In this document: positions 1 through 64,000 of the stretch, in pieces
Numbering within the stretch: the first letter of the stretch is position 1
How the letters are laid out: each line of letters opens with the position of its first letter
DNA from: an uncultured Actinomycetes bacterium
Lineage (GTDB): Bacteria; Actinomycetota; Actinomycetes; S36-B12; CAIYMF01
Reading direction: 5' to 3'
DNA length: 64,000 nucleotides
Assembly (NCBI GenBank): GCA_963706885.1
Contig: CAVPNX010000023.1
Span: 14,265-78,264 of the forward strand
The notes under the pieces: generated by a model
What the model was told of the DNA's origin: nothing
Databases searched by the model: none
What the model saw: only the letters and a program-made list of their open reading frames with translations
Made by a program: the position numbers and the translations under genes

Positions 1-306
1 CTCCCGGGCAAGGACTCGCTCCACTCCTGCGGCCGCCAGGGCGTAGAAGGGGTTGGTGAGGTCGCCGATCACGAAGCCCACCGTGCTGCTGCCGCGACCG
101 GTGCGCAGCTCCCGGGCCAGGACGTTCGGGCGGAACCGCAGGGTCGCCGCGGCCCGTTCCACCCGGGCGCGGGTCTCGGGGTCGACGTTGGCCCCGCCGG
201 ACAGTGCGCGGGACACCGTCTTGGTGCTCACCTCGGCCAGCCTCGCGACGTCGGCCAGCGTGGCGCGGCCGGCGGGCGGCAGCGACGCTCCCCCCCGCGT
301 GTCCAT
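1..306 (-). CDS. LacI-family transcriptional regulator, N-terminal part (3' end lies beyond the left window edge)
   Basis: Hand translation of the minus strand from ATG at 306-304 gives MDTRGGASLPPAGRATLADVARLAEVSTKTVSRALSGGANVDPETRARVERAAATLRFRPNVLARELR..., a LacI-type HTH. It is missing from the ORF track because no stop lies in the window. Divergent from the sugar ABC operon. Confidence 0.8.
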   Translation of the reverse strand, partial: MDTRGGASLPPAGRATLADVARLAEVSTKTVSRALSGGANVDPETRARVERAAATLRFRPNVLARELRTGRGSSTVGFVIGDLTNPFYALAAAGVERVLARE

Positions 307-382
307 CGATGTCACGAGAGGACTGTAGCGCGCCGCGGGGCCGGAGAGCGATTGCTGCGGCGGCCCGGCGCCACCAGCTTCA

Positions 383-415
383 TCGTTACCGACTCGTTAT
401 CTACCACGCTTGACA
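383..415 (+). promoter_or_regulatory. Candidate operator box TCGTTACCGACTCGTTATC (383-401) followed by -35-like TTGACA (410-415)
   Basis: A near-identical box TCGTTACCAAATCGTTATC recurs at 24121-24139 upstream of araB. Both sit in divergent sugar-gene intergenic regions and are followed by CGCTTGAC. Confidence 0.4.
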
Positions 416-510
416 ACGTGGGACATGGCCGCTTGGCTACGGAGTTGTGACATTCCTGCGACATGCCCGGCGTGGCGCTTTGACCCACGCCCCAGTAGTC
501 GTGACGATCC

Positions 511-2076
511 GTGATCATGGTGGTGCATGCAGTGAGTGAGGCGTCCCTCCTGGAGATGCGCAGCATCACCAAGGAGTTCCCCGGTGTGAAGGCCCTGTCG
601 GATGTCTCGCTGACGGTGGGGCGCCCGGAGATCCATTCGATCTGCGGCGAGAACGGCGCCGGCAAGTCGACCCTGATGAAGGTGCTGTCCGGGGTGTACC
701 CGTACGGCTCCTACGACGGCGACATCTACTACAAGGGCCAGCTCTGCAAGTTCCGCAACATCGGCGAGTCCGAGGCCGTCGGCATCGTCATCATCCACCA
801 GGAGCTCGCGCTGATCCCCGAGCTGTCGATCATGGAGAACATGTTCCTGGGCAATGAGCCGCGCCGGCTCGCCGGGACGGCCATCGACTGGACGACGGCA
901 CGCCGGCGCTGCATCGAGCTCATGGAGCGGGTCGGCCTCGACGAGCGCCCCGACACCCAGATCAAGAACATCGGCGTCGGCAAGCAGCAGCTCGTCGAGA
1001 TCGCCAAGGCCCTGAGCAAGGACGTCGAGCTGCTGATCCTCGACGAGCCAACCGCGGCGCTCAACGACAAGGACTCCCAGCACCTGCTCGGCCTGATGCA
1101 GGGCCTGAAGGACTCCGGCGTGAGCTGCATCATGATCTCGCACAAGCTCAACGAGATCGAGCAGATCTCGGACAAGATCACGATCATCCGCGACGGCAGG
1201 ACCATCGAGACCCTCGACGCCGAGGGGGCGAACGAGGACCGGATCATCAAGGGCATGGTCGGCCGTGAGATGAACAGCCGTTACCCGACCCGGGAGAAGC
1301 ACGTCGGAGACGTGTTCTTCGAGGTCCGTGACATCTGGGTCAAGCACCCGATCGCCGACGACCGCTACGTCTGCAAGGGCTCGAGCCTGAAGGTGCGCCA
1401 CGGTGAGGTGGTGGGGATCGCCGGGCTGATGGGCGCCGGGCGGACTGAGCTGGCGATGAGCATCTTCGGCCGCAGCTACGGCATCTGGGAGTCCGGCACG
1501 ATCATCAAGGACGGCCAGGAGATCGAGCTGCGCAGTGTCGGGGAGGCGATCAAGCACGGCGTGGCCTACGTCAGCGAGGACCGCAAGACCCTGGGCCTGA
1601 ACCTCCTCGACGACATCAAGACCGCCACCGTCCAGGCCAAGTGGAGCAAGGTGAGCACCAGCGGCGTGATCGACAAGCACAAGGTGTTCGTCGCCGCCGA
1701 GGACTACCGCAAGCGCCTGCGCACGAAGACCCCGTCGGTCAACGAGGGCGTGGACAAGCTCTCGGGCGGCAACCAGCAGAAGGTCGTGCTGAGCAAGTGG
1801 ATGTTCACCGACTCCGACCTGCTGATCCTCGACGAGCCCACCCGTGGGATCGACGTCGGCGCCAAGTACGAGATCTACGAGGTGATCTTCGAGCTGGCCC
1901 GGCAGGGCAAGGGGGTCATCGTCATCTCCTCCGAGCTGCCTGAGGTCATCGGCATCTCCGACCGCATCTACACGGTGTTCGAGGGTCAGGTCACGGCCGA
2001 CGTCCCCGTCGAGGAAGCAACCCAGGAATCGCTGATGAAGTCCATGACATCCGCACGAGTGAGGACCACCGCATGA
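511..2076 (+). CDS. Sugar (CUT2-type) ABC transporter ATP-binding protein, two fused ABC domains
   Basis: ORF track, 521 aa. Walker [10 protein letters not shown], signature LSGGNQQKV, second ABC domain. ATGA overlap with the downstream permease. Start may be ATG 517 or GTG 532 instead of GTG 511. Confidence 0.9.
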
Positions 2077-3365
2077 GCAAGATGAAGGAGTTCCGTCAGG
2101 GCGTCTTCGGCAACGCCGACGTGCGCCAGTACGGCATGGTCTTCAGCCTGGTCGCGATCATCGGGCTGTTCTTCGTCACCACCGATGGTGTGGTGCTCAG
2201 CTCGGTGAACCTGATCAACATCATCTCCCAGTACTCCTACATCCTGGTCCTGGCCATCGGCATGGTGATGGTGATCATCGCCGGGCACATCGACCTCTCG
2301 GTGGGCTCAGTGGCGGCCTTCGTCGGGATCGTCGTGGCCAAGTCGATGGCCGATTGGGGATTCGGCTGGCCCCTGGGGATCGTGGTGGGCCTGGTGGCCG
2401 GCATCCTCGTGGGTGTCTGGCAGGGATTCTGGGTGTCCCGGGTGATGGTCCCCGCGTTCATCGTGACCCTGGCCGGCATGCTCATCTTCCGCGGCCTCAA
2501 CCAGGTGATCGGCCAATCGAACACCGTGCCCGTGCCCGAGGGCTTCAAGGTGATCGGCCGTGGCTACCTCCCGCAGATCGGCCCCAATCTGATCCTGGCC
2601 GATGGCACGCGGGTCGTGAACAACCCGACGTTGTTCCTGGGCCTGGTGGCCGTGCTGGTCCTGGCGGTGTTCGAGTTCCGCAAGCGTGCGAAGGCCAAGT
2701 CCGTCGGTGACGATGTGGCCCCCCTGTGGACCGCCATCGTGAAGCTGCTCCTGCTCGGCCTGGTCATCATGTTCTTCGCGTTCAAGTTCGCCACGGGCAA
2801 CGAGGGCACCGGGTTCCCGGTCTCCGGCCTGATCCTGCTGGCCCTGGTCTTCATCTACTCGTTCATCATGGGCAACACGACCTTCGGCCGGCACATCTAC
2901 GCGGTGGGCGGCAACAAGCGCGCCGCGGCTCTGTCCGGCGTGAACGTCCCCCGGGTCAACTTCTTCGTGATGGCCAACATGTCGATGCTCGCTGCACTGG
3001 CCGGCATGATGTACATCGCCCGCGCCGGCGCGTCCGGCCCGCAGGATGGCGTCGGCTGGGAGCTCGACGCCATCGCCGCCGTGTTCATCGGAGGTGCGGC
3101 GGTCACCGGGGGTGTCGGCACGGTCGTCGGCTCCATGATCGGTGGCCTGGTCATGGCGTTCCTCAACAACGGGCTGTCGCTCATGGGTGTCGAGCAGTCC
3201 TGGGTCTCGGTCATCAAGGGCCTGGTCCTCCTGGCCGCCGTGGCCTTCGACCTGCTGAGCAAGCAGCAGGACCGTCCGCCGTTGTTCCCGAGCCTGAGCC
3301 GCAGGAGGCACAAGAAGGCGGAGCACACCGACGCCGAGCCGGCCTCCGTCCCCGCCGCGAACTAG
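2073..3365 (+). CDS. Sugar ABC transporter permease (GguB/XylH-like, about 10 TM)
   Basis: ORF track, 430 aa, polytopic. Conserved ...[22 protein letters not shown]... motif of CUT2 permeases. Paralog of 31118-32377. Confidence 0.9.
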
Positions 3366-3431
3366 GCGGCCCCATCGCGCGGTTGCCGCGCCCCACAGAT
3401 CTCCACCCCAACCACGAAGGAGCAATTGGAT

Positions 3432-4568
3432 ATGAGGAAGTCACTGGTCGCGATCGCGGCCGCATGCAGCTCGCTGCTGATCCTGGGCGGCTGTTCCACG
3501 GAGTCGGAGACCGCCGAGCCGGCGGCCCCCGCGGCCAGCGGATCGGCTGCAGCCGCAGGTGGTCAGACCACCACGACCTGCGCCGCCGGCGACCGCATCG
3601 GCGTCTCGCTTCCCGCGCAGACCTCCGAGAACTGGACCTTGGCCAAGGAGGAGTTCGACGCTGGCCTGACCGCCGCCGGGTTCACCCCCGACGTGCAGTT
3701 CTCCGACGCCGCATCGGCTGCCGCCTCGCAGCAGACCAAGATCGACAACATGCTGACCCAGGGTTCCAAGGTCATCGTCATCGGCGCCGAGGACGGCAAG
3801 CAGCTGACCGGCCAGGTCAGCGCCGCTGAGGACGCTGGCGTCCCGGTCGTGGCCTACGACCGCCCGATCGATGCCGAGGGCACCGACTACTACATCGCGT
3901 TCGACAACTTCAAGGTCGGCCAGCTCCAGGGCACCGCCCTGCTCGAGGGTCTTGCCAAGCTCAAGGGTGAGGGCCCGTACAACATCGAGCTCTTCGCCGG
4001 TGCGGCCACCGACGCCAACGCGCCGGTGTTCTTCAACGGTGCCATGGACGTCCTGCAGCCGAAGATCGACGACGGCACCCTCGTGGTGACCTCGGGCCAG
4101 ACCACCTTCGACCAGGTCTCCACCGAGGGCTGGAAGAAGGAGAAGGCTCAGGAGCGCATGGAGAACCTGATCACCAGCAACTACAGCGATGGCACCGACC
4201 TGTCGGGCGTCCTCTCGCCGAACGACCAGCTGGCTGAGGGCATCCTCAACGCCGCCACCGCCGCCAAGCTGACCCCGGTCGTCACCGGTCAGGACTCCGA
4301 GGAGGTCGCGGTGACCCGCGTCGCCGCCGGTGAGCAGTACTCGACGATCTACAAGGACACCCGCAAGCTGGTGGCCGAGACCGTCGCGATGATCGAGAAG
4401 ATCTGCACCGGCGAGGTCTTCCCGACCACCGCCACCTTCACCTGGCCGGACAGTGGCCTGGAGATCCCGACGTACTACCTCGAGCCGCTGATCGTCACGG
4501 CTGAGAACGGCGAAGAGGTCTACGCCGACAACGAGACGCTGCTGGCTGCATTCAAGGCCGGTATGTGA
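3432..4568 (+). CDS. Sugar ABC transporter substrate-binding lipoprotein (ChvE-like)
   Basis: ORF track frame 3426-4568. ATG at 3432 lies 10 nt after GAAGGAG. Lipobox LILGGC; type-I periplasmic binding fold motifs (VVAYDRPI). Paralog of 28176-29303. Confidence 0.85.
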   Translation: MRKSLVAIAAACSSLLILGGCSTESETAEPAAPAASGSAAAAGGQTTTTCAAGDRIGVSLPAQTSENWTLAKEEFDAGLTAAGFTPDVQFSDAASAAASQQTKIDNMLTQGSKVIVIGAEDGKQLTGQVSAAEDAGVPVVAYDRPIDAEGTDYYIAFDNFKVGQLQGTALLEGLAKLKGEGPYNIELFAGAATDANAPVFFNGAMDVLQPKIDDGTLVVTSGQTTFDQVSTEGWKKEKAQERMENLITSNYSDGTDLSGVLSPNDQLAEGILNAATAAKLTPVVTGQDSEEVAVTRVAAGEQYSTIYKDTRKLVAETVAMIEKICTGEVFPTTATFTWPDSGLEIPTYYLEPLIVTAENGEEVYADNETLLAAFKAGM

Positions 4569-4632
4569 TCCACGGGTCATCCCTGATCGGGAGACGGGTC
4601 TTCTGATCCGCTGACCTGATCTGCACCACCCG

Positions 4633-4670
4633 CTGGGGTGGGGTCCTCCTCCGGGAGGGTCCCACCCCAG
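4633..4670 (+). terminator. GC-rich stem-loop after the SBP gene
   Basis: CTGGGGTGGG...CCCACCCCAG 10-bp perfect arms extendable to about 17 bp, 65 nt downstream of the stop. No U-tract, as is common in high-GC actinobacteria. Confidence 0.5.
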
Positions 4671-4740
4671 TAGCATTCCGGCCACCGGCACCGGCACCGG
4701 CGAGAGGTGCCGGCCACCGCACCGGCGAGAGGACACCGAC

Positions 4741-5238
4741 ATGACCCACGAGCCCAGCGCTGGTCCCTCGACGTCGGCCGCTGCGCTGGCCGAGAGCATC
4801 CGGGCCTACCGGGAGGCCACCGAGCTGTTCCTGGTCGTGGCCTCGGCACTGGCCGAGGACGACCTCGACCGGCAACCGCCCGAGCCCGACGGGTGGACGC
4901 CGCGGATGGTGATCCACCACGTCGCGGACTCCGAGACGAACTCGTACGTGCGCCTGCGCCGGCTGCTGGCCGAGCCCGCCGGCACGACCATCCAGGGCTA
5001 CGACGAGGCGCAGTGGGCCCGGGCGCTGCACTACGACCGTCCGGTGGCCCTGTCCCTGGCGGTGTTCCGGGCGGTGCGCGACTCCAGCGCGGAGCTGCTG
5101 GACCTGATCACGCCGGCCGACCTGGCCCGCGCCGGTGTCCACACCGACTCGGGGCCCTACACGTTGGCCGACTGGCTGGACACCTACGTGGCCCACGCCC
5201 GCGACCACGCCGAGCAGATCCGCGCAGCCCTCGGCTGA
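4741..5238 (+). CDS. DinB-family (DinB_2 / mycothiol-dependent-enzyme-like) protein
   Basis: ORF track, 165 aa. Four-helix DinB pattern with the metal histidines (MVIHHVADSE..., YVAHARDHAEQI). Confidence 0.8.
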   Translation: MTHEPSAGPSTSAAALAESIRAYREATELFLVVASALAEDDLDRQPPEPDGWTPRMVIHHVADSETNSYVRLRRLLAEPAGTTIQGYDEAQWARALHYDRPVALSLAVFRAVRDSSAELLDLITPADLARAGVHTDSGPYTLADWLDTYVAHARDHAEQIRAALG

Positions 5239-5261
5239 GGGGTTCGCAGCACCCAATCGCC

Positions 5262-6687
5262 CTACGAGCCGGCCGATTCGATCCGGCCGGCGAGCTCGGT
5301 GCCCGACGACGCGCGCCGCGCGTCGCCGAGCGTGTGGATCCCGCGCTCGCGCAGCAGCGGGATCATCCGGACCAGCACCTCCGCGGTGGCCAGCGCGTCG
5401 CCCAGGGCGGTGTGCCGGCCGATCACCTCCACGCCGAACCGCGCGCACACCCCGTCGAGCCCGTGGCGGGCGTCCGGGTCGGGATCGAGGACCGCGGAGA
5501 GCATCATCGTGTCGAGGCTCAACGGCTCGAGGGTGACCCCGGCCTCGGCGGCCGGTGGCCCGAGGAACCCGAGGTCGAAGGCCAGGTGGTGGCCGACCAG
5601 CACCGAGTCGGCGGCGTAGTCGGCGAAGTCCGCCAGGACGACGGCCCCAGTTGGTGCGTCGGCGACCAGCTCATCGCTGATGCCGTGGAACTTCGTCGAG
5701 GACTCGGGGATGTGCTTGCCGGGGTTCACGAGGGCATCGAACGTGTCATCGGCGCGCACGTGGGCCCCGTCGACCCGGACCGCGCCCAGGGCGATGAGGC
5801 GGTCACCGGCCTCCGAGTGCAGCCCCGTGGTCTCGCAGTCCAGCACCGTGAAGACGATCTGGTCCAGCGGCGTGGCCAACCACTCCTCACGCGTCACGGT
5901 CGGGCGGCTGGGCCGGGCGAGGTCGACCGAGATCCCGACCACCGGTCCGGCGGGTTCCTCGCCGGGCTCCCCGATGATCAGGACCATCCCGGGCTCGTCG
6001 GGACCGGTGATGCGCACCAGGCGGATCGGCGTGCCGGCGACGACGGCTGCCGGCCGCTCGCCGGCCAGGGCACGGCTCAGCAGCGGGGTCAGGTCCTCGG
6101 CGTCGAACACCCCGAAGATGCTGCGTCCCGGCGGCGATCCGCGAGCGGGAGACGAGCATGCGCCGGGCCGCTGGGTTCACCAGCAGGATCCGGCCGCTGT
6201 CGTCGACGACCCCGACCGGGACGTCGAGGCCGGTGAGCACGGCGAACAGGATGTCGCGCTCGCGGGTGAGCTCGGCATGGGCGCTGTCCAGCTGCTCGGT
6301 GAGCCGGTCCTCGGCGGTGGCGTGGCGCTCGGCCAGCACGTTCACGGCCCGTTGGACCGCGGTCGTCCCGGCGAGGCGGTGGGCCGGGTTGACCGTCGCG
6401 ATGATCTCGATGTCGGCCGCCTGCCGGGCGTCGGCGCGCTGCTCGGAGCGCCACGTGCTCCAGGCCACCCAGCCGATCCCCGCCACGAGGACGACGAGGC
6501 CCAGCGCGAGGATGAGCCACTGCGAGCCAAGGGAGTCGAGGAGCGCCCGTCGCGATTCCGGTGGGAGATCCGCCAGGACGACGGCGACCGTGAGCGCCGG
6601 CACGAGGGTGGCGATCGCGATGAGTGCCAGGACCCGCCATCTGGTCACTGATCCACCTCCGCAGCGGTCGGTCGGGGTCCCGGTCAC
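5262..6687 (-). pseudogene. Membrane-anchored PAS-domain / DEDDh 3'-5' exonuclease (DnaQ-like), reading frame broken near 6122-6129
   Basis: N-terminal frame 5887-6687 has 2 TM, a coiled coil and ...DDSGRILLVNPAARRMLV.... C-terminal frame 5262-6110 has LDCETTGL, HHLAFDLGFL, HTALGDALATAEV. Total length 1426 nt = 3n+1. Removing one base gives ...IAAGRSIFGVFDAEDL.... Confidence 0.7.
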
Positions 6688-7670
6688 AGGCCGGTCCGGA
6701 ACGTCACGGACGTGACCGACTGGGCGGCGCGCACCGCGCGGAAGGCCTCGCGCAGCGCCTGCTGGTCGGCCTCGGCCAGGTCGTCGACGGTGACCACGTC
6801 CGAGAGCGCGAGACCGGCGCGCACCTGGTCGACCTGAGCCACCAGGCGCAGCCGGGTGAGCACGTCGAAACCCTCAACAAGTCGGTCGACGAGCTCCTCG
6901 GAGAGCAGCCCTGCGGCGGCCGTGGCGGCCAGCCGCTCCCGCGTGCCGACCGCGCTCGACCGGGCGTCCAGCCCGTACAGGCGAGCCAGAAGGACCAGGG
7001 GTGCCAGGCCTGTGCGCTTGAGGTCGACCGGTCCGTGCGGCAGCCGGCCGAAGGTGTTCAGCGCCGGGGGGAACGACGTGGCGGCGACGGCCAGCCCGTG
7101 CAGCAGGCGCGGGGAGTCGGCCCCGCCGAGCAGGACGTCGACGGCGGGCGTGATGTCGAGGGTCCCGGCCACCTCGCGCAGGTCGAGGAAGACGTCGGTG
7201 TCCACGACGGCCTCGGGCGTCGGCGCCTCCACCCGGTGCCGGGCCGCCACGACCCAGTCAGCCAGGCTGACCGACCAGCGGTCGGCCATGTACCCGCCGT
7301 CGCAGGGTCGCATCCCGAACTCCGCCAGGCCGGCGATCACCTCGGCAGCCAGGTCGTCGGCGTAGCTGCTGGCGGCCGCGCGGTCGGTGTCCCAGATCAG
7401 GGCGTGGTCCTGGTCGCTGGCGCAGTGCAGCTCACCGCGGGCATGCGACCCGAGGGCGACCCACGCGAAGCGCCCCGGCGGTGGCCCGGCCTGGTGCACG
7501 AAGCCGTCGACGAGGTCGCGGGTTCGCTCATCGGCCGCGCGTGCCAGGGCGGCACCCAGGTCGGTCCCGGTGGGGGTTGCACCCGCCGGCAGCGCGAGCG
7601 CAACGGCCACCAGGTCGCTCACGGGCCCGACCCGTCCCGCATGTGGCTCGGAGGTGATCCGATCAGTCAT
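6684..7670 (-). CDS. DUF294-family putative nucleotidyltransferase (NTase plus substrate-binding domain; no cNMP/CBS modules)
   Basis: Starts MTDRITSEPH inside long ORF 6684-9278 (328 aa). Pol-beta NTase motif LGSHARGELHCASDQDHA. ATGA overlap with the symporter stop (7667-7670) and GTGA overlap with the next gene (6684-6687). Confidence 0.75.
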   Translation of the reverse strand: MTDRITSEPHAGRVGPVSDLVAVALALPAGATPTGTDLGAALARAADERTRDLVDGFVHQAGPPPGRFAWVALGSHARGELHCASDQDHALIWDTDRAAASSYADDLAAEVIAGLAEFGMRPCDGGYMADRWSVSLADWVVAARHRVEAPTPEAVVDTDVFLDLREVAGTLDITPAVDVLLGGADSPRLLHGLAVAATSFPPALNTFGRLPHGPVDLKRTGLAPLVLLARLYGLDARSSAVGTRERLAATAAAGLLSEELVDRLVEGFDVLTRLRLVAQVDQVRAGLALSDVVTVDDLAEADQQALREAFRAVRAAQSVTSVTFRTGL

Positions 7671-9409
7671 CGTTGTCCCCTCGCGGTCCAGGCCGGGTGC
7701 AGGTGGGCGGTCTCGGGCGTGTGCAGCCGGATCATCATCCGGTCCACGCCCGGGTGCAGGCGATGGCTGGTCGCCCGCGACACGAGCACCATGGTGGCCA
7801 GCGCCAGGGGCATCGCCCACGCGGCGGGCTGCGCGAGAAGGGCGTCGGGCCAGCCGGTGAGGTCGGGCATCGCGGTTGACAGCGCGATCGCGCCCACGGC
7901 CAGGACCCCGCCGAGGACGAGCCCGGCAGTGGCCCCGACGTCGGTGAGCCGCGGCCACCAGATCCCCAGCAGGAGCAGCGGGCAGAACGTCGCAGCGGCC
8001 ACGGTGAAGGCCAGTGCGACGGCCTGGGCGAGCGGCAGCGCGCTGGCAAGCAGGCTCAGCACGAACGGGGCGAGCACGGCCGCGACTGCGGCCACCCGGA
8101 ACGAGCGGATCGGGTCGTGCACCCAGCGACTGACCACGTCCTGCGACAGCACCCCGGCGACCGTGACGGTCAGGCCCGTGGCGGTGGCCAGGAACGCCGC
8201 GGCGGCACCGGCACACACCAGGGCGGTGAGTGCCATGCCGACGGTGCCGCCGACCAGCGCCTGGGGCAGCAGCAGGACGACCGCGTCCGTCTGCCCGGTC
8301 ATGAGCAGCGCCGGGGTGTAGATCCGCCCGAGCATCCCGAAGACCGACGGCGAGAGGTAGAACAGCCCCACCAGGCCGATGACGATCAGGGCGGTGCGCC
8401 GCGCCTGTCGGCCGTCGGGATTCGTGTAGAAGCGGACGAGCACGTGCGGCAGGCCCATGGTTCCCAGGAACAGCGCGATCATCAGGGCGTAGGTGCGGTA
8501 CATCGGGTGGGACTGCCCGCCCTGCAGCGGTTGCCCCCACGCCGTCCCAGCCGTCGCGGGGGTGGACTCCAGGTGCGGGACGGCCGCACCGGCGGGGAAC
8601 GTGATCGTGGTGCCCGCGTCGATGCTGTGCGTTCCCGGGTCCAGCTGCAGTTCGCCCGCCACGGGGACTGCGTCGATCGTCCCGTCGGCCCGGACGGCCA
8701 CCGGCTCGGTGACGGTGACGGTGATGTCCGTCCCGACCGACACCGTGGTGACCTCCGCGAACGTGGGGACCTCGTCGACCAGGGCGGAGGGTCGGCCGTC
8801 GAGCTGCCAGGCTGCGAGCAGGAAGAGCGCGGGCACCATGATCGCGACCAGCTTGAGCCAGTACTGGAAGCCCTGGACCATCGTGACGCTGCGCATCCCC
8901 CCGCCCACGATCACGACCAGGACCGTCAGCGCGACCAGGACGCCCCCGAGCCAGATGGGGGTGCCGAGCACGGTCTGCAGGGCACGGCCGGCCCCCTGCA
9001 GCTGGGGCACGACGTAGAGCCACCCGATCACCACGACCAGCACGCTGGCCGCCAGGCGGACGGTCGAGGAGCGCAGCCGTGCCTCGCAGAAGTCGGGCAG
9101 GGTGTAGGCGCCGGACCGGCGCAGGGGCGCGGCAACCAGGGCCAGCAGGAGCACGTAGCCCACGGCGTATCCCACCGGGAACCACACCGCGTCGGCCCCA
9201 CCGACCATGATCAGCCCGGCCACCCCGAGGAACGAGGCGGCTGAGAGGTACTCCCCGGAGATCGCCGAGGCGTTCCACCAGGCCGGCACCGAGCGGGCCG
9301 CGACGTAGAAGTCACCGGTCGTGCGGGCCACGCGCGAGCTGTAGCCGGCCAGGGCGATGGTCGCCACGACCGTGGCTGTCATGCCCGCGATGACCGCAGC
9401 GTCGTTCAT
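7667..9409 (-). CDS. Sodium:solute symporter (SSS) family transporter, ActP-related, with an enlarged extracytoplasmic loop
   Basis: Starts MNDAAVIAG (codon 182 of ORF 7667-9952), 580 aa. SSS motifs GDFYVAARSVPAWWNASAISGEYLSAASFLG and GLPHVLVRFYT. Confidence 0.85.
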   Translation of the reverse strand: MNDAAVIAGMTATVVATIALAGYSSRVARTTGDFYVAARSVPAWWNASAISGEYLSAASFLGVAGLIMVGGADAVWFPVGYAVGYVLLLALVAAPLRRSGAYTLPDFCEARLRSSTVRLAASVLVVVIGWLYVVPQLQGAGRALQTVLGTPIWLGGVLVALTVLVVIVGGGMRSVTMVQGFQYWLKLVAIMVPALFLLAAWQLDGRPSALVDEVPTFAEVTTVSVGTDITVTVTEPVAVRADGTIDAVPVAGELQLDPGTHSIDAGTTITFPAGAAVPHLESTPATAGTAWGQPLQGGQSHPMYRTYALMIALFLGTMGLPHVLVRFYTNPDGRQARRTALIVIGLVGLFYLSPSVFGMLGRIYTPALLMTGQTDAVVLLLPQALVGGTVGMALTALVCAGAAAAFLATATGLTVTVAGVLSQDVVSRWVHDPIRSFRVAAVAAVLAPFVLSLLASALPLAQAVALAFTVAAATFCPLLLLGIWWPRLTDVGATAGLVLGGVLAVGAIALSTAMPDLTGWPDALLAQPAAWAMPLALATMVLVSRATSHRLHPGVDRMMIRLHTPETAHLHPAWTARGQR

Positions 9410-9783
9410 CGGCCCTCCACCAGGTCGGTGAACTGCTCCTCGTTGCCCTCCGCGTGGCGGACGTACCACCAGCCGACCCCGAGGATCGCCGGGTACACCA
9501 GGAAGCCCAGGAGCAACCACCACAGCGGCAGCGGACCGACCTGCAGGGCGCGAACTCCGGGCACCAGGCCGAAGAGCAGGGGGAGGGCGGCCAGCGGCAC
9601 GACCACCAGGGCCACGGTCGACAGGCCCAGGAGCAGCTGGGTCCGGATCAGCGCCCGCACGTAGACCACGCCCACGCGGGTCTGCTGGTCGATGTCCTCG
9701 ACAGCTGAGCGGCGGGTGCGCCGGCGCACGTCGCGCCGTGGACCCGTGATCACCTCGCGTCGGGGGCGTTGGGTGGCGGTCAT
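9406..9783 (-). CDS. Small two-TM membrane protein (DUF485/DUF4212-like symporter accessory subunit)
   Basis: Starts MTATQRPRREV (codon 148 of ORF 9406-10224), 125 aa. Basic N-terminus then 2 hydrophobic helices. ATGA overlaps at both ends (9780-9783, 9406-9409). Confidence 0.6.
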   Translation of the reverse strand: MTATQRPRREVITGPRRDVRRRTRRSAVEDIDQQTRVGVVYVRALIRTQLLLGLSTVALVVVPLAALPLLFGLVPGVRALQVGPLPLWWLLLGFLVYPAILGVGWWYVRHAEGNEEQFTDLVEGR

Positions 9784-10661
9784 GGCGCCGCGCCCTCCGC
9801 CGGCTCCGGCTGGTCGCGGTCCAGCCGGTGGCGCTGGACCAGTGCAGCCCGCACCCCGGGGGTGAACCGCCGGCTGACGGGCACCGACTGCCCGGCGCCG
9901 AGCTCCACCGAGACACGGCCGGCTGCCGAGCGCAGTCCCTCGACGAAGGCACCGTTGACCAGGTACCTGCGGTGCACGCGCAGGAACCCGGCGGCCTCCC
10001 AGCGCTCCTCGAGGCTCGCCAGGGGGACCCGCACCAGGTGCCCGCCGGACCGGGTGCACAGGCGGACGTAGTCGCGCTGGGCCTCCACGTACACGATGTC
10101 GGAGCGGCGGACGTAGCGGGTGGTGCCCCCGAGCTCGACGGCGATGGTCTCGTCGGCGGGTGGCGCCGGGGGGCCGGGCGTGGGCTCGGGGGCGACGGCG
10201 GGGGCTGGGGCGCCGGTCGTGCATTGGACCGCGGCGGCCTCGCGGTCGGCGCCGGTGCGCCGGGCCTCGATGGCCGCGCCCACCCGGGCCAGCGCCAGGG
10301 CGAGCCGCTCGGCGCGGATCGGCTTGAGCAGGTAGTCGACGGCCGCCACCTCGAAGGCGTCCACGGCGTGGTTGTCGTAGGCGGTGACGAACACGACCGG
10401 TGGTGGCGCGGCGAACCGGGTCAGGATCCCCGCGAGCGCCAACCCATCGATGCCCGGCATCCGGATGTCGAGGAAGACCGCATCGAACTCGCTCGACTGC
10501 AGGGCCGCGAGGGCATCGGCGGCACTGGTGACGGGCGTGACCGCGGCGACGCCGTCGGAGTTCTCGAGCAGGTAGGTCAACTCACCGAGCGCCGGCGGCT
10601 CGTCGTCGACGGCGAGCACGCGCAGGCCCCGGGGCGCAGGGGTACCGGTGGGCTCACTCAT
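9780..10661 (-). CDS. LytR/AlgR-family response regulator (REC + LytTR DNA-binding domain)
   Basis: Starts MSEPTGTPAPRGLRVLAVDDEP (codon 66 of ORF 9780-10856). Receiver motifs (VFLDIRMPGIDG, LLKP). C-terminal LytTR-like ...IVYVEAQRDYVRLCT...FLRVHRRYLVN.... Confidence 0.85.
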   Translation of the reverse strand: MSEPTGTPAPRGLRVLAVDDEPPALGELTYLLENSDGVAAVTPVTSAADALAALQSSEFDAVFLDIRMPGIDGLALAGILTRFAAPPPVVFVTAYDNHAVDAFEVAAVDYLLKPIRAERLALALARVGAAIEARRTGADREAAAVQCTTGAPAPAVAPEPTPGPPAPPADETIAVELGGTTRYVRRSDIVYVEAQRDYVRLCTRSGGHLVRVPLASLEERWEAAGFLRVHRRYLVNGAFVEGLRSAAGRVSVELGAGQSVPVSRRFTPGVRAALVQRHRLDRDQPEPAEGAAP

Positions 10662-11832
10662 CGACCGCCACCGCCTCGGCGTACTTCGGGATGCGCATCG
10701 TGATCCTGGTGCCCGCACCGGGTGCGGTCTCCACGACCAGCCCCCGGTCGTCACCGAACGTGCTGCGCAGGCGCTCGTCGACGTTGGCCAGGCCCACATG
10801 GTCCCCGGGCGCGCCGGACAGGCTGCGCCGGACCACCGCGGGGTCGATGCCGGCACCGTCGTCCTCGATGCTGATCAGGCAGTCGGCGCCGCGGTCCCGG
10901 GCGGTGATCGTGATCGTTCCCGGTCCATCGGTGTTCTCGAAGCCGTGGCGCACGGCGTTCTCCACCAGCGGCTGGATGCACAGGAAGGGGATCCGGACAC
11001 CGACGACCTCGGGGTCCACGCGCAGGGCGACGGTCAGCCGATCGCCGAACCGGGCCTGCTCCAGCAGGAGGTACTGCTCGATGGAGTGCAGCTCCTCGGC
11101 CAGCGTCGTGAACCGGCCGTGGGATCGGAAGCTGTACCGGGTGAAGTCGGCGAAGTCGAGCAGCAGGTCGCGGGCGCGGTCGGGGTCGGTGCGCACGAAC
11201 GACGCGATGGCGGTCAGCGAGTTGTAGACGAAGTGCGGGGAGATCTGGGCGCGCAGCACGCGCACCTCGGCCTCCGCCGAGCGTGCCCGGGTCCGGTCGA
11301 GCTCGGCGAGGTCCAGCTGGCCGGAGGCGAACACCGCGACCTCCTGGACCGCACGGACCATGGCGGGCCCGGCCGGTTGGGTCGAGTAGGCCACGAGGGC
11401 GCCGATGACGATGTCGTCGGAGGTCAGGGGTGCCGCGACCCCGCTGCGCATGATCTCCGAGACCTCCCGGGCCTGCTGCGAGGTCAGCACGACGACCGCC
11501 CCTGACTCCAGGGCCAGCGCGGCGTGCGCCAGGGCCGCGCGCATCTGGCGCTCACCCACGCCCTCCCACGCCAGGATCTCGGCGCGATCGGCGATCGCCA
11601 GGGCATCCACCCCGAGCAGGGTGCGCAGGGGCTTGGCCGCGCGCTGGGCCGACGCCGGTGTGAGCCCACCGCGCAGCCGGGGTGCGGCGAGGCTGGCCAG
11701 GTGCAGGGTGCGGTAGGTGGCCATGTCGCCCTCGGACCCCAGCCGGGTCCGGCCGCGCACCGCCCGGGCGAGCAGCACTCCGAGAGCGATGGCCCCTGCG
11801 ATCGCCGCGACTGCGAGCACCCAGTCACCCAC
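10654..11832 (-). CDS. LytS-type sensor histidine kinase (single TM, GAF-like region, His_kinase + HATPase_c)
   Basis: ORF track, 392 aa. H-box region QISPHFVYNSLTAIASF; ATPase motifs LVENAVRHG and DDGAGID. 8-nt overlap with the regulator gene. Confidence 0.85.
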   Translation of the reverse strand: MGDWVLAVAAIAGAIALGVLLARAVRGRTRLGSEGDMATYRTLHLASLAAPRLRGGLTPASAQRAAKPLRTLLGVDALAIADRAEILAWEGVGERQMRAALAHAALALESGAVVVLTSQQAREVSEIMRSGVAAPLTSDDIVIGALVAYSTQPAGPAMVRAVQEVAVFASGQLDLAELDRTRARSAEAEVRVLRAQISPHFVYNSLTAIASFVRTDPDRARDLLLDFADFTRYSFRSHGRFTTLAEELHSIEQYLLLEQARFGDRLTVALRVDPEVVGVRIPFLCIQPLVENAVRHGFENTDGPGTITITARDRGADCLISIEDDGAGIDPAVVRRSLSGAPGDHVGLANVDERLRSTFGDDRGLVVETAPGAGTRITMRIPKYAEAVAVDE

Positions 11833-11858
11833 GGGCGCACGCTATCGGCCGCCCGCCG

Positions 11859-11903
11859 CTGTGTCATGGATCCGGCCATCGGAGTGCAGGATCCATGACA
11901 CAG
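11859..11903 (-). terminator. Perfect 15-bp inverted repeat between the acs 3' end and the lytS-like start
   Basis: CTGTGTCATGGATCC (11859-11873) / GGATCCATGACACAG (11889-11903), 15-nt loop. Outer arms CCGCCCGCCG / CGGCGGGCGG extend the stem. Confidence 0.45.
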
Positions 11904-11926
11904 GGCGTGGTGTGCCGGCGGGCGGG

Positions 11927-13874
11927 TCAGGCCGGGGCGGCGAGGCCGGCCTGGATCTGGGCCATGATCGTGGGGTCGGCCAGCGTGGTCACGTCGCCGA
12001 GGTCGCGATGCTCGGCCAGGTCGCGCAGCAGGCGGCGCATGATCTTGCCCGAGCGGGTCTTCGGCAGCTCGGAGACCACCAGGATCTGGCGGGGCTTGGC
12101 GATCGGGCCGATCTCGTGGGCCACGTGCGCCCGCAGCGCGCCGACCAGGTCCGGGGTGTTCTCGACCCCCGAGCGCAGGATCACGAACGCGACGATCCCC
12201 TGCCCGGTCGTGGCATCGGCAGCCCCGACGACCGCCGCCTCGGCGACCACCTCGTGGGAGACGAGCGCCGACTCGACCTCGGTGGTGGAGATGCGGTGCC
12301 CGGAGACGTTCATGACGTCGTCGACGCGGCCCAGAAGCCAGATGGCACCGTCCTCGTCGAGCTTGGCCCCGTCCCCGGCGAAGTAGTAGCCGTCCCAGCG
12401 CGACCAGTACGTGTCGACGTAGCGGTCGTTGTCGCCCCAGATCCCGCGCAGCATCGCCGGCCAGGGCTCGGTCAGCACCAGGTACCCACCCCCGCCGGGT
12501 CCAACGGGGTGCCCCTCGTCGTCGACGACCGCCGCCGAGATCCCGGGCATCGGACGCATCGCCGAGCCGGGCTTGCAGGAGGTCACGCCGGGCAGCGGGC
12601 TGATCATGATCCCCCCGGTCTCGGTCTGCCACCACGTGTCCACGATGGGGCAGCGCCCGCCGCCGATGACCTCCCGGTACCACATCCACGCCTCCGGGTT
12701 GATCGGCTCGCCGACCGACCCCAGCAGCCGCAGGCTGGACAGGTCGTAGGCCGCGGGGAGGTCGTCGCCCCACTTCATGAACGTGCGGATCGCGGTGGGC
12801 GCGGTGTAGAGGATGGTCACCCGGTGCTTCTCGATGATCTCCCAGAAGCGGCCACGGTGCGGGGTGTCCGGGGTGCCCTCGTAGATCAGCTGGGTCGCGC
12901 CGTTGGCCAGCGGGCCCGTAGACGATGTAGGAGTGCCCGGTGACCCAGCCGATGTCGGCGGTGCACCAGTACACGTCGGTCTCGGGCTTGAGGTCGAACA
13001 CGTTGTTGTAGGTGGAGGCCGCCTGGGTCAGGTAGCCGCCGGAGGTGTGCAGGATCCCCTTGGGCTTCCCGGTGGTGCCCGACGTGTAGAGGATGAACAG
13101 CGGGTGCTCGGAGTCGAAGGCCTGCGGGGTGTGCTCGGTCGGGTGGATCGGCATCCACTCGTGCCACCACACATCGCGACCCTCGTGCCAGTCGACGTCC
13201 TGCCCGGTGTGCTGCACGACCAGCACGTGCTCGACGCTCGGGCAGTGCTCGACGGCCTCGTCGACGGCGGGCTTGAGGGCCATCGCGGCGCCGCGCCGGT
13301 ACTGGCCGTCGGCGGTGATCACCAGCTTGGCCTGGGCGTCGTCGATCCGCGAGCGCAGCGCCTCGGCGGCGAACCCGCCGAAGACCACGGAGTGGACCGC
13401 GCCGATCCGGGCGCACGCGAGCATCGCCACGACGGCCTCGGGGGTCATCGACATGTAGATCGCGACCCGGTCACCGGCGGTCACGCCGAGGGCGGTCAGC
13501 GCGTGGGCGGCCTGCGAGACCCGCGCGAGCAGGTCGGTGTAGGTGATGTGCTCGGTGTTGCCGTCCTCCCGCTCGAAGATGATCGCCGTGCGTTGGCCAC
13601 GGCCCTCGGCGACGTGCCGGTCCAGGCAGTTGGCCGACACGTTCAACTGTCCGCCGACGAACCACTTCGCGAACGGGGCGTTCGACCAGTCCAGGACCTC
13701 GTCCCAGCGGCGGTCCCAGGTGAGTCGATCGGCCTGCTCGGCCCAGAAGCCGAGCCGGTCGGCGTCGGCCTTGTCGTAGAGGGAGGGCTGGGCGTTGGCC
13801 TGGGCGGCGAACTCCGGATCCGGCGCGAAGGTCCGGTTCTCGGTGGCCAGGTTGGCGAGGGTGTCGGTGGACAT
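11927..13874 (-). pseudogene. acs: Acetyl-CoA synthetase, frame broken near 12905-12915
   Basis: N-terminal part starts MSTDTLANLATENRTF (13874) and runs to ...YTSGTTGKPKGILHTSGGYL...[10 protein letters not shown]-terminal part is ORF 11927-12820 ([16 protein letters not shown]...[11 protein letters not shown]). Length 1948 nt = 3n+1, with an extra G in TACGGGCCCGC. Confidence 0.9.
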
Positions 13875-13915
13875 CGGTGATGCTCCTGTCGGCGCGGAGG
13901 GTCGGGGTGGGAGGC

Positions 13916-13971
13916 GGGGGCGTGGTGTCGGGCGCGGGGGCGTGGTGTCGGGTGCGGGGGCGTGGTGTCGG
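13916..13971. repeat. 20-bp tandem repeat (about 2.8 copies), unit CGTGGTGTCGGGYGCGGGGG
   Basis: Read directly at 13921-13940, 13941-13960 and a partial copy at 13961-13971. Lies in the actP-acs intergenic region. Confidence 0.7.
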
Positions 13972-13972
13972 A

Positions 13973-14048
13973 TTGATCCAAGATCGAGGCCCTGCTGGTG
14001 GCCCGGAAGTTGGATCAACCGCCAATCCGCGCAGCGATCTTGGATGAA
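13973..14048. repeat. Short TIR-bounded intergenic element (76 bp)
   Basis: TTGATCCAAGATCG (13973-13986) is the inverted copy of CGATCTTGGATGAA (14035-14048), 13/14 matches. Internal TTGGATCAA at 14010-14018. Related to 19433-19533. Confidence 0.6.
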
Positions 14049-14173
14049 ACCGGGAAGTGGGCGGGGGCGGGGGGCGTGGGGCGTCGTGGGCGTGGTGTGG
14101 GGCGTGGGCGTGGGGGGTGTGGGCCGTCCGGGCGCCGGGGCAGCTGGCTCGCCGACGCCCGGACGGCTGTCAT

Positions 14174-15781
14174 TCAGTGCACCGCGACGGACTTCTCGGC
14201 CCCGGCCCCGGTCAGGGAGCGGACCTCCATCTCGGCGTACTTGGCCTTGTTCGGCTTCTCCTTGTCGGTCACCGCGCCGAGCCAGCCCAGGAAGAAGGCC
14301 AGCGGGATGGACACGAGTCCCGGGTTGTCCAGGGGGAACCAGGAGAAGTCCACGCCCTGGATCATCGAGGCGCTCCTGCCGGTGACCTCGTCGACGGGCT
14401 TGCCGGAGACCACGGGCGAGAAGATGATCAGCCCGACGGAGGCGATGAGCCCGCCGTAGATGCTCCACAGTGCGCCGCGGGTGGTGAAGTTCTTCCAGAA
14501 CAGGGAGTACAGGATCGTCGGGAGGTTGGCCGAGGCCGCGACCGCGAACGCCAGCGCGACCAGGAATGCGATGTTCTGGTCCTTGGCGAGGATTCCGCCC
14601 ACGATGGCGACCAGGCCGATCACCACGGCCGAGATCCGGGCCACCCGGACCTCCTTGTCCGCAGCGACGTCGCCCTTCTTGATGACGTTGGCGTACACGT
14701 CATGGGCGAAGGAGGCGCTGGCCGTGATCGTCAGCCCTGCGACGACGGCCAGGATCGTGGCGAAGGCCACCGCGGAGATGAAGCCCAGCAGCAGGGTGCC
14801 ACCCAGCTCGTAGGCCAGCAGTGGTGCCGCGGAGTTGGCCTTGCCGGGAGCCGTCAGGATGTTCTCCGGACCGACCATCGCCGCCGCGCCGTAGCCCAGG
14901 ACCAGGCTGAACAGGTAGAACATCCCGATCAGGGCGATGGCCCAGACGACGGACTTGCGGGCGTCCTTGGCCGTCGGCACGGTGTAGAAGCGCATCAGCA
15001 CGTGCGGCAGGCCAGCGGTGCCCAGGACCAGCGCCATGGCCAACGAGATGAAGTCGACCTTCGTCAACGTGCTCTTGCCGTACTTGGCGCCCGGCTCGAG
15101 GAGCTTGTCACCCAGAGGGCTGTTGTCGGCGGCGGCACCCATCACGTTCGACAGGGAGAAGCCGTACTTGCTCAGCACCCAGAACGTCATGAGGGCAGCA
15201 CCGGAGATCAGCAGGACCGCCTTGATGATCTGCACCCAGGTGGTGCCCTTCATCCCGCCGACGAGCACGTAGACGATCATCAGCAGGCCGACGATCGCGA
15301 TGGTGATCGACTGGCCGATCCCGCTGTTGATGCCCATCAGGAGGCTGACCAGCCCACCCGCACCGGCCATCTGGGCGAGCAGGTAGAAGAACGAGACGGC
15401 CAGCGTGGAGATCGCTGCAGCGGTGCGCACCGGGCGCTGGCGCATCCGGAAGGCCAGCACGTCGGCCATCGTGAACTTCCCGGTGTTGCGCAGCAGCTCG
15501 GCGACCAGCAGCAGCGCGACCAGCCACGCCACGAGGAACCCGATGGAGTACAGGAAGCCGTCGAAGCCGGTCAGGGCGATGGCCCCGGTGATGCCCAGGA
15601 AGCTCGCCGCGGAGAGGTAGTCCCCGGCGATGGCGGTGCCGTTCTGGCCGCCGGTGAAGGACCGACCGCCGGTGTAGTAGTCGGTGGCGGTCGTGTTGGA
15701 CTTCGAGGCGCGGATGACGATGATCATCGTGACGGCGACGAACGCCAGGAAGATCGCCATGTTGACCACCGGGCTGCCCAC
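14174..15781 (-). CDS. actP: Cation/acetate symporter ActP
   Basis: ORF track, 535 aa. SSS motifs TDYYTGGRSFTGGQNGTAIAGDYLSAASFLG and GLPHVLMRFYT. Preceded by a DUF485 gene as in yjcH-actP. The true start may be ATG 15821 (see findings). Confidence 0.9.
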   Translation of the reverse strand: MGSPVVNMAIFLAFVAVTMIIVIRASKSNTTATDYYTGGRSFTGGQNGTAIAGDYLSAASFLGITGAIALTGFDGFLYSIGFLVAWLVALLLVAELLRNTGKFTMADVLAFRMRQRPVRTAAAISTLAVSFFYLLAQMAGAGGLVSLLMGINSGIGQSITIAIVGLLMIVYVLVGGMKGTTWVQIIKAVLLISGAALMTFWVLSKYGFSLSNVMGAAADNSPLGDKLLEPGAKYGKSTLTKVDFISLAMALVLGTAGLPHVLMRFYTVPTAKDARKSVVWAIALIGMFYLFSLVLGYGAAAMVGPENILTAPGKANSAAPLLAYELGGTLLLGFISAVAFATILAVVAGLTITASASFAHDVYANVIKKGDVAADKEVRVARISAVVIGLVAIVGGILAKDQNIAFLVALAFAVAASANLPTILYSLFWKNFTTRGALWSIYGGLIASVGLIIFSPVVSGKPVDEVTGRSASMIQGVDFSWFPLDNPGLVSIPLAFFLGWLGAVTDKEKPNKAKYAEMEVRSLTGAGAEKSVAVH

Positions 15782-15817
15782 GGTCGTGGTCGACAGGGTC
15801 GGGAACGGCTGTGGTGA

Positions 15818-16192
15818 TCATGCGAGGCCCTCCATCTCGTCGCGGATCTCGGTCGCCAGCGGGTCGAGGCGGTTGTTGGCGTGGCGGACGTAGAGGAAGG
15901 TGATCAACGCGGTCGAGACGAACTGCAGCAGGCCGAAGATGACGCCGATGTTGATGTTGCCGACGACCTCGGTGGCCATCCACTCCGGCGCGAAGACCGC
16001 GGCGAACACGAACATGAAGTACCAGACGAGGAAGGCGGCGGTCATCGGGAAGGCGAAGCCCCGGTAGCGGCTGCGCAGCTCGATGAACTGCGGGCTGGTC
16101 TGCGCCCGCGAGTACGCCTCAGGATCCGGGACGCCCCCGGTTCCCTGCGGCGGCGGCCCCTGGCGCGGGGGCCCCTGGAGATCACTGGTCAT
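15818..16192 (-). CDS. DUF485 (YjcH-like) inner-membrane protein
   Basis: ORF track, 124 aa. ...FIELRSRYRGFAFPMTAAFLVWYFMFV... followed by a second TM helix. Stop overlaps an ATG (ATGA at 15818-15821). Confidence 0.85.
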   Translation of the reverse strand: MTSDLQGPPRQGPPPQGTGGVPDPEAYSRAQTSPQFIELRSRYRGFAFPMTAAFLVWYFMFVFAAVFAPEWMATEVVGNINIGVIFGLLQFVSTALITFLYVRHANNRLDPLATEIRDEMEGLA

Positions 16193-16448
16193 CGTGCTGC
16201 CTCCTGGTATGTGCTCGCCGGACCGGCTGGCCCGGGCCTTGGTTGTGCCCGGTGTGGGTGGCGTGAACGTAGGGCAGCCGGGACGTGGCCGGGAACAGCT
16301 GCGGGCCTGCCTGCGGTGAGCGGGAGGTGGCCCTCGACCAGAGGTCAGCCGGTGTGCGACGAACGGTCGTCACGCCCGACGAGCGGTGGCATGCGGATCG
16401 GCCACGGGAGCGGGGAGGTTGCCCGTGTGCGGCGCGGCCAGCGAGCTC

Positions 16449-17186
16449 TCAGTCGTGGTCCTTCGCGGGGCTGCGGCCCTCGGGCATCATCAGGATCGCG
16501 GCGACGAGGAAGCACGCCGCCCCGAGGAACGTCCCGGCGTTGGCCCACGTCGCACTGACCATCTGGCCGTCCGGGTCGACATAGGCGCCGATCGCGGAGA
16601 TCCCGAAGAAGACCGAGCCCCACATGTTGAGGGCGGTGATGTGCCAGTCGCGCTTGCCTGGCCGCCAGGAGAACCAGCGGTGGCCGGCCTCCGCGAAGGC
16701 GATCGCCGAGGACACCAGGAAGCACACCGACCCGAACGCGTCCGGCCGCCACACGTACTGCTCGGCCTCGGGCCGGGTGAGGCTGGCCAGGGCAGCGAAC
16801 GTGGTCACGTTGAAGAACAGGGTCCCGACGAGTTGGATCGCCGTGGCCCAGAACCCCATCAGCTGGGGCGTCCAGCCCACCCAGCGCCGTCCGCCGACAC
16901 GCACGACCTGCATGTAGCTCAGGTAGGACGCCGTGGTGAAGAAGACCGATCCGACGAAGAACGTGACGTCGGTGGCGGTCGTCCCCACGGCATCCTCGAA
17001 CGCCGGGATCGGGCCCACCAGGAAGCAGGTCGAACCGATGGCGAAGAGCAGGCCGATCCACCACGTGAGTCCCCGGGAGGCCTCGTCGGCCTTGCGATGC
17101 CGACGTGCCGACCACTCGATGATCCGCCCGTCAGCTGCCCGGTAGTGCACCCGCGTCACGAAGGGCCGTGGGCCCGTGACGACCAC
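16449..17186 (-). CDS. Integral membrane protein with repeated YrhK-like segments
   Basis: ORF track, 245 aa. About 6 TM helices with a recurring F(L/F)VGS..FF pattern. The family name is from memory only. Confidence 0.55.
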   Translation of the reverse strand: MVVTGPRPFVTRVHYRAADGRIIEWSARRHRKADEASRGLTWWIGLLFAIGSTCFLVGPIPAFEDAVGTTATDVTFFVGSVFFTTASYLSYMQVVRVGGRRWVGWTPQLMGFWATAIQLVGTLFFNVTTFAALASLTRPEAEQYVWRPDAFGSVCFLVSSAIAFAEAGHRWFSWRPGKRDWHITALNMWGSVFFGISAIGAYVDPDGQMVSATWANAGTFLGAACFLVAAILMMPEGRSPAKDHD

Positions 17187-17240
17187 GTCGGTGGCGTCGG
17201 GAGGGACCTCGACGGGCAGGATCGTGCGCCTGCTGTGGGC

Positions 17241-18635
17241 TCAATGCCGGAACGAGTCCGTGTGGCTCGGGTCGGGCGGCAGCGTCGCCGGGAGGCCCTC
17301 GAGGTAGTCGGTGGCCCGGCGCAGGTCCGCGAGGAACAGGTCGGCCAGGTCGCGGCCGAAGCCGTTGCGCACGACCACCCGCAGCCCGGACAGGTCGGTC
17401 AGCGGCTCGGGCAGCGAGTAGGCCGGTACCTGCCAGCCGCGCTCGCGCAGCTTCGCTGACACGTCGTAGACGGTGTAGTTGGTGACCTCGGGCTTGAGCC
17501 GGAAGAAGAACACCGGCAGCTCGGAGCCGTCCGAGAGCAGCTCGTAGGGCCCCATCTTCGCGATCTCTGCCGAGGTGTAGAGCGCGGTGTCGCGGCAGGC
17601 CTGCTGGATCGCGCGGAAGCCCTCGTGGCCCAGGCGGATGAAGTTGTAGTACTGGGCGATCACCTGTCCGCCGGGCCTGGAGAAGTTCAGCGCGAACGTC
17701 GGCATGTCGCCGCCGAGGTAGTTGACGTGGAAGATCAGGTCCTCGGGCAGGTCCTCGGGCGTGCGCCAGATGACCCAGCCGACGCCGGGGTAGACCAGGC
17801 CGTACTTGTGGCCCGAGGAGTTGATCGAGCGGACGCGGGGCACCCGGAAGTCCCACTCGAGGTCGGGGTCGATGAACGGGGCGACGAACCCTCCCGACGC
17901 GGCGTCCACGTGCACCGGCACGTCGGGACCGCCTGAGGCGGCCAGTGCATCGAGGGCGTCGGCGATCTCCTTGACCGGCTCGTAGGAGCCGTCGAACGTG
18001 GAGCCGAGGATGGCCACGACGCCGATCGTGTTCTCGTCGACGAGCTTCAGCGCCTCCTCGGCGTTGAGCTGCAGCCGGCCCTCCGCGATGGGGGCGTAGC
18101 GGGGCTCGACGTCCCAGTACCGGCAGAACTTCTCCCACACGACCTGCACGTTGATCCCCATGACGAGGTTCGGTCGGTCGGTGGCGAGCCCCGCCGCCTC
18201 TCGGCGCTGGCGCCAGCGCCACTTCAGGGCCAGCCCCCCGAGCATGACCGCCTCGCTGGAGCCCGTCGTGGAGGTCCCGGTGGCCTGCTCGTGGCTCGGC
18301 GAGCTCCACAGGTTCGACAGGATCTTCACGCAGCGGGCCTCGATCTCGGCCGTCTGCGGGTACTCGTCCTTGTCGATCATGTTCTTGTCCAGCGTCTCGG
18401 CCATCAGCCGGTCGGCCTCCTCGTCCATGAACGTCGTGACGAAGGTCGCGAGGTTCTGCCGTGAGTTGCCGTCGAGCATGAGCTCGTCGTGGAGCAGCCG
18501 GTACGCCACCCGGGGGTCCATGCCGTCGGCGGGCAGGGCGTCCTTGGGGATCCCGGCCAGCTCGTTGGGCCGGGCATAGACGGGGGCGATCGAAAGACGC
18601 TCGAGCTCGAGGAATTCCTTGGAGTGGATGGCCAT
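17241..18635 (-). CDS. gadB: Glutamate decarboxylase (PLP-dependent)
   Basis: ORF track, 464 aa. NMIDKDEYPQTAEIEARCV..., PLP-lysine motif SGHKYGLVYPGVGWVIWR. Confidence 0.9.
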   Translation of the reverse strand: MAIHSKEFLELERLSIAPVYARPNELAGIPKDALPADGMDPRVAYRLLHDELMLDGNSRQNLATFVTTFMDEEADRLMAETLDKNMIDKDEYPQTAEIEARCVKILSNLWSSPSHEQATGTSTTGSSEAVMLGGLALKWRWRQRREAAGLATDRPNLVMGINVQVVWEKFCRYWDVEPRYAPIAEGRLQLNAEEALKLVDENTIGVVAILGSTFDGSYEPVKEIADALDALAASGGPDVPVHVDAASGGFVAPFIDPDLEWDFRVPRVRSINSSGHKYGLVYPGVGWVIWRTPEDLPEDLIFHVNYLGGDMPTFALNFSRPGGQVIAQYYNFIRLGHEGFRAIQQACRDTALYTSAEIAKMGPYELLSDGSELPVFFFRLKPEVTNYTVYDVSAKLRERGWQVPAYSLPEPLTDLSGLRVVVRNGFGRDLADLFLADLRRATDYLEGLPATLPPDPSHTDSFRH

Positions 18636-18694
18636 GGGTCACGCTAGTCGTCCGACGACGTGCACGGAAGGTCACGGCGAACAGCCCGCGGCCT

Positions 18695-19381
18695 TCACAG
18701 GTGCTTCGTGGCCTCGCGGATCGACAGTCCCGACATCTGCGCCCGGTGGGCCGCGACGAACGCCCGGACCTCGTCGGGGTGGGTCCGGGCTGCGTCGCGC
18801 AGGCCCCAGCCGATCCCCTTGCGCATGAAGAAGTCCCGGTCGGCGAGGTTGGCCTCGCACGCGGCGAACAGCAGCTCGAGGTCGACGGCGTCGCGGCGGC
18901 CGACCTGGAACACCAGCGCGATCCGACGCGCCCAGAGCTGCTCGTCGGTGGCCCACGTGGCCACCTCGCGGTCCCACGCTCGGTGCCGGAGGCCGGTGCG
19001 CCCGATCAGGGTCGACCAGGCGTCCACGGTGTCCCACCAGGGGCGTTCGAGGGCCAGCCGGCGCAGGTCCCACAGGCTCGTCTCCGGCAGGGCGCTCCGG
19101 TGGCGGGCGACCAGGTCGACCGCGACGTAGGCGAACTCGCGCTCCGGCTCGGCGACGAGTGCGCGTGCGGCGGCCAGCAGGTCGCTCGCCTGCGGGCCGG
19201 GGTCGAACGCGCGGATCCAGTCCCGGGTGGCCGCGCGGCGGGCCGGTGTGGTCACGCCCAGGTAGGGCGCGATCCCCTTCATGTACGCGGCCATCGCCGG
19301 GGCGCGCTCCGGCTCGGCGACGGCCGTGAGCATCGGACGCACCAGGTCGGCCACGCGACCCGGATCGAGGGCAGCACCCAC
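18695..19381 (-). CDS. DNA alkylation repair protein (AlkD-like HEAT-repeat family)
   Basis: C-terminal 228 codons of ORF 18695-20032. ...AAYMKGIAPYLGVTTPARR...WWDTVD...FFMRKGIGWGLRD.... Start is either GTG 19381 or ATG 19333. Confidence 0.75.
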   Translation of the reverse strand: MGAALDPGRVADLVRPMLTAVAEPERAPAMAAYMKGIAPYLGVTTPARRAATRDWIRAFDPGPQASDLLAAARALVAEPEREFAYVAVDLVARHRSALPETSLWDLRRLALERPWWDTVDAWSTLIGRTGLRHRAWDREVATWATDEQLWARRIALVFQVGRRDAVDLELLFAACEANLADRDFFMRKGIGWGLRDAARTHPDEVRAFVAAHRAQMSGLSIREATKHL

Positions 19382-19432
19382 GATCCCGATGCTGCCACGG
19401 GCCCACAGCGCCACGCCCACCACAGGGCGTCC

Positions 19433-19533
19433 CCAAGATCCCGATTCGATCCAACTTCGGGGCCGAACGCCGGCCCGAGACTTGGAGCGAACCGCGCAGA
19501 GCGCCCGGGACTTGGAGCGAACCGCGATCTTGG
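19433..19533. repeat. Short TIR-bounded intergenic element (101 bp) with an internal 18-bp direct repeat
   Basis: CCAAGATC (19433-19440) / GATCTTGG (19526-19533). GACTTGGAGCGAACCGCG occurs at 19478-19495 and 19509-19526. Shares GGCCCCGAAGTTGGATC (reverse complement of 19448-19464) with 14000-14016. Confidence 0.5.
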
Positions 19534-19628
19534 CGGGCGGCGGGGGTGGGCCGGGGATGGCAGACTCACTCTCCTGACCGTGGGCCCGCAACTCCGGCGC
19601 CCGACACCGCACCAGCACAGGAGCTGAC

Positions 19629-21596
19629 ATGCCCTCCGGCATCGACATGCAGCACATCGACGAGTCCATCCGCCTGCAGGACGACCTGTTCGGGCACCAC
19701 AACGGCGGCTGGCTCGCTGAGCACGAGATCCCCGCCGACCGACCCTCGGACGGGGCCTTCCACGCCCTGCGCGATGCGGCCGAGGCCGATGTGCGGGCGA
19801 TCATCGAGGCCTCGGCCGCGGAGTCCGCACCCGGCACCCTGGGGGCGAAGGTGGGCGACCTGTACGCCTCGTTCATGGACGAGGCGGCCGTCGAGGCCCG
19901 GGGGCGCGAGCCGCTGGAGGCCGACCTGGCCGACATCCGTGCAGTGACGGACCTCACCGACCTTCTCGCGGAGATGGCCCGGCTGCAGCTGCAGGGAGCG
20001 GTCAGCGGGTTCCTCGCCCCGTACGTCAACACCGACGCCCAGGACTCCAGCCGCTACATCGTGTACCTCACCCAGGCCGGCCTGGGCCTGCCCGACGAGT
20101 CGTACTACCACCAGGAGTCGTTCGCAGCGATCCGCGAGGCCTACGTGGCCCACATCGCGAGGATGCTGCTGCTGGCCGGATGGGCCGTCGACGCCCCGGC
20201 GGCGCAGGCAGCCGCCGACCGGATCATGGCGCTGGAGACCGCCATCGCCGACCGGCACTGGAGCAACGTCGACACCCGCGATGCCCTGAAGTCCTACAAC
20301 CGTCGGGCGCTGGCCGAGGTCCCCGCGTTCATCGACGGCTACGGGATCCGGGAGTGGCTCACGGCCCTGAGCGCCCCGATGGAGCACGTCGACGAGGTCG
20401 TCGTCCGCCAGCCCAGCTACGTCGAGTCGCTGCCCGCGCTGCTGGCCGACCAGCCGCTGGACGCATGGCGGGACTGGCTGGCGTGGGCGGTCGTGCGCAA
20501 TGGCGCGTCGCTGCTGGACGCCGAGATCGTGCAGGCGAACTTCGACTTCTACGGCACCACCCTCAGCGGGTCCCCCCAGCTGCGTGAGCGGTGGAAGCGC
20601 GGCGTGGGGCTGGTCGAGGGATCCCTGGGCGAGGCGGTCGGCGAGCTGTACGTGGGCAAGCACTTCCCGCCGGAGGCCAAGGCACGCATGGTCGAGCTCG
20701 TGGCGAACCTCGTGGCCGCCTACCACGCGCGACTCGAGGTCCTGGAGTGGATGAGCCCCGAGACCCGCGAGCGCGCCCTGGAGAAGCTTGCGTCGTTCAC
20801 CCCGAAGATCGGCTACCCGGACAAGTGGCGCGACTACACGTCGCTGGAGATCTCGGCAGGCGACCTCATCGGCAACGTCCGACGGGCGTCGCTGTTCGAG
20901 GCCCGTCACATGTGGGCCAAGCTCGGCGGACCGGTGGATCGCCTCGAGTGGTTCATGACCCCGCAGACGGTCAACGCCTACTACAACCCGGGCATGAACG
21001 AGATCGTGTTCCCGGCTGCGATCCTGCAGCCGCCGTTCTTCGACATGGACGCCGACGACGCGGTCAACTACGGCGCGATCGGGGCGGTCATCGGTCACGA
21101 GATCGGCCACGGGTTCGACGACCAGGGCTCCCGCTACGACGGCACCGGCAACCTCGTCGACTGGTGGACCGACGAGGATCGCGCCCGCTTCGACGAGCTG
21201 GCCGCCCGCCTGATCGCCCAGTACGACGGCCTGGTGCCCCGCGGACTGCCCGAGGGCAACGGCGTGAACGGGGCGCTGACGGTGGGGGAGAACATCGGGG
21301 ACCTCGGTGGTGTCGCCGTGGCGTTCGAGGCCTACCGCCTGAGCCTGGGCGGTGAGCCGGCCCCCGTCATCGACGGACTGACCGGTGAGCAGCGCTTCTT
21401 CCTGGGCTGGGCCCAGGCGTGGCGGAGCAAGCACCGCGAGGCGCGGGCGATCCAGCTGCTGGCCATCGACCCGCACTCACCGGACGAGTTCCGCTGCAAC
21501 ATCGTGAGCAACCTCACGGAGTTCCACGAGGCGTTCGACGTCAGGCCCGGCGACGGGATGTGGCGCGAGCCCGAGGACCGCGTGGTGATCTGGTAG
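19629..21596 (+). CDS. M13-family zinc metallopeptidase (PepO / endothelin-converting-enzyme-like)
   Basis: ORF track, 655 aa. HEIGHGFDD zinc motif, NAYYNPGMNEIVFPAAILQ, GENIGDLGG. Confidence 0.9.
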   Translation: MPSGIDMQHIDESIRLQDDLFGHHNGGWLAEHEIPADRPSDGAFHALRDAAEADVRAIIEASAAESAPGTLGAKVGDLYASFMDEAAVEARGREPLEADLADIRAVTDLTDLLAEMARLQLQGAVSGFLAPYVNTDAQDSSRYIVYLTQAGLGLPDESYYHQESFAAIREAYVAHIARMLLLAGWAVDAPAAQAAADRIMALETAIADRHWSNVDTRDALKSYNRRALAEVPAFIDGYGIREWLTALSAPMEHVDEVVVRQPSYVESLPALLADQPLDAWRDWLAWAVVRNGASLLDAEIVQANFDFYGTTLSGSPQLRERWKRGVGLVEGSLGEAVGELYVGKHFPPEAKARMVELVANLVAAYHARLEVLEWMSPETRERALEKLASFTPKIGYPDKWRDYTSLEISAGDLIGNVRRASLFEARHMWAKLGGPVDRLEWFMTPQTVNAYYNPGMNEIVFPAAILQPPFFDMDADDAVNYGAIGAVIGHEIGHGFDDQGSRYDGTGNLVDWWTDEDRARFDELAARLIAQYDGLVPRGLPEGNGVNGALTVGENIGDLGGVAVAFEAYRLSLGGEPAPVIDGLTGEQRFFLGWAQAWRSKHREARAIQLLAIDPHSPDEFRCNIVSNLTEFHEAFDVRPGDGMWREPEDRVVIW

Positions 21597-21609
21597 ACCT
21601 ACGGGTTCC

Positions 21610-22598
21610 TCACCACTGGTCGTGGATCGAGGCGCGCAGGCGCCGGTCGTAGAGGTCGGTGACGGCCGCGGTGAACTCCGCACCCAGTGGGGGGACCAGC
21701 CCGGCCGCGGCGTTGTCCCGGGCCTGCTCGGCGGACCTTGCCCCGGGGATGACCGTGGTGACGCCGTCGAGCTGCGCGACCCAGGCCAGGGCGGCGCGCG
21801 CCGGTGACAGGTCGCGCGAGGCGGCCAGGGCGGCGAACTCCCGGGCAGCCCGCACCCCGTCGTCGTAGTCGACACCGGAGAACGTCTCACCACGGTCGAA
21901 GGACTCCCCGTGCCGGTTGTAGGTCCGGTGGTCATCGGCGGCGAAGGTGGTGGTCTCGCTGTACCGCCCCGACAGCAGGCCGCTGGCCAGCGGGACGCGG
22001 GCGATGATCCCCACGCCGGCGTCGCGGGCGGCGGGCAGGACCGCCTCCAGCGGCTTGAGCCGGAAGGCGTTGATGATGATCTGGATGGAGGCCACGCCCG
22101 GCCGGGCGATCGCGGCCAGCGCCTGGTCGACGGTCTCCACGCTGACGCCGTACGCCGCCATCACGCCCTCGGCGACCAGCGTGTCGAGGTTGTCGAACAC
22201 CTCGTCGCTGGTGATCACGTCACTCGGTGGGCAGTGCAGCTGCACCAGGTCCAGGGTGTCGGTGCGCAGGTTCGCCCGCGAGCGGTCGGTCCAGGTGCGG
22301 AAGTTGGCCATCGAGTAGTTCTCGCGGCGCTGCTCGGCGCGCCGGCCCATCTTCGTCGCCACGAACACGTCCAGCCCCGGGTTGGCGGCCAGGAACTCGG
22401 CGATCGTCTGCTCGCTGCGGCCGTCGCCGTACACGTCAGCGGTGTCGAACATGGTGACGCCGGCGTCGACGGACGCGCGCCAGCACGGCACAGGGCGTCC
22501 TCCGGCTGGACCTGCCCCCAGTCGGCGCCGAGCTGCCACGTGCCCAGGGAGATGACCGAGACGGCCCGCCCCGTCCGGCCCAGGACGCGCGCGGGCAT
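21610..22598 (-). pseudogene. Aldo/keto reductase, frame broken near 22470-22493
   Basis: N-terminus MPARVLGRTGRAVSVISLGTWQLGADWG (frame of ORF 22215-22598). The remainder SVDAGVTMFDTADVYGDGRSEQ... is in the frame of ORF 21610-22656. Length 989 nt = 3n+2. Confidence 0.75.
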
Positions 22599-22668
22599 GG
22601 TCCCGGCGACCGCGCCTGCGGCGGATCGCCGGTCCGGATCGGGCGTCAGCGTCCATCAGGGTCCTCCA

Positions 22669-23853
22669 TCACTCGGTGGCGGTCGGGGCGACCTGGTCGA
22701 TCCGGCGGGCGCCGGCGGCGGGGGTGACGGTCCGGAAGGTGGGGGCGGCCAGGCCCTCGCGGGTCAGCGCCTCACGCACCGAGGCCTGGACCTGGGCGAC
22801 GTCGGCGGGCCGGCAGAGCGTCACCACGTTGCCCCCGAATCCGCCGCCGGTCATCCGGGCTGCCGTCGCCCCACCCACAACTGCGGCGGACACGGCGACG
22901 TCGAGCTCCGGGCAGCTGACCTCGTAGTCGCGCGAGAGGGAGGTGTGCGACCCGGCGAACGCCCTGCCCAGCGCCGGGGCATCGGCCTCCTCGAACGCGC
23001 GGACCGCGTCGGCGACCCGAGCCTGCTCGGTGATCACATGCCGCGCACGGCGGGCGTCGGGCTCGGGCAGCGCATCGACCCGCGAGATCTCGCCCAACGG
23101 GACCTCGGCCAGGTACGTGACCCCGAGTGTGGCGGCAGCGCGCTCACAGGACGCCCGGCGATCCGCGTAGGCGCCGTCAGCCAGGTCGTGGCGCACGTTG
23201 GTGTCGATGAGCAGGACCTGCAGGCCCAGGCGGTCCAGGTGCAGGGGGACCGGCTGGGTCGCCAGCGTCGCGGAGTCCAGCAGCAGGGCACTGTCGGGCT
23301 GGGCGAGCATCGACACGGCCTGGTCCATGATCCCGCAGGGGACGTGGGCGTACTCGTGCTCGACCTGCTGGGCGGCCAGCGCGATCTCCATCGGGGCGAC
23401 CTCGACCCCACCGAGGGCGATCACGGCGCTGAGCACGGCGCACTCCAGGGACGCCGAGGAGGACAGCCCGGCGCCCAGGGGGAGGTCCGCGTCGATCGAC
23501 AGGTCCACACCTCCGACGTACCACCCGCGGTCCGCGGCGACCGCCAGCGCACCGACCACGTACCCGAGCCACCCGTTGGCCGCGGTGGGGTCGAACGTCG
23601 CGAGGTCGACCGTGGCGATCGGCCCGTTGACCTGGCGCGAGTGCAGGGCGAGGCGTCCGTCGGTGCGGGGCGAGACTGCGCACATGGTGCCCAGGTCGAT
23701 GGCCATCGGCAGCACGTTCCCACCGTTGTAGTCGGTGTGCTCGCCGATCAGGTTCACCCGACCGGGGGCGAACGTGATGGCCTCCGGGGCGGTGCCGAAG
23801 AGCGTCTGGTGCCGGTTGTGCGCCTGCTCGGCGCGTTGTGCGTCGTCGATCAT
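22669..23853 (-). CDS. galK: Galactokinase
   Basis: Starts MIDDAQRAEQ (codon 26 of ORF 22669-23928) 9 nt after AGGAGG. Galactokinase signature GRVNLIGEHTDYNGG and GHMP motif PLGAGLSSSAS. Confidence 0.9.
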   Translation of the reverse strand: MIDDAQRAEQAHNRHQTLFGTAPEAITFAPGRVNLIGEHTDYNGGNVLPMAIDLGTMCAVSPRTDGRLALHSRQVNGPIATVDLATFDPTAANGWLGYVVGALAVAADRGWYVGGVDLSIDADLPLGAGLSSSASLECAVLSAVIALGGVEVAPMEIALAAQQVEHEYAHVPCGIMDQAVSMLAQPDSALLLDSATLATQPVPLHLDRLGLQVLLIDTNVRHDLADGAYADRRASCERAAATLGVTYLAEVPLGEISRVDALPEPDARRARHVITEQARVADAVRAFEEADAPALGRAFAGSHTSLSRDYEVSCPELDVAVSAAVVGGATAARMTGGGFGGNVVTLCRPADVAQVQASVREALTREGLAAPTFRTVTPAAGARRIDQVAPTATE

Positions 23854-24120
23854 CTCGGCGGTCTCCTCCTGGGCGTGTCCATGACCCGTGACCATTCTGC
23901 CCGGCGCGGGTCCGGCACGTCGGATCACGTGGCTGCGGCGGCATCATGTTACCGCTCCCACGCCGACGTGGCTCGTAGTGGTGGCCAGGGCCGCTGCGGG
24001 CATGGTCGCAACGACGCGGATGCCCCCATCGGGAGCGGTCGCCACGTATTCGTGCGGGACAGCGAGCCCGCGGAGGCCCGCGGCGGGGCTCGTGCCACCG
24101 AAGTGGTCCCGGTGAACCGC

Positions 24121-24139
24121 TCGTTACCAAATCGTTATC
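24121..24139 (+). promoter_or_regulatory. Second copy of the TCGTTACC-N3-TCGTTATC box
   Basis: TCGTTACCAAATCGTTATC; 16/19 identical to 383-401. Lies in the galK/araB divergent intergenic region. Confidence 0.4.
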
Positions 24140-24169
24140 GACACACGGCGAGTCGGGGACGTCCAGCGC

Positions 24170-24198
24170 TTGACTCCGATCTTGTTAGCGCTAACTAT
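24170..24198 (+). promoter_or_regulatory. Putative araB promoter (-35 TTGACT, -10 AACTAT) overlapped by a LacI/AraR-type palindromic operator GTTAGCGCTAAC
   Basis: TTGACT at 24170-24175, 17-bp spacer, AACTAT at 24193-24198. Perfect 12-bp palindrome at 24184-24195 with the TGTTAGCGCTAAC(A)-like LacI-family core. Confidence 0.5.
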
Positions 24199-24231
24199 TG
24201 GCCCAGACGGGACAAGAGGGTGAGGTGCGAG

Positions 24232-25914
24232 GTGGACGGCCAGCGCGAGTCCTACGTGATCGGGGTCGACTTCGGGTCCCTGTCCGGCCGCGCCGTGGTG
24301 GTCCGGGTCAGCGACGGGGTGGAGCTCGCGGGCGCCTCGCTGGACTACCCGCACGCCGTCCTGGACCGGGTCCTGCCCGACGGCATCACCCCGCTGGGAC
24401 CCGACTGGGCCCTGCAGGTCCCCAGCGACTACGTCGACGTCCTGCGCACCGCCGTTCCCGAGGCGGTCCGCGCAGCGGGGATCGACCCCGCGGACGTGAT
24501 CGGCATCGGCACCGACTTCACCGCCTGCACGATGGTCCCGACCACCACCGACGGCACGCCGCTCAACGAGCTCCCCGAGTTCGCCAGCAACCCGCACGCC
24601 TACGTCAAGCTCTGGAAGCACCACGCCGCGCAGCCCCAGGCCGATCGGATCAACGCCCTGGCCGCCGAGCGCGGCGAGTCGTGGCTGCCGCGCTACGGCG
24701 GGCTCATCTCCTCGGAGTGGGAGTTCGCCAAGGGCCTGCAGGTGCTGGAGGAGGCCCCCGAGGTCTACGCCGCGATGGACCGCTGGGTCGAGGCCGCGGA
24801 CTGGATCATCTGGCAGCTGTGCGGCACCTACGTGCGCAACGCCTGCACCGCCGGCTACAAGGGGATCCTCCAGGACGGCGCCTACCCCTCGCGGGAGTTC
24901 CTCGCCGCGCTGAACCCCGACTTCGCCGACTTCGTGGCCAGCAAGCTCGAGCACCCGATCGGGCAGCTGGGCGCCCGCGCCGGGGGCCTCACCGCCCAGG
25001 CCGCGGAATGGACCGGCCTGCGCCCGGGCATCGCCGTGGCGGTCGGCAACGTGGACGCCCACGTCACCGCCCCGGCCGCCCAGGCCGTCGAGCCGGGCCA
25101 GATGGTCGCGATCATGGGCACCTCGACCTGCCACGTGATGAACGGCGAGTCCCTGCACGAGGTCCCCGGGATGTGCGGGGTCGTCGACGGCGGGATCACC
25201 GCGGGGCTCTGGGGCTACGAGGCCGGCCAGAGCGGCGTCGGCGACATCTTCGGCTGGTTCGTCGACACCAGCGTTCCGGCCAGCTACGCGCAGGCCGCTG
25301 CCGAGGCCGGGGTCTCCCTGCACGAGCACCTGACCGCGCTGGCAGCCCAGCAGCGGGTGGGCGAGCATGGTCTGGTCGCCCTGGACTGGCACAGCGGCAA
25401 CCGCTCGGTGCTGGTCGACCACGAGCTCTCCGGGGTGATCGTCGGCCAGACCCTGAGCACCCGGCCCGAGGACCAGTACCGGGCCCTGATGGAGTCCACG
25501 GCCTTCGGCACGCGCCGGATCATCGAGTCCTTCACCGAGTCCGGGATCCCCGTCACCGAGCTGGTCGTCGCCGGCGGACTGCTCAAGAACACGTTCCTCA
25601 TGCAGATGTACGCCGACGTGACCAACCTGCCCCTGAGCACGATCGACTCCGCGCAGGGACCGGCCCTCGGCTCGGCGATCCACGCGGCGGTCGCCGCGGG
25701 CGCCTACCCGGACGTGCTGGCGGCCTCGCGGGCGATGGGCCGCTCGATCCGGGGTGTCTACAACCCCGATCCGGCCGATGCGGCCGCCTACGACGAGCTG
25801 TACGCCGAGTACCTGCTCCTGCACGACTACTTCGGCCGGGGTGCCAACGACGTGATGCACCGGCTCAAGGCCCGCCGTCGTGCTGTGGCTGCCCAGATCG
25901 CGGCGGGGGCCTGA
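24232..25914 (+). CDS. araB: Ribulokinase
   Basis: Frame of long ORF 21910-25914. GTG 24232 lies 6 nt after GAGG (alternative GTG 24220). SYVIGVDFGSLSGRAVVV..., FGGY kinase motifs, 560 aa. Confidence 0.9.
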   Translation: MDGQRESYVIGVDFGSLSGRAVVVRVSDGVELAGASLDYPHAVLDRVLPDGITPLGPDWALQVPSDYVDVLRTAVPEAVRAAGIDPADVIGIGTDFTACTMVPTTTDGTPLNELPEFASNPHAYVKLWKHHAAQPQADRINALAAERGESWLPRYGGLISSEWEFAKGLQVLEEAPEVYAAMDRWVEAADWIIWQLCGTYVRNACTAGYKGILQDGAYPSREFLAALNPDFADFVASKLEHPIGQLGARAGGLTAQAAEWTGLRPGIAVAVGNVDAHVTAPAAQAVEPGQMVAIMGTSTCHVMNGESLHEVPGMCGVVDGGITAGLWGYEAGQSGVGDIFGWFVDTSVPASYAQAAAEAGVSLHEHLTALAAQQRVGEHGLVALDWHSGNRSVLVDHELSGVIVGQTLSTRPEDQYRALMESTAFGTRRIIESFTESGIPVTELVVAGGLLKNTFLMQMYADVTNLPLSTIDSAQGPALGSAIHAAVAAGAYPDVLAASRAMGRSIRGVYNPDPADAAAYDELYAEYLLLHDYFGRGANDVMHRLKARRRAVAAQIAAGA

Positions 25915-25915
25915 C

Positions 25916-26606
25916 ATGACGATCTCCCCCGAGGCCCGACCTGCCCTGGATGCCCTGCGCGCCCAGGTGGCCGCCCTGCACGCCGAGCTGACCCGCTACG
26001 AGCTGGTGATCTGGACCGCGGGCAACGTCTCGGCGCGGGTGCCCGGCGCATGACCTGATGGTCATCAAGCCCTCGGGCGTGGCCTACGACGAGCTGTCGG
26101 CCGAGCGGATGGTCGTCACCGACCTGTACGGCAACCTCGTCGAGGGCGACTCCGCCCCCTCGTCGGACACGGCCGCGCACGCCTACGTGTACCGGCACAT
26201 GCCCGAGGTCGGCGGCGTGGTGCACACGCACTCGACCTACGCCTGCGCCTGGGCGGCCCGCCGCGAGGCCATCCCCTGCGTGCTGACGATGATCGCCGAC
26301 GAGTTCGGCGGCGAGATCCCGATCGGCCCGTTCGCCCGGATCGGCGACGACTCGATCGGGGCGGGCATCGTCGACGTCCTGCGGGGCAGTCGCTCGCCGG
26401 CCGTCCTGATGGCCAACCACGGCCCGTTCACGATCGGCCCGGACGCACGCTCGGCGGTCAAGGCCGCCGTGATGCTCGAGGACGTCGCGCGCACGGTGCA
26501 CATCTCCCGCCAGCTCGGCGAACCCGTTCCCCTGGCCACCGAGGACATCGATGGCCTGTACGAGCGCTACCAGAACGTCTACGGACAGCACGGAGGACAG
26601 CGATGA
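25916..26606 (+). pseudogene. araD: L-ribulose-5-phosphate 4-epimerase, frame broken near 26045-26052
   Basis: ATG 25916 gives MTISPEARPALDALRAQVAALHAELTRYELVIWTAGNVSARVPGA* and then continues as (H)[15 protein letters not shown]... in ORF 26058-26606. Length 691 nt = 3n+1. Confidence 0.85.
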
Positions 26607-28109
26607 CCGCCCAGGCACCCGCCCAGATCTGGTTCCTCACCGGGAGCCAGACGCTCTACGGCGACGAGGTCCTGGCCCAGGTGGCCGAGCAGTCCGGTGA
26701 GATCGCCCGCACGCTCGATGCGTCGGACGCGATCCCCTTCGAGGTCGTGTTCAAGCCGGTGCTCAAGGAGGCCGACGCGATCCGGCGCACCATGATCGAG
26801 GCGAGCGCCGACGACGCCTGCATCGGCGTGATCGCGTGGATGCACACGTTCAGCCCGGCCAAGATGTGGATCTCGGGCCTGGAGGCGCTGCGCAAGCCGC
26901 TGCTGCACCTGCACACGCAGGCCAACCGCGACCTGCCGTGGGCGACCATCGACATGGACTTCATGAACCTCAACCAGGCCGCCCACGGCGACCGGGAGTT
27001 CGGCTTCGTGCAGACCCGGATGGGCATCGCGCGCAAGACCGTCGCCGGCCACGTCAGCGACCCCGTCGTCGCCGAGCGGATCGGGCAGTGGGCGCGGGCC
27101 GCAGCAGGGGCCGCCGCCATGCGCTCGATGCGCCTGGCCCGCTTCGGGGACAACATGCGCAACGTCGCCGTCACCGAGGGCGACAAGGTCGAGGCCGAGA
27201 TCCGCTTCGGGGTCTCGGTGAACACCTACGGCGTCAACGACCTGGTCGCGGTCGTCGACGCGGTGGCCGAGTCCGAGATCGATGCCCTGGTCGCCGAGTA
27301 CGCCGACCTGTACGACATCGCCCCCGAGCTGGCACGCCGGTGCTGCCCGCCACGATGCGCTGCGGTACGGCGCTCGCATCGAGGCGGGCCTGCGCCGGTT
27401 CCTCACCGACGGCGGCTTCACGGCCTTCACCTCGAACTTCGAGGACCTCGGCGGGCTGCGCCAGCTCCCCGGACTGGCCGTCCAGCGGCTGATGGCCGAC
27501 GGCTACGGGTTCGCCGGTGAGGGCGACTGGAAGACCGCGGTGATGGTCCGCACGTTCAAGGTGATGGCCCAGGGCCTGCCCGGCGGCACGTCCTTCATGG
27601 AGGACTACACCTACCACCTGGCCCCGGGCGCGGAGAAGATCCTCGGCGCGCACATGCTCGAGGTCTGCCCGTCGATCACCGACGAGCGCCCGCGCCTGGA
27701 GATCCATCCCCTGTCCATCGGCGGTCGGGAGGACCCGGTCCGCCTGGTCTTCACCGCCACGCCGGCCGCAGGGGTGGTCCTCGGCCTGTGCGATATGGGC
27801 GATAGGTTCCGTTTCGTGGCGAACGAGGTGCAGCTCGTCGCCCCCGACGCGGACCTGCCGAACCTGCCCGTCGCCCGCGCCGTGTGGCGCCCGGCGCCGG
27901 ACCTGCGCACCTCGGCCGAGGCGTGGATCACCGCCGGGGGCCCCCACCACACCGTGCTCACCACGGCCCTGTCCGCGGAGCACCTGTGGGACCTGTCGGA
28001 GATCGTCGGCACCGAGCTGGCGCTCATCGACAGCACAACAGACATCCGTCACTTCATCCAGGAGCGACGGTGGAGCCAGGCGTACTACCGCCTGGCTCTG
28101 GGCTTCTAG
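26603..28109 (+). pseudogene. araA: L-arabinose isomerase, frame broken near 27335-27340
   Basis: N-terminal frame reads [24 protein letters not shown]...[15 protein letters not shown]-terminal frame (ORF 27282-28109) reads ...[20 protein letters not shown]...EDYTYHL.... Length 1507 nt = 3n+1. Confidence 0.9.
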
Positions 28110-28130
28110 CCCGAAGCCAGGCGCACGACC

Positions 28131-28153
28131 CATGGGACGAGCCCCGTCCCATG
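28131..28153 (+). terminator. Stem-loop after araA
   Basis: CATGGGACG-AGCCC-CGTCCCATG, 9-bp perfect stem, 22 nt after the araA stop and 23 nt before the next start. Confidence 0.5.
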
Positions 28154-28175
28154 AACCACCAGGAAGGAATGCTCA

Positions 28176-29303
28176 ATGAGGAAGTACGTATCCGCATTCG
28201 CAGCAGCGGGGCTCATCTTCAGCCTCGCCGCCTGCAGCAGCGGCAGCGAGACCGCCGCGCCCGCCGCGTCCGGCGAGGCGTCAGCTGCGGCCGGCGACTG
28301 CACCCCGGGCGAGAAGGGGACCATCGGTGTGGCCATGCCCACCAAGTCCTCGACCCGCTGGATCGCCGACGGCGACGCCATGGTGGAGCAGCTGACGGCC
28401 GCCGGCTACCAGGTCGACCTGCAGTACGCCGAGGACGACATCCCGACCCAGGTCTCCCAGGTGGAGAACATGGTCACCAAGGGCGTGCAGATGCTGGTCA
28501 TCGCCGCGATCGACGGCACGGCCCTGGGTGACATCCTGAACACGGCCGAGGAGTCCAACATCCCGGTCATCGCCTACGACCGGTTGATCCGCGAGTCGGA
28601 TGCCGTGGACTACTACTCCACGTTCGACAACTTCGGTGTGGGCGTGCTCCAGGCCGAGGCACTGGTTGCCGGCCTCGAGGCCACCGGCCGTGAGGCGCCG
28701 TACAACGTCGAGCTGTTCGCCGGGTCCCCCGACGACAACAACGCGACCTTCTTCTGGAACGGCGCCATGTCGGTCCTGCAGCCGCTGATCGACAAGGGCG
28801 ACATGGTGGTCGTCTCCGGCCAGACCGAGTTCGATCAGGCCGCGATCCTGCGGTGGGACCCGGCAACGGCCCAGAAGCGCATGGAGGACCTGCTGACCAG
28901 CGCGTACACCACCGAGACCGTTGACGGCGTCCTCTCGCCGTACGACGGCCTGTCGCTGGGCATCATCGCGGCGCTGAAGGCCAACGGCTACGGCGAGGGC
29001 GACAAGCCCCTGTCGGTCGTCACCGGCCAGGACGCCGAGATCCAGTCCGTCCAGTCCATCAACAAGGACGAGCAGAGCTCGACGGTGTTCAAGGACACCC
29101 GCGAGCTGGCGAAGGTCACGGTCGGGATGATCGAGGCGATCGGCAACTGCGAGGAGCCCGAGGTCAACGACACCGAGACCTACGACAACGGCGTCAAGGT
29201 CGTCCCGAGCTACCTGCTCAAGCCGATCACCGTGGTGAAGGCCAACGTCACCGAGGCCCTGGTCGACTCGGGCTACTACACCCAGGAAGAGATCGACGGC
29301 TGA
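28176..29303 (+). CDS. Multiple-sugar ABC transporter substrate-binding lipoprotein (ChvE-like)
   Basis: ORF track, 375 aa. Lipobox [29 protein letters not shown]...[24 protein letters not shown]...VIAYDRLI closely matches my memory of ChvE. Confidence 0.9.
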
Positions 29304-29338
29304 TCCTCACCCACCTGCCCACGGGCACACGGTGAGAA

Positions 29339-29382
29339 GGTGGGTGGTGGTCGCAGAGCACATCCTGCAACCACCACCCACC
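29339..29382 (+). promoter_or_regulatory. Intercistronic stem-loop (13-bp perfect stem) between the SBP and ATPase genes
   Basis: GGTGGGTGGTGGT (29339-29351) / ACCACCACCCACC (29370-29382). The upstream CACCCACC (29308-29315) can pair alternatively with 29339-29346. Confidence 0.4.
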
Positions 29383-29449
29383 ACAACCCGCACCACGGCA
29401 GCAGCCACGCTGCCACCCAGACCACGGAGCCACACGGAGGCTGTCAGAC

Positions 29450-30981
29450 ATGAGCGGACCCATCCTCGAGATGCGCTCCATCACCAAGGAGTTCCCGGGG
29501 GTCAAGGCGCTGTCGGACGTGAACCTCACTGTCCACGACGGCGAGATCCACGCGATCTGCGGGGAGAACGGCGCCGGCAAGTCGACCCTGATGAAGGTCC
29601 TGTCCGGTGTGTACCCGCACGGCAGCTACGACGGCGAGATCATCTACGAGGGCCAGCCGGTGGAGTTCCGCGACATCCGGGCCAGTGAGCATGCCGGGAT
29701 CGTGATCATCCACCAGGAGCTGGCCCTGATCCCCGAGCTGTCGATCGCCGAGAACATCTTCCTCGGCAACGAGAACGTCTCCCGCGGGGTGATCTCCTGG
29801 GACCGGACCAACCGGGAGGCACACGACCTGCTCGTGCGCGTCGGGCTGTCGGAGAACCCGCTGACCCCGATCAAGCAGCTGGGCATCGGCAAGCAGCAGC
29901 TGGTCGAGATCGCCAAGGCCCTGTCCCGCAACGTCAAGCTGCTCATCCTCGACGAGCCGACCGCGGCGCTCAACGACGACGACTCCGCGCACCTGCTGAA
30001 CCTGCTGCGTGAGCTGAAGGCCAAGGGCATCACCAGCATCATGATCTCCCACAAGCTCAACGAGATCGCCGCCATCGCCGACAGCATCACGATCCTGCGC
30101 GACGGCCGGACGATCGAGACCCTCGAGGTCGCCGGTGGTGGGGTCGACGAGGACCGGATCATCCAGGGGATGGTCGGCCGGGACCTCGAGCACCGCTTCC
30201 CGCCCTACACCCCCGAGATCGGGGAGGTGCTCTTCGAGGTCAAGGGCTGGAACGTCTTCAGCCCGGTCGACCACTCGCGTCCGGTCGTCATCGATGCGAA
30301 CCTCGAGGTCCGTCGGGGCGAGATCGTCGGCATCGCCGGGCTCATGGGCGCCGGGCGCACCGAGCTCGCCCGATCGGTCTTCGGCAAGTCCTACGGAGCC
30401 CGGATCAGCGGCACGCTCGTCCTCGAGGGCAAGGAGCTCGAGCTGAACTCGGTCGCCGAGGCGATCGACTCGGGGTTGGCCTACGTGACGGAGGACCGCA
30501 AGTCCCTGGGACTGAACCTGCTCGATGACATCAAGACCTCCATCACCTCGGCGGGCATCCACAAGCTGCAGCGTGGCCTCACAGTCGACGAGAACGAGGA
30601 GGTCACGGTCGCCGAGGGCTTCCGCGGCCGCATGAACATCAAGGCACCGACCGTCGAGGCCAAGGTCGCCCAGCTCTCCGGGCGGCAACCAGCAGAAGGT
30701 CGTCCTGAGCAAGTGGATCTACACCGACGCGAAGGTGATGATCCTCGACGAGCCGACCCGTGGGATCGACGTCGGCGCCAAGTACGAGATCTACGGGTTC
30801 GTCCAGGAGATGGCCAAGGCAGGGCAACGCCGTCATCGTCATCTCCTCCGAGCTCCCTGAGCTGCTGGGGCTCTGCGACCGCATCTACACGCTGGCCGAG
30901 GGGCGGATCACAGCGGAGTTCGTGGCCAGCGAGGCCACCCAGGAGTCACTGATGCGCCAGATGACGACAAGCAGCCGGTGA
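29450..30981 (+). pseudogene. Sugar ABC transporter ATP-binding protein (GguA-like), two frame breaks (about 30680 and 30823)
   Basis: Frame A runs [15 protein letters not shown]...AQLSG. Frame B is [47 protein letters not shown]. Frame C (ORF 30760-30981) is [21 protein letters not shown].... Extra G in TCCGGGCGGC and GCAGGGCAAC. Length is 3n+2. Confidence 0.85.
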
Positions 30982-30985
30982 CAGC

Positions 30986-31117
30986 GATGACCTCCCCCGT
31001 CGAGCAGAAGGTGACACCGATGACCTCCCCTGACGAGCAGAAGGTGCCGGCGATGACCTCCCCCGACCAGCAGAAGGTGACACAGATGACCTCCCCCGTC
31101 GAGCAGAAGGTGACCCG
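30986..31117 (+). repeat. 33-bp tandem repeat x4 (last unit 32 bp), each unit carrying GAAGG + ATGACCTCCCC
   Basis: ATGs at 30987, 31020, 31053 and 31086 (33-nt spacing), then the permease ATG at 31118 (32 nt). The four units form a 44-codon uORF, 30987-31121. Confidence 0.9.
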
Positions 31118-32377
31118 ATGACCAGCCTGAAGACCTTGTTGAGCGGGAACATCCGCCAGTACGGGATGATCGGTGCGCTGATCGCCATCATCATCCTGTT
31201 CCAGATCCTGACCGACGGCATCCTGCTCAAGCCGCTGAACCTGACGAACCTGCTGACCCAGAACAGCTACATCCTCATCCTGGCCATCGGCATGGTGATG
31301 GTGATCATCGCCCGGCACATCGACCTCTCGGTCGGGTCGGTCGCCGCCTTCACCGGCGCGCTGGCCGTCATGATGATGGTCAAGTGGGACGTCCCATGGC
31401 CGCTCGCGGTGGTGCTCACACTGCTCGCCGGGGCCGCGATCGGCGCGTGGCACGGACTGTGGGTCGCCTACATGGGCATCCCCGCCTTCATCGTGACCCT
31501 GTCGAGCATGCTCATCTTCCGCGGCCTGACGCTGGTCGTCCTCCAGGGTGAGACCGTCGGGAACCTGCCCCCCGGCTTCGAGAAGCTCGGCAACGGGTTC
31601 CTCCCCGAGGTGGGGCCGGACACGGGCATGCACAACCTCACGATGCTGCTGGCCGTGCTGCTCTGCGTCTTCCTCGTCGCCGTGGACTTCCGCAAGCGCG
31701 CCTCGAAGCAGCGCTACAACTTCGCGGTGTCGTCGATGGGGGTGTTCCTGCTCAAGCAGGTGGTCGTCGTGGCCGTGATCATGGGGTTCGCGTACCTGCT
31801 TGCGCAGTACAAGGGCCTGCCGATCGTCGGGCTGCTGCTCTTCGCCCTCATCGGCATCTACAGCTTCATCATGAACCGCACGGTGTTCGGCCGGCACATC
31901 TACGCAATCGGGGGCAACTACCCGGCAGCCTCGATGTCCGGGGTGCGCACCAAGCGCGTCGACATCCTGGTCATGGCCAACATGGGCCTGCTCGCCGCAC
32001 TGGCCGGGATGGTGTTCGCCGCCCGGCTCACGGCCGCCAACCCGAAGGCCGGCGTCAACTTCGAGCTCGATGCGATCGCCGCCGCGTTCATCGGCGGTGC
32101 GGCGGTCACCGGTGGCGTCGGCACGGTCGTCGGCGCCATCGTCGGTGGCTTCTTCATGGGCGTCCTGAACAACGGCATGTCCCTGATGGGCGTCTCGGTC
32201 GACTGGCAGCAGACGATCAAGGGCCTGGTGCTGCTGTTCGCCGTCGCCTTCGACGTGTGGAACAAGCGCCGCTCGGCCGTCGGGGGCGCGGTGACCACCG
32301 TCCCCGTGGACGACGGAGCCTCCCAGGGGATGCCCGACCAGGACCAGGTGGACGAGTTGATCCCCGCTGAGGAGTAG
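31118..32377 (+). CDS. Sugar ABC transporter permease (GguB-like)
   Basis: ORF track, 419 aa, polytopic. ...RTVFGRHIYAIGGNYPAASMSGV.... Paralog of 2073-3365. Confidence 0.9.
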   Translation: MTSLKTLLSGNIRQYGMIGALIAIIILFQILTDGILLKPLNLTNLLTQNSYILILAIGMVMVIIARHIDLSVGSVAAFTGALAVMMMVKWDVPWPLAVVLTLLAGAAIGAWHGLWVAYMGIPAFIVTLSSMLIFRGLTLVVLQGETVGNLPPGFEKLGNGFLPEVGPDTGMHNLTMLLAVLLCVFLVAVDFRKRASKQRYNFAVSSMGVFLLKQVVVVAVIMGFAYLLAQYKGLPIVGLLLFALIGIYSFIMNRTVFGRHIYAIGGNYPAASMSGVRTKRVDILVMANMGLLAALAGMVFAARLTAANPKAGVNFELDAIAAAFIGGAAVTGGVGTVVGAIVGGFFMGVLNNGMSLMGVSVDWQQTIKGLVLLFAVAFDVWNKRRSAVGGAVTTVPVDDGASQGMPDQDQVDELIPAEE

Positions 32378-32466
32378 GCGCCTCTGCTCGATCGTCCGAG
32401 GGGCGGCGCGCGCAGTATCGTCGTACCTAGGCTGACCGATCCACTGGGGACGGAGAGGAGACTCCC

Positions 32467-33504
32467 ATGGCCACCGGGCCGAGCCGCCCGCCGGCGATGA
32501 CCGATGTGGCCCGCTTGGCCGGGGTCTCGCACCAGACGGTCTCGCGGGTGCTCAACGACCACCCGAACGTCAAGCAGCAGACCCGGCTGCGGGTCCTGGC
32601 GGCCATGCAGGAGCTGGGGTACCGGCCGAACCGGGCCGCCCGCGCGCTGGCCAGTGGGCGCAGCGACCAGATCGGCATCGTGGCCCAACCCTCGACCCTG
32701 TTCGGCCCCGCGTCACTGCTGTACGCACTCGAGGCGGCGGCGGTGCAGGCGGGGTACGGGGTGAGCGTGGCCAGTGTCGCGGCCCTGGACCGGGCCTCCA
32801 TCGAGGAGGCGGTCAACCGGCACCTCGACCAGCAGGTCGGGGGGATCGTGGTGATCGTGCCCGCCGTCTCGGCCGCGGCGGCCGTGCGCGAGGTCCCGGC
32901 CGACCTGCCGCTGGTCACGATCGGTGGTGACCGCAAGGAGGCGATCACCAGCGTCGGGATCGACCAGGTCCGCGGGGCGGTGGAGGCCACCCAGGCGTTG
33001 CTGGACGCCGGCCACCGGACGGTGTGGCACGTGTCCGGCCCCTCGGACGTCTTCGACAGCCTGGACCGGATCGAGGGCTGGCGGGCCACCCTGGAGCGGG
33101 CCGGGGCGGAGGTGCCGCCGGTGATCGCGGGGGACTGGTCGGCCGCTCGGGGGTACGAGGCCGGCCAGATGCTGGCCCGGATCGCCGACGTCACGGCCAT
33201 CTTCGCGGCCAACGACCAGACGGCCCTGGGGATCCTCCGGGCCCTGCACGAGCACGGCCTGCACGTTCCTGACGATGTCAGCCTCATCGGGTTCGACGAC
33301 CTCCCCGAGTCGGGCTTCTTCATCCCGCCGCTGACCACGGTCCGCCAGGGGTTCGAGGAGGTGGGCCGCCGCGCGCTGCGGATGGTCGTGGACCAGATGG
33401 AGGGCGAGCGCGAGATCCTCCACGAGCTCGTTCCCCCGGTGTTCGTCGCCCGGGACAGCGTTGCCCCGCCCCGCAGCCGGCGCAGCTCCGGGGTTCCGGC
33501 GTGA
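32467..33504 (+). CDS. LacI-family transcriptional regulator
   Basis: ORF track, 345 aa. HTH MTDVARLAGVSHQTVSRVLNDHPNVKQQTRLRVLAAMQELGYRPNRAARAL plus a periplasmic-binding-like effector domain. Confidence 0.9.
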   Translation: MATGPSRPPAMTDVARLAGVSHQTVSRVLNDHPNVKQQTRLRVLAAMQELGYRPNRAARALASGRSDQIGIVAQPSTLFGPASLLYALEAAAVQAGYGVSVASVAALDRASIEEAVNRHLDQQVGGIVVIVPAVSAAAAVREVPADLPLVTIGGDRKEAITSVGIDQVRGAVEATQALLDAGHRTVWHVSGPSDVFDSLDRIEGWRATLERAGAEVPPVIAGDWSAARGYEAGQMLARIADVTAIFAANDQTALGILRALHEHGLHVPDDVSLIGFDDLPESGFFIPPLTTVRQGFEEVGRRALRMVVDQMEGEREILHELVPPVFVARDSVAPPRSRRSSGVPA

Positions 33505-34298
33505 GCAGCGAGCCCGTGGAGCTCCGGGTGGACGGCGCGTGTGTGGTCCTCGACCCGCGGGACGGCGGGCGGATCACCTCGCTGGAGGTGGCCGGTGCCG
33601 AGCTGCTCGGCGGGGTGGGCACCGGGGTCATCGAGCATGGGTCGTTCCTGATGGCCCCGTGGGCCGGTCGCATCCGCGACGGCGTGCTGCATGTGGACGG
33701 GGTGTCGCACCAGCTGCCCACGGTCCGCACCCACCCGCACGCCGGTCACGGCCTGGTGATGGACCGGCCGTGGGAGGTCCTCGAGGCGTCGGCTGCGCAC
33801 CTGCGGATCACGTGCGACCTGGACTCCCGCTGGCCCTTCCCCGGCCACGTCGTCCAGGAGTTCCGGCTCGCGGGCGGCCACCTGGACCAGCAGGTCGAGG
33901 TGCACGCCGGGGATGCGCCGTTCCCGGCGACCGTGGGATGGCACCCGTGGTTCCGTCGCGCGCTGGCCTCCGGTGAGGTGGCCGAACTGGCCTTCGAGGC
34001 CCAGGGGATGCTCCAGCGCGACGCGGCGGGCATCCCGAGCGGTGACGTCGTGGCTGTGCCGCCGGGCCCGTGGGACGACTGCTTCGTCGGGGTCCGGTGG
34101 CCGATGACGATCACCTGGCCGGGAGCCGTCAGGCTGAGGATCAGCTCCGACACGGCGTTCGCCGTCGTGTACGACGAGCTCACCGAGGCGTTCTGCGTCG
34201 AGCCCCAGACGGGGCCGCCGGACGGGCCCAACACCTCGCCGCGGATGGTCCGCCCCGGTGATCCGCTGGTCGCCTCGACACGGTGGTCCTGGGACTGA
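33501..34298 (+). CDS. Aldose 1-epimerase (mutarotase) family protein
   Basis: ORF track, 265 aa. GTGA overlap with the LacI gene. Pattern ...GGRITSLEV.G.ELL...HGSFLMAPWAGRI...HG...PW... is typical of the family. Confidence 0.75.
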   Translation: MSSEPVELRVDGACVVLDPRDGGRITSLEVAGAELLGGVGTGVIEHGSFLMAPWAGRIRDGVLHVDGVSHQLPTVRTHPHAGHGLVMDRPWEVLEASAAHLRITCDLDSRWPFPGHVVQEFRLAGGHLDQQVEVHAGDAPFPATVGWHPWFRRALASGEVAELAFEAQGMLQRDAAGIPSGDVVAVPPGPWDDCFVGVRWPMTITWPGAVRLRISSDTAFAVVYDELTEAFCVEPQTGPPDGPNTSPRMVRPGDPLVASTRWSWD

Positions 34299-34357
34299 TC
34301 GGCGCGCCCTGCGTGTCGCTCACCGAGCGCTGGTCCGAGGGTCGCCACACTGGGCCA

Positions 34358-35263
34358 ATGGCTGAGCGACTCGCCCCCGAGCAGACCCCGCTGCGGGTCA
34401 CCTCCCGACCTGAGCGCGCACGTGGCCGCACCCGCCGCGCGGGCCGCCGGCTCGTCGCCCTGGTGCTGGGCGTGGCCCTCCTTGCTGTCGGTTCCGTTGC
34501 GACGCTGCACTTCCTGGCCATCCACCGCACGGCCGAGGAGGTCCGCGCCACCGCACTCGTCCCGCCGGAGATGGCCGCCAACGTCCTCGTGGTGCTGGCC
34601 CGCCCCGGGCAGGAGCTGCCGTTGGCCGGGACGCTGGCCGCACTCGACGAGGCCGGCGCGACAGTGTCGGTCCTGTCTCTCACCGATGGGGCGGCCCAGC
34701 CCCCGGAGCTGGAGTTCGCCGCCGACAGCATCGGCGAGGTGCGCTCCGATGAGCTGGCCGGGTCCGCCGACCTCCTCGGCGTCGACCGGGTGACCACGGC
34801 CGGCTACGCCGATGGCGCGCTGCTGGCCGCCGAGCCCGACGACGTCACGGCCACGATCGCCGCCGAGATCGGCGAGGTGTCCCCCTCGGTCATCATCACG
34901 GTCGGCGACACGACCGGCCAGGACTCCGACTCGCAGGCGGCCGCCGCCTATGTCCTGGCCGCAGCGCAGGCCGAGGACTCGGGCGTCGCCCGGGTCTGGA
35001 CCGTCACCCGCGGCGACCGTGAGGTGTCCTGGAACGCCCTGGCGAAGGCGCCGATCGGCGACCAGGTGCCTGAGCCCGAGGTCGCGGTGCGCATCGACGA
35101 CCACACCGTCGTCAAGGGCGAGGTCCTGCTCACGCACGGCACCCAGAGCCCGGACCTGGTCCGCAGCACCTACCCGTACGCCGACCGCGTGCCGGCGTGG
35201 GCGTACTTCCGGTTCTGGGACCGCGAGTACTTCGCCCTCGCGTGGGGCCAGCCCCTGCAGTAG
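34358..35263 (+). CDS. Membrane-anchored LmbE/PIG-L-like protein with a degenerate active-site motif
   Basis: ATG at codon 26 of ORF 34283-35263. One TM ([19 protein letters not shown]). [21 protein letters not shown]...VSVLSLTDG aligns with the [11 protein letters not shown]...TCTLGE of mshB in this window but lacks HPDDE. Confidence 0.5.
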
Positions 35264-35413
35264 GCCGGCGCCAGCCCCGACCTCGAGGCCGCCGGAGCGG
35301 ATCGCTGAGAGGCGACGGAGATCCGTGGGACAATGGGCGTCCCGGCTGAGCCCGGGGTGTTCTGGGGATGTGCCTCGGGACCTGCGGGGCGACGGCTCGT
35401 CGCCCCGGCACTG

Positions 35414-37321
<1,908 letters not shown>

Positions 37322-37544
37322 CACGTCGGGCAGTGGCGCACACCACGACCACCCACGTCCTGGGCGTGTCCCTCAGCTCCGAGCCCGCTGTGTTGCAGTT
37401 TCGTAACTCTTTCGCCCTGCACAGGCCATTCCGGCGACATCCTCGCCCGGCACCGCCTACATTGCCGGTATCCGTCCACGGTCGCGTACCCTTGCGCCGT
37501 AATCGGGCGAACCGGCTGTCCCAGGTGAGCAGAGAGGTGGGCAC

Positions 37545-38552
37545 GTGACGATCCCGCTGGTGAGTGCCACCGACGACGCTGGAAACGAGTACCTGAAGGA
37601 GTCGGAGGAGGCCACCAAGCAGGTCGAGGGCCGCTCGCTGACCCAGATCGCGTGGGGCCGGCTGCGCCGCGACAAGGTCGCCATGGTCTCCCTCGGGGTG
37701 ATCATCTTCATCTTCCTGGCCGCGCTGTTCGCCCCCCTGATCGTCAAGGTCCTCGGAGTCGATCCGTTCGAGCCGAACACCGATCTGGTGAGCCAGGACG
37801 GCGGCCTGCCGTCGGGGCCCTGGGGTGGCATCTCCTGGGACCACCCCTTGGGGATCGAACCCCTGATCGGTCGGGACGTGCTTGCCCGGCTGCTGTACGG
37901 GGCCCGCGTCTCGCTGCTCGTCGCGTCCGCGTCGACCTTCCTCGTGATGGTCATCGGTGTCCTGCTGGGCACGATCGCCGGATACTCCAAGGGCAAGGCC
38001 GACACGGTCATCAGCCGGATCATGGACCTGACGCTGAGCTTCCCCTTCCTCCTGCTGATCATCGCCATGGCCCAGCCCCTGCAGCAGCGCCTCGAGACGT
38101 GGATCCCGAGCCCGGGGGCGGCCCGAATCGTGGCGATGATCCTCCTGCTCAGCTTGTTCTCGTGGCCCTACCTGGCGCGGCTGATCCGTGGGCAGGTGCT
38201 GAGCCTGCGTGAGCGTGAGTTCGTCGAGGCGGCGGTCTCCACCGGTGCATCCTCCCGGCGGATCCTGTTCAAGGAGCTGATCCCCAACCTCTGGGCGCCG
38301 ATCCTGGTCTATGCGTCCCTGGCCTTCCCCTCGTTCATCACGGCGGAGGCCACGTTGGCCTTCCTCGGCGTGGGAGTGCTCCCGCCGACCCCCACCTGGG
38401 GGGGAATGCTGTCCGACTCGGTGCGGACCTTCACGGTGCTGCCCACCTACTTCTTCATCCCCGGAACCGTGCTCTTCATCACCGTGCTGGTGTTCAACCT
38501 GTTCGGTGACGCCGTGCGCGATGCCCTCGACCCGCGAGCGGGTCGAGGATGA
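37545..38552 (+). CDS. Peptide/nickel ABC transporter permease (OppC/DppC-like)
   Basis: ORF track, 335 aa. GTG start after GAGAGGTGG. N-terminal OppC-type helix plus the EAA-loop region REREFVEAAVSTGAS. Confidence 0.85.
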   Translation: MTIPLVSATDDAGNEYLKESEEATKQVEGRSLTQIAWGRLRRDKVAMVSLGVIIFIFLAALFAPLIVKVLGVDPFEPNTDLVSQDGGLPSGPWGGISWDHPLGIEPLIGRDVLARLLYGARVSLLVASASTFLVMVIGVLLGTIAGYSKGKADTVISRIMDLTLSFPFLLLIIAMAQPLQQRLETWIPSPGAARIVAMILLLSLFSWPYLARLIRGQVLSLREREFVEAAVSTGASSRRILFKELIPNLWAPILVYASLAFPSFITAEATLAFLGVGVLPPTPTWGGMLSDSVRTFTVLPTYFFIPGTVLFITVLVFNLFGDAVRDALDPRAGRG

Positions 38553-38636
38553 TCCAGACTCCCGTCCTCCAGGACGGGCCCGCCCAGGCGGGAAGGGGGT
38601 CCGGCAGCCCCGCCGAGACCCGAACAAGGAGGAAAT

Positions 38637-40378
38637 ATGAGTAAGGCAACCACGAGCGCGAAGGTGGCGGCTCTCGCTGCTGCGTCCGCGCTCCTGCTGG
38701 CCGCCTGTGGGGGCTCGGACAGTGGTGACGCTGCTGCCAGCGGAGGGGCGGGTGAGCCCACCAAGGGTGGCGCGCTGACCTTCCTGACCGAGGGTGAGCA
38801 GTTCAACCACCTCGACCCGCAGCGCAACTACACCGGCGAGGACCTCGCGTTCACCACCGGGTACCTGAACCGCACGCTGGTCCAGTACGCCCTGTACGCC
38901 GACGACAACGAGGCCGGCAACCTGGTCCCGGATCTGGCGACCGACATCGGCACTCCCACCGAGGGCGGCAAGGTCTGGAGCTTCACCCTCAAGGACGGCA
39001 TCAAGTTCGAGGACGGCACACCGATCACCTGTGCCGAGGTCGCCTACGGCGTCTCCCGGACCTTCGCCACCGACGTCATCACCGACGGGCCCGCAGTACG
39101 CGATCTCGCTGCTGGACATCCCCAAGGATGACGACGGCACCTCGGCCTACAAGGGCCCGTACGACGGCACCGGCCAGGAGCTCTTCGACAAGGCGGTGAC
39201 CTGCTCCGAGGACGGCAAGACCGTCACCTTCAACCTCGCGCAGCCTGCCGCGGACTTCAACTACACCACGACGCTGACGGCGTTCTCGCCCGTCCCCAAG
39301 GCTGCGGACACCGGTGAGAAGTACGACGACAAGCCGCTGGCCTCCGGCCCGTACAAGATCGAGTCCTACCAGAAGGGCACGTCGCTGAAGCTGGTCCGCA
39401 ACGACCGAGTACGATCCGGCCACCGACGAGTCGGGCCGCGGCGCCTACCCGGACACCATCGAGGTCAAGTTCGCCGTGCCCCTGTCGGTGTCCAGCCAGC
39501 GGCTCATCGCCGACTCCGGCGAGGACCAGAAGATGACCACCATCGGCCTGCAGCTCGATCCCGCGCAGCTGGCCGCGGTCTTCAACGACCCGAAGTTCGA
39601 GGACCGTCGGTTCGATGACTTCGATCCGTACTCGATCTACCACGCCATCAACACCGAGAAGGTGCCGAACGTCGAGCACCGCAAGGCGATCGCCGCCGCG
39701 TACCCGCGCGAGGACCTGCGCACCATCGCCGGTGGCAACTTCGCCGGTGACCTCGCCGACGGCGTGATCAAGCCCAACCTGGCCCTGGACTACCAGCCCT
39801 CGGGCATGTGGACGGGCCTGCTCGGCGCGGAGATCCCGGACAACGGGGACCCGGAGATCGCGAAGAAGTTCATCGCCGACTCCGGCGAGCCGATGCCGGA
39901 GCTGACGTTCGACTACCAGAAGACCGAGGTCAACGACAAGGCCGCCGCGGCGATCGTGACGGCCCTGGAGAAGGCCGGCATCAAGGTCACCCCGAACCCG
40001 CTCGATCCGGGTGGCTACTACGGCATCGTGATGGACCCGGACAAGGCCGGCTCGATCATGACCGGAGGCTGGGGACCGGACTGGTTGAACGCCTCCACGG
40101 TCATCCCCGAGCTGTTCACCCCGGCGGGCGGATTCAACCTGTCGCTGTGGGACAACCCGGAGTTCACCAAGGCCTCCGATGAGGCCAAGCAGATCGCCGA
40201 CCGCACCGCACAGGGTGCGGCCTGGGCCGAGCTGAACAAGCAGGCGATGGCCGAGGTCGTCGTCGTGCCGACGCGGTTCAGCCGGCAGCAGGGCATCGTC
40301 GGTTCCAAGATCGGCGGAGCGTTCGTCTGGGCGCCGTACGGCTCCTGGAACTACGCGAACATGTACGTCGCGCAGTAG
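38637..40378 (+). pseudogene. Peptide ABC transporter substrate-binding lipoprotein (family 5 SBP), two frame breaks (about 39090 and 39406)
   Basis: Three consecutive frames: ORF 38637-39131 (lipobox LLAAC), ORF 39031-39618 (QYAISLLDIPKDDDG...LKLVRND) and ORF 39476-40378. Extra G in GACGGGCCCGC and extra C in AACGACCGAG. Length is 3n+2. Confidence 0.85.
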
Positions 40379-40475
40379 ACGCATGACCGGTGGGGCGGCT
40401 CGGAAGAGCCGCCCCACCGGGTACCACCCCTGACCCGTTCCCCCCGCGCTGAACCTCCCGAGGAGGAGACCTCAC

Positions 40476-41464
40476 ATGGGTGCCTACGTCATCAGGCGAA
40501 TCCTGTTGATGTTCCTGATGCTCTTCCTCGTCACGGTCGCGGTCTTCATCCTCTTCTCCCTGGTCCCCACCGATCCGGCGCGGCTCACCTGCGGGAAGGC
40601 CTGCACCCCGGAGATCATCGAGGCCAACCGGGAGCGACTGGGCCTGGCCGACCCATTGCTCGTGCAGTACTGGGAGTGGTTCAAGGGACTGTTCGTCGGG
40701 CGCACCTACGCCGAGGGCACCCCCGTGGAGTTCTCCTGCCCGGCACCTGCCCTGGGCTACTCCTTCCGCAACGGTGAGTGCGTGACGCAGCTGATCGCCG
40801 AGCGCATGCCCGTGACGATCGAGCTGGCCATCGGGGCGTTCATCCTCTGGATGGTCGTGGGCGTCCTGTCCGGCATCTACGCGGCACTGCGGCGTGGCCG
40901 GTGGCAGGACCGCTCGATCGTGAGCCTGGCCCTCGTCGGCTACTCGTTCCCCACCTTCTTCATCGGCCTGACCCTGCTGTTCTTCGTGGTCATCAAGTGG
41001 GGGATCCTGCCCTACCCCGACTACGTGCCGCCCACTGAGGACCCCGTGCAGTGGTTCCAGACCATGATCCTGCCCTGGATCACCGTGGCGCTGGTGTACG
41101 CGGCCTTCTACACCAGGCTCACCCGGACGCAGATGCTCGAGACCCTCGGCGAGGACTACATCCGGACCGCCCGTGCCAAGGGCCTTCCCGAGCGCGTCGT
41201 CATCCGCAAGCACGCCTTCCGCGCCGGCCTGACCCCCATCGTGACGGCAGCGGGGCTCGACTTCGCCGGCCTGCTCGGCGGCGCGGTCGTGACCGAGACG
41301 ATCTTCCAGCTTCCGGGGGTCGGCCGGCTGGCCATCGAGTCCGTCCAGGACTACGACCTGCCGATCATCGTCGGGACGACCGTGGTCTTCGCGGTGATCG
41401 TCATCATCGCGAACCTGATCGTGGACCTGCTCTACGGCGCCATCGATCCCCGAGTGAGGCTGTC

Positions 41465-41468
<4 letters not shown>
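40476..41468 (+). CDS. Peptide ABC transporter permease (OppB/DppB-like)
   Basis: ORF track, 330 aa. MGAYVIRRILLMFLMLF..., EAA loop EDYIRTARAKGLPERVV. Confidence 0.9.
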
Positions 41469-42501
<1,033 letters not shown>

Positions 42502-42505
<4 letters not shown>

Positions 42506-43788
42506 GCACCATCGAGCGCACCGGTGAGCCGCTGCTGAAGGTGACCGGGCTGAAGAAGCACTTCCCGATCACCAAGGGAATCGTGTTCAAGAAGCAGATC
42601 GGGGCGGTGAAGGCCGTCGACGGCCTCGATCTGGAGGTCTACCCCGGGGAGACGGTCGGGCTGGTGGGCGAGTCCGGCTGCGGCAAGTCCACGGCTGGTC
42701 GGACGATGACCAAGCTGCTCGAGCCCACAGCCGGTCAGATCATGTTCGACGGCAGGGACATCACCTCGCTGTCCAAGCGCCAGCTGGTGCCCCTGCGCAA
42801 GCAGATGGCGATGATCTTCCAGGACCCCTATTCATCGTTGAACCCACGACACACGGTGGGCACGATCGTCAGTGCCCCGTTCCAGGTGCAGGGCCAGACC
42901 CCTCCCGGCGGGGTGAAGCAGGCCGTCCAGGACATCATGGCCCGCGTCGGGCTCAACCCAGAGCACTACAACCGGTACCCGAACGAGTTCTCCGGCGGGC
43001 AGCGCCAGCGCATCGGGATCGCCCGGGCCGTGGCCCTGCAGCCGAAGCTGATCATCTGCGACGAGCCGGTCTCCGCCCTCGACGTGTCCGTCCAGGCCCA
43101 GGTCGTCAACCTGCTCGAGGACCTCCAGGACGAGTTCAAGATCACGTTCGTCTTCATCGCCCACGACCTGTCGGTGATCCGGCACATCTCCGACCGCGTC
43201 GTGGTGATGTACCTGGGCAAGGTCATGGAGGTCGCCTCCCGCGACGACCTGTACCACCGCCCCGAGCACCCCTACACCCACGCCCTGCTCTCGGCCGTCC
43301 CGATCCCCGATCCCGACCTCGAGGACGCCCGCGAGCGGATCCTGCTCCAGGGCGACCTGCCCAGCCCCAGCAACCCGCCGAGCGGGTGCGTGTTCCGGAC
43401 CCGCTGCTACAAGGCCCAGGACCTGTGCGCCCAGGAGGTGCCCACGCTGACCACCCGCCCCGGGGGTCACGCGGTGGCCTGCCACTTCCCGGAGGTCCGC
43501 ACGTTCGGCGGAGCCGCCGCAGCCGGTCCCCGACGCCCCAACCGGCGCCGAGTTCGCCCAAGGCTGACGAGCCCGCCGGCGCACGCCCAGCCGCAGGCCC
43601 ACCCGGCCCCACGGCGCACGCCCACCCTGCCCCACTCCCAGCCGCCGGCGAGGGCGCGCCCAGCCGCACGTGACGGCGCCCAGCCCGCCGCCGTGACTCG
43701 GTTCCCCCTCCCCGATTCCCGCTCGCCCTCCACGAGTGCGTTCCTCCTCCCCGAATTCGTGGAGGCAGAGCGGAAATCGGGAGGGTGA
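42502..43788 (+). CDS. Peptide ABC transporter ATP-binding protein (OppF-like); last about 95 codons are low-complexity and doubtful
   Basis: ORF track, 428 aa. [18 protein letters not shown], ...CHFPE. After that comes a P/A/R-rich tail running into a long hairpin. Confidence 0.8.
43707..43784 (+). terminator. Long imperfect hairpin (about 28-bp stem) at the end of the peptide ABC operon
   Basis: CCTCCCCGATTCCCGCTCGCCCTCCACGA (43707-43735) pairs with TCGTGGAGGCAGAGCGGAAATCGGGAGG (43757-43784), 21-nt loop. Overlaps the annotated oppF stop. Confidence 0.45.
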
Positions 43789-43872
43789 CCGTGTGGCGGG
43801 GGCGGCGGGGCGCGGGGGCGGCGGGCGGGCGGGAGCTGCTGATGCGGGGATTCGCGACTAGCCTGTGGGCCT

Positions 43873-44763
43873 ATGGAACCTGCTGATCGCCGCCTCCTGC
43901 TTGTCCACGCCCATCCCGACGACGAGACGATCGGGTCGGGGACCACGATGGCCCGCTATGCCGCCACGCCGGGGACGTCGGTCACCCTCGTGACCTGCAC
44001 GCTGGGTGAGGAGGGGGAGGTCCTGCTGCCTGAGGTGTCGCACCTGGCGGCGGACAAGGAGGACCGCCTCGGCGAGCACCGGATGACCGAGCTGGCCGAC
44101 GCGATGGCCGCGCTGGGCGTCACGGACTGGCGGCTGCTCGGAGGGCCCGGGACCTACCGCGACTCGGGGATGGTGGGCACGGCGCCCAACGAGCGTCCCG
44201 ACTGCTTCTGGCGTGCCGACCTGCTCGCCGCGACCACACACCTGGTGCAGGTCATCCGGGAGGTGCGCCCCCAGGTCCTCGTGACGTACGACGACTTCGG
44301 CGGGTACGGCCATCCCGACCACATCCAGGCCCACCGGGTCGCGATGTACGGAATCGCCCTGGCCGAGGCGCCGTCCTTCCGCCCCGACCTGGGCGAGGCG
44401 CACAGCGTCGCCAAGGTCTACTGGACGGCCTTCCCGAAGGGTGTCCTGCGTGCGGGCATCGAGGAGCTGCGCGCCGCGGGGGAGACGACGGGGTTCGCGG
44501 CGATGGATCCCGACGAGCTCCCGTTCGGGATCGACGACGCCCTGGTGACCACCGCCATCGACGGCAGCGGGTTCTACGAGCACAAGCTCAACGCCATGCG
44601 TGCCCACGCCACGCAGATCTCGCTGGACAGCGGCTTCTTCGCGCTGAGCAACAACGTCGGCTCACCGACCTGGTCGACGGAGTACTTCCGGCTCGTGCGC
44701 GGCCAGGCGGCGGGTCCGTTCGACTCCGATGGCCGCGAGACGGACCTCTTCGCCGGGGTGTGA
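43873..44763 (+). CDS. mshB: GlcNAc-Ins deacetylase MshB (LmbE family, mycothiol biosynthesis)
   Basis: ORF track, 296 aa. [30 protein letters not shown]. Position next to typA/opp as in mycobacteria (from memory). Confidence 0.85.
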
Positions 44764-44863
44764 CCCAGCTGGACCCAACCAGCGCCCAGACGGCGAGGCC
44801 CAATGGGCCGCGACGGGCGGTGCGGCGCACCCGGTGAGGAGCGAACGGGCTGCGACGGGTTCA

Positions 44864-44970
44864 GAGTTGGGCACCGTGAAGCCCGAAAGAGCCGCGAAGG
44901 GGCAGCGAGCTGAGCGTCGTGAAGCCCGACGGGGCTGAGACGGTTGCGAGCTGAGCACCGTGAGGCCCGA
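44864..44970. repeat. Tandem repeat of about 42 bp, x3, core GAGYTGRGCRYCGTGARGCCCGA
   Basis: Core copies at 44864-44886, 44907-44929 and 44948-44970. Intergenic, upstream of the lipoprotein gene. Confidence 0.7.
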
Positions 44971-45074
44971 CGGGCGCGAACCAACCGGTGGCGCCCCGGG
45001 TATAGTTCCGCTGTCCGCACATCGGGGGTCGCGACTGCGTCTGCGGGTGGCCCCCCACCCCTGGAGGGATCCCC

Positions 45075-45566
45075 ATGTTCACGTTCCGCAAGACTGCCGG
45101 CGTCGCCGCGGCGCTCGCCCTGGCCCTCTCGTTGTCGGCCTGCTCGTCGAGCAGTGACACCGCCGCCGAGACCCCCGCTGCGTCAGCCCCTGCCGCGTCC
45201 GCCCCCGCCAGTCCCACCAGCTCCGTGGGAGCGGCCAACGAGGCGTTCTGCGCCAGCACCGCTGCACTCAAGACCGAGCTCGGCGACCTCAAGACCCTGG
45301 TCACCGGTGGGTCGCTCACCAAGGAGGCGCTGCAGGCGCAGAAGCAGGACCTCACGACCGCAGGCACGCAGGCCAAGACCGACGCCCAGGCGCTCGACGC
45401 AGCCGTCGAGGCCCAGGTCACGGCCGCCCAGGCCGCGTTCCAGGCGGCCGTCGATGCCATCCCGGCCGACCAGACCGGGGTCAAGGAGGTCGCGGCCTAC
45501 GTGGCCGCCGGCGCGGTCTTCGTCACGGCCCTCGACGCGATCGACAACCAGGTCGGCTGCTCCTGA
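45075..45566 (+). CDS. Secreted lipoprotein, alpha-helical, function unknown
   Basis: ORF track, 163 aa. Signal peptide plus lipobox LSLSAC, Ala/Pro/Ser linker, helical A/Q/T-rich body. No family recognised. Confidence 0.7.
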   Translation: MFTFRKTAGVAAALALALSLSACSSSSDTAAETPAASAPAASAPASPTSSVGAANEAFCASTAALKTELGDLKTLVTGGSLTKEALQAQKQDLTTAGTQAKTDAQALDAAVEAQVTAAQAAFQAAVDAIPADQTGVKEVAAYVAAGAVFVTALDAIDNQVGCS

Positions 45567-45583
45567 TCCCTCGTACCGACGGA

Positions 45584-45632
45584 CGTGGGCCCGCCTGACC
45601 CGCAGGGCCCACGTGCACGCCGGGTCAGGCGG
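45584..45632. terminator. Overlapping GC-rich hairpins between convergent genes
   Basis: CGTGGGCCC (45584-45592) / GGGCCCACG (45605-45613), and CCGCCTGACCCG (45591-45602) / CGGGTCAGGCGG (45621-45632). Confidence 0.5.
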
Positions 45633-45688
45633 CCGCGCCCCTGCACCGGCGTCCCTCGTGCATGCGAGGCCCGGGGCTGCCCGTACGG

Positions 45689-47191
45689 TCAGGGGACCGC
45701 GAACCGGCCCTGCCCGACGCGCCGCGCCCGGGTGGCGGGGCCGCCGAAGCTGGGCGGCCCCAGGGGGGCGCCGGCACCTGCCTGCGCCCTCCCCGGATCA
45801 ACCCCCGGCGTGGGTGCCTCGATCAGGATCCCGCCGAGCAGCACGCCGTCCAGCGCCCCGGACCCGACGCTGATCCTCCGGGAGTTCGACCACGCCGCCT
45901 CGTCCTGCTGCGCGAGCGTGCGGGCCTGGTAGGCCAGGGCGTCCGCCGATCGCAGGTGCGCCAGTGCGCCGGTCGGGTCCGCGTCCCCCAGGTCTGTCCC
46001 GGTCGCCAGGTGGTGGCGAGCCTGGCTGATCCGGGCTCGTGCCTCCAGCCCGACCGCGGCACGCCGGGTCGTGATCAGCTCGTCGGCCGCGCGGACCGTC
46101 GCCCGTGCGCCGTACCAGGCCGTGGCCAGCAGCGCGATGGCCCGTTCCTGCGTGTCGTCATCCGTGCGGATCGGGCCCAGCGCCTGGCCGAGGGCCAGGT
46201 CGGCGTCCTGGAGGGCCCGGCGCGTCTCCAGGGGGTCGTAGGAGCCGGAGGCGACCCCCGCATCAGCCCAGCCCAGGGTCTCGCGGGCGTACAGCCCTTT
46301 GGCCACCAGCTCGTCGGTCACGCCGAGGCGCTCGGCGTCGGCGATGTCCTTCTCGGTCTGGCGCAGCAGGGTCGTCACGGCCTCCTGGGCCTTGGCCAGG
46401 ACTCGCGGGGCGCGGTCGACCGACGCCAGCAGCCGGGTCGCCTGGATCAGCGCCTCCTCGACGGCACGCGCACGGCTGGCGGCGCCGCGACGGTCTCCAG
46501 CGTCGAGCAGCTCCCGCCCAGCGGTGATCGACTCCTGCGCGAACCGCAGCCGTTCGCTGGCCTGCTCGAGGTCGTCGACCACGCTGGCGGTCGATGCCCG
46601 GGGGAACTGGGTCGTCAGCGTCTCGGTGGTGGCCGTCGAGGCGACCAACCGGTCCTGGAGCACCACCAGGTCGTCGGCCCGGTCGTCCAGCACGTCGCCC
46701 ACCCGACCCTCGAGGTCGCGCCGGGCGTCGAACCGTGGCACGAGGACGTCCAGGTGCGACCCCGCGGCACCGCACCGGGTGAGGATCTCCTCGAGCTGGG
46801 CGCGCTCGGCGTCCTGCTCGGCGTCCCCATCGGCGTGCTCCTGGGCCCGTTGCGCCGAGGCGAAGGCCCGCTGCAGCTCCTCGCGCGCCTGGTCAAGCGC
46901 TGCGGTGAACGGCTCGACCTCGTCGTCCCCGAGCTCGGAGCGGGCGACCTCCAGCTCCAGCTGCGAGGACCGGATCGCATCATCGGTGGCCACCAGGGCG
47001 ACCGCGGCCAGCGCGCGCAGGTCGTCGATCGTCGCGGGGGCGGTCGGTCCAGTTCCGGCTCCGGGGCCGCCAGTGCCACCGGGATCGCCGTCGTCGCCCC
47101 CCCGGTCGGGCGTGGACCGCCGCTGCCGCCACCAGGCATAGCCGGCCGCAACACACAGCAGGAGGATGCCCGCGCCGATCCAGGTCCACAC
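45689..47191 (-). CDS. N-terminally anchored coiled-coil membrane protein, function unknown
   Basis: ORF track, 500 aa. One TM (WIGAGILLLCVAAGYAWW), then a long helical D/E/A/R/L-rich body and a G-rich tail ...SFGGPATRARR.GQGRF. Confidence 0.6.
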   Translation of the reverse strand: MWTWIGAGILLLCVAAGYAWWRQRRSTPDRGGDDGDPGGTGGPGAGTGPTAPATIDDLRALAAVALVATDDAIRSSQLELEVARSELGDDEVEPFTAALDQAREELQRAFASAQRAQEHADGDAEQDAERAQLEEILTRCGAAGSHLDVLVPRFDARRDLEGRVGDVLDDRADDLVVLQDRLVASTATTETLTTQFPRASTASVVDDLEQASERLRFAQESITAGRELLDAGDRRGAASRARAVEEALIQATRLLASVDRAPRVLAKAQEAVTTLLRQTEKDIADAERLGVTDELVAKGLYARETLGWADAGVASGSYDPLETRRALQDADLALGQALGPIRTDDDTQERAIALLATAWYGARATVRAADELITTRRAAVGLEARARISQARHHLATGTDLGDADPTGALAHLRSADALAYQARTLAQQDEAAWSNSRRISVGSGALDGVLLGGILIEAPTPGVDPGRAQAGAGAPLGPPSFGGPATRARRVGQGRFAVP

Positions 47192-47290
47192 GTCGGTCGG
47201 CGGCCGTGGCGTCCTCGGCAGCCATGAGGATCGGTGGAGCGCCCAGCGCGCCCCCCGCGAGCTGGGAGAGGAACCCGGTCCCTGTCGTGG

Positions 47291-48031
47291 TCAGCCCTGC
47301 TCCGCGGCCATGGCTGCACCCGCGATGCCGGCCTGGTTCTCCAGCTGGGCGGCCACGATGTCGGCGCGGATGTCGATCATGTGCAGGTACTTGTCCGCCT
47401 TGCGGCTGATGCCCCCGCCCACGACGATCAGGTCCGGGGAGAACAGGAAGTCCAGGTGCGAGTAGAAGCGCTGCAACCGCGGCGCCCACTCCTTGTAGCT
47501 CAGGCCCTCACGCTCCTTGGCCGCGGAGGAGGCCCGCGCCTCCGCGGACTCCCCGTCGATCTCCAGGTGCCCGAACTCGGTGTTGGGGACCAGCTTCCCG
47601 TCGAGGAACAGGGCACTTCCGATGCCGGTGCCCAGCGTCGTGACGATGACCACCCCGTCGCGGCCCTTGGCCACGCCGAAGTCCACCTCGGCCAGGCCGG
47701 CGGCGTCCGCGTCGTTGAGGACGGTGACCGGTCGCCCGGCCCGCTCGGTCAGCAGGCTGGCGAGGTCCACGCCGAGCCAGTGCGGGCCGAGGTTGGCCGC
47801 CGAGTACAGCACCCCACGCTTGACGATGCCCGGGAAGGTGCAGCCGAACGGACCGTCCCAACCGGCCTTGTCGACCACGTCGAGCACGGTCTGCACGACG
47901 TCGTCGATGGCGTACCCCTTGGGCGTCGGGTACTTGATCCGATCGCTTGCCAGCTCGCCCGTCTCGAGGTTGACCCGCGCGCCCTTGGTGCCGCTACCGC
48001 CGATGTCCACGCCGAATCCGATGAGTTCCAT
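47291..48031 (-). CDS. ppgK: Polyphosphate glucokinase (ROK family)
   Basis: Starts MELIGFGVDIGGSGTKGARV (codon 80 of ORF 47291-48268), 246 aa. ROK motifs LNDADAAG and TLGTGIGSALF. Confidence 0.85.
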   Translation of the reverse strand: MELIGFGVDIGGSGTKGARVNLETGELASDRIKYPTPKGYAIDDVVQTVLDVVDKAGWDGPFGCTFPGIVKRGVLYSAANLGPHWLGVDLASLLTERAGRPVTVLNDADAAGLAEVDFGVAKGRDGVVIVTTLGTGIGSALFLDGKLVPNTEFGHLEIDGESAEARASSAAKEREGLSYKEWAPRLQRFYSHLDFLFSPDLIVVGGGISRKADKYLHMIDIRADIVAAQLENQAGIAGAAMAAEQG

Positions 48032-48201
48032 GGCCCGATCGTAGGGTCCGCAGGGGCCCTGTCGCAGCCCGTGCGTCGCTGCCTGTTGATCATCCTCACG
48101 CTGCGTCGCCGGGCCACTCGCCCGTTCGGGTGAACCCCACCCCGCCACGACCACGCTGGGCGGTTCCCTGCCCCACCATGGAGGCAACAAGGAGGTGCGA
48201 G

Positions 48202-50115
48202 ATGTCGATGCTCGACGAGGTGGGCTCAGGACGACTGTCAACGGCAACCAGCGACGTGGGGGCTGCACGGGAGCGGGCGCGGGGTCACCGGCTGGGCCGG
48301 GTCGGCTTCGTCCTTGCGATCCCGATGGTCTGGATGTGGTGGCGGATCATCATCGGGCGTCCGGTCGACCTCACCGAGCTGTCGCTGCCGACCATCGACC
48401 CGTTCCTGCTGATCGTCGGCGTCTTCTTCGGGGTCATGATCGTCATGACCCTCGGGGTGACCCTGGTCGCGGGCCGCTCGCCGCACGTCACCTACCGCCC
48501 CGAGCAGATCGACGTCTCCCTGGCTGACGTCAAGGGCATCGACCTGGTCAAGGCCGACGTGGTGCGCTCCCTGAACCTCTTCCTGGCCAACCGTGCCTTC
48601 CGCGCCGAGATGGGCGGCACGCCGCGCCGGGGCCTGCTCTTCGAAGGCCCCCCCGGGACGGGCAAGACCTACCTGGCCAAGGCGATGGCCGCCGAGGCCG
48701 GCGTGCCGTTCCTGTTCGTGTCGGCCACGAGCTTCCAGTCCATGTACTACGGCGCGACCGCCCGCAAGATCCGCTCCTACTTCAAGGCCCTGCGCAAGGC
48801 CGCCCGCCAGGAGGGTGGCGCGATCGGCTTCATCGAGGAGATCGACGCCATCGCCATGGCCCGCTCCGGGGTCGGGTCGTCGGCCACGCCCATGGTCGCT
48901 GCCAACCTGACCGCGCCGATGTGCTGCGGCGGGCTCTCCGGGCTGCCGGCCACCTCGTTGTCGGCCGCCACCGGGGGAGGCTCCGGGACGGTCGTGTCCA
49001 CCATGATCTCCGAGGGCACCGGCGGCGTGGTCAACGAGCTGCTCGTCCAGATGCAGTCCTTCGACTCACCCGACGGCTGGCAGAAGGTCCAGGCCTGGTT
49101 CATCGACCGGATCAACCTGTTCCTGCCGGTCCACCGCCAGCTCCAGCGCCCCGTGCCGGCTGCCGCGACGATCCTGCTGATCGCCGCCACCAACCGCGCG
49201 GACAACCTCGACCCCGCGCTGCTGCGTCCGGGCCGCTTCGACCGTCGACTCAGCTTCGACCCGCCGTCCCGCGCCGGGCGCCTGGAGCTCATCGACCACT
49301 TCCTCGACCACAAGTCGCACGCGTCGGACCTCGACGATCCCGACGTGCGCGCCGGGATCGCGGCGGTCACCCAGGGCTACACGCCGGTCATGATCGAGCA
49401 CCTCCTCGACGAGGCGCTGGTCAACGCCCTGCGCCGCGGGGACGCCGCGATGAACCGTGCCGACGTCGAGTCCGCCCGGCTCACCGAGGAGGTCGGGATG
49501 GGCCAGCCGGTGGCCTACACGCCGCACGAGACCCGTCTCATCGCCACCCACGAGTCCGGTCACGCGACGATGGCCCACCTGGTCGCCCCGCACCGCCGGC
49601 TCGAGGTCCTGAGCATCATCAAGCGCCGCGACGCCCTGGGCATGCTCGCCCACGGCGACAGTGAGGACGTGTTCACCCGGTCGCGCAGCGAGATGCTCGC
49701 CCTGATCCAGATCGCCATGGGTGGGCAGGTCGCTGAGGAGCTGTTCTTCGGCGACATCTCCACCGGTCCCGGTGGGGACCTGTCCTACGCCACCACCGTG
49801 GCCGCGCAGATGGTCGGCGCGGTCGGCATGGGTGGGTCGCTGGTCAGCCTCGCCGCCGTCCAGCAGGGCGCGCTGGCTGACTCGAACCTCGTCGGCCGGG
49901 TGCTGTCCGACCCTGCCGGTCGGGCGGCGGTGGAGGCCATCCTGTCCGACCAGAAGCAGGTCGCCCGCGAGCTGCTGGACGCCAACCGGCACATCGTCGA
50001 GGCGTTGCGTGATGCGCTGATCGAGCGCCACGAGCTGGTCGGCCGGCAGATCCGCGAGGTCATCGACTCCGCGGCCCCGCAGGTCGACCTCCGGGTCCCG
50101 GCGCCGATCGGCTGA
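48202..50115 (+). CDS. FtsH-like AAA+ ATPase / M41 zinc metalloprotease paralog
   Basis: ATG 48202 lies 6 nt after AAGGAGG (codon 25 of ORF 48130-50115). 2 TM, GPPGTGKTYLAKA, GFIEEIDA, ATNRADNLDPALLRPGRFDR, HESGHA. Confidence 0.8.
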   Translation: MSMLDEVGSGRLSTATSDVGAARERARGHRLGRVGFVLAIPMVWMWWRIIIGRPVDLTELSLPTIDPFLLIVGVFFGVMIVMTLGVTLVAGRSPHVTYRPEQIDVSLADVKGIDLVKADVVRSLNLFLANRAFRAEMGGTPRRGLLFEGPPGTGKTYLAKAMAAEAGVPFLFVSATSFQSMYYGATARKIRSYFKALRKAARQEGGAIGFIEEIDAIAMARSGVGSSATPMVAANLTAPMCCGGLSGLPATSLSAATGGGSGTVVSTMISEGTGGVVNELLVQMQSFDSPDGWQKVQAWFIDRINLFLPVHRQLQRPVPAAATILLIAATNRADNLDPALLRPGRFDRRLSFDPPSRAGRLELIDHFLDHKSHASDLDDPDVRAGIAAVTQGYTPVMIEHLLDEALVNALRRGDAAMNRADVESARLTEEVGMGQPVAYTPHETRLIATHESGHATMAHLVAPHRRLEVLSIIKRRDALGMLAHGDSEDVFTRSRSEMLALIQIAMGGQVAEELFFGDISTGPGGDLSYATTVAAQMVGAVGMGGSLVSLAAVQQGALADSNLVGRVLSDPAGRAAVEAILSDQKQVARELLDANRHIVEALRDALIERHELVGRQIREVIDSAAPQVDLRVPAPIG

Positions 50116-50122
50116 GCGCCGC

Positions 50123-50183
50123 GGGGCTGTGCGCCGGAGGGGCTGGGCGCCGGTGGGGCTGGGCGCCGGTGGGGCTGGGCGCA
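50123..50183. repeat. 16-bp tandem repeat, about 3.8 copies, unit GGGGCTGGGCGCCGGT
   Basis: Copies at 50123, 50139, 50155 and 50171 (partial). Lies between the convergent FtsH-like and gltA genes. Confidence 0.7.
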
Positions 50184-50311
50184 GCGCGCGCCTGGCCGCC
50201 GGTGGGGCCGCTGCCCGCCCGGGCGCCCCCGGCCCGTCGGCCCGCCACCTGGGTGCCGGTGGGGGCCTCGGGCGCCGGAGCGTCGCGCGATCGAGCTCCC
50301 CGGCCCGTCCC

Positions 50312-51604
<1,293 letters not shown>

Positions 51605-51794
51605 GGTTCCTCCCCAGCCGAGGGTGGCGTGCGGTTCGCCCACCCTATCGACGCTGTGGCCGCCGACGCCGGGTGGGCGGCTCGTCTGCGGGGCGTGGTG
51701 CCCGCCTTGTGGCGGTACCCCGCTGGGTATGCTTGTCCCACCTCCGGGGGGCGCGTGTCAAGGGCCTGATGGCCCGGATCCGGGGGGTCCTGAC

Positions 51795-52472
51795 ATGGCG
51801 CGAGCGGCCACGGTGTTCGATGGGGGCATGCGCCTCGATCATGTCTCGTACGCCGCCCCGGTGGAGCACCTGGCCGACACGGTGCAGCGCATCGGCTCCG
51901 CCCTGGGAGCCACGTTCACCGACGGTGGCCTGCACCCGCGCTTCGGCACCAGGAACTTCATCCTCCCGCTGGCCGGTGGGACATACCTTGAGGTCGTGGG
52001 CGCCCTCGACCACCCGGCCGCCTACAGCGCGCCGTTCGGTCGCGCGGTCCGCGCGCGGGCCGACGAGGGTGGCGGCTGGATGGGCTGGGTCGTGTCGGTG
52101 TCGGACATGTCCAAGGTCGAGGCGCGGCTCGGACGACGGGCCGTCGAGGGCCATCGGGTGCGCCCCGACGGCTACGACCTGCGCTGGCAGCAGATCGGCG
52201 TCCTCGACACGATGACCGATGCGCAGCTGCCGTTCTTCGTCCGGTGGGAGGCCGACGGCGAGCATCACCCCTCCGCGGGGGGCCGGGACGTGCGGATCGC
52301 GCAGCTGGACATCGCCGGATCACCGGAGCGGGTGTCCGAGTGGCTGGGTGAGCCGTCCACGCACCCCCTCGACGAGGTCGACGTCGTGTGGCTCGATGAG
52401 GACGACCCCGCCGGCCCCGGCCTGGTCGCGGTGACCCTCCTCACCCCCCGCGGCGTGGTCCGCATCGACTGA
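51795..52472 (+). CDS. VOC-family (glyoxalase-like domain) protein
   Basis: ATG at codon 98 of ORF 51504-52472 (alternative ATG 51828, MRLDHVSY). ...LHPRFGTRNFILPLAGGTYLEVV...PFFVRWE... is typical of Glyoxalase-like_3 proteins. Confidence 0.7.
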   Translation: MARAATVFDGGMRLDHVSYAAPVEHLADTVQRIGSALGATFTDGGLHPRFGTRNFILPLAGGTYLEVVGALDHPAAYSAPFGRAVRARADEGGGWMGWVVSVSDMSKVEARLGRRAVEGHRVRPDGYDLRWQQIGVLDTMTDAQLPFFVRWEADGEHHPSAGGRDVRIAQLDIAGSPERVSEWLGEPSTHPLDEVDVVWLDEDDPAGPGLVAVTLLTPRGVVRID

Positions 52473-52473
52473 C

Positions 52474-52580
52474 CCCACGCGCCCGCGGCGCCGCCCCCAC
52501 GCGCCCGCGGCGCCCCACCCACGCGTGCGCGGCGCCCGGCCCCGCGCCCCCGCAGCCCCGGCCCCGCGCCCCCGCAGCCC
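52474..52580 (+). repeat. C-rich tandem repeats (3 x about 21 bp CCCACGCGCCCGCGGCGCC-like, 2 x about 21 bp CGGCCCCGCGCCCCCGCAGCC)
   Basis: Read directly, immediately after the VOC stop. Includes the 27-mer 52511-52537 that is repeated exactly at 54381-54407. Confidence 0.7.
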
Positions 52581-52635
52581 CATGCCCGCCACCCTCCGCG
52601 CTGACCCCCGCCTTCCACACGCCTCACCCTGATCC

Positions 52636-52710
52636 CGTCGGGTTCGAGATGATCACGTTCGTCGAGATCGGACGTCATCGGGCGATCCACCCAGCAGACC
52701 CGACGTGATC
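52636..52710 (+). repeat. 75-bp direct repeat, left copy (partner 54419-54493)
   Basis: Hand alignment gives 67/75 identical: CGTCGGGTTCGAGATGATCACGTTCGTCGAGATC...GATCCACCCAGCAGACCCGACGTGATC. Confidence 0.75.
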
Positions 52711-53017
52711 CGCATCGATTGACTCGCCAACCTCGCGGGCGTTCCCGTCGATCCCGGCGCTTCCTGGCTGCCGCGCGGCGCTGTTCCGACAACCTCGCGC
52801 TCGATCCCGTGGATCCCTGCGATTCGCTCAGGGGTCTTTCGACGCGAGCGGGGGCGAGGTCCGCTTCCGAGCGGCGGCGCGGTGCGCCTTTCGACGCCAA
52901 CTGCTGCGAGGTTGCCATCCCATCGGCTGCGGTCAGGTCCACCCGGCCGCGCGGTCTGTCCACAGGATGGTCCAGACGGGCTTCCCAGGATCAGGTACCG
53001 ACGCAACGGTGGGGTCC

Positions 53018-54006
53018 ATGCCGCGAGTCATCAAGTGGGATCCTCCCCGTACGCCGTTCACCCTCGCCCAGGTGGCCCCACTGGGAGTCACCCCGGCCGC
53101 GCTGCGAACAGCAGTCCGAACCGGTCGGGTGGTCCCGTTGGTTCGCGGGGTCCACATCAGCGCCGAGGCCTCCCCGAGGACGAGGCCGGACTGCACCTCA
53201 TGCGCGCCCTGGCCCGACAGGTGCTGCGCCCCAATGCCATCGCCAGCCACCACACCGCCGCCCTCGCCTGGGGGTTGCCCCTCGACGATCCGGCCGCCGC
53301 AGCGCGCATGCCCGCAGCCTTCATCGCGCCGGGCCGGCCCGGGGCCAGGTCCGGGAGCGGACCGGATTGCGCCGTGGCGCTTCGTCGGCTTCCGGCTGAG
53401 CATCGCGTCGCGCATCCCAGTGGACTTCTGGTCACCTCACAGGCACGCACTGCGGTGGATGTCGCCGCCGATCACGGGCTGCCTGAGGCCCTCATCACCC
53501 TCGATGCCGTGGCTCGTCGATCCCTCCTCACCGCAGTGGGCGATCGCCGTGTGCGTGACCACTACGTGCGCCCGCACAGCCTGGCAGCCGCGTGCAAGCC
53601 GCTGAGCGATGCGGCGGTCACTGCTGCCACCCAGTTCACGCGCGCTCGGCTGGACGCGTACCTGAGGTATGTCGACCCCCGGCGCGAGTCCCCGCTCGAG
53701 TCGTTCAGCTTCGGCCAGATGGTGCTGTACGGGCTTCCCCTGCCGAGGCTCCAGGTCAGGATCCGCACGCCCGAGGGCGACATGTTCCCGGACTGCCTCT
53801 GGGAGGAGGCAATGGTGATCGGGGAGGCCGACGGGATGGAGAAGTACCGGACCCCGGAGGACCTGAGGGCCGAGAAGTGGCGCCAGGAGGTCTTCGAGCA
53901 GATGGGGTATCGGGTTGTGCGCTGGGGCGACCGGGATATCCGCCGCAGGACGGCCGAGGTGATGGCCAGGCTGCATGCGGCGATCGACTCCGGCAGTCTG
54001 GGCTGA
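53018..54006 (+). pseudogene. AbiEi-like N-terminus / DUF559 (Vsr-like endonuclease fold) protein, frame broken near 53172-53178
   Basis: MPRVIKWDPPRTPFTLAQVAPLGVTPAALRTAVRTGRVVPLVRGVHISAEASP (frame of ORF 52967) continues as EDEAGLHLMRALARQVL...ESPLESFSFGQMVLYGLPLPRLQV...VIGEADGMEKY...VVRWGDRDI (ORF 52882-54006). Confidence 0.7.
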
Positions 54007-54342
54007 CGTCCAATCCCCCGGGTGTGCCGCGGGGAGGGCGGGCGCGGTACCTCGTGAACTCCTCAGCAGACCTTGCGCTCGTTCCCGTCGCAACGGACGT
54101 CGCCCCCGTCGGTCTGCAGGGGGAGCGGACAACCTCGCGCCTGATCGCGTCGATCCCGGGAAGGCGGGGCCGGGCCTTTCCACGCAACCGGCAGCGAGGT
54201 TGGGGGTTGTTGAGGTGCAGGGGTCAGTATTCGACGGAATCGGGCGCAAGGATCAGCTCCGGCAGTCCGCCGGTGCTCGAGGGCTGCGCGGGCGGTGCGG
54301 GCGCCGCTCAGGTGATCCCCCTCGGGGCGTGGGCTGGGGCGG

Positions 54343-54382
54343 GGCCGGGTGCGGGTGCGGCGGGCCGGGTGCGGGTGCGGCG
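54343..54382. repeat. 20-bp tandem repeat x2, GGCCGGGTGCGGGTGCGGCG
   Basis: Copies at 54343-54362 and 54363-54382. C-rich on the dapC transcript strand. Confidence 0.6.
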
Positions 54383-54493
54383 CCCCACCCACGCGTGCGC
54401 GGCGCCCCACCCGGATCGCGTCGGGTTCGAGGTGATCGCGTTCGTCGAGATCCGACGCGATCCGGGGATCCACCCAGCAGACCCGACGCGATC
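54381..54493 (+). repeat. Right copies of the 27-bp (54381-54407) and 75-bp (54419-54493) direct repeats
   Basis: 27/27 identical to 52511-52537 and 67/75 identical to 52636-52710, same orientation. They bracket the DUF559 gene. Confidence 0.75.
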
Positions 54494-54503
54494 GCCGGCG
54501 GGG

Positions 54504-55584
54504 TCAGGGCGTGAGGCGGGCGGCCGCTGCGGTGATTCGCTCGTCGGTGGCGGTCAGGGCTACTCGGACGTGGTGGGCGCCGGCGCGGCCGTAGAACTCG
54601 CCGGGGGCGACGAGGATCCCCCGGTCGGCCAACCACGCCACGGTGTCCCAGCACGGCTCCCCGCGGGTGGCCCACAGGTAGAGCCCGGCGGCGGACTCGT
54701 CGATCCGGAAGCCGGCCTCGGTCAGGGCGGCGATCAGGATCTCGCGTCGTGAGCCGGTACACCGCACGCTGGGCGACCACGTGCGCGTCGTCGCCGAGCG
54801 CGGCGATCGCGGCGGCCTGCACCGGACCGGGGACCATCATCCCGGCGTGCTTGCGCACCTCCAGCAGGGCGGCGATGACCGTCGGGTCGCCGGCGGCGAA
54901 CCCGAAGCGGTAGCCCGCCAGGTTCGACCGCTTCGACAGCGAGTGCAGGGCGATCACGCCGGTCGGGTCGCCGCCGCAGACGTCCGGGTGCAGCACGGAG
55001 ACGGGCTGCTCGGTCCAGCCCAGCTCGTAGTAGCACTCGTCGGAGACGACCAGGACCCCACGTTCGCGGGCCCAGGCGACGACCTTGGCCATGTGGTCCA
55101 CCGGAAGGACCTTGCCGGTGGGGTTGCTCGGCGAGTTCAGCCACAGCAGCGAGACCCGCGCCGGGCCGATGGCCGTCAGGGAGTCGGCGACCAGGACCTG
55201 CGCGCCGGCGAGCCGGGCGCCCACGTCGTAGGTGGGGTAGGCCAGTTCGGGGATCACAACCCGGTCGGTGGGACCGAGACCCAGGAGCGTGGGCAACCAG
55301 GCCACGAACTCCTTCGTCCCGATCGTGGGCAGCACGTCGGTGCCGGCCGGGGCGCCCAGACGCCGCGCGACCCACGCGAGGATGGCCTCGCGGGTGGCCG
55401 GTGCGCCCGTGGTGAGCGGGTACCCCGGGGAGTTCGCGGCGGCCGCCAGAGCCTCAGCGATGACCGGAGGGGTCGGATCGACCGGGGTGCCGATGGACAG
55501 GTCGATGATCCCACCGGGGTGGGCGGCCGCCCGTTCCTTGAACGGGGTGAGCCGATCCCAGGGGAAGTCGGGGAGTGTTCTCAG
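54504..55584 (-). pseudogene. dapC: N-succinyldiaminopimelate aminotransferase (class I aminotransferase), frame broken near 54748-54753; start codon unclear
   Basis: Upstream frame reads ...LPDFPWDRLTPFKERAAAHPGGIIDLSIGTPVDP...SLSKRSNLAGYRFGF...AVYRL. Downstream frame (ORF 54504-54767) reads RREILIAALTEAGFRIDES.... Lies directly after the ferredoxin gene. Confidence 0.8.
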
Positions 55585-55907
55585 TGGTCGTGCTCCTGGG
55601 GCGGCAGCGCCTTGACCAGGGGAACGTCATTGGCGATCAGGCCGAGCTTGGCCGCACCGCCGGGGGAGCCCAGCTCGGTGAAGAAGTCGGCGTTGGCCGC
55701 GGTGTAGTCGGTCCACTCAGCCGGTACGTCGTCCTCGTAGTAGATCGCCTCGACCGGGCAGACCGGCTCGCACGCCCCGCAGTCCACGCACTCGTCGGGA
55801 TGGATGTAGAGCATCCGCTCGCCCTCGTAGATGCAGTCGACGGGACACTCCTCGATGCAGGCCTTGTCCTTGAGGTCGACGCAGGGAAGTGCGATCACGT
55901 AGGTCAT
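55581..55907 (-). CDS. fdxA: 7Fe ferredoxin (3Fe-4S + 4Fe-4S)
   Basis: Starts MTYVIALPCVDLKDKACIEECPVDCIY (codon 6 of ORF 55581-55922), 108 aa. Second cluster motif CVDCGACEPVCP. Confidence 0.9.
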   Translation of the reverse strand: MTYVIALPCVDLKDKACIEECPVDCIYEGERMLYIHPDECVDCGACEPVCPVEAIYYEDDVPAEWTDYTAANADFFTELGSPGGAAKLGLIANDVPLVKALPPQEHDH

Positions 55908-56012
55908 GGGGTGCCTCTCCAATCTCGTCTCCGGCGATCCCGATCCTAGTGGTGGGACGGCCGATCGGTCCTGTCGCGTGGCCGGGGCTCGTGTCGGGGC
56001 TGGCCCGGCGGC

Positions 56013-57734
56013 TCAGGGCTGGGGGCCGCAGACCACGTTCGGGGTCGGCTTGTAGGTCGTGGGCCAGGTCTCGGTGCTCTGCGACTTGCCGTCGTTGATC
56101 CGCCGGCGGGTGACCGCGATCGAGAACCCGCGGGACCCGGTGGACGGCACGCACCGCTCCCCGTCGTCGTAGATGGTCTCGAAGTCGGTGAAGTTGCGCC
56201 GCTCGGTGAAGGTGGCGGTGACGTCCTCCCACTTCTTCGTGCCCCACATCTCGATCAGCACCCCATCGGAGAACCGCTCGGCGGTGATCAGCACGCCGTT
56301 GCCCGTCTCGTTGCGCATCCTCAGGTCGAGCAGGCCCCACGCCACGGTGGCCTCCAGCCCGGCCGTGTAGCGCGGGATGTACAGGCCGTGCGCGTGCTGC
56401 TCGACGCGCTCGAGGCCGGCGTAGAACCCGGCCGTCCACGTGGCGGTCGTGATGATCGAGACCCCGCCGCCGAGCTCCTCGCGGAACACGCCGCCGGAGA
56501 TGATGAACCCCTCCGTGTAGCCGTTGGCGCGGGTCCGCTCCTTGATCGTGTCGTTCATGGAGAACGTCTCGCCGGGTTCGAGGATCGTGCCGTTGAGGCG
56601 CCGGGCGGCCTGTCCCACGTTGATGTAGCGGTACTCGGCGGGCACGAAGTTCTGCCGGAAGCTCGACAGCTTCTCGGTGATGTTCAGGGCCTTTGCATCG
56701 GCGGTGGTGAGGTCCGGTTCCGAGACCTGCAGCGCGACAGTCGCCTTCCGGTCCTCCGCGGCCGTCTCGGGCAGGACGGCGAACACGGCCGTGCCGAGCT
56801 CCTCGGCGTCCACCGACTTGCCGGTGCGCGACGGCACCACCACGGGCTTGCCGCCGCGGATCACGACCGACGCATCCCGGCCGTCGACCTCGATCCCGGC
56901 CAGCTCGTCGGCGAGGCGTTCGTAGAGCTCCTCCTCGTCGAGGGTGGCGGCCATGGTCGAGCCCTCGGGCGCGAACGTGAGGGTCCGGGCGATGTCCTGC
57001 ACCGGGATCTCGGTGCCCTGCTCGCCGACGGCCAGTGCGACCGGCAGCGCCACGGCCGGCTGCGCGAGCTCGGTGAAGACCCGCTGCGCCTCCTCGTTGG
57101 ACACCTGCGTGGGGACCGGGGTCATCGGCAGGTCCAGGGTGCCGGCGTCGGGCTGGAAGTAGGCCGCGGAGACCACGTCGGCGGCGGCGGGGACATCCAG
57201 GAGGGCCCCTTGGACGGCTTCCCGGTACGTGGCCTCGGCGGCCTTGGAGTAGCGGATCCGCGGTTCGACCGGCTCCACCGCGGCGTCCTCGGCCAGGGAC
57301 TCCAGCGAGGCTGTGAGGGCCTCGTCGTCGGTGGTCGTGATCGGTTCGAGCTCGACCTCGCCGCGCAGGTGGGCCAGCAGCTCGGACGGGCGCAGGATGA
57401 GTCCGGAGGCCTGCGACGCCGTGGCCTCCCAGTCGACCGCGAGACCGACCTCAGCCGGGTCCAGCTCCGTGGACTGCTCGCCCGCCGTGACGGGGATGGG
57501 GGCCGCGGCCTCGTCGCCGAGCTCCTCCTCCAGCGTGGTGGCTGCCTCCTGCGTGGTCATCCCCCCGATGTCGACGCCCCGCACGGACGTGCCGGTCGGC
57601 ACGTCACCTGAGACGGCGGCGACGGCCGCTGCGTACCCGACGACCAGCACCAGCGCCCCCGCACCGAGCGCGACCGCCACCCAGCGGCTCCGGTGGCGCG
57701 CCGGTTCGGTCGGGCTGTCGGGGGGGAGGGTCAC
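56013..57734 (-). CDS. VanW-family protein (N-terminal TM anchor)
   Basis: ORF track, 573 aa. C-terminal VanW core ...GETFSMNDTI...NGYTEGFIISGG...GGGVSIITTATW.... Confidence 0.85.
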   Translation of the reverse strand: MTLPPDSPTEPARHRSRWVAVALGAGALVLVVGYAAAVAAVSGDVPTGTSVRGVDIGGMTTQEAATTLEEELGDEAAAPIPVTAGEQSTELDPAEVGLAVDWEATASQASGLILRPSELLAHLRGEVELEPITTTDDEALTASLESLAEDAAVEPVEPRIRYSKAAEATYREAVQGALLDVPAAADVVSAAYFQPDAGTLDLPMTPVPTQVSNEEAQRVFTELAQPAVALPVALAVGEQGTEIPVQDIARTLTFAPEGSTMAATLDEEELYERLADELAGIEVDGRDASVVIRGGKPVVVPSRTGKSVDAEELGTAVFAVLPETAAEDRKATVALQVSEPDLTTADAKALNITEKLSSFRQNFVPAEYRYINVGQAARRLNGTILEPGETFSMNDTIKERTRANGYTEGFIISGGVFREELGGGVSIITTATWTAGFYAGLERVEQHAHGLYIPRYTAGLEATVAWGLLDLRMRNETGNGVLITAERFSDGVLIEMWGTKKWEDVTATFTERRNFTDFETIYDDGERCVPSTGSRGFSIAVTRRRINDGKSQSTETWPTTYKPTPNVVCGPQP

Positions 57735-57770
57735 GCGGACAATGGTAGGTCGATATGGGAGCGCCGGCGG

Positions 57771-58259
57771 TCAGGCCAGCCCGTGGAAGGACGAGGCGAA
57801 GTAGACCAGCGGCCGGGCGCCCTCCGCGGGGTCGTGGACCGCGGTGACCGCGCCGATCAGGACGTCGTGGTCGCCGGCGGGGACCACCTGCTCGGTGCGC
57901 AGCTCGAGGGCGGCGACGTGGTCGGTGAGCAGCAGGCAGCCGTTGGCCGCCCGCTCGGTGGCCACCGTGTCGAACTGGCCGGCCAGGGGCCGTCCGCGGG
58001 TGGCGAACCACCGTGCGGTGGCCTCCCGCCCCTCGGGCAGGAACGACACCGCCCACGAGTCGGCGGCCATCACCGCGGCATGGAACCGCGTCTCCCGCTC
58101 GACGCACACGAGCGCCAGCAGCGGGTCCAGGGAGACGGAGGTGAACGAGTTGGCCGTCATCGCGTGGTCCACCCCGTCGACCCGGGTCGTGACCACGGCG
58201 ATGCCCGTCGTGTACCGGGCAGCCGCACGCCGGTACTGCGCGACGGTCGGCTCAGGCAT
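57771..58259 (-). CDS. Flavin reductase-like (NADH:FMN oxidoreductase, RutF/HpaC-type) protein
   Basis: ORF track, 162 aa. ...YTTGIAVVTT...MTANSFTSVSLDPLLALVCV.... Confidence 0.85.
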   Translation of the reverse strand: MPEPTVAQYRRAAARYTTGIAVVTTRVDGVDHAMTANSFTSVSLDPLLALVCVERETRFHAAVMAADSWAVSFLPEGREATARWFATRGRPLAGQFDTVATERAANGCLLLTDHVAALELRTEQVVPAGDHDVLIGAVTAVHDPAEGARPLVYFASSFHGLA

Positions 58260-58656
58260 CGGCCGCTTCGGCGTCTGCCCGGGCGTTGTCGGGCAGGTCC
58301 GGGGTGTCGTCGGCCGGGAGCAGCGGGTAGCCGCAGGCGGCGGCGAGGAGCATCGTCCCGCCGATGAGGTAGCCCATCTGCCGGGTGCCGCTGTTGAGGA
58401 TCAGGTCACCGGCGGCGGTCTCCGAGCCCATCATCAGGGTCGCGGCCAGCCACCCGATGGAGAACGTGATGGCCCCCAGCCGGGAGCCCTGCCACCAGGC
58501 ACCCGCCCGCGCGACCAGCACGGTGGTGACCAGCACGAGGACCGCGCCGGTGGGCAGCTGGACGGATCCGACGGTGACCGTGTGGGTCTGGATCAGGGCG
58601 CCGGCGAACCCGAGGAACAACCCGAGGACGAGCAGGGCAGCGGCACGCACGGGCAC
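58252..58656 (-). CDS. Small integral membrane protein (4 TM), function unknown
   Basis: ORF track, 134 aa, hydrophobic. 8-nt overlap with the flavin reductase gene. Confidence 0.55.
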   Translation of the reverse strand: MPVRAAALLVLGLFLGFAGALIQTHTVTVGSVQLPTGAVLVLVTTVLVARAGAWWQGSRLGAITFSIGWLAATLMMGSETAAGDLILNSGTRQMGYLIGGTMLLAAACGYPLLPADDTPDLPDNARADAEAADA

Positions 58657-58686
58657 AGCCTACGTCCGCCCCCGGCGTGGTGCGCC

Positions 58687-59628
58687 TCAGTCGTTGGCGT
58701 GCAGGTGCTCGGCCAGGCCGCCCCAGTGCCCGGTGCGCGGCGTTGCCTCCAGCGCGCCGGTGATCGAGTTCCGCCGGAACAGCAGGTCGGCCACGCCGGA
58801 GAGCTCACGACCCTTGACGACCTCGCCGTCGGGCAGGCGCACCTTCGACCCGGCCGTGACGTAGCAGCCGGCCTCGACGACCGAGCGGTCGCCCAGGGAG
58901 ATCCCGATGCCGCCGTTGGCGCCGATCAGCGCACCCTCGCCGATGGTGACCTGCTGCGTGCCGCCACCGGACAGGGTGCCCATGATCGAGGCACCGCCGC
59001 CGATGTCGGAGCCGGCGCCGACCACCACACCCGCCGAGATCCGGCCCTCCACCATGGAGGGCCCCAGGGTGCCGGCGTTGAAGTTGCAGAAGCCCTCGTG
59101 CATGACCGTGGTGCCCTCCGCGAGGTGCGCCCCGAGCCGGACCCGGTCCGCATCGGCGATCCGCACACCCGAGGGCACGACGTAGTCGACCATCCGCGGG
59201 AACTTGTCCACGCTGAGCACGGTCAGCGGTTCGCCGGCGACGCGGGCGCGCATGCGCACCTCGGTGAGCGACTCGATGGCCACCGGGCCCAGCGACGTCC
59301 AGGCGACGTTGGGCAGCACCGCGAAGATGCCGTCGAGATTGATCGTCCGCGGGGCGACCAGGCGGTGGGAGAGCAGGTGCAGGCGCAGGTAGGCGTCGGC
59401 GACATCGGCCGGCGGCGCGGACAGGTCGGCGATCGTGGTGCTGACCACGCGGGTGACCACGCCGCGGATCGGGTCCTCGCCGCACGCGTCCTGCAGGTGG
59501 GCCACGGCAGCCGGTTGCGCGGACAGCGCGGGAGCCGGGTACCAGACGTCGAGGATCGGCGAGTCGGGGGCGGTCCCGGCGAAGGTGGCGATCCCGAGGC
59601 CGGACGCGGGCGAGGTGAGCAGCTCCAT
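58687..59628 (-). CDS. dapD: Tetrahydrodipicolinate N-succinyltransferase (actinobacterial type)
   Basis: Last 313 codons of ORF 58687-60879, starting [12 protein letters not shown]. Hexapeptide-repeat region ...[24 protein letters not shown]...[13 protein letters not shown].... Confidence 0.9.
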
Positions 59629-59697
59629 GGGTCGGTAGCGTAGGGCAGCATCCCGACCCCGCATCCGCGCATCCGCATCCACACATCGGAGACCGTC

Positions 59698-60873
59698 ATG
59701 GCCCTGGACCCCGCCGGCGACATCATCACCCTGCTCGGCGACCTCGTGGACATCCCCAGCGAGAGCCGGGACGAGGGTGCGATCGCCGACGCCATCGAGG
59801 CCGCGCTGGCCGGGGCAGCCCACCTGATGGTCGAGCGCGACGGCAACACGATCGTGGCGCGCACCAACGTCGGGCATCCCGATCGGGTGCTGATCTGTGG
59901 GCACATCGACACGGTCCCCGAGGCCGACAACCTGCCGCACCACATCGAGACCGTCGCCGACGAGGAGCGCCTCGTGGGCCTGGGGTCCTGCGACATGAAG
60001 GGTGGGGTGGCCGTCGCCCTGGCGCTGGCGGTGGCGGTGCAGGAGCCCACCCGCGACATCACCTACGTGTTCTACGAGGCCGAGGAGATCGAAGAGCGCT
60101 ACAACGGGCTCAAGCGCCTGGCCGAGACCCGACCGGACCTGCTCACCGGCGACTTCGCGGTGCTGATGGAGCCCTCGGACGCCGGCGTCGAGGCCGGCTG
60201 CCAGGGCACCCTGCGCGCGGACATCCACCTCAGCGGTCGGCGCAGCCACAGCGCCCGGTCGTGGTTGGGGCGAAACGCCATCCATGCGGCGGCCGACGTC
60301 CTGGCGCGCCTGGCCGAGTACCAGCCGTCCCGGGTGGTCATCGACGGGTTGGAGTACCGCGAGGGCCTCAACGCCGTGGGGATCACCGGGGGAGTCGCGG
60401 GCAACGTGATCCCCGACGAGTGCGTCGTCGTCGTGAACTACCGCTTCGCCCCGTCGCTGACCCCCGAGCTGGCGGTGCGCCACATCCAGACGGTCTTCGA
60501 GGGGTTCGACGTGCGTGTGGTGGATGTCGCCGCCGGGGCCCTGCCGGGGTTGTCCCAGCCGGCCGCGAAGGCATTCCTGGAGGTGACCGGCGCCACCCCG
60601 CGCCCGAAGTTCGGATGGACCGACGTGGCCCGCTTCAGCGAGTTGGGGGTCCCCGCGGTGAACTTCGGGCCGGGCGACCCCTCGTTGGCCCACACCCGCG
60701 AGGAGTACGTCCCGACCGGCCAGGTCCGCTCGACGTACGAGGTCATGCGGGCGTGGCTGACCGCACCCGTTCCCGCCGCTGACCCGTGGCAGTCCGGGGC
60801 GGGTGCCGCCGGATCGGGGCGCCGCGGTGGGGATCCGGACACGACACCGCCGCGTGGGGTCTGGTCGAGCTGA
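59698..60873 (+). CDS. dapE: Succinyl-diaminopimelate desuccinylase (M20 family)
   Basis: ORF track, 391 aa. ...LVDIPSES..., GHIDTVP, SCDMKGG. Divergent from dapD. The C-terminal tail overlaps a hairpin. Confidence 0.9.
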
Positions 60874-60896
60874 CCCCACGCGGCGGCGTGTCGTGC
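60838..60896. terminator. 24-bp stem hairpin spanning the dapE stop codon
   Basis: GACACGACACCGCCGCGTGGGGTC (60838-60861) / GACCCCACGCGGCGGCGTGTCGTGC (60872-60896), one bulge, 10-nt loop. Lies between convergent dapE and yceI. Confidence 0.55.
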
Positions 60897-60962
60897 GGTC
60901 GTCAGGTGGTGCCCGACGGGGGTCCGGTGTCGGGCGGTCCGGTGCCCGACGGGTGGTCGGCG

Positions 60963-61508
60963 TCAGGCGGTCCTGATCGCCGAGACGTCGAGCTGGATCT
61001 TGATCTTGTCGCTGACCAGCACGCCGCCGGCCTCGAGTGCGACGTTCCAGACCAGGCCGAACTCCTTGCGGGACAGCTCGGCCTCGCCCTCGAACCCGGC
61101 GCGCTCGTTGCCGAAGGGGTCGGTCACCACGCCGGTCGGCTCGAACTCGATCTCGACCGGACGGGTCACGCCCTTGATCGTCAGGTCGCCGAGCATGACG
61201 AACGAGTCGCCCTCGTGCTTGACCGTCGTGGTCGCGAAGGTCATCTCCTTGTTGACCTCGACGTCGAAGAAGTCGGCGCTGCGCAGGTGCGCGTCGCGGT
61301 CCGGCGACCCGGTGTTCACGGAGGCCAGCGCCACAGCCACCGAGGCGGTCGAGCCGCTCGGGTTGGCGGCGTCGATGACGATCGTGCCGGCGACGTCCTC
61401 GAACGCGCCGCGGACCTTGGTCACCATCGCGTGGCGGGCGACGAAGCCCACCCGGGTGTGGCTCGGGTCGATGGTCCAGGTGCCGTTGTAGGGGGTGTAG
61501 TCAGTCAT
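60963..61508 (-). CDS. YceI-family polyisoprenoid-binding protein
   Basis: Starts [22 protein letters not shown] (codon 17 of ORF 60963-61556) after AAGGAG, 181 aa. ...[13 protein letters not shown]... Confidence 0.85.
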
Positions 61509-61541
61509 GTCTGCTCCTTGGGTGAGGTGGGGGGATAGTAG

Positions 61542-61568
61542 TTGTTGGTTCAACAAGAATGATTGAAC
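61542..61568. promoter_or_regulatory. Overlapping inverted repeats in the only AT-rich intergenic stretch (candidate operator)
   Basis: TTGTTG-N3-CAACAA (61542-61556) and GTTCAA-N9-TTGAAC (61548-61568), between divergent yceI and LOG. Confidence 0.3.
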
Positions 61569-61662
61569 AGTAAACTGGAATCCCTGTCAAGTCAGCAGGT
61601 GTTCATGGGCGCGTCGTGGTCCGGCAGCCCTCGGCAGGGGGTTCGTGGTTACCGTGACGACC

Positions 61663-62568
61663 ATGGACATCTCCGACACCCCACCCAGTCACCTCCCGGC
61701 TGGCGGCTCCGGCGCCCCCGGCACGGCACGCCCACCGGACCACCGCCGCGCGTCCCTGCCGCCGGCCCGCCGGCCCGGCCGTCCGCTCCGCGGACCAAGG
61801 GCCCGGTCGTGCTGCGCCGGGAGCAGATCAGCGGCTCCACCACTGACCAGCGCCTGCTGGACAGCCGCGACTCCGGCGACTGGGTGCACACCGACCCGTG
61901 GCGTGTCCTGCGGATCCAGGCCGAGTTCGTCGAGGGCTTCGGCGCCCTGGCCAAGCTCGGGCCGGCCATCAGCGTGTTCGGGTCCGCCCGCACGTCCGAG
62001 GACCACCTGGAGTACGCCCTGGCCCGACGCACGGCCGGACTGCTGGTCGAGGCCGGATTCGCCGTGATCACCGGCGGCGGCCCGGGGATCATGGCGGCGG
62101 CCAACCGGGGAGCGTGGGAGGCCGAGGGCACGTCGGTGGGCCTGGGCATCGAGCTGCCGTTCGAGCAGGGCATGAACGAGTGGGTCGACCTCGGCGTGAA
62201 CTTCCGCTACTTCTTCGCCCGCAAGACGATGTTCGTGAAGTACTCCCAGGGGTTCGTGGTGTTCCCCGGGGGCTTCGGCACGATCGACGAGCTGTTCGAG
62301 GCACTCACGCTGGTCCAGACCGGCAAGATCACGACCTTCCCGATCATCCTCGTCGGCCGGCAGTACTGGTCGGGCCTGCTGGACTGGCTGCGGGCGACCA
62401 TGCACGCCGACGGCAAGATCTCGCCCAGCGACCTGGACCTCATCCACGTCACCGACGACCCCGAGGAGGTCGTGGCCATCCTGCGCGACGCGGAGCTGGC
62501 GCGCGAGGCCGGGCACCCGCTGGGCCAGGAGCTGGCCCGTCGAGGTGGTGCGCAACGACGGGACCTGA
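61663..62568 (+). pseudogene. LOG-family (TIGR00730) protein; the core is in a different frame from both its plausible start and its plausible stop
   Basis: Core in the frame of ORF 61563-63605 reads GPVVLRRE..STTDQRLLD..DPWRVLRIQAEFVEGFGAL...VFGSARTSEDH...ITGGGPGIMAAANRGA...PGGFGTIDELFE. ATG 61663 (MDISDTPPSH) and TGA 62566-62568 (...PVEVVRNDGT*) share the other frame. Confidence 0.65.
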
Positions 62569-62622
62569 CCGTCGCGGGACCGGTCGGCTGCCGCGCAGGG
62601 CAGGTCGTGGCAGGATCGGGGC

Positions 62623-63144
62623 GTGCTCGCACTGTTCGTGGTCGTGGCAATGGCCGTGGTGGCTGGCGTCGCCGTGCTCGTCGTTCGCGACCGGCCGCTG
62701 ATCACCGACGACCCGGTCGGCTCCCGCGCGCTCGACTGGTCGGCCCAGGACGGTGTGAGCCCGCAGGACCTGGCCACCGTCCGGTTCGCGGTGGTCCTGC
62801 GCGGCTACCGGATGGACGAGGTGGACCGCGTCCTCGACGACACCCGCGAGGCGCTGGCCGACCGCGATGCGCGGATCGCCGACCTGCAGCGGGTGGTGGC
62901 CGCCCTGGGCGGGACCCCTGCGGGCGACGCTGCTGGGGTGCAGGGCGTGGACTCCGCCGCTCCTGCCCCCGACGCAGCGACCGGTGCGCAGGGCGCCGAG
63001 GATCGCGCGACGGGGGCGTCGTCGCGCGACGGGGGCGCCGTGGGCGCCGACAGTCCGGTCGCCGCGGGTGCAGACGGCGCCGAGGAGCTCGATCCCGATT
63101 CTGCCGGGGTCCCCGGTGCCGAGGGCGCCGAGGTCCGTCCATGA
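62623..63144 (+). CDS. DivIVA-domain-containing small membrane protein
   Basis: ORF track, 173 aa. One TM, then VRFAVVLRGYRMDEVDRVLDDTREALADRDARIADLQ (DivIVA N-terminal motif) and an acidic A/G-rich tail. Confidence 0.7.
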   Translation: MLALFVVVAMAVVAGVAVLVVRDRPLITDDPVGSRALDWSAQDGVSPQDLATVRFAVVLRGYRMDEVDRVLDDTREALADRDARIADLQRVVAALGGTPAGDAAGVQGVDSAAPAPDAATGAQGAEDRATGASSRDGGAVGADSPVAAGADGAEELDPDSAGVPGAEGAEVRP

Positions 63145-63605
63145 GCGGCCGCCGCCACCTGGTCCGCGACGTGATCGTCGAGGCGCCGCCCGAGGTGGTC
63201 TTCGCCGCCCTGACCGACTGGCCGACGCAGGGCCAGTGGATGCTGGGGACGCGGGTCTGGGCCGACGGCACGGGGCAGGGGGTCGGGGCCCGGATCAACG
63301 CCTTCACCGGTGCAGGTCGGGTCGGGTTCCTGGACACCATGGAGATCACCGAATGGGAGCCGCCGCGGCTGGTCCGCGTGCTGCACACGGGCCGCGTCGT
63401 ACGCGGACCCGGGATCTTCGAGGTGCTCGCGCTGCCCGGAGGGCGCAGCCGGTTCGTCTGGCGCGAGGAGCTCGACCTCCCCCTCGGTCGGCTCGGACGG
63501 GCCGGGTTCGCCCTGGTGGGTCCGGCGTTCGCCGCAGGGGTCGAGGCCTCCCTGCGCAAGTTCGCGCAGAAGGTCGAGTCCGGTCAGCTTCCCAGCGCGT
63601 CCTGA
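63141..63605 (+). CDS. SRPBCC-family (polyketide cyclase/dehydrase-like) protein
   Basis: ATG 63141 (ATGA overlap with the DivIVA-domain stop). MSGRRHLVRDVIVEAPPEVVFAALTDWPTQGQWM..., 154 aa, at the end of long ORF 61563-63605. Confidence 0.8.
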   Translation: MSGRRHLVRDVIVEAPPEVVFAALTDWPTQGQWMLGTRVWADGTGQGVGARINAFTGAGRVGFLDTMEITEWEPPRLVRVLHTGRVVRGPGIFEVLALPGGRSRFVWREELDLPLGRLGRAGFALVGPAFAAGVEASLRKFAQKVESGQLPSAS

Positions 63606-63720
63606 CCCGCCGCGGATCCGCCCGATCGGGTGCCGATTGTGTCCTGCGACACGCCGTTCATGGGGGATAATGGTGCTCATCGGCCCGCGTTCGAGGGCCG
63701 GCCACTGAGAGGGGACTGCG

Positions 63721-63888
63721 ATGGCGGCCATGAAGCCACGGACAGGTGACGGCCCGATGGAGGTCACCAAGGAGGGGCGCGGCATCGTCATGCGGGTACC
63801 GCTCGAGGGCGGCGGCCGTCTGGTCGTCGAGCTCAACGCGGATGAGGCTCGTGACCTGGGCACCCAGTTGACGACGGTTGCCGGCTGA
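63721..63888 (+). CDS. DUF3117-family small conserved actinobacterial protein (55 aa)
   Basis: Hand translation gives MAAMKPRTGDGPMEVTKEGRGIVMRVPLEGGGRLVVELNADEARDLGTQLTTVAG*. Below the ORF-track size cut-off. GAGAGGGG lies 6 nt upstream. Confidence 0.8.
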   Translation: MAAMKPRTGDGPMEVTKEGRGIVMRVPLEGGGRLVVELNADEARDLGTQLTTVAG

Positions 63889-63900
63889 TCGCTGCGACCT

Positions 63901-63955
63901 GACGCGGACCCCGCACCCTGCCGCCTCCGGGCGGTACGGTTGCGGGGTCCGCGTC
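63901..63955 (+). terminator. 15-bp perfect-stem hairpin after the DUF3117 gene
   Basis: GACGCGGACCCCGCA (63901-63915) / TGCGGGGTCCGCGTC (63941-63955). The loop contains the inner pair CCGCC/GGCGG. Confidence 0.6.
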
Positions 63956-64000
63956 GTTGCTGGGGAGGCTTGCGTGCACGTTCTGCCAGACATGCTGGTC

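Follow-up and report, generated by a model that had tools for sequence, protein, structure and literature searches.

According to our analysis, six co-directional minus-strand genes (5262-11832 of the window, that is, of the whole stretch of 64,000 nucleotides analysed here) form one strongly conserved operon unit of uncultured Actinomycetes, a conclusion that is well supported. The operon holds a LytS/LytTR pair, a small membrane protein, a sodium:solute symporter, a DUF294 nucleotidyltransferase and a membrane exonuclease. The transferase/exonuclease gene pair is not new as such, and the operon holds its actinobacterial version; that the module accompanies acs and monocarboxylate transporters across phyla is likewise well supported. 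We tentatively propose a writer and eraser of nucleotidylylation, controlled by the regulator, which would throttle monocarboxylate uptake or activation and for which we infer the biochemistry.

Organization and conservation of the operon

The relevant features of the window, all on the minus strand, are as follows.
5262..6648, minus: membrane sensor-exonuclease, frameshifted (461 aa in orthologues)
6684..7670, minus: DUF294 nucleotidyltransferase, 328 aa (DUF294 and DUF294_C; Pfam)
7667..9409, minus: sodium:solute symporter (SSS2), 580 aa (Pfam SSF)
9406..9783, minus: 125-aa two-TM protein, DUF485/YjcH-like, putative symporter partner (weak DUF485 match, topology, position)
9780..10661, minus: LytTR-family response regulator (REC and LytTR), 293 aa (Pfam)
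10654..11832, minus: LytS-type histidine kinase, 392 aa (Pfam and hydropathy)
11839..11844, minus: -10-like hexamer TAGCGT, candidate promoter, 6 nt upstream of the kinase GTG
11859..11903, minus: inverted repeat with perfect 15-bp arms, CTGTGTCATGGATCC-N15-GGATCCATGACACAG, in the acs-kinase intergenic region
11927..13877, minus: acs, acetyl-CoA synthetase, split (tblastn matches in two frames)
14174..15781, minus: MctC-type monocarboxylate symporter (SSS1), exact start uncertain (NCBIfam and ORF list)
15818..16192, minus: DUF485 (YjcH-like) small membrane protein with two TM helices, upstream of the MctC-type symporter
16336..16387, minus: three phased 10-bp direct repeats, candidate LytTR operator, upstream of the DUF485-mctC operon

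Pfam searches, by which the domain contents were assigned, and hydropathy analysis agreed with the six co-directional genes and domains of the first-pass annotation. The chain of overlapping stop and start codons described there was retained at four junctions, namely ATGAGTGA at 10654-10661, where regulator start and kinase stop share 8 nt, and ATGA at 9780-9783, 9406-9409 and 7667-7670, but GTGA at 6684-6687 is probably not a start. The order DUF485-MctC, acs, kinase, LytTR regulator, small protein, SSS, DUF294 and exonuclease recurs in approximately 30 species-level genomes of uncultured Actinomycetes. The single unit proposed earlier is repeated in related loci outside the source genome; one locus (L033) is a pared-down version with acs-NT-exo only. 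As had also been claimed, acs and then DUF485 with its symporter lie immediately upstream of the kinase operon. This symporter is of the MctC type (894 bits against the NCBIfam MctC equivalog, cut-off 670), and the DUF485 protein is 91% identical to a product in the related locus L001 with a PF04341 match.

The kinase has one N-terminal TM helix, a cytoplasmic GAF domain, His_kinase (PF06580) and HATPase_c, and the Pfam search gave no match to a 5TM-LYT sensor in it, all of which corresponds to its earlier description. Its orthologue in L001 is 94% identical, and its family of approximately 391-aa proteins is abundant across metagenomes. The NCBIfam models nearest to the regulator are BtsR and LytR, both under cut-off. 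The 125-aa protein, whose gene is flanked by ATGA overlaps on both sides, falls under the 28-bit Pfam cut-off for DUF485 (E 9e-4, 19.6 bits) and has a marginal BLASTP match to the true DUF485 protein (15818-16192), which it matches in length, two-TM topology and position. SSS2 is a paralogue of the neighbouring MctC-type symporter (~34% identity), with a hydrophilic segment of ~100 aa predicted by hydropathy between TM6 and TM7 (residues ~206-306, window ~8492-8794). Among NCBIfam models, the VC_2705 family comes closest to it (248.6 bits, cut-off 320.75), and the MctC model gives 193.9 bits (cut-off 670).

The operon probably has its own leaderless promoter. No Shine-Dalgarno sequence was found before the kinase GTG, and a TANNNT hexamer is kept 6-7 nt ahead of the kinase start codon in 29 of 29 related loci, among which the surrounding intergenic DNA otherwise differs. 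Judging from the sequence, the TAGCGT hexamer would drive a leaderless transcript of the operon. The adjacent inverted repeat (RNA fold -45.5 kcal/mol, z -6.05), kept in the closest relatives only, is a candidate acs terminator or a candidate operator overlapping the -35 region.

The three direct repeats ACCGCTCGTC, ACCGTTCGTC and ACCTCTGGTC are spaced by 20 and 22 bp and are followed, ~75-120 bp downstream, by a TACGTT -10-like box (16266-16271). The tandem repeat pair is unique within the 64 kb (shuffled-sequence mean 0.013) and occurs at the equivalent position in at least 10 related loci, divergent ones included; the loci in which the motif was tested are those from which k-mer enrichment had yielded it. 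We take the 10-bp motif to resemble the AlgR box. These repeats may be bound by the LytTR regulator of the operon; no repeats of this type were found upstream of acs or of the kinase gene.

The transferase and the exonuclease

The transferase was confirmed by Pfam and by alignment as a DUF294 protein with the previously noted GS...DxD signature; no cNMP or CBS domain was found in its 328 aa by the Pfam search. Its invariant residues in the alignment are G74 S75 ... D86 x D88 and D159/D163. Foldseek searches with the AF2 model (pLDDT 88.9) gave DrrA as the best match (E 4e-7, TM 0.67 over 324 columns) and also GlnE (E 2e-5), while aminoglycoside ANTs had E-values of 0.017 or worse and RNA TUTase, PAP/mtPAP and Cid1 had E > 1. 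CD-NTase or OAS structures were found neither at E <= 0.001 nor among the 50 matches listed. At the sequence level, the transferase matched no solved structure, and none of the PADLOC models, CBASS cyclases included, matched it. The predicted fold favours protein nucleotidylylation over a nucleotide signal.

The exonuclease consists of two TM helices, a HAMP-like helical hairpin, a PAS domain and a DnaQ-type DEDDh (RNase_T) domain, and the residues D270, E272, D358, H412 and D417 are invariant in the alignment. Its AF2 model (pLDDT 83.9) matched DinG-exo, Pol III epsilon, PolC-exo and RNase T in Foldseek, and with 31% identity to E. coli epsilon the domain has the look of a standard 3'-5' exonuclease acting on nucleic acids. 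The TM helices, PAS segment and DEDDh motifs reported earlier are present, along with long helices, but not in one intact ORF. The span 5262-6687 (1426 nt) contains two ORF pieces (5887-6687 and 5262-6110) and changes reading frame at ~6126-6128, with a 1-nt insertion at ~6126 between frame A (6127-6648) and frame B (5262-6128). Here the window reads GCCGCCGGGACGC, one base more than L053 (96% nucleotide identity), L001 and L002, and the 461-aa gene is intact in L053 and approximately 30 orthologues. Both halves have 90-92% amino-acid identity to orthologues and a high GC3 coding signal.

The gene probably starts at GTG 6648, from which the residues at all orthologue N-termini (VTRWRVLAL) are encoded and which has a GGAGGTGG motif 6 nt upstream. 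On these grounds, and because a 1-nt indel in the L053 spacer shifts the earlier GTG into another frame, GTGA 6684-6687 is probably not the start.

The frameshift is most likely an assembly error and not locus-specific decay, because a single surplus base likewise splits acs at ~12912-12916 (TACGGGCCCGCTGG in the window against TACGGG-CCGCTGG in L001), and the genes for SBP_bac_5 (38769-40375) and an aminotransferase (54567-55449) appear to be split too. In related long-read MAGs, split genes are scattered at random. If the frameshifts were true, the source strain would have neither a working exonuclease nor a working Acs.

Proposed mechanism and alternative readings

The kinase, having no extracytoplasmic sensor, would sense how much monocarboxylate is available by way of its GAF domain, of the co-encoded SSS and small protein as a co-sensor, or of both. 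In the co-sensor case the system would correspond to the SLC5-fused kinases CrbS/MxtR split into separate proteins; it is by pure analogy that we suggest this role for the SSS. The LytTR regulator would activate the DUF485-mctC operon through the phased repeats and probably its own operon as well. The DUF294 enzyme, with its GlnE/DrrA adenylyltransferase fold, would put a single NMP, or several in a short chain, on an uptake or activation protein, the candidate targets being Acs, a symporter or a symporter small subunit, and the HAMP-like/PAS-gated membrane DEDDh enzyme would hydrolyse the phosphodiester with release of 5'-NMP. Such a writer and eraser would act fast and post-translationally, throttling both the influx of carboxylate and the drain of ATP to AMP through Acs. 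Of the two options of the make-and-break module proposed initially, the fold likeness to DrrA and GlnE favours protein nucleotidylylation, the chemistry of which we infer. Removal of nucleotidyl groups from proteins is not known to us for any DEDDh enzyme.

It is unlikely that the DUF294 enzyme instead makes a linear or cyclic (oligo)nucleotide second messenger, which the sensor-gated DEDDh enzyme would degrade, as Orn degrades pGpG/pApA, and whose receptor would adjust transport or acs. Each of the two enzymes has input domains of the signalling type in at least some lineages, the layout of TM, HAMP-like, PAS and catalytic parts is typical of such enzymes, and Pol-beta NTases include cGAS/DncV and OAS just as DEDDh enzymes include oligoribonuclease. 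However, the transferase fold groups with GlnE and DrrA, the structural and PADLOC searches point away from CD-NTases, OAS and CBASS cyclases, no receptor or effector candidate gene is conserved in the cluster among the related loci compared, and the exonuclease matches DnaQ, PolC and DinG-type domains best, not Orn. There is also a small chance that the transferase adds untemplated nucleotides to RNA 3' ends (mRNA of the acs/transporter regulon, tRNA or sRNA) and the exonuclease trims them, so that RNA stability or activity is set. The canonical 3'-5' nuclease domain with its intact DEDDh site is consistent with this, and the CCA-adding enzyme and poly(A) polymerase are Pol-beta NTases opposing RNase T/PH-type trimming; Henriquez et al. 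speculated that P. putida PP_0353 degrades mRNAs (PMC9927547). Against RNA tailing stand the poor fold matches to TUTase, Cid1 and mtPAP, the absence of an RNA-binding domain from both proteins in domain searches, an Rfam search that found no RNA in and around the operon, and the membrane anchor, odd for RNA processing.

A decaying locus or chance neighbourhood, with true frameshifts and the pathway lost in this strain, is highly improbable. Two of nine acetate-locus genes (the exonuclease gene and acs) have single-base insertions relative to all relatives, but genes are also split elsewhere in the window and at random in the related MAGs, the exonuclease halves keep their identity and GC3, L053 carries the intact gene, and the neighbourhood is kept across species-level genomes.

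Comparison with known systems

The DUF294/exonuclease pair occurs in four phyla. In six of seven sampled annotated plasmid or chromid records (P. aeruginosa, Methylocella, Paracoccus, Vibrio, Hymenobacter of the Bacteroidota and Cytobacillus of the Bacillota), the two genes are adjacent and often overlap, and in three of these six they directly follow DUF485-ActP; the pair is also present in Pseudonocardia. Similar pairs near acs/actP in Proteobacteria, mentioned in the first-pass annotation, were found in these records and are documented in Pseudomonas (PMC9927547, PMC9765439), and its statement that no function is established for the pairing is still valid according to a September 2026 preprint (10.64898/2026.09.07.749794).

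PP_0354/PP_0353 and PA3232-PA3235 are targets of MxtR/ErdR (CrbS/CrbR), and the latter genes are jointly induced ~16-fold on propionate (PMC9927547, PMC9765439). In P. putida, PP_0354/PP_0353 form an ErdR-bound operon beside actP and are among the most ErdR-dependent genes (PMC9927547, PMC9765439, 10.64898/2026.09.07.749794). Their deletions cause mild to moderate pyruvate and propionate defects, delta-PP_0353 being slow on pyruvate and delta-PP_0354 not (PMC9927547, 10.64898/2026.09.07.749794). The Pseudomonas genes (PA3233/PA3232 in P. aeruginosa) belong to the same two families as ours, are adjacent and co-oriented, adjoin a DUF485-ActP-type symporter and/or acs, and are under the control of a two-component system responding to short-chain carboxylates. 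However, the Pseudomonas transferase has ~600 aa with cNMP-binding and CBS domains, both absent from the window transferase, and the exonuclease has 208 aa and is 25% identical to the 461-aa membrane protein with HAMP-like and PAS parts. Regulation is by an SLC5/STAC hybrid kinase with CrbR instead of LytS/LytTR, and in the window all six genes are one unit with a second, divergent SSS.

Paracoccus yeei (acs-DUF485-ActP-DUF294-REC-exonuclease of 646 aa) and Pseudonocardia aurantiaca (CBS-DUF294, small ORF, SSS-fused HisKA kinase, REC, exonuclease of 694 aa) also have the pair among two-component system genes, next to DUF485-SSF and an acyl/acetyl-CoA synthetase. Their exonuclease domains are 40-44% identical to that of the window, and the HAMP/PAS region aligns too. 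Unlike the window operon, they have a stand-alone REC protein ahead of the exonuclease, transferases that retain CBS modules and no LytTR regulator, and the Pseudonocardia kinase is CrbS-like and SSS-fused. Sensor domains are placed on the transferase in Pseudomonas (cNMP/CBS) and Pseudonocardia (CBS) and on the exonuclease in the window operon (TM, HAMP-like and PAS), and the Paracoccus and Pseudonocardia exonucleases have long N-terminal regions and the accompanying REC protein. Such alternation by lineage is the pattern expected of an antagonistic enzyme pair.

NMP removal is performed by a second NTase domain in GlnE, by an HD domain in GlnD and by SidD in the case of DrrA; to our knowledge, none of these systems uses a DEDDh enzyme. 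GlnE and DrrA/SidM (Rab1 AMPylase) match the DUF294 enzyme structurally over nearly its whole length, with a G-S...DxD Pol-beta core and, after it, a helical domain resembling KNTase_C/HEPN (PMC3710099), although sequence identity is 13-16%.

The LytS/LytTR pair resembles BtsS/BtsR and YpdA/YpdB of E. coli and LytST-PftAB of B. subtilis in its His_kinase (PF06580), HATPase and GAF kinase and its REC-LytTR regulator. These systems control monocarboxylate transporters through direct repeats with ~21-bp spacing, which the candidate repeats of the window parallel. They have a 5TM-LYT sensor and a CstA or LrgAB-type transporter, whereas the window operon has a kinase with one TM helix, an SSS-type transporter and, in addition, the transferase/exonuclease pair.

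Gene content and conservation of the six-gene block

Because the 72-75% GC of this region crowds raw ORF lists with spurious frames, genes were called from codon-position GC together with Pfam. Upstream of the exonuclease gene, the block comprises:

10654-11832, minus strand: kinase with GAF, His_kinase (PF06580) and HATPase_c domains (Pfam)
9780-10661, minus strand: regulator with REC and LytTR domains (Pfam)
9406-9783, minus strand: small protein of 125 aa with a weak DUF485 match (PF04341; 19.6 bits against a 28-bit cut-off)
7667-9409, minus strand: SSS-family transporter, SSS2 (Pfam SSF, E 9.5e-41)
6684-7670, minus strand: DUF294 transferase of 328 aa with DUF294 and DUF294_C domains (PF03445 and PF10335)

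The first-pass annotation had described six genes chained by overlapping stop and start codons. Its genes and domains were recovered, as were four of the overlaps (ATGAGTGA at 10654-10661; ATGA at 9780-9783, 9406-9409 and 7667-7670), but the last gene, taken as a single ORF, is split. Its 5262-6687 interval has 1426 nt, with the N-terminal part in the ORF 5887-6687 and the C-terminal part in the ORF 5262-6110, in another frame. According to tblastn with intact 461-aa orthologues, the frame switches at 6127/6128; the window has GCCGCCGGGACGC there, compared with one base fewer in the related loci L001 and L002 and in the 96%-identical contig L053 (a 1-nt insertion at ~6126). The GTGA overlap at 6684-6687 is also unlikely to provide the start, since in all orthologues the protein starts with the residues specified from GTG 6648 (VTRWRVLAL). 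This codon has GGAGGTGG 6 nt upstream, and L053 has an indel of 1 nt in its spacer, so that there the upstream GTG no longer shares the frame of the exonuclease gene.

Similar interruptions were found elsewhere. The acs gene (11927-13877, minus strand) carries one extra base (TACGGGCCCGCTGG vs. TACGGG-CCGCTGG in L001; 12905-12920), which places its N- and C-terminal parts in different frames; a SBP_bac_5 solute-binding gene (38769-40375, plus strand) appears cut into two or three frames, and an aminotransferase gene (54567-55449, minus strand) looks split. Most of the related genomes are soil MAGs built from long reads, with genes split at random. This suggests that single-base errors are scattered over the whole assembly, and we therefore read the frameshifts in acs and in the exonuclease gene as assembly errors, the insertion in the latter probably being one of them.

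Scanning the transferase alignment over 185,579 species-representative genomes yielded 39 loci, all from uncultured MAGs labeled Actinomycetes, Candidatus Nanopelagicales or Micrococcales; the exact six-gene cluster was not found in any cultured organism among these matches. The neighborhood is conserved: approximately 30 of the 39 loci keep DUF485-SSS1 (SSS1 being the adjacent MctC-type symporter), acs, kinase, regulator, small protein, SSS2, transferase and exonuclease (tblastn), and the gene order persists down to 53-60% transferase identity, in agreement with the called-gene tables. The acs gene may lie upstream or downstream (L044) and is parted from the kinase by unrelated genes in L002 and L055, which indicates that the six-gene block is the stable unit. 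A minimal form without kinase, regulator and SSS2 occurs at L033:7038-10614, where acs is followed by a transferase of 317 aa and a stand-alone exonuclease of 211 aa (spacers of 4 nt and 27 nt). Directly past the exonuclease gene, a convergent DinB_2-family gene (4741-5238, plus strand) occupies the same place in L001 and L053, so that local synteny reaches beyond the operon.

The kinase belongs to the LytS/LytTR type (PF06580, E 7e-23; PF02518, E 4e-13). The Pfam search gave no match to the polytopic 5TM-LYT (5TMR_LYT) sensor, and hydropathy indicates one N-terminal transmembrane helix (residues 1-27). The regulator unites REC (PF00072, E 9e-23) with LytTR (PF04397, E 1e-16) and matches the BtsR and LytR models, in both cases under their equivalog cut-offs. 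The small protein, a putative DUF485/YjcH-like partner, has two transmembrane helices by hydropathy, as does the true DUF485 protein at 15818-16192, and agrees with that type in size and in its position just upstream of a SSS gene, which it overlaps; the BLASTP match between the two proteins is weak (E 0.023).

SSS2, with ~13 transmembrane helices by hydropathy, scored under the equivalog cut-offs for MctC (193.9 bits vs. 670), ActP (189 vs. 750) and the VC_2705 family (248.6 vs. 320.75), while SSS1 passes the MctC model with 894 bits. Between TM6 and TM7 of SSS2 there is a hydrophilic segment of ~100 aa (residues ~206-306; ~8492-8794), which makes this region ~60 residues longer than in MctC or the VC_2705-family profile; the segment is probably extracytoplasmic and could be a ligand-binding or partner-binding loop. 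In the DUF485-SSS1 unit, the DUF485 stop and the MctC-type ORF share one frame (15781-15820), the earliest in-frame symporter start being GTG 15781, whereas in L001 the two genes have a 4-nt overlap in different frames; either the symporter start is uncertain or the window contains one more indel.

Predicted folds of the transferase and the exonuclease

Both Pfam domains of the transferase scored over the gathering score (DUF294, 90.6 bits; DUF294_C, 117.1 bits), and the Pol-beta signature G-S...DxD (G74, S75, D86, D88), together with D159 and D163, is invariant in 18 aligned sequences. A sequence-profile search against the PDB returned a marginal match to a MNT antitoxin alone (E 0.53) and revealed no sequence-level relation to solved AMPylases. 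Given this uninformative result, the structure was predicted (pLDDT 88.9, pTM 0.87). In Foldseek searches with the model, the top PDB fold, matching over nearly the full length, was the AMPylation domain of Legionella DrrA (E 4e-7, TM 0.67), followed by the two adenylyltransferase domains of GlnE from E. coli (E 2e-5); the MNT-type entries PDB 7ae9 and 7bxo were among the weaker matches. Aminoglycoside nucleotidyltransferases gave E values of 0.017 or worse, and RNA uridylyl and adenylyl transferases gave E > 1. The model has the nucleotidyltransferase core and helical substrate-binding domain that make up the shared GlnE/DrrA-type fold, and DUF294_C is placed in the KNTase_C/HEPN-like clan together with the C-terminal domains of GlnD and GlnE (PMC3710099).

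The exonuclease contains RNase_T (PF00929, E 1e-30) and PAS domains, and its catalytic residues D270 and E272 (Exo I, DxE), D358 (Exo II), H412 and D417 (Exo III, H-x4-D) are invariant in 27 aligned sequences. In the predicted structure (pLDDT 83.9), TM1 spans residues 3-27 and TM2 runs from residue 44 into a long helix, in line with two N-terminal transmembrane helices by hydropathy; a conserved NPxHR connector follows this first long helix, and a second one extends up to residue 139. In the model this helical hairpin is HAMP-like, with a weak Pfam HAMP match in the Pseudonocardia homolog only. PAS (145-226) and DnaQ-type (266-448) domains complete the protein. In Foldseek, the exonuclease domain of DinG, Pol III epsilon from E. 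coli (31% identity), PolC, RNase T and ExoX came closest in fold. The exonuclease domain shares 44% identity with the long Pseudonocardia and 40% with the long Paracoccus enzyme, but only 22-28% with short stand-alone enzymes.

The PADLOC models for CBASS and other anti-phage defense gave no match to the transferase and generic DEDDh matches only for the exonuclease. No defense system was assigned, and the neighbors are metabolic genes rather than a defense island.

Candidate regulatory DNA of the operon and its neighbors

In 29 of 29 loci, the kinase start codon is preceded at 6-7 nt by a TANNNT hexamer, amid otherwise differing intergenic DNA, and a Shine-Dalgarno sequence is absent. In the window the hexamer is TAGCGT (11839-11844). 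In the light of what is known of actinobacterial promoters, both features fit a leaderless transcript starting at the kinase GTG. A perfect 15-bp palindrome at 11859-11903 (-45.5 kcal/mol, z -6), common to the closest relatives only, could be the acs terminator or an operator.

Upstream of DUF485-mctC, the following repeats were found:

16336-16387: three 10-bp direct repeats, ACCGCTCGTC, ACCGTTCGTC and ACCTCTGGTC, at spacings of 20 and 22 bp

The 64 kb contain a single tandem pair of this kind, where 0.013 would be expected. At least 10 loci, divergent ones among them, have the same pair in the same position, although the motif was derived from the very loci used to test it. Single ACCGTTCGTC sites are not above chance in the window (7 observed vs. 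6.3 expected), and only the phased tandem arrangement is significant. Direct repeats with ~21-bp phasing are the classical layout of LytTR operators, and the core of these repeats presumably resembles the AlgR box. No LytTR boxes were detected upstream of acs or the kinase gene at up to 2 mismatches.

Several further elements were observed. A C-rich 20-nt tandem repeat (2.9 copies, 97% matches) lies upstream of acs at 13914-13971; it was rejected as a set of operators because it is not conserved in relatives. Next to it, an ~85-nt element (13969-14052) is bounded by 18-nt inverted repeats (CGGATTGATCCAAGATCG / CGATCTTGGATGAAACCG); it is common only to L001/L006 and L005 and absent in other close relatives, and this patchy occurrence may point to a small mobile or regulatory insertion. 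The stop codon of mctC is directly followed by a 16-bp GC-rich hairpin (14123-14167); kept in sequence in close relatives and in position in distant ones, it is likely a factor-independent terminator without a U-tract. Scans for consensus sigma-70 promoters and intrinsic terminators revealed nothing, as expected for an actinobacterium with 73% GC, and a search of Rfam with an E cut-off of 0.1 was negative.

In one sub-clade, the regulator and small-protein genes, which overlap in the window, are 140-175 nt apart (L014:6704-6875, L017:6705-6878, L018:1172-1345, L019:2539-2703, L022:6694-6835, L055:10934-11104). The gap, absent from the window, contains two direct and two inverted copies of a ~15-nt unit (e.g., TGCGACGTTGTTG), and RNAalifold predicted a two-stem hairpin with compensatory changes in 12 of 37 pairs. 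It could act as an attenuator, a processing site, or a four-site operator before the genes from the small protein to the exonuclease.

The transferase-exonuclease pair and its possible role

A tblastn search with the transferase against annotated plasmids and chromids returned 63 records, of which seven were examined. In six of these, a 3'-5' exonuclease gene adjoins the DUF294 gene, often overlapping it, with a small REC gene in between in Paracoccus. The gene arrangements in these seven records, and in Pseudonocardia aurantiaca as a further locus, were as follows:

P. aeruginosa and Methylocella: DUF485, ActP, DUF294, exonuclease
Paracoccus yeei: acs, DUF485, ActP, DUF294, REC, 646-aa exonuclease
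Vibrio cyclitrophicus, Hymenobacter (Bacteroidota) and Cytobacillus (Bacillota): the pair alone
Skermanella: DUF4212, SSS, DUF294, then a non-exonuclease membrane protein
Pseudonocardia aurantiaca, a cultured actinomycete (L042:5333-12085): CBS-DUF294, 65-aa ORF, kinase, REC-only protein, 694-aa exonuclease

The loci and records compared place the pair in four phyla; the Skermanella exception shows that the pairing is frequent, not absolute. The Pseudonocardia locus is a variant of the window cluster rather than the exact six genes. It adjoins a divergently oriented DUF485-SSF and an acyl-CoA synthetase gene, and the N-terminus of its kinase aligns with SSS transporters, a SSS-fused kinase seen in this variant only among the loci compared; it offers a possible experimental model.

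In P. putida, PP_0354 and PP_0353 (RNase_T) form one operon with a promoter bound by ErdR; deletion of either gene did not affect growth on acetate, and growth on pyruvate was slow in the PP_0353 mutant (PMC9927547). A September 2026 preprint (10.64898/2026.09.07.749794) counts both among the genes that depend most strongly on MxtR/ErdR, describes moderate defects on propionate and pyruvate, and treats the products as putative regulators whose function “remained unclear,” suggesting protein modification by analogy with PII uridylylation. The same nucleotidylation guess was made by Sepulveda and Lupas for Pflu5625. In P. aeruginosa, PA3232-PA3235 are induced ~16-fold on propionate (PMC9765439). 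Our literature search joining DUF294, exonuclease and acetate gave no match, and no publication on the actinobacterial LytS/LytTR version of the pair was found.

The analysis shows which genes are present and that they are conserved, what folds and catalytic residues the two enzymes have, and that the pair is linked across phyla to carboxylate transport and acs; on this ground a mechanism may be outlined. The kinase, which lacks a dedicated sensor, would sense the supply of carboxylates either by its GAF domain or with the help of the SSS/small-protein pair encoded alongside it; the fusion of SSS to the kinase in Pseudonocardia supports the latter. The LytTR regulator would drive mctC and probably its own operon, the DUF294 enzyme would nucleotidylylate a protein of the pathway, and the gated DEDDh enzyme would undo this modification. 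An antagonistic writer/eraser pair is supported by the frequent, though not absolute, co-inheritance of the two genes and by sensor domains that, depending on the lineage, are attached to either the transferase or the exonuclease. It is further supported by the REC protein translationally coupled to the exonuclease in Paracoccus and Pseudonocardia, which makes the exonuclease appear as a two-component output.

The first-pass annotation had read the two enzymes as a make-and-break module acting on a nucleotide signal or by protein nucleotidylylation. That interpretation is supported in part, and the DrrA/GlnE-like fold narrows it toward the latter. A 3'-5' exonuclease and a de-AMPylase alike hydrolyze a phosphodiester and release 5'-NMP, which makes the eraser chemistry of a DEDDh enzyme plausible; moreover, HEPN toxins are oligo-AMPylated by MNT-type transferases, and a mark of this kind would be a natural substrate for an exonuclease. 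To our knowledge, however, there is no precedent for a DEDDh exonuclease as an eraser of protein nucleotidylylation, and the exonuclease resembles a normal nucleic-acid enzyme. We therefore keep substantial weight on two other explanations, namely that the pair is a nucleotide second-messenger module or that it tails RNA. Under protein nucleotidylylation, the DnaQ-type “exonuclease” would erase a protein (oligo)nucleotidylylation mark written by the GlnE/DrrA-like DUF294 enzyme, and the two would form a reversible post-translational switch of a new kind, present in at least four bacterial phyla, that gates monocarboxylate uptake or Acs activity and takes its signal on either enzyme (cNMP/CBS on the writer, HAMP-PAS/REC on the eraser); we regard this as a possible but rather doubtful reading. 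Together, the constraints set by the window variant and the fold yield a concrete hypothesis, the reversible nucleotidylylation of an uptake or activation protein, for which the available mutants of P. putida or P. aeruginosa offer a test. It also bears on how bacteria, when short-chain fatty acids abound, curb the loss of ATP to AMP through Acs.

Lying beside actP/acs, the DUF294-exonuclease pair conforms to the CrbS/CrbR (MxtR/ErdR) module. The SLC5/STAC-fused hybrid kinase and CrbR-type regulator are absent from the window, where a LytS-type kinase with one transmembrane helix and a LytTR regulator are found; the kinase with the separate SSS2 and small protein may be a split counterpart of the SLC5-fused CrbS. 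Whereas PP_0354 of Pseudomonas combines cNMP, two CBS and DUF294 domains, the window transferase has neither cNMP nor CBS. The window variant indicates that the transferase can work without these sensors, that the exonuclease itself can receive signals at the membrane, and that the pair can be either built into a LytS/LytTR-SSS unit or pared down to acs, transferase and exonuclease. Overall, the transferase-exonuclease module is already known as such, although uncharacterized, whereas the form embedded in a LytS/LytTR-SSS unit, in which the transferase has no sensor and the exonuclease is a membrane sensor protein, is new and so far known from uncultured Actinomycetes only.

What the first reader, a model, noticed from the sequence alone, without database searches (positions are those of the whole stretch)
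30986..31121. 33-bp x4 tandem repeat reiterates the permease RBS and start codon and forms a translationally coupled 44-codon uORF
Immediately after the ATPase stop (30979-30981) come four units of GATGACCTCCCCCGTCGAGCAGAAGGTGACACC. Each contains an SD-like GAAGG 8 nt before an ATG, and the same first three codons (Met-Thr-Ser) as the permease itself (ATGACCAGC at 31118).

The first three units are 33 nt (11 codons) and in frame with each other. They give MTSPVEQKVTP/MTSPDEQKVPA/MTSPDQQKVTQ/MTSPVEQKVTR. The last unit is 32 nt, so this uORF ends at TGA 31119-31121, overlapping the permease ATG as ATGA.

The repeats could therefore act in three ways:
- as a stack of five alternative initiation sites;
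- as a coupling uORF setting the ATPase:permease ratio;
- as a copy-number-variable (slipped-strand) switch.

With one more base, they would become a repetitive N-terminal extension of the permease. I know of no described equivalent in CUT2 transporters.
Basis: seen in the sequence. Interest (0 to 1): 0.62.

Follow-up and report, generated by a model that had tools for sequence, protein, structure and literature searches.

The report
Reiterated gene junction in transporter operon
The short piece of DNA that holds the end of one sugar-transporter gene and the ribosome-binding site and start of the next has been copied head-to-tail up to four extra times in uncultured freshwater and soil actinobacteria; the copy number differs between populations, and every version still lets ribosomes pass from one gene to the next.

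Summary
Four units (33, 33, 33 and 32 nt) lie between the gguA (ATPase) stop and the gguB (permease) start. Each unit carries AGGTGA/GAAGG and an ATG. Together they form a 44-codon ORF whose TGA overlaps the permease ATG (ATGA). Independent Illumina contigs confirm the 32-nt last unit.

The unit is a chimera of the first 13-15 nt of gguB and the last 17-19 nt of gguA plus spacer. It is therefore a head-to-tail duplication of the 32-nt gene junction. The closest single-copy relatives have only ...ATGACGACCAGCAGAAGGTGAcaccgATGACCAGC.

It is a true VNTR. Public metagenomes hold alleles with 4, 3 (two different deletions) and 2 units. They also hold a degenerate 59-nt form, and one or two 32-nt units in sister lineages. 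Every verified allele keeps a small ORF, or a relay of them, that ends on or 5 nt before the permease start.

Most likely the duplication is tolerated because it preserves translational coupling. It is not an ON/OFF switch, not a stack of permease starts, and not an N-terminal extension.

The closest known analogues are mycobacterial MIRUs and synthetic bicistronic designs. It is not a MIRU, because the unit derives from its own flanks and was not found elsewhere in the window.

Caveat: the window is an error-prone long-read assembly, and gguA carries two spurious 1-nt insertions.

The parts
28176..29303 (+). chvE, substrate-binding protein of the multiple-monosaccharide ABC transporter
   Evidence: NCBIfam NF040907 ChvE, 531 bits against a cut-off of 460
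29450..30981 (+). gguA, fused two-domain ATPase. The window copy carries two spurious 1-nt insertions (G-runs at about 30680-82 and 30821-23). The true stop is TGA 30979-81.
   Evidence: Three-frame translation. After removing the two G's it scores 841.6 bits against NF040905 GguA, cut-off 810. Illumina contigs lack the extra bases.
30961..30986 (+). 'Unit 0': the gguA tail ATGACGACAAGCAGCCGGTGA plus the 5-nt spacer. It is the ancestral template for the 3' part of the repeat unit.
   Evidence: TRF array begins at 30965; comparison with single-copy relatives
30978..30980 (+). GTG overlapping the gguA stop (GTGA), in frame with the array ORF
   Evidence: the ORF listing ORF 30978..31121
30987..31019 (+). 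Unit 1 (33 nt), MTSPVEQKVTP; SD AGGTGA at 31009-14
   Evidence: missing in the alleles of X3 and X15
31020..31052 (+). Unit 2 (33 nt), MTSPDEQKVPA; SD AGGTGC at 31042-47
   Evidence: missing in the alleles of X4, X5, X6, X11, X13 and X16
31053..31085 (+). Unit 3 (33 nt), MTSPDQQKVTQ; SD AGGTGA at 31075-80
31086..31117 (+). Unit 4 (32 nt; spacer CCCG instead of CACCG); SD AGGTGA at 31108-13. This is the working ribosome-binding site of gguB.
   Evidence: confirmed without indel by Illumina contigs
30987..31121 (+). Array ORF: 44 codons plus TGA, which overlaps the gguB ATG as ATGA
31118..32377 (+). gguB, permease (419 aa)
   Evidence: NF040906 GguB, 554.8 bits against a cut-off of 450. The start aligns with residue 1 of the relatives.

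Best explanation
The array is a young, still-changing minisatellite (VNTR). It was made by head-to-tail duplication of the 32-nt gguA/gguB junction: the last codons and stop of gguA, the Shine-Dalgarno sequence embedded in them, the spacer, and the first 4-5 codons of gguB.

Because every copy brings its own stop, SD and start, the insertion does not break the hand-over of ribosomes from ATPase to permease.

- In the window lineage, a +1 change made the units 33 nt. They therefore read through into one another as a single 44-codon ORF.
- That ORF starts 5 nt after the gguA stop (or overlaps it as GTGA).
- A 1-nt shorter last spacer makes it terminate on the gguB start (ATGA).

Ribosomes that finish gguA, or that load at any unit's SD/ATG, are thus delivered to the gguB start by termination-reinitiation. 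The last unit's SD also allows direct initiation. The encoded peptide itself has no function.

Copy number drifts by unit slippage or unequal exchange. The effect on expression is probably small, at most a quantitative change in the permease:ATPase ratio.

Shown: the structure, its origin, the polymorphism, and preservation of an ORF relay in every verified allele. Inferred: that the small ORF is translated and that coupling operates.
For: **Origin**
- The closest single-copy relatives (L001-L003, L006, L081; 81-95% aa identity) have ...ATGAC(G/C)AC(C/A/G)AGCAGAAGGTGAcac(c/g)gATG.... That is, gguA ends HMTTSRR*, followed by 5 nt and then the gguB ATG.
- A chimera of gguB nt 1-13/15 plus the last 17-19 nt of gguA and spacer predicts a 32-nt unit. 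That prediction matches the real 32-nt units at 27-29 of 32 positions with no gap.
- A plain copy of the gguA tail needs a 6-8-nt gap.

**Polymorphism** (Illumina contigs)
- Consistent with 4 units: X1, X2.
- 3 units, U1 missing: X3, X15.
- 3 units, U2 missing: X4, X5, X6, X11, X13, X16.
- 2 units: X7, and RNA-seq run X25.
- X5 holds more than one form.
- A diverged lineage has a 59-nt degenerate form (L161, X9, X18).
- L005 has one 32-nt unit encoding MTIVTSRR*, confirmed by X68, X70 and X71.
- The L004 lineage has 0 extra units (X47, X61) or two 32-nt units (X44, X46, X48, X50) encoding MTILTSRR* and MTSQTSRR*.

**Coupling geometry is kept in all verified alleles**
- Array lengths of 131, 98, 65 and 59 nt are all 2 mod 3, which gives the ATGA overlap.
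- The 32-nt units give 8-codon ORFs that stop 5 nt before the next ATG, as in the ancestral junction.
- Across 139 gguA-gguB junctions the stop-to-start gap is mostly -11 to +8. The window's +136 is the extreme.
- Coupling is reported to be efficient at -4 to +3 nt and largely lost beyond 30-40 nt (PMC12548453). A bridging ORF would therefore be needed to keep it.

**The peptide is not conserved**
- Unit differences and polymorphisms are mostly non-synonymous: 7 of the 8 polymorphisms read.
- The peptides differ between alleles.

**Signals are conserved**
- All 9 variable unit positions lie outside ATGACC (1-6) and CAGAAGGTG (19-27). Hypergeometric P = 0.0013.

**Other**
- The array RNA is unstructured (z = +1.66; 196 of 200 shuffles fold at least as well).
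- No promoter, terminator or Rfam match was found.
- An RNA-seq contig spans the gguA end, the array and gguB.
Against: - There is no direct evidence of translation of the small ORF, or of coupling, in this uncultured organism.
- ORF continuity over 20-44 codons in 65-70% GC DNA is not by itself improbable. It is also partly built in by the way the unit arose.
- In the degenerate 59-nt allele (L161) an internal SD and ATG have decayed. Internal initiation sites are therefore not strictly maintained.
- The last unit has a good SD, so gguB could be translated without any coupling.
- The RNA-seq contig could be contaminating DNA.
- Metagenomes mix strains, so within-clone instability is not shown.
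Confidence: 0.6

Rival explanations
1. Inert VNTR spacer. The repeat is a neutral junction duplication, but the small ORF is irrelevant. gguB is translated only by direct initiation at the SD of the last unit, and coupling to gguA has simply been lost without cost.
For: - The last unit keeps AGGTGA 4 nt before the ATG.
- The region is unstructured, so the SD is accessible.
- Internal signals decay in the older 59-nt allele.
- The peptide is not conserved.
Against: - All verified alleles keep an ORF or ORF relay that ends at -4 or +5 relative to the gguB start.
- ATGACC and the SD core are invariant across units and alleles (P = 0.0013).
- Tight stop-start spacing is the rule in this operon family.
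Confidence: 0.25
2. Selected translational rheostat. Each extra SD/ATG loads more ribosomes, which all terminate on the gguB start. Copy number would then tune the permease:ATPase ratio upward. From general knowledge of CUT2 systems such as RbsA1C2, one fused ATPase serves two permease subunits.
For: - Copy number differs among near-identical populations.
- SD and ATG are invariant in every unit of the window lineage.
- The geometry funnels all initiations to the ATGA overlap.
Against: - No expression data exist.
- The closest relatives do without any repeat.
- Only this clade, out of 140 junctions, has it.
- No association of copy number with habitat was seen.
Confidence: 0.12
3. ON/OFF phase-variation (contingency) locus that works by slipped-strand frame changes.
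For: A tandem repeat sits next to a start codon, and copy number is variable.
Against: - Changes are whole 33-nt units, so the frame and the ATGA overlap are unchanged.
- The repeat lies outside the gguB coding frame.
Confidence: 0.02
4. Artefact or mis-read. Either the repeat or its 32-nt last unit is an error of a long-read assembly, and the array is really an in-frame repetitive N-terminal extension of the permease.
For: - The window has 1-nt insertion errors nearby.
- Many actinobacterial GguB homologues have natural 20-45-aa P/T/S/Q-rich N-terminal extensions.
- The L004 MAG shows one 33-nt unit in frame with gguB.
Against: - Illumina contigs from at least 9 samples reproduce U4 and the start without indel.
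- The permease frame has a stop in U2 and no start codon after it.
- L004's in-frame unit is not reproduced by any short-read contig. Those contigs show 0 or two 32-nt units.
- A protein search with the fused sequence found no permease carrying these repeats.
Confidence: 0.01

Closest known systems
MIRU (mycobacterial interspersed repetitive units; Supply et al. 1997, as summarised in PMC12548453)
   Same: - A tandem repeat in an actinobacterium lying between co-oriented genes of an operon.
- It contains an ORF in the same direction, coupled to the downstream gene at -4 nt.
- Copy number is polymorphic between strains.
- It is thought to be tolerated because coupling keeps downstream expression intact.
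   Different: - MIRUs are a dispersed, apparently mobile family found at many loci, with units of about 40-100 bp unrelated to their flanks.
- Here the unit (32-33 nt) is a chimera of the two flanking genes' own ends.
- It was found at this one junction only, and in one small clade.
Synthetic bicistronic design / leader-ORF 'ribosome delivery' (reviewed in PMC12548453)
   Same: - A short leader ORF has its own SD and start.
- The SD of the main gene is embedded in its coding sequence.
- Its stop overlaps the main gene's start.
   Different: - This one is natural, reiterated 2-4 times, and copy-number variable.
- It sits between two genes rather than at a 5' end.
Ordinary NTGA / short-spacer translational coupling of ABC-transporter genes
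   Same: The single-copy relatives have exactly this: the gguA TGA is overlapped by an in-frame GTG and lies 5 nt from the gguB ATG.
   Different: In the window the junction has been multiplied, so coupling (if kept) must pass through an intermediate ORF.
Simple-sequence contingency loci (phase variation)
   Same: A repeat tract near a translation start, changing in length by slippage.
   Different: The unit length keeps the frame, so no ON/OFF outcome is possible.

Membership tests
ChvE-GguA-GguB multiple-monosaccharide (CUT2) ABC transporter operon | All three proteins reach the curated equivalog cut-offs, and the genes lie in the order SBP-ATPase-permease | tested here: met
   ChvE 531/460 bits, GguA 842/810 bits (after removing two spurious G's), GguB 555/450 bits. 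araA lies upstream.
MIRU-type intercistronic VNTR | Tandem repeat between co-oriented genes of one operon | tested here: met
MIRU-type intercistronic VNTR | Internal ORF in the same direction, whose ends overlap or abut the stop and start of the flanking genes | tested here: met
   GTGA at 30978-81 (or ATG 5 nt after the stop); ATGA at 31118-21
MIRU-type intercistronic VNTR | Copy-number polymorphism among strains | tested here: met
   4, 3, 3' and 2 units in near-identical strains
MIRU-type intercistronic VNTR | Dispersed family: the same unit at many loci, unrelated to local flanks (mobile) | tested here: not met
   - No other copy in 64 kb.
- The unit is a chimera of the gguB 5' end and the gguA 3' end.
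- It is absent from 130+ other gguA-gguB junctions.
- The rest of the genome was not available.
Translationally coupled leader ORF (bicistronic-design-like) | Short ORF with its own SD and start; the downstream gene's SD lies inside it; its stop lies at -4..+5 of the downstream start | tested here: met
   The same geometry is seen in alleles L161, L005 and X44.
Translationally coupled leader ORF (bicistronic-design-like) | The ORF is translated, and downstream expression depends on it | not testable with these tools
   The only available evidence is an RNA-seq contig spanning the junction. No ribosome profiling or proteomics exists.
Phase-variable contingency locus | Repeat-number changes shift a reading frame or promoter spacing between ON and OFF | tested here: not met
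   Observed changes are +/-33 or 66 nt and preserve the frame. No promoter is present.

The most novel reading that the evidence does not exclude
The reiterated stop/SD/start module is a selected, copy-number-tunable 'ribosome-loading ramp'. Each unit adds an independent initiation site, and all the resulting ribosomes terminate on the permease start. Populations could then adjust the permease:ATPase ratio of a sugar transporter simply by gaining or losing 33-nt units. This would be a natural VNTR-based translational rheostat, built from the operon's own junction.
Probability: 0.12. Interest if true: 0.65.

Novelty: new variant of a known kind. Interest (0 to 1): 0.42.

Why it matters
It is a clean natural example of how an operon junction can be duplicated without breaking expression. 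Each copy carries stop, SD and start, so the insertion repairs its own translational coupling.

It gives a local-duplication route to MIRU-like intercistronic VNTRs. It also offers a ready-made allelic series (0, 1, 2, 3 and 4 units; 32- versus 33-nt units) for testing how relay ORFs and reiterated ribosome-binding sites affect the expression ratios of ABC-transporter subunits.

Practically, it shows that single-base frame arguments taken from this window need short-read confirmation. The neighbouring ATPase has two spurious frameshifts.

Tried and rejected
- **Exact-protein look-up of the permease** found nothing.
- **The metagenome-contig scan** gave only one close relative, which is single-copy.
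- **A protein search with the array peptide fused to the permease N-terminus** found no homologue carrying the repeats. It found only unrelated natural N-terminal extensions, one frameshifted close relative (P0001) and one read-through gene call (P0003).
- **RNA-level readings** (attenuator, terminator, riboswitch or sRNA) were rejected. The array folds worse than shuffles, has no terminator or promoter, and has no Rfam match.
- **A plain copy of the gguA tail as the origin of the unit** was rejected in favour of the gguB-5'/gguA-3' chimera, because it needs a 6-8-nt gap.
- **L114 (+59 gap) and L100 (14-nt repeat)** were examined as possible independent cases. Both are ordinary.
- **L004's in-frame 33-nt unit** could not be verified with short-read contigs.
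- **Literature searches** for a described junction-duplication VNTR found only the MIRU analogy.

Full report
**1. What is in the sequence**

TRF reports one array at 30965-31123 with period 33, 4.8 copies, 84% matches and score 227. It is the strongest tandem repeat in the whole window.

Read in register:
- U1 30987-31019, ATGACCTCCCCCGTCGAGCAGAAGGTGACACCG
- U2 31020-31052
- U3 31053-31085
- U4 31086-31117, 32 nt, with spacer CCCG instead of CACCG

They are preceded by a degenerate 'unit 0' (30961-30986). Unit 0 is the end of the ATPase gene (…QMTTSSR*, TGA 30979-81) plus a 5-nt spacer.

The unit has 3 matches at <=3 mismatches, against none in 100 shuffles, and no copy elsewhere in the 64 kb.

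Each unit has GAAGG 8 nt (AGGTGA 5 nt) before the next ATG. The ORF from ATG 30987 runs 44 codons to TGA 31119-21, which overlaps the permease ATG 31118 (ATGA). The ORF listing extends it to a GTG at 30978 that overlaps the ATPase stop as GTGA.

**2. Context**

The three genes are the ChvE/GguA/GguB multiple-monosaccharide ABC transporter. All three are NCBIfam equivalogs above cut-off, and araA lies upstream.

The window's gguA reads in three frames. One extra G in tccGGGCggc (about 30681) breaks LSGGNQQK. One extra G in gcaGGGCaac (about 30822) breaks [11 protein letters not shown]. Illumina-derived Logan contigs from other samples lack exactly these bases.

The nearest relatives are long-read 'MFD' MAGs of uncultured Actinomycetes. 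The window is therefore an error-prone long-read assembly, and frame arguments needed independent confirmation.

**3. Confirmation with short reads**

Contigs from X1, X2, X3, X4, X5, X6, X7, X13 and X15 cross U4 and the gguB start with no indel. The 32-nt last unit and the ATGA overlap are real.

In the permease frame there is a TGA at 31031, and no ATG, GTG, TTG or CTG between it and 31118. The array therefore cannot be an N-terminal extension here.

**4. Origin**

The closest single-copy relatives are L001, L002, L003, L006 and L081 (81-95% aa identity in GguB). They read …cacATGACGACCAGCAGAAGGTGAcaccgATGACCAGCCTGAAG…. In other words, GguA ends HMTTSRR*, its last codons contain the SD for gguB, and 5 nt later gguB starts. 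A GTG overlapping the TGA is also in frame with gguB.

A head-to-tail duplication of the 32 nt spanning this junction creates a new unit. That unit is made of gguB nt 1-13/15 plus the last 17-19 nt of gguA and spacer.
- This predicted unit matches the real 32-nt units of sister lineages at 27-29 of 32 positions without a gap.
- It matches the window units at 26-27 of 33 positions with one or two gaps.
- A plain copy of the gguA tail needs a 6-8-nt gap.
- The extra hexamer A(T/G)CCTG in the units corresponds to gguB codons 3-4.

The repeat is thus the operon's own junction, multiplied.

**5. Alleles**

| Lineage | Allele | Where seen |
|---|---|---|
| Window (flanks >=99% identical) | 4 units (consistent with) | X1, X2: all three inter-unit junctions present, contigs abut at 31037/38 |
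| Window | 3 units, U1 missing | X3, X15 |
| Window | 3 units, U2 missing | X4, X5, X6, X11, X13, X16 |
| Window | 2 units (U3-U4) | X7, and an RNA-seq contig of X25 running from the gguA end into gguB |
| Diverged sister (L161, X9, X18) | Degenerate 59-nt form (28+31 nt); 20-codon ORF MTRVTADDTDDQTHEQKVTR*; same ATGA overlap; in L161 an internal SD and ATG have decayed | L161, X9, X18 |
| L005 | One 32-nt unit giving MTIVTSRR*, with the stop 5 nt before the gguB ATG | Reproduced exactly or nearly so (at most 1 mismatch, no indel) by X68, X70, X71 |
| L004 | Single-copy | X47, X61 |
| L004 | Two 32-nt units (MTILTSRR*, MTSQTSRR*) | X44, X46, X48, X50 |

- X5 holds more than one form.
- The novel junction k-mers in these contigs cannot arise from the window's arrangement, so the window-lineage alleles are real.
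- The L004 MAG's own single 33-nt unit, which would be in frame with gguB, is not reproduced by any short-read contig and remains unverified.

Among 140 gguA-gguB junctions only this clade has the repeat. The window's stop-to-start gap of +136 is the extreme of a distribution centred on -11 to +8.

**6. What the alleles have in common**

The 33-nt-unit arrays measure 131, 98 and 65 nt, and the degenerate form 59 nt. All are 2 mod 3, so the ORF that starts just after the gguA stop ends on the gguB start.

The 32-nt units instead form a relay of 8-codon ORFs. Each stops at the TGA inside the SD, 5 nt before the next ATG, which is the ancestral geometry repeated.

No verified allele leaves a long untranslated gap. 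Part of this is built in by the way the unit arose, so it is suggestive of selection for coupling rather than proof.

Variation among units and alleles hits unit positions 7, 12, 14, 16, 18, 28, 30, 31 and 32. It never hits ATGACC (1-6) or CAGAAGGTG (19-27); P = 0.0013 for that clustering. Of the 8 polymorphisms listed inside the array are non-synonymous. The initiation signals look constrained, and the peptide does not.

**7. Mechanism**

The array RNA is less structured than shuffles (z = +1.66). It has no promoter-like or terminator-like site and no Rfam match. RNA-level regulation is therefore unlikely.

According to the review PMC12548453:
- coupling is efficient at -4 to +3 nt and mostly lost beyond 30-40 nt;
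- short ORFs can act solely to deliver ribosomes to a downstream gene;
- MIRUs are thought to be tolerated for exactly this reason.

I therefore propose the following sequence (inferred, not shown). Ribosomes terminating gguA reinitiate at GTG 30978 or ATG 30987, or new ribosomes load at any unit's SD/ATG. They translate the array ORF, terminate at 31119-21, and reinitiate at 31118. The last SD also permits direct initiation.

Copy number changes by slippage or unequal exchange between units. Because these changes are in-frame for the array ORF, they cannot switch gguB off. At most they modulate the permease:ATPase ratio.

From general knowledge of CUT2 systems (RbsA1C2), two permease subunits are needed per fused ATPase. 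This gives a conceivable benefit to extra loading sites, but I rate that adaptive reading at only about 0.12.

**8. Comparison with known systems**

It works like a MIRU and like a synthetic bicistronic design. It is not a MIRU family member. The unit derives from its own flanks, is 32-33 nt, and is not dispersed as far as the 64-kb window and 140 related junctions show. It is not a contingency locus.

My searches of the paper library found no description of a VNTR made from a reiterated stop/SD/start junction. That is absence in a limited search, not proof of novelty.

**9. Verdict**

- Observation: confirmed.
- Interpretation: partly supported. The coupling ORF is plausible and the copy-number variation is demonstrated. 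The switch, the stack of permease starts and 'no equivalent' are not supported.
- Novelty: new variant of a known kind.
- Interest: moderate (0.42). The case is tidy and well documented, with a natural allelic series, but its functional consequence is probably small.

Noticed in passing
window 30680-30682 and 30821-30823: Two 1-nt insertions (an extra G in each G-run) split gguA into three frames. Illumina contigs from other samples lack them, so they are errors of this long-read assembly rather than a pseudogene.
   Followed up: yes
window 26603-28109 (break near 27330-27350): araA (L-arabinose isomerase) is split into two overlapping ORFs in different frames. The first ORF matches only profile positions 3-244 of 499. 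This is probably another single-base assembly error. It was not checked against reads.
   Followed up: partly
window 32467-34298 (+ strand): Two consecutive + strand ORFs (345 and 265 aa) sit where relative L161 has one 609-aa LacI / periplasmic-binding / aldose-epimerase fusion gene. This is probably a further frameshift near 33500. The 505-aa minus-strand ORF at 32427-33944 has no family match and is likely spurious.
   Followed up: no
L161 3001-4256: In the related long-read contig, gguB itself is split into 206-aa and 230-aa gene calls (P0001 goes out of frame after about 150 aa). blastn between the window and L002, L003 and L161 shows 21-40 gap openings per 3-4 kb. Indel noise is therefore general in these MAGs.
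   Followed up: partly
L001-L003, L006, L081 junctions (e.g. L003 3990-4003): In single-copy relatives a GTG overlaps the gguA TGA (GTGA) and is in frame with the annotated gguB ATG three codons downstream. The real gguB start there may be the -4 overlapping GTG.
   Followed up: no
P0003: A gene call from another actinobacterial contig reads straight from the GguA tail (…MRYMTKSNRTRGRT) into GguB (MNSMKGLLRGN…). This is either a natural ATPase-permease read-through or fusion, or another frameshift artefact.
   Followed up: no
P0033, P0038, P0053, P0068, P0119 and others: Many actinobacterial GguB homologues carry natural 20-45-aa N-terminal extensions rich in P/T/S/A/Q. The N-terminus of this permease family evidently tolerates disordered additions.
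   Followed up: no
window 13887-13971; 50100-50208; 52473-52587; 60908-60973: Other G+C-rich tandem repeats: periods 20/40, 16, 22 and 33 nt, with 2-6 copies. They are unrelated in sequence to the junction repeat, and their gene context was not examined.
   Followed up: no
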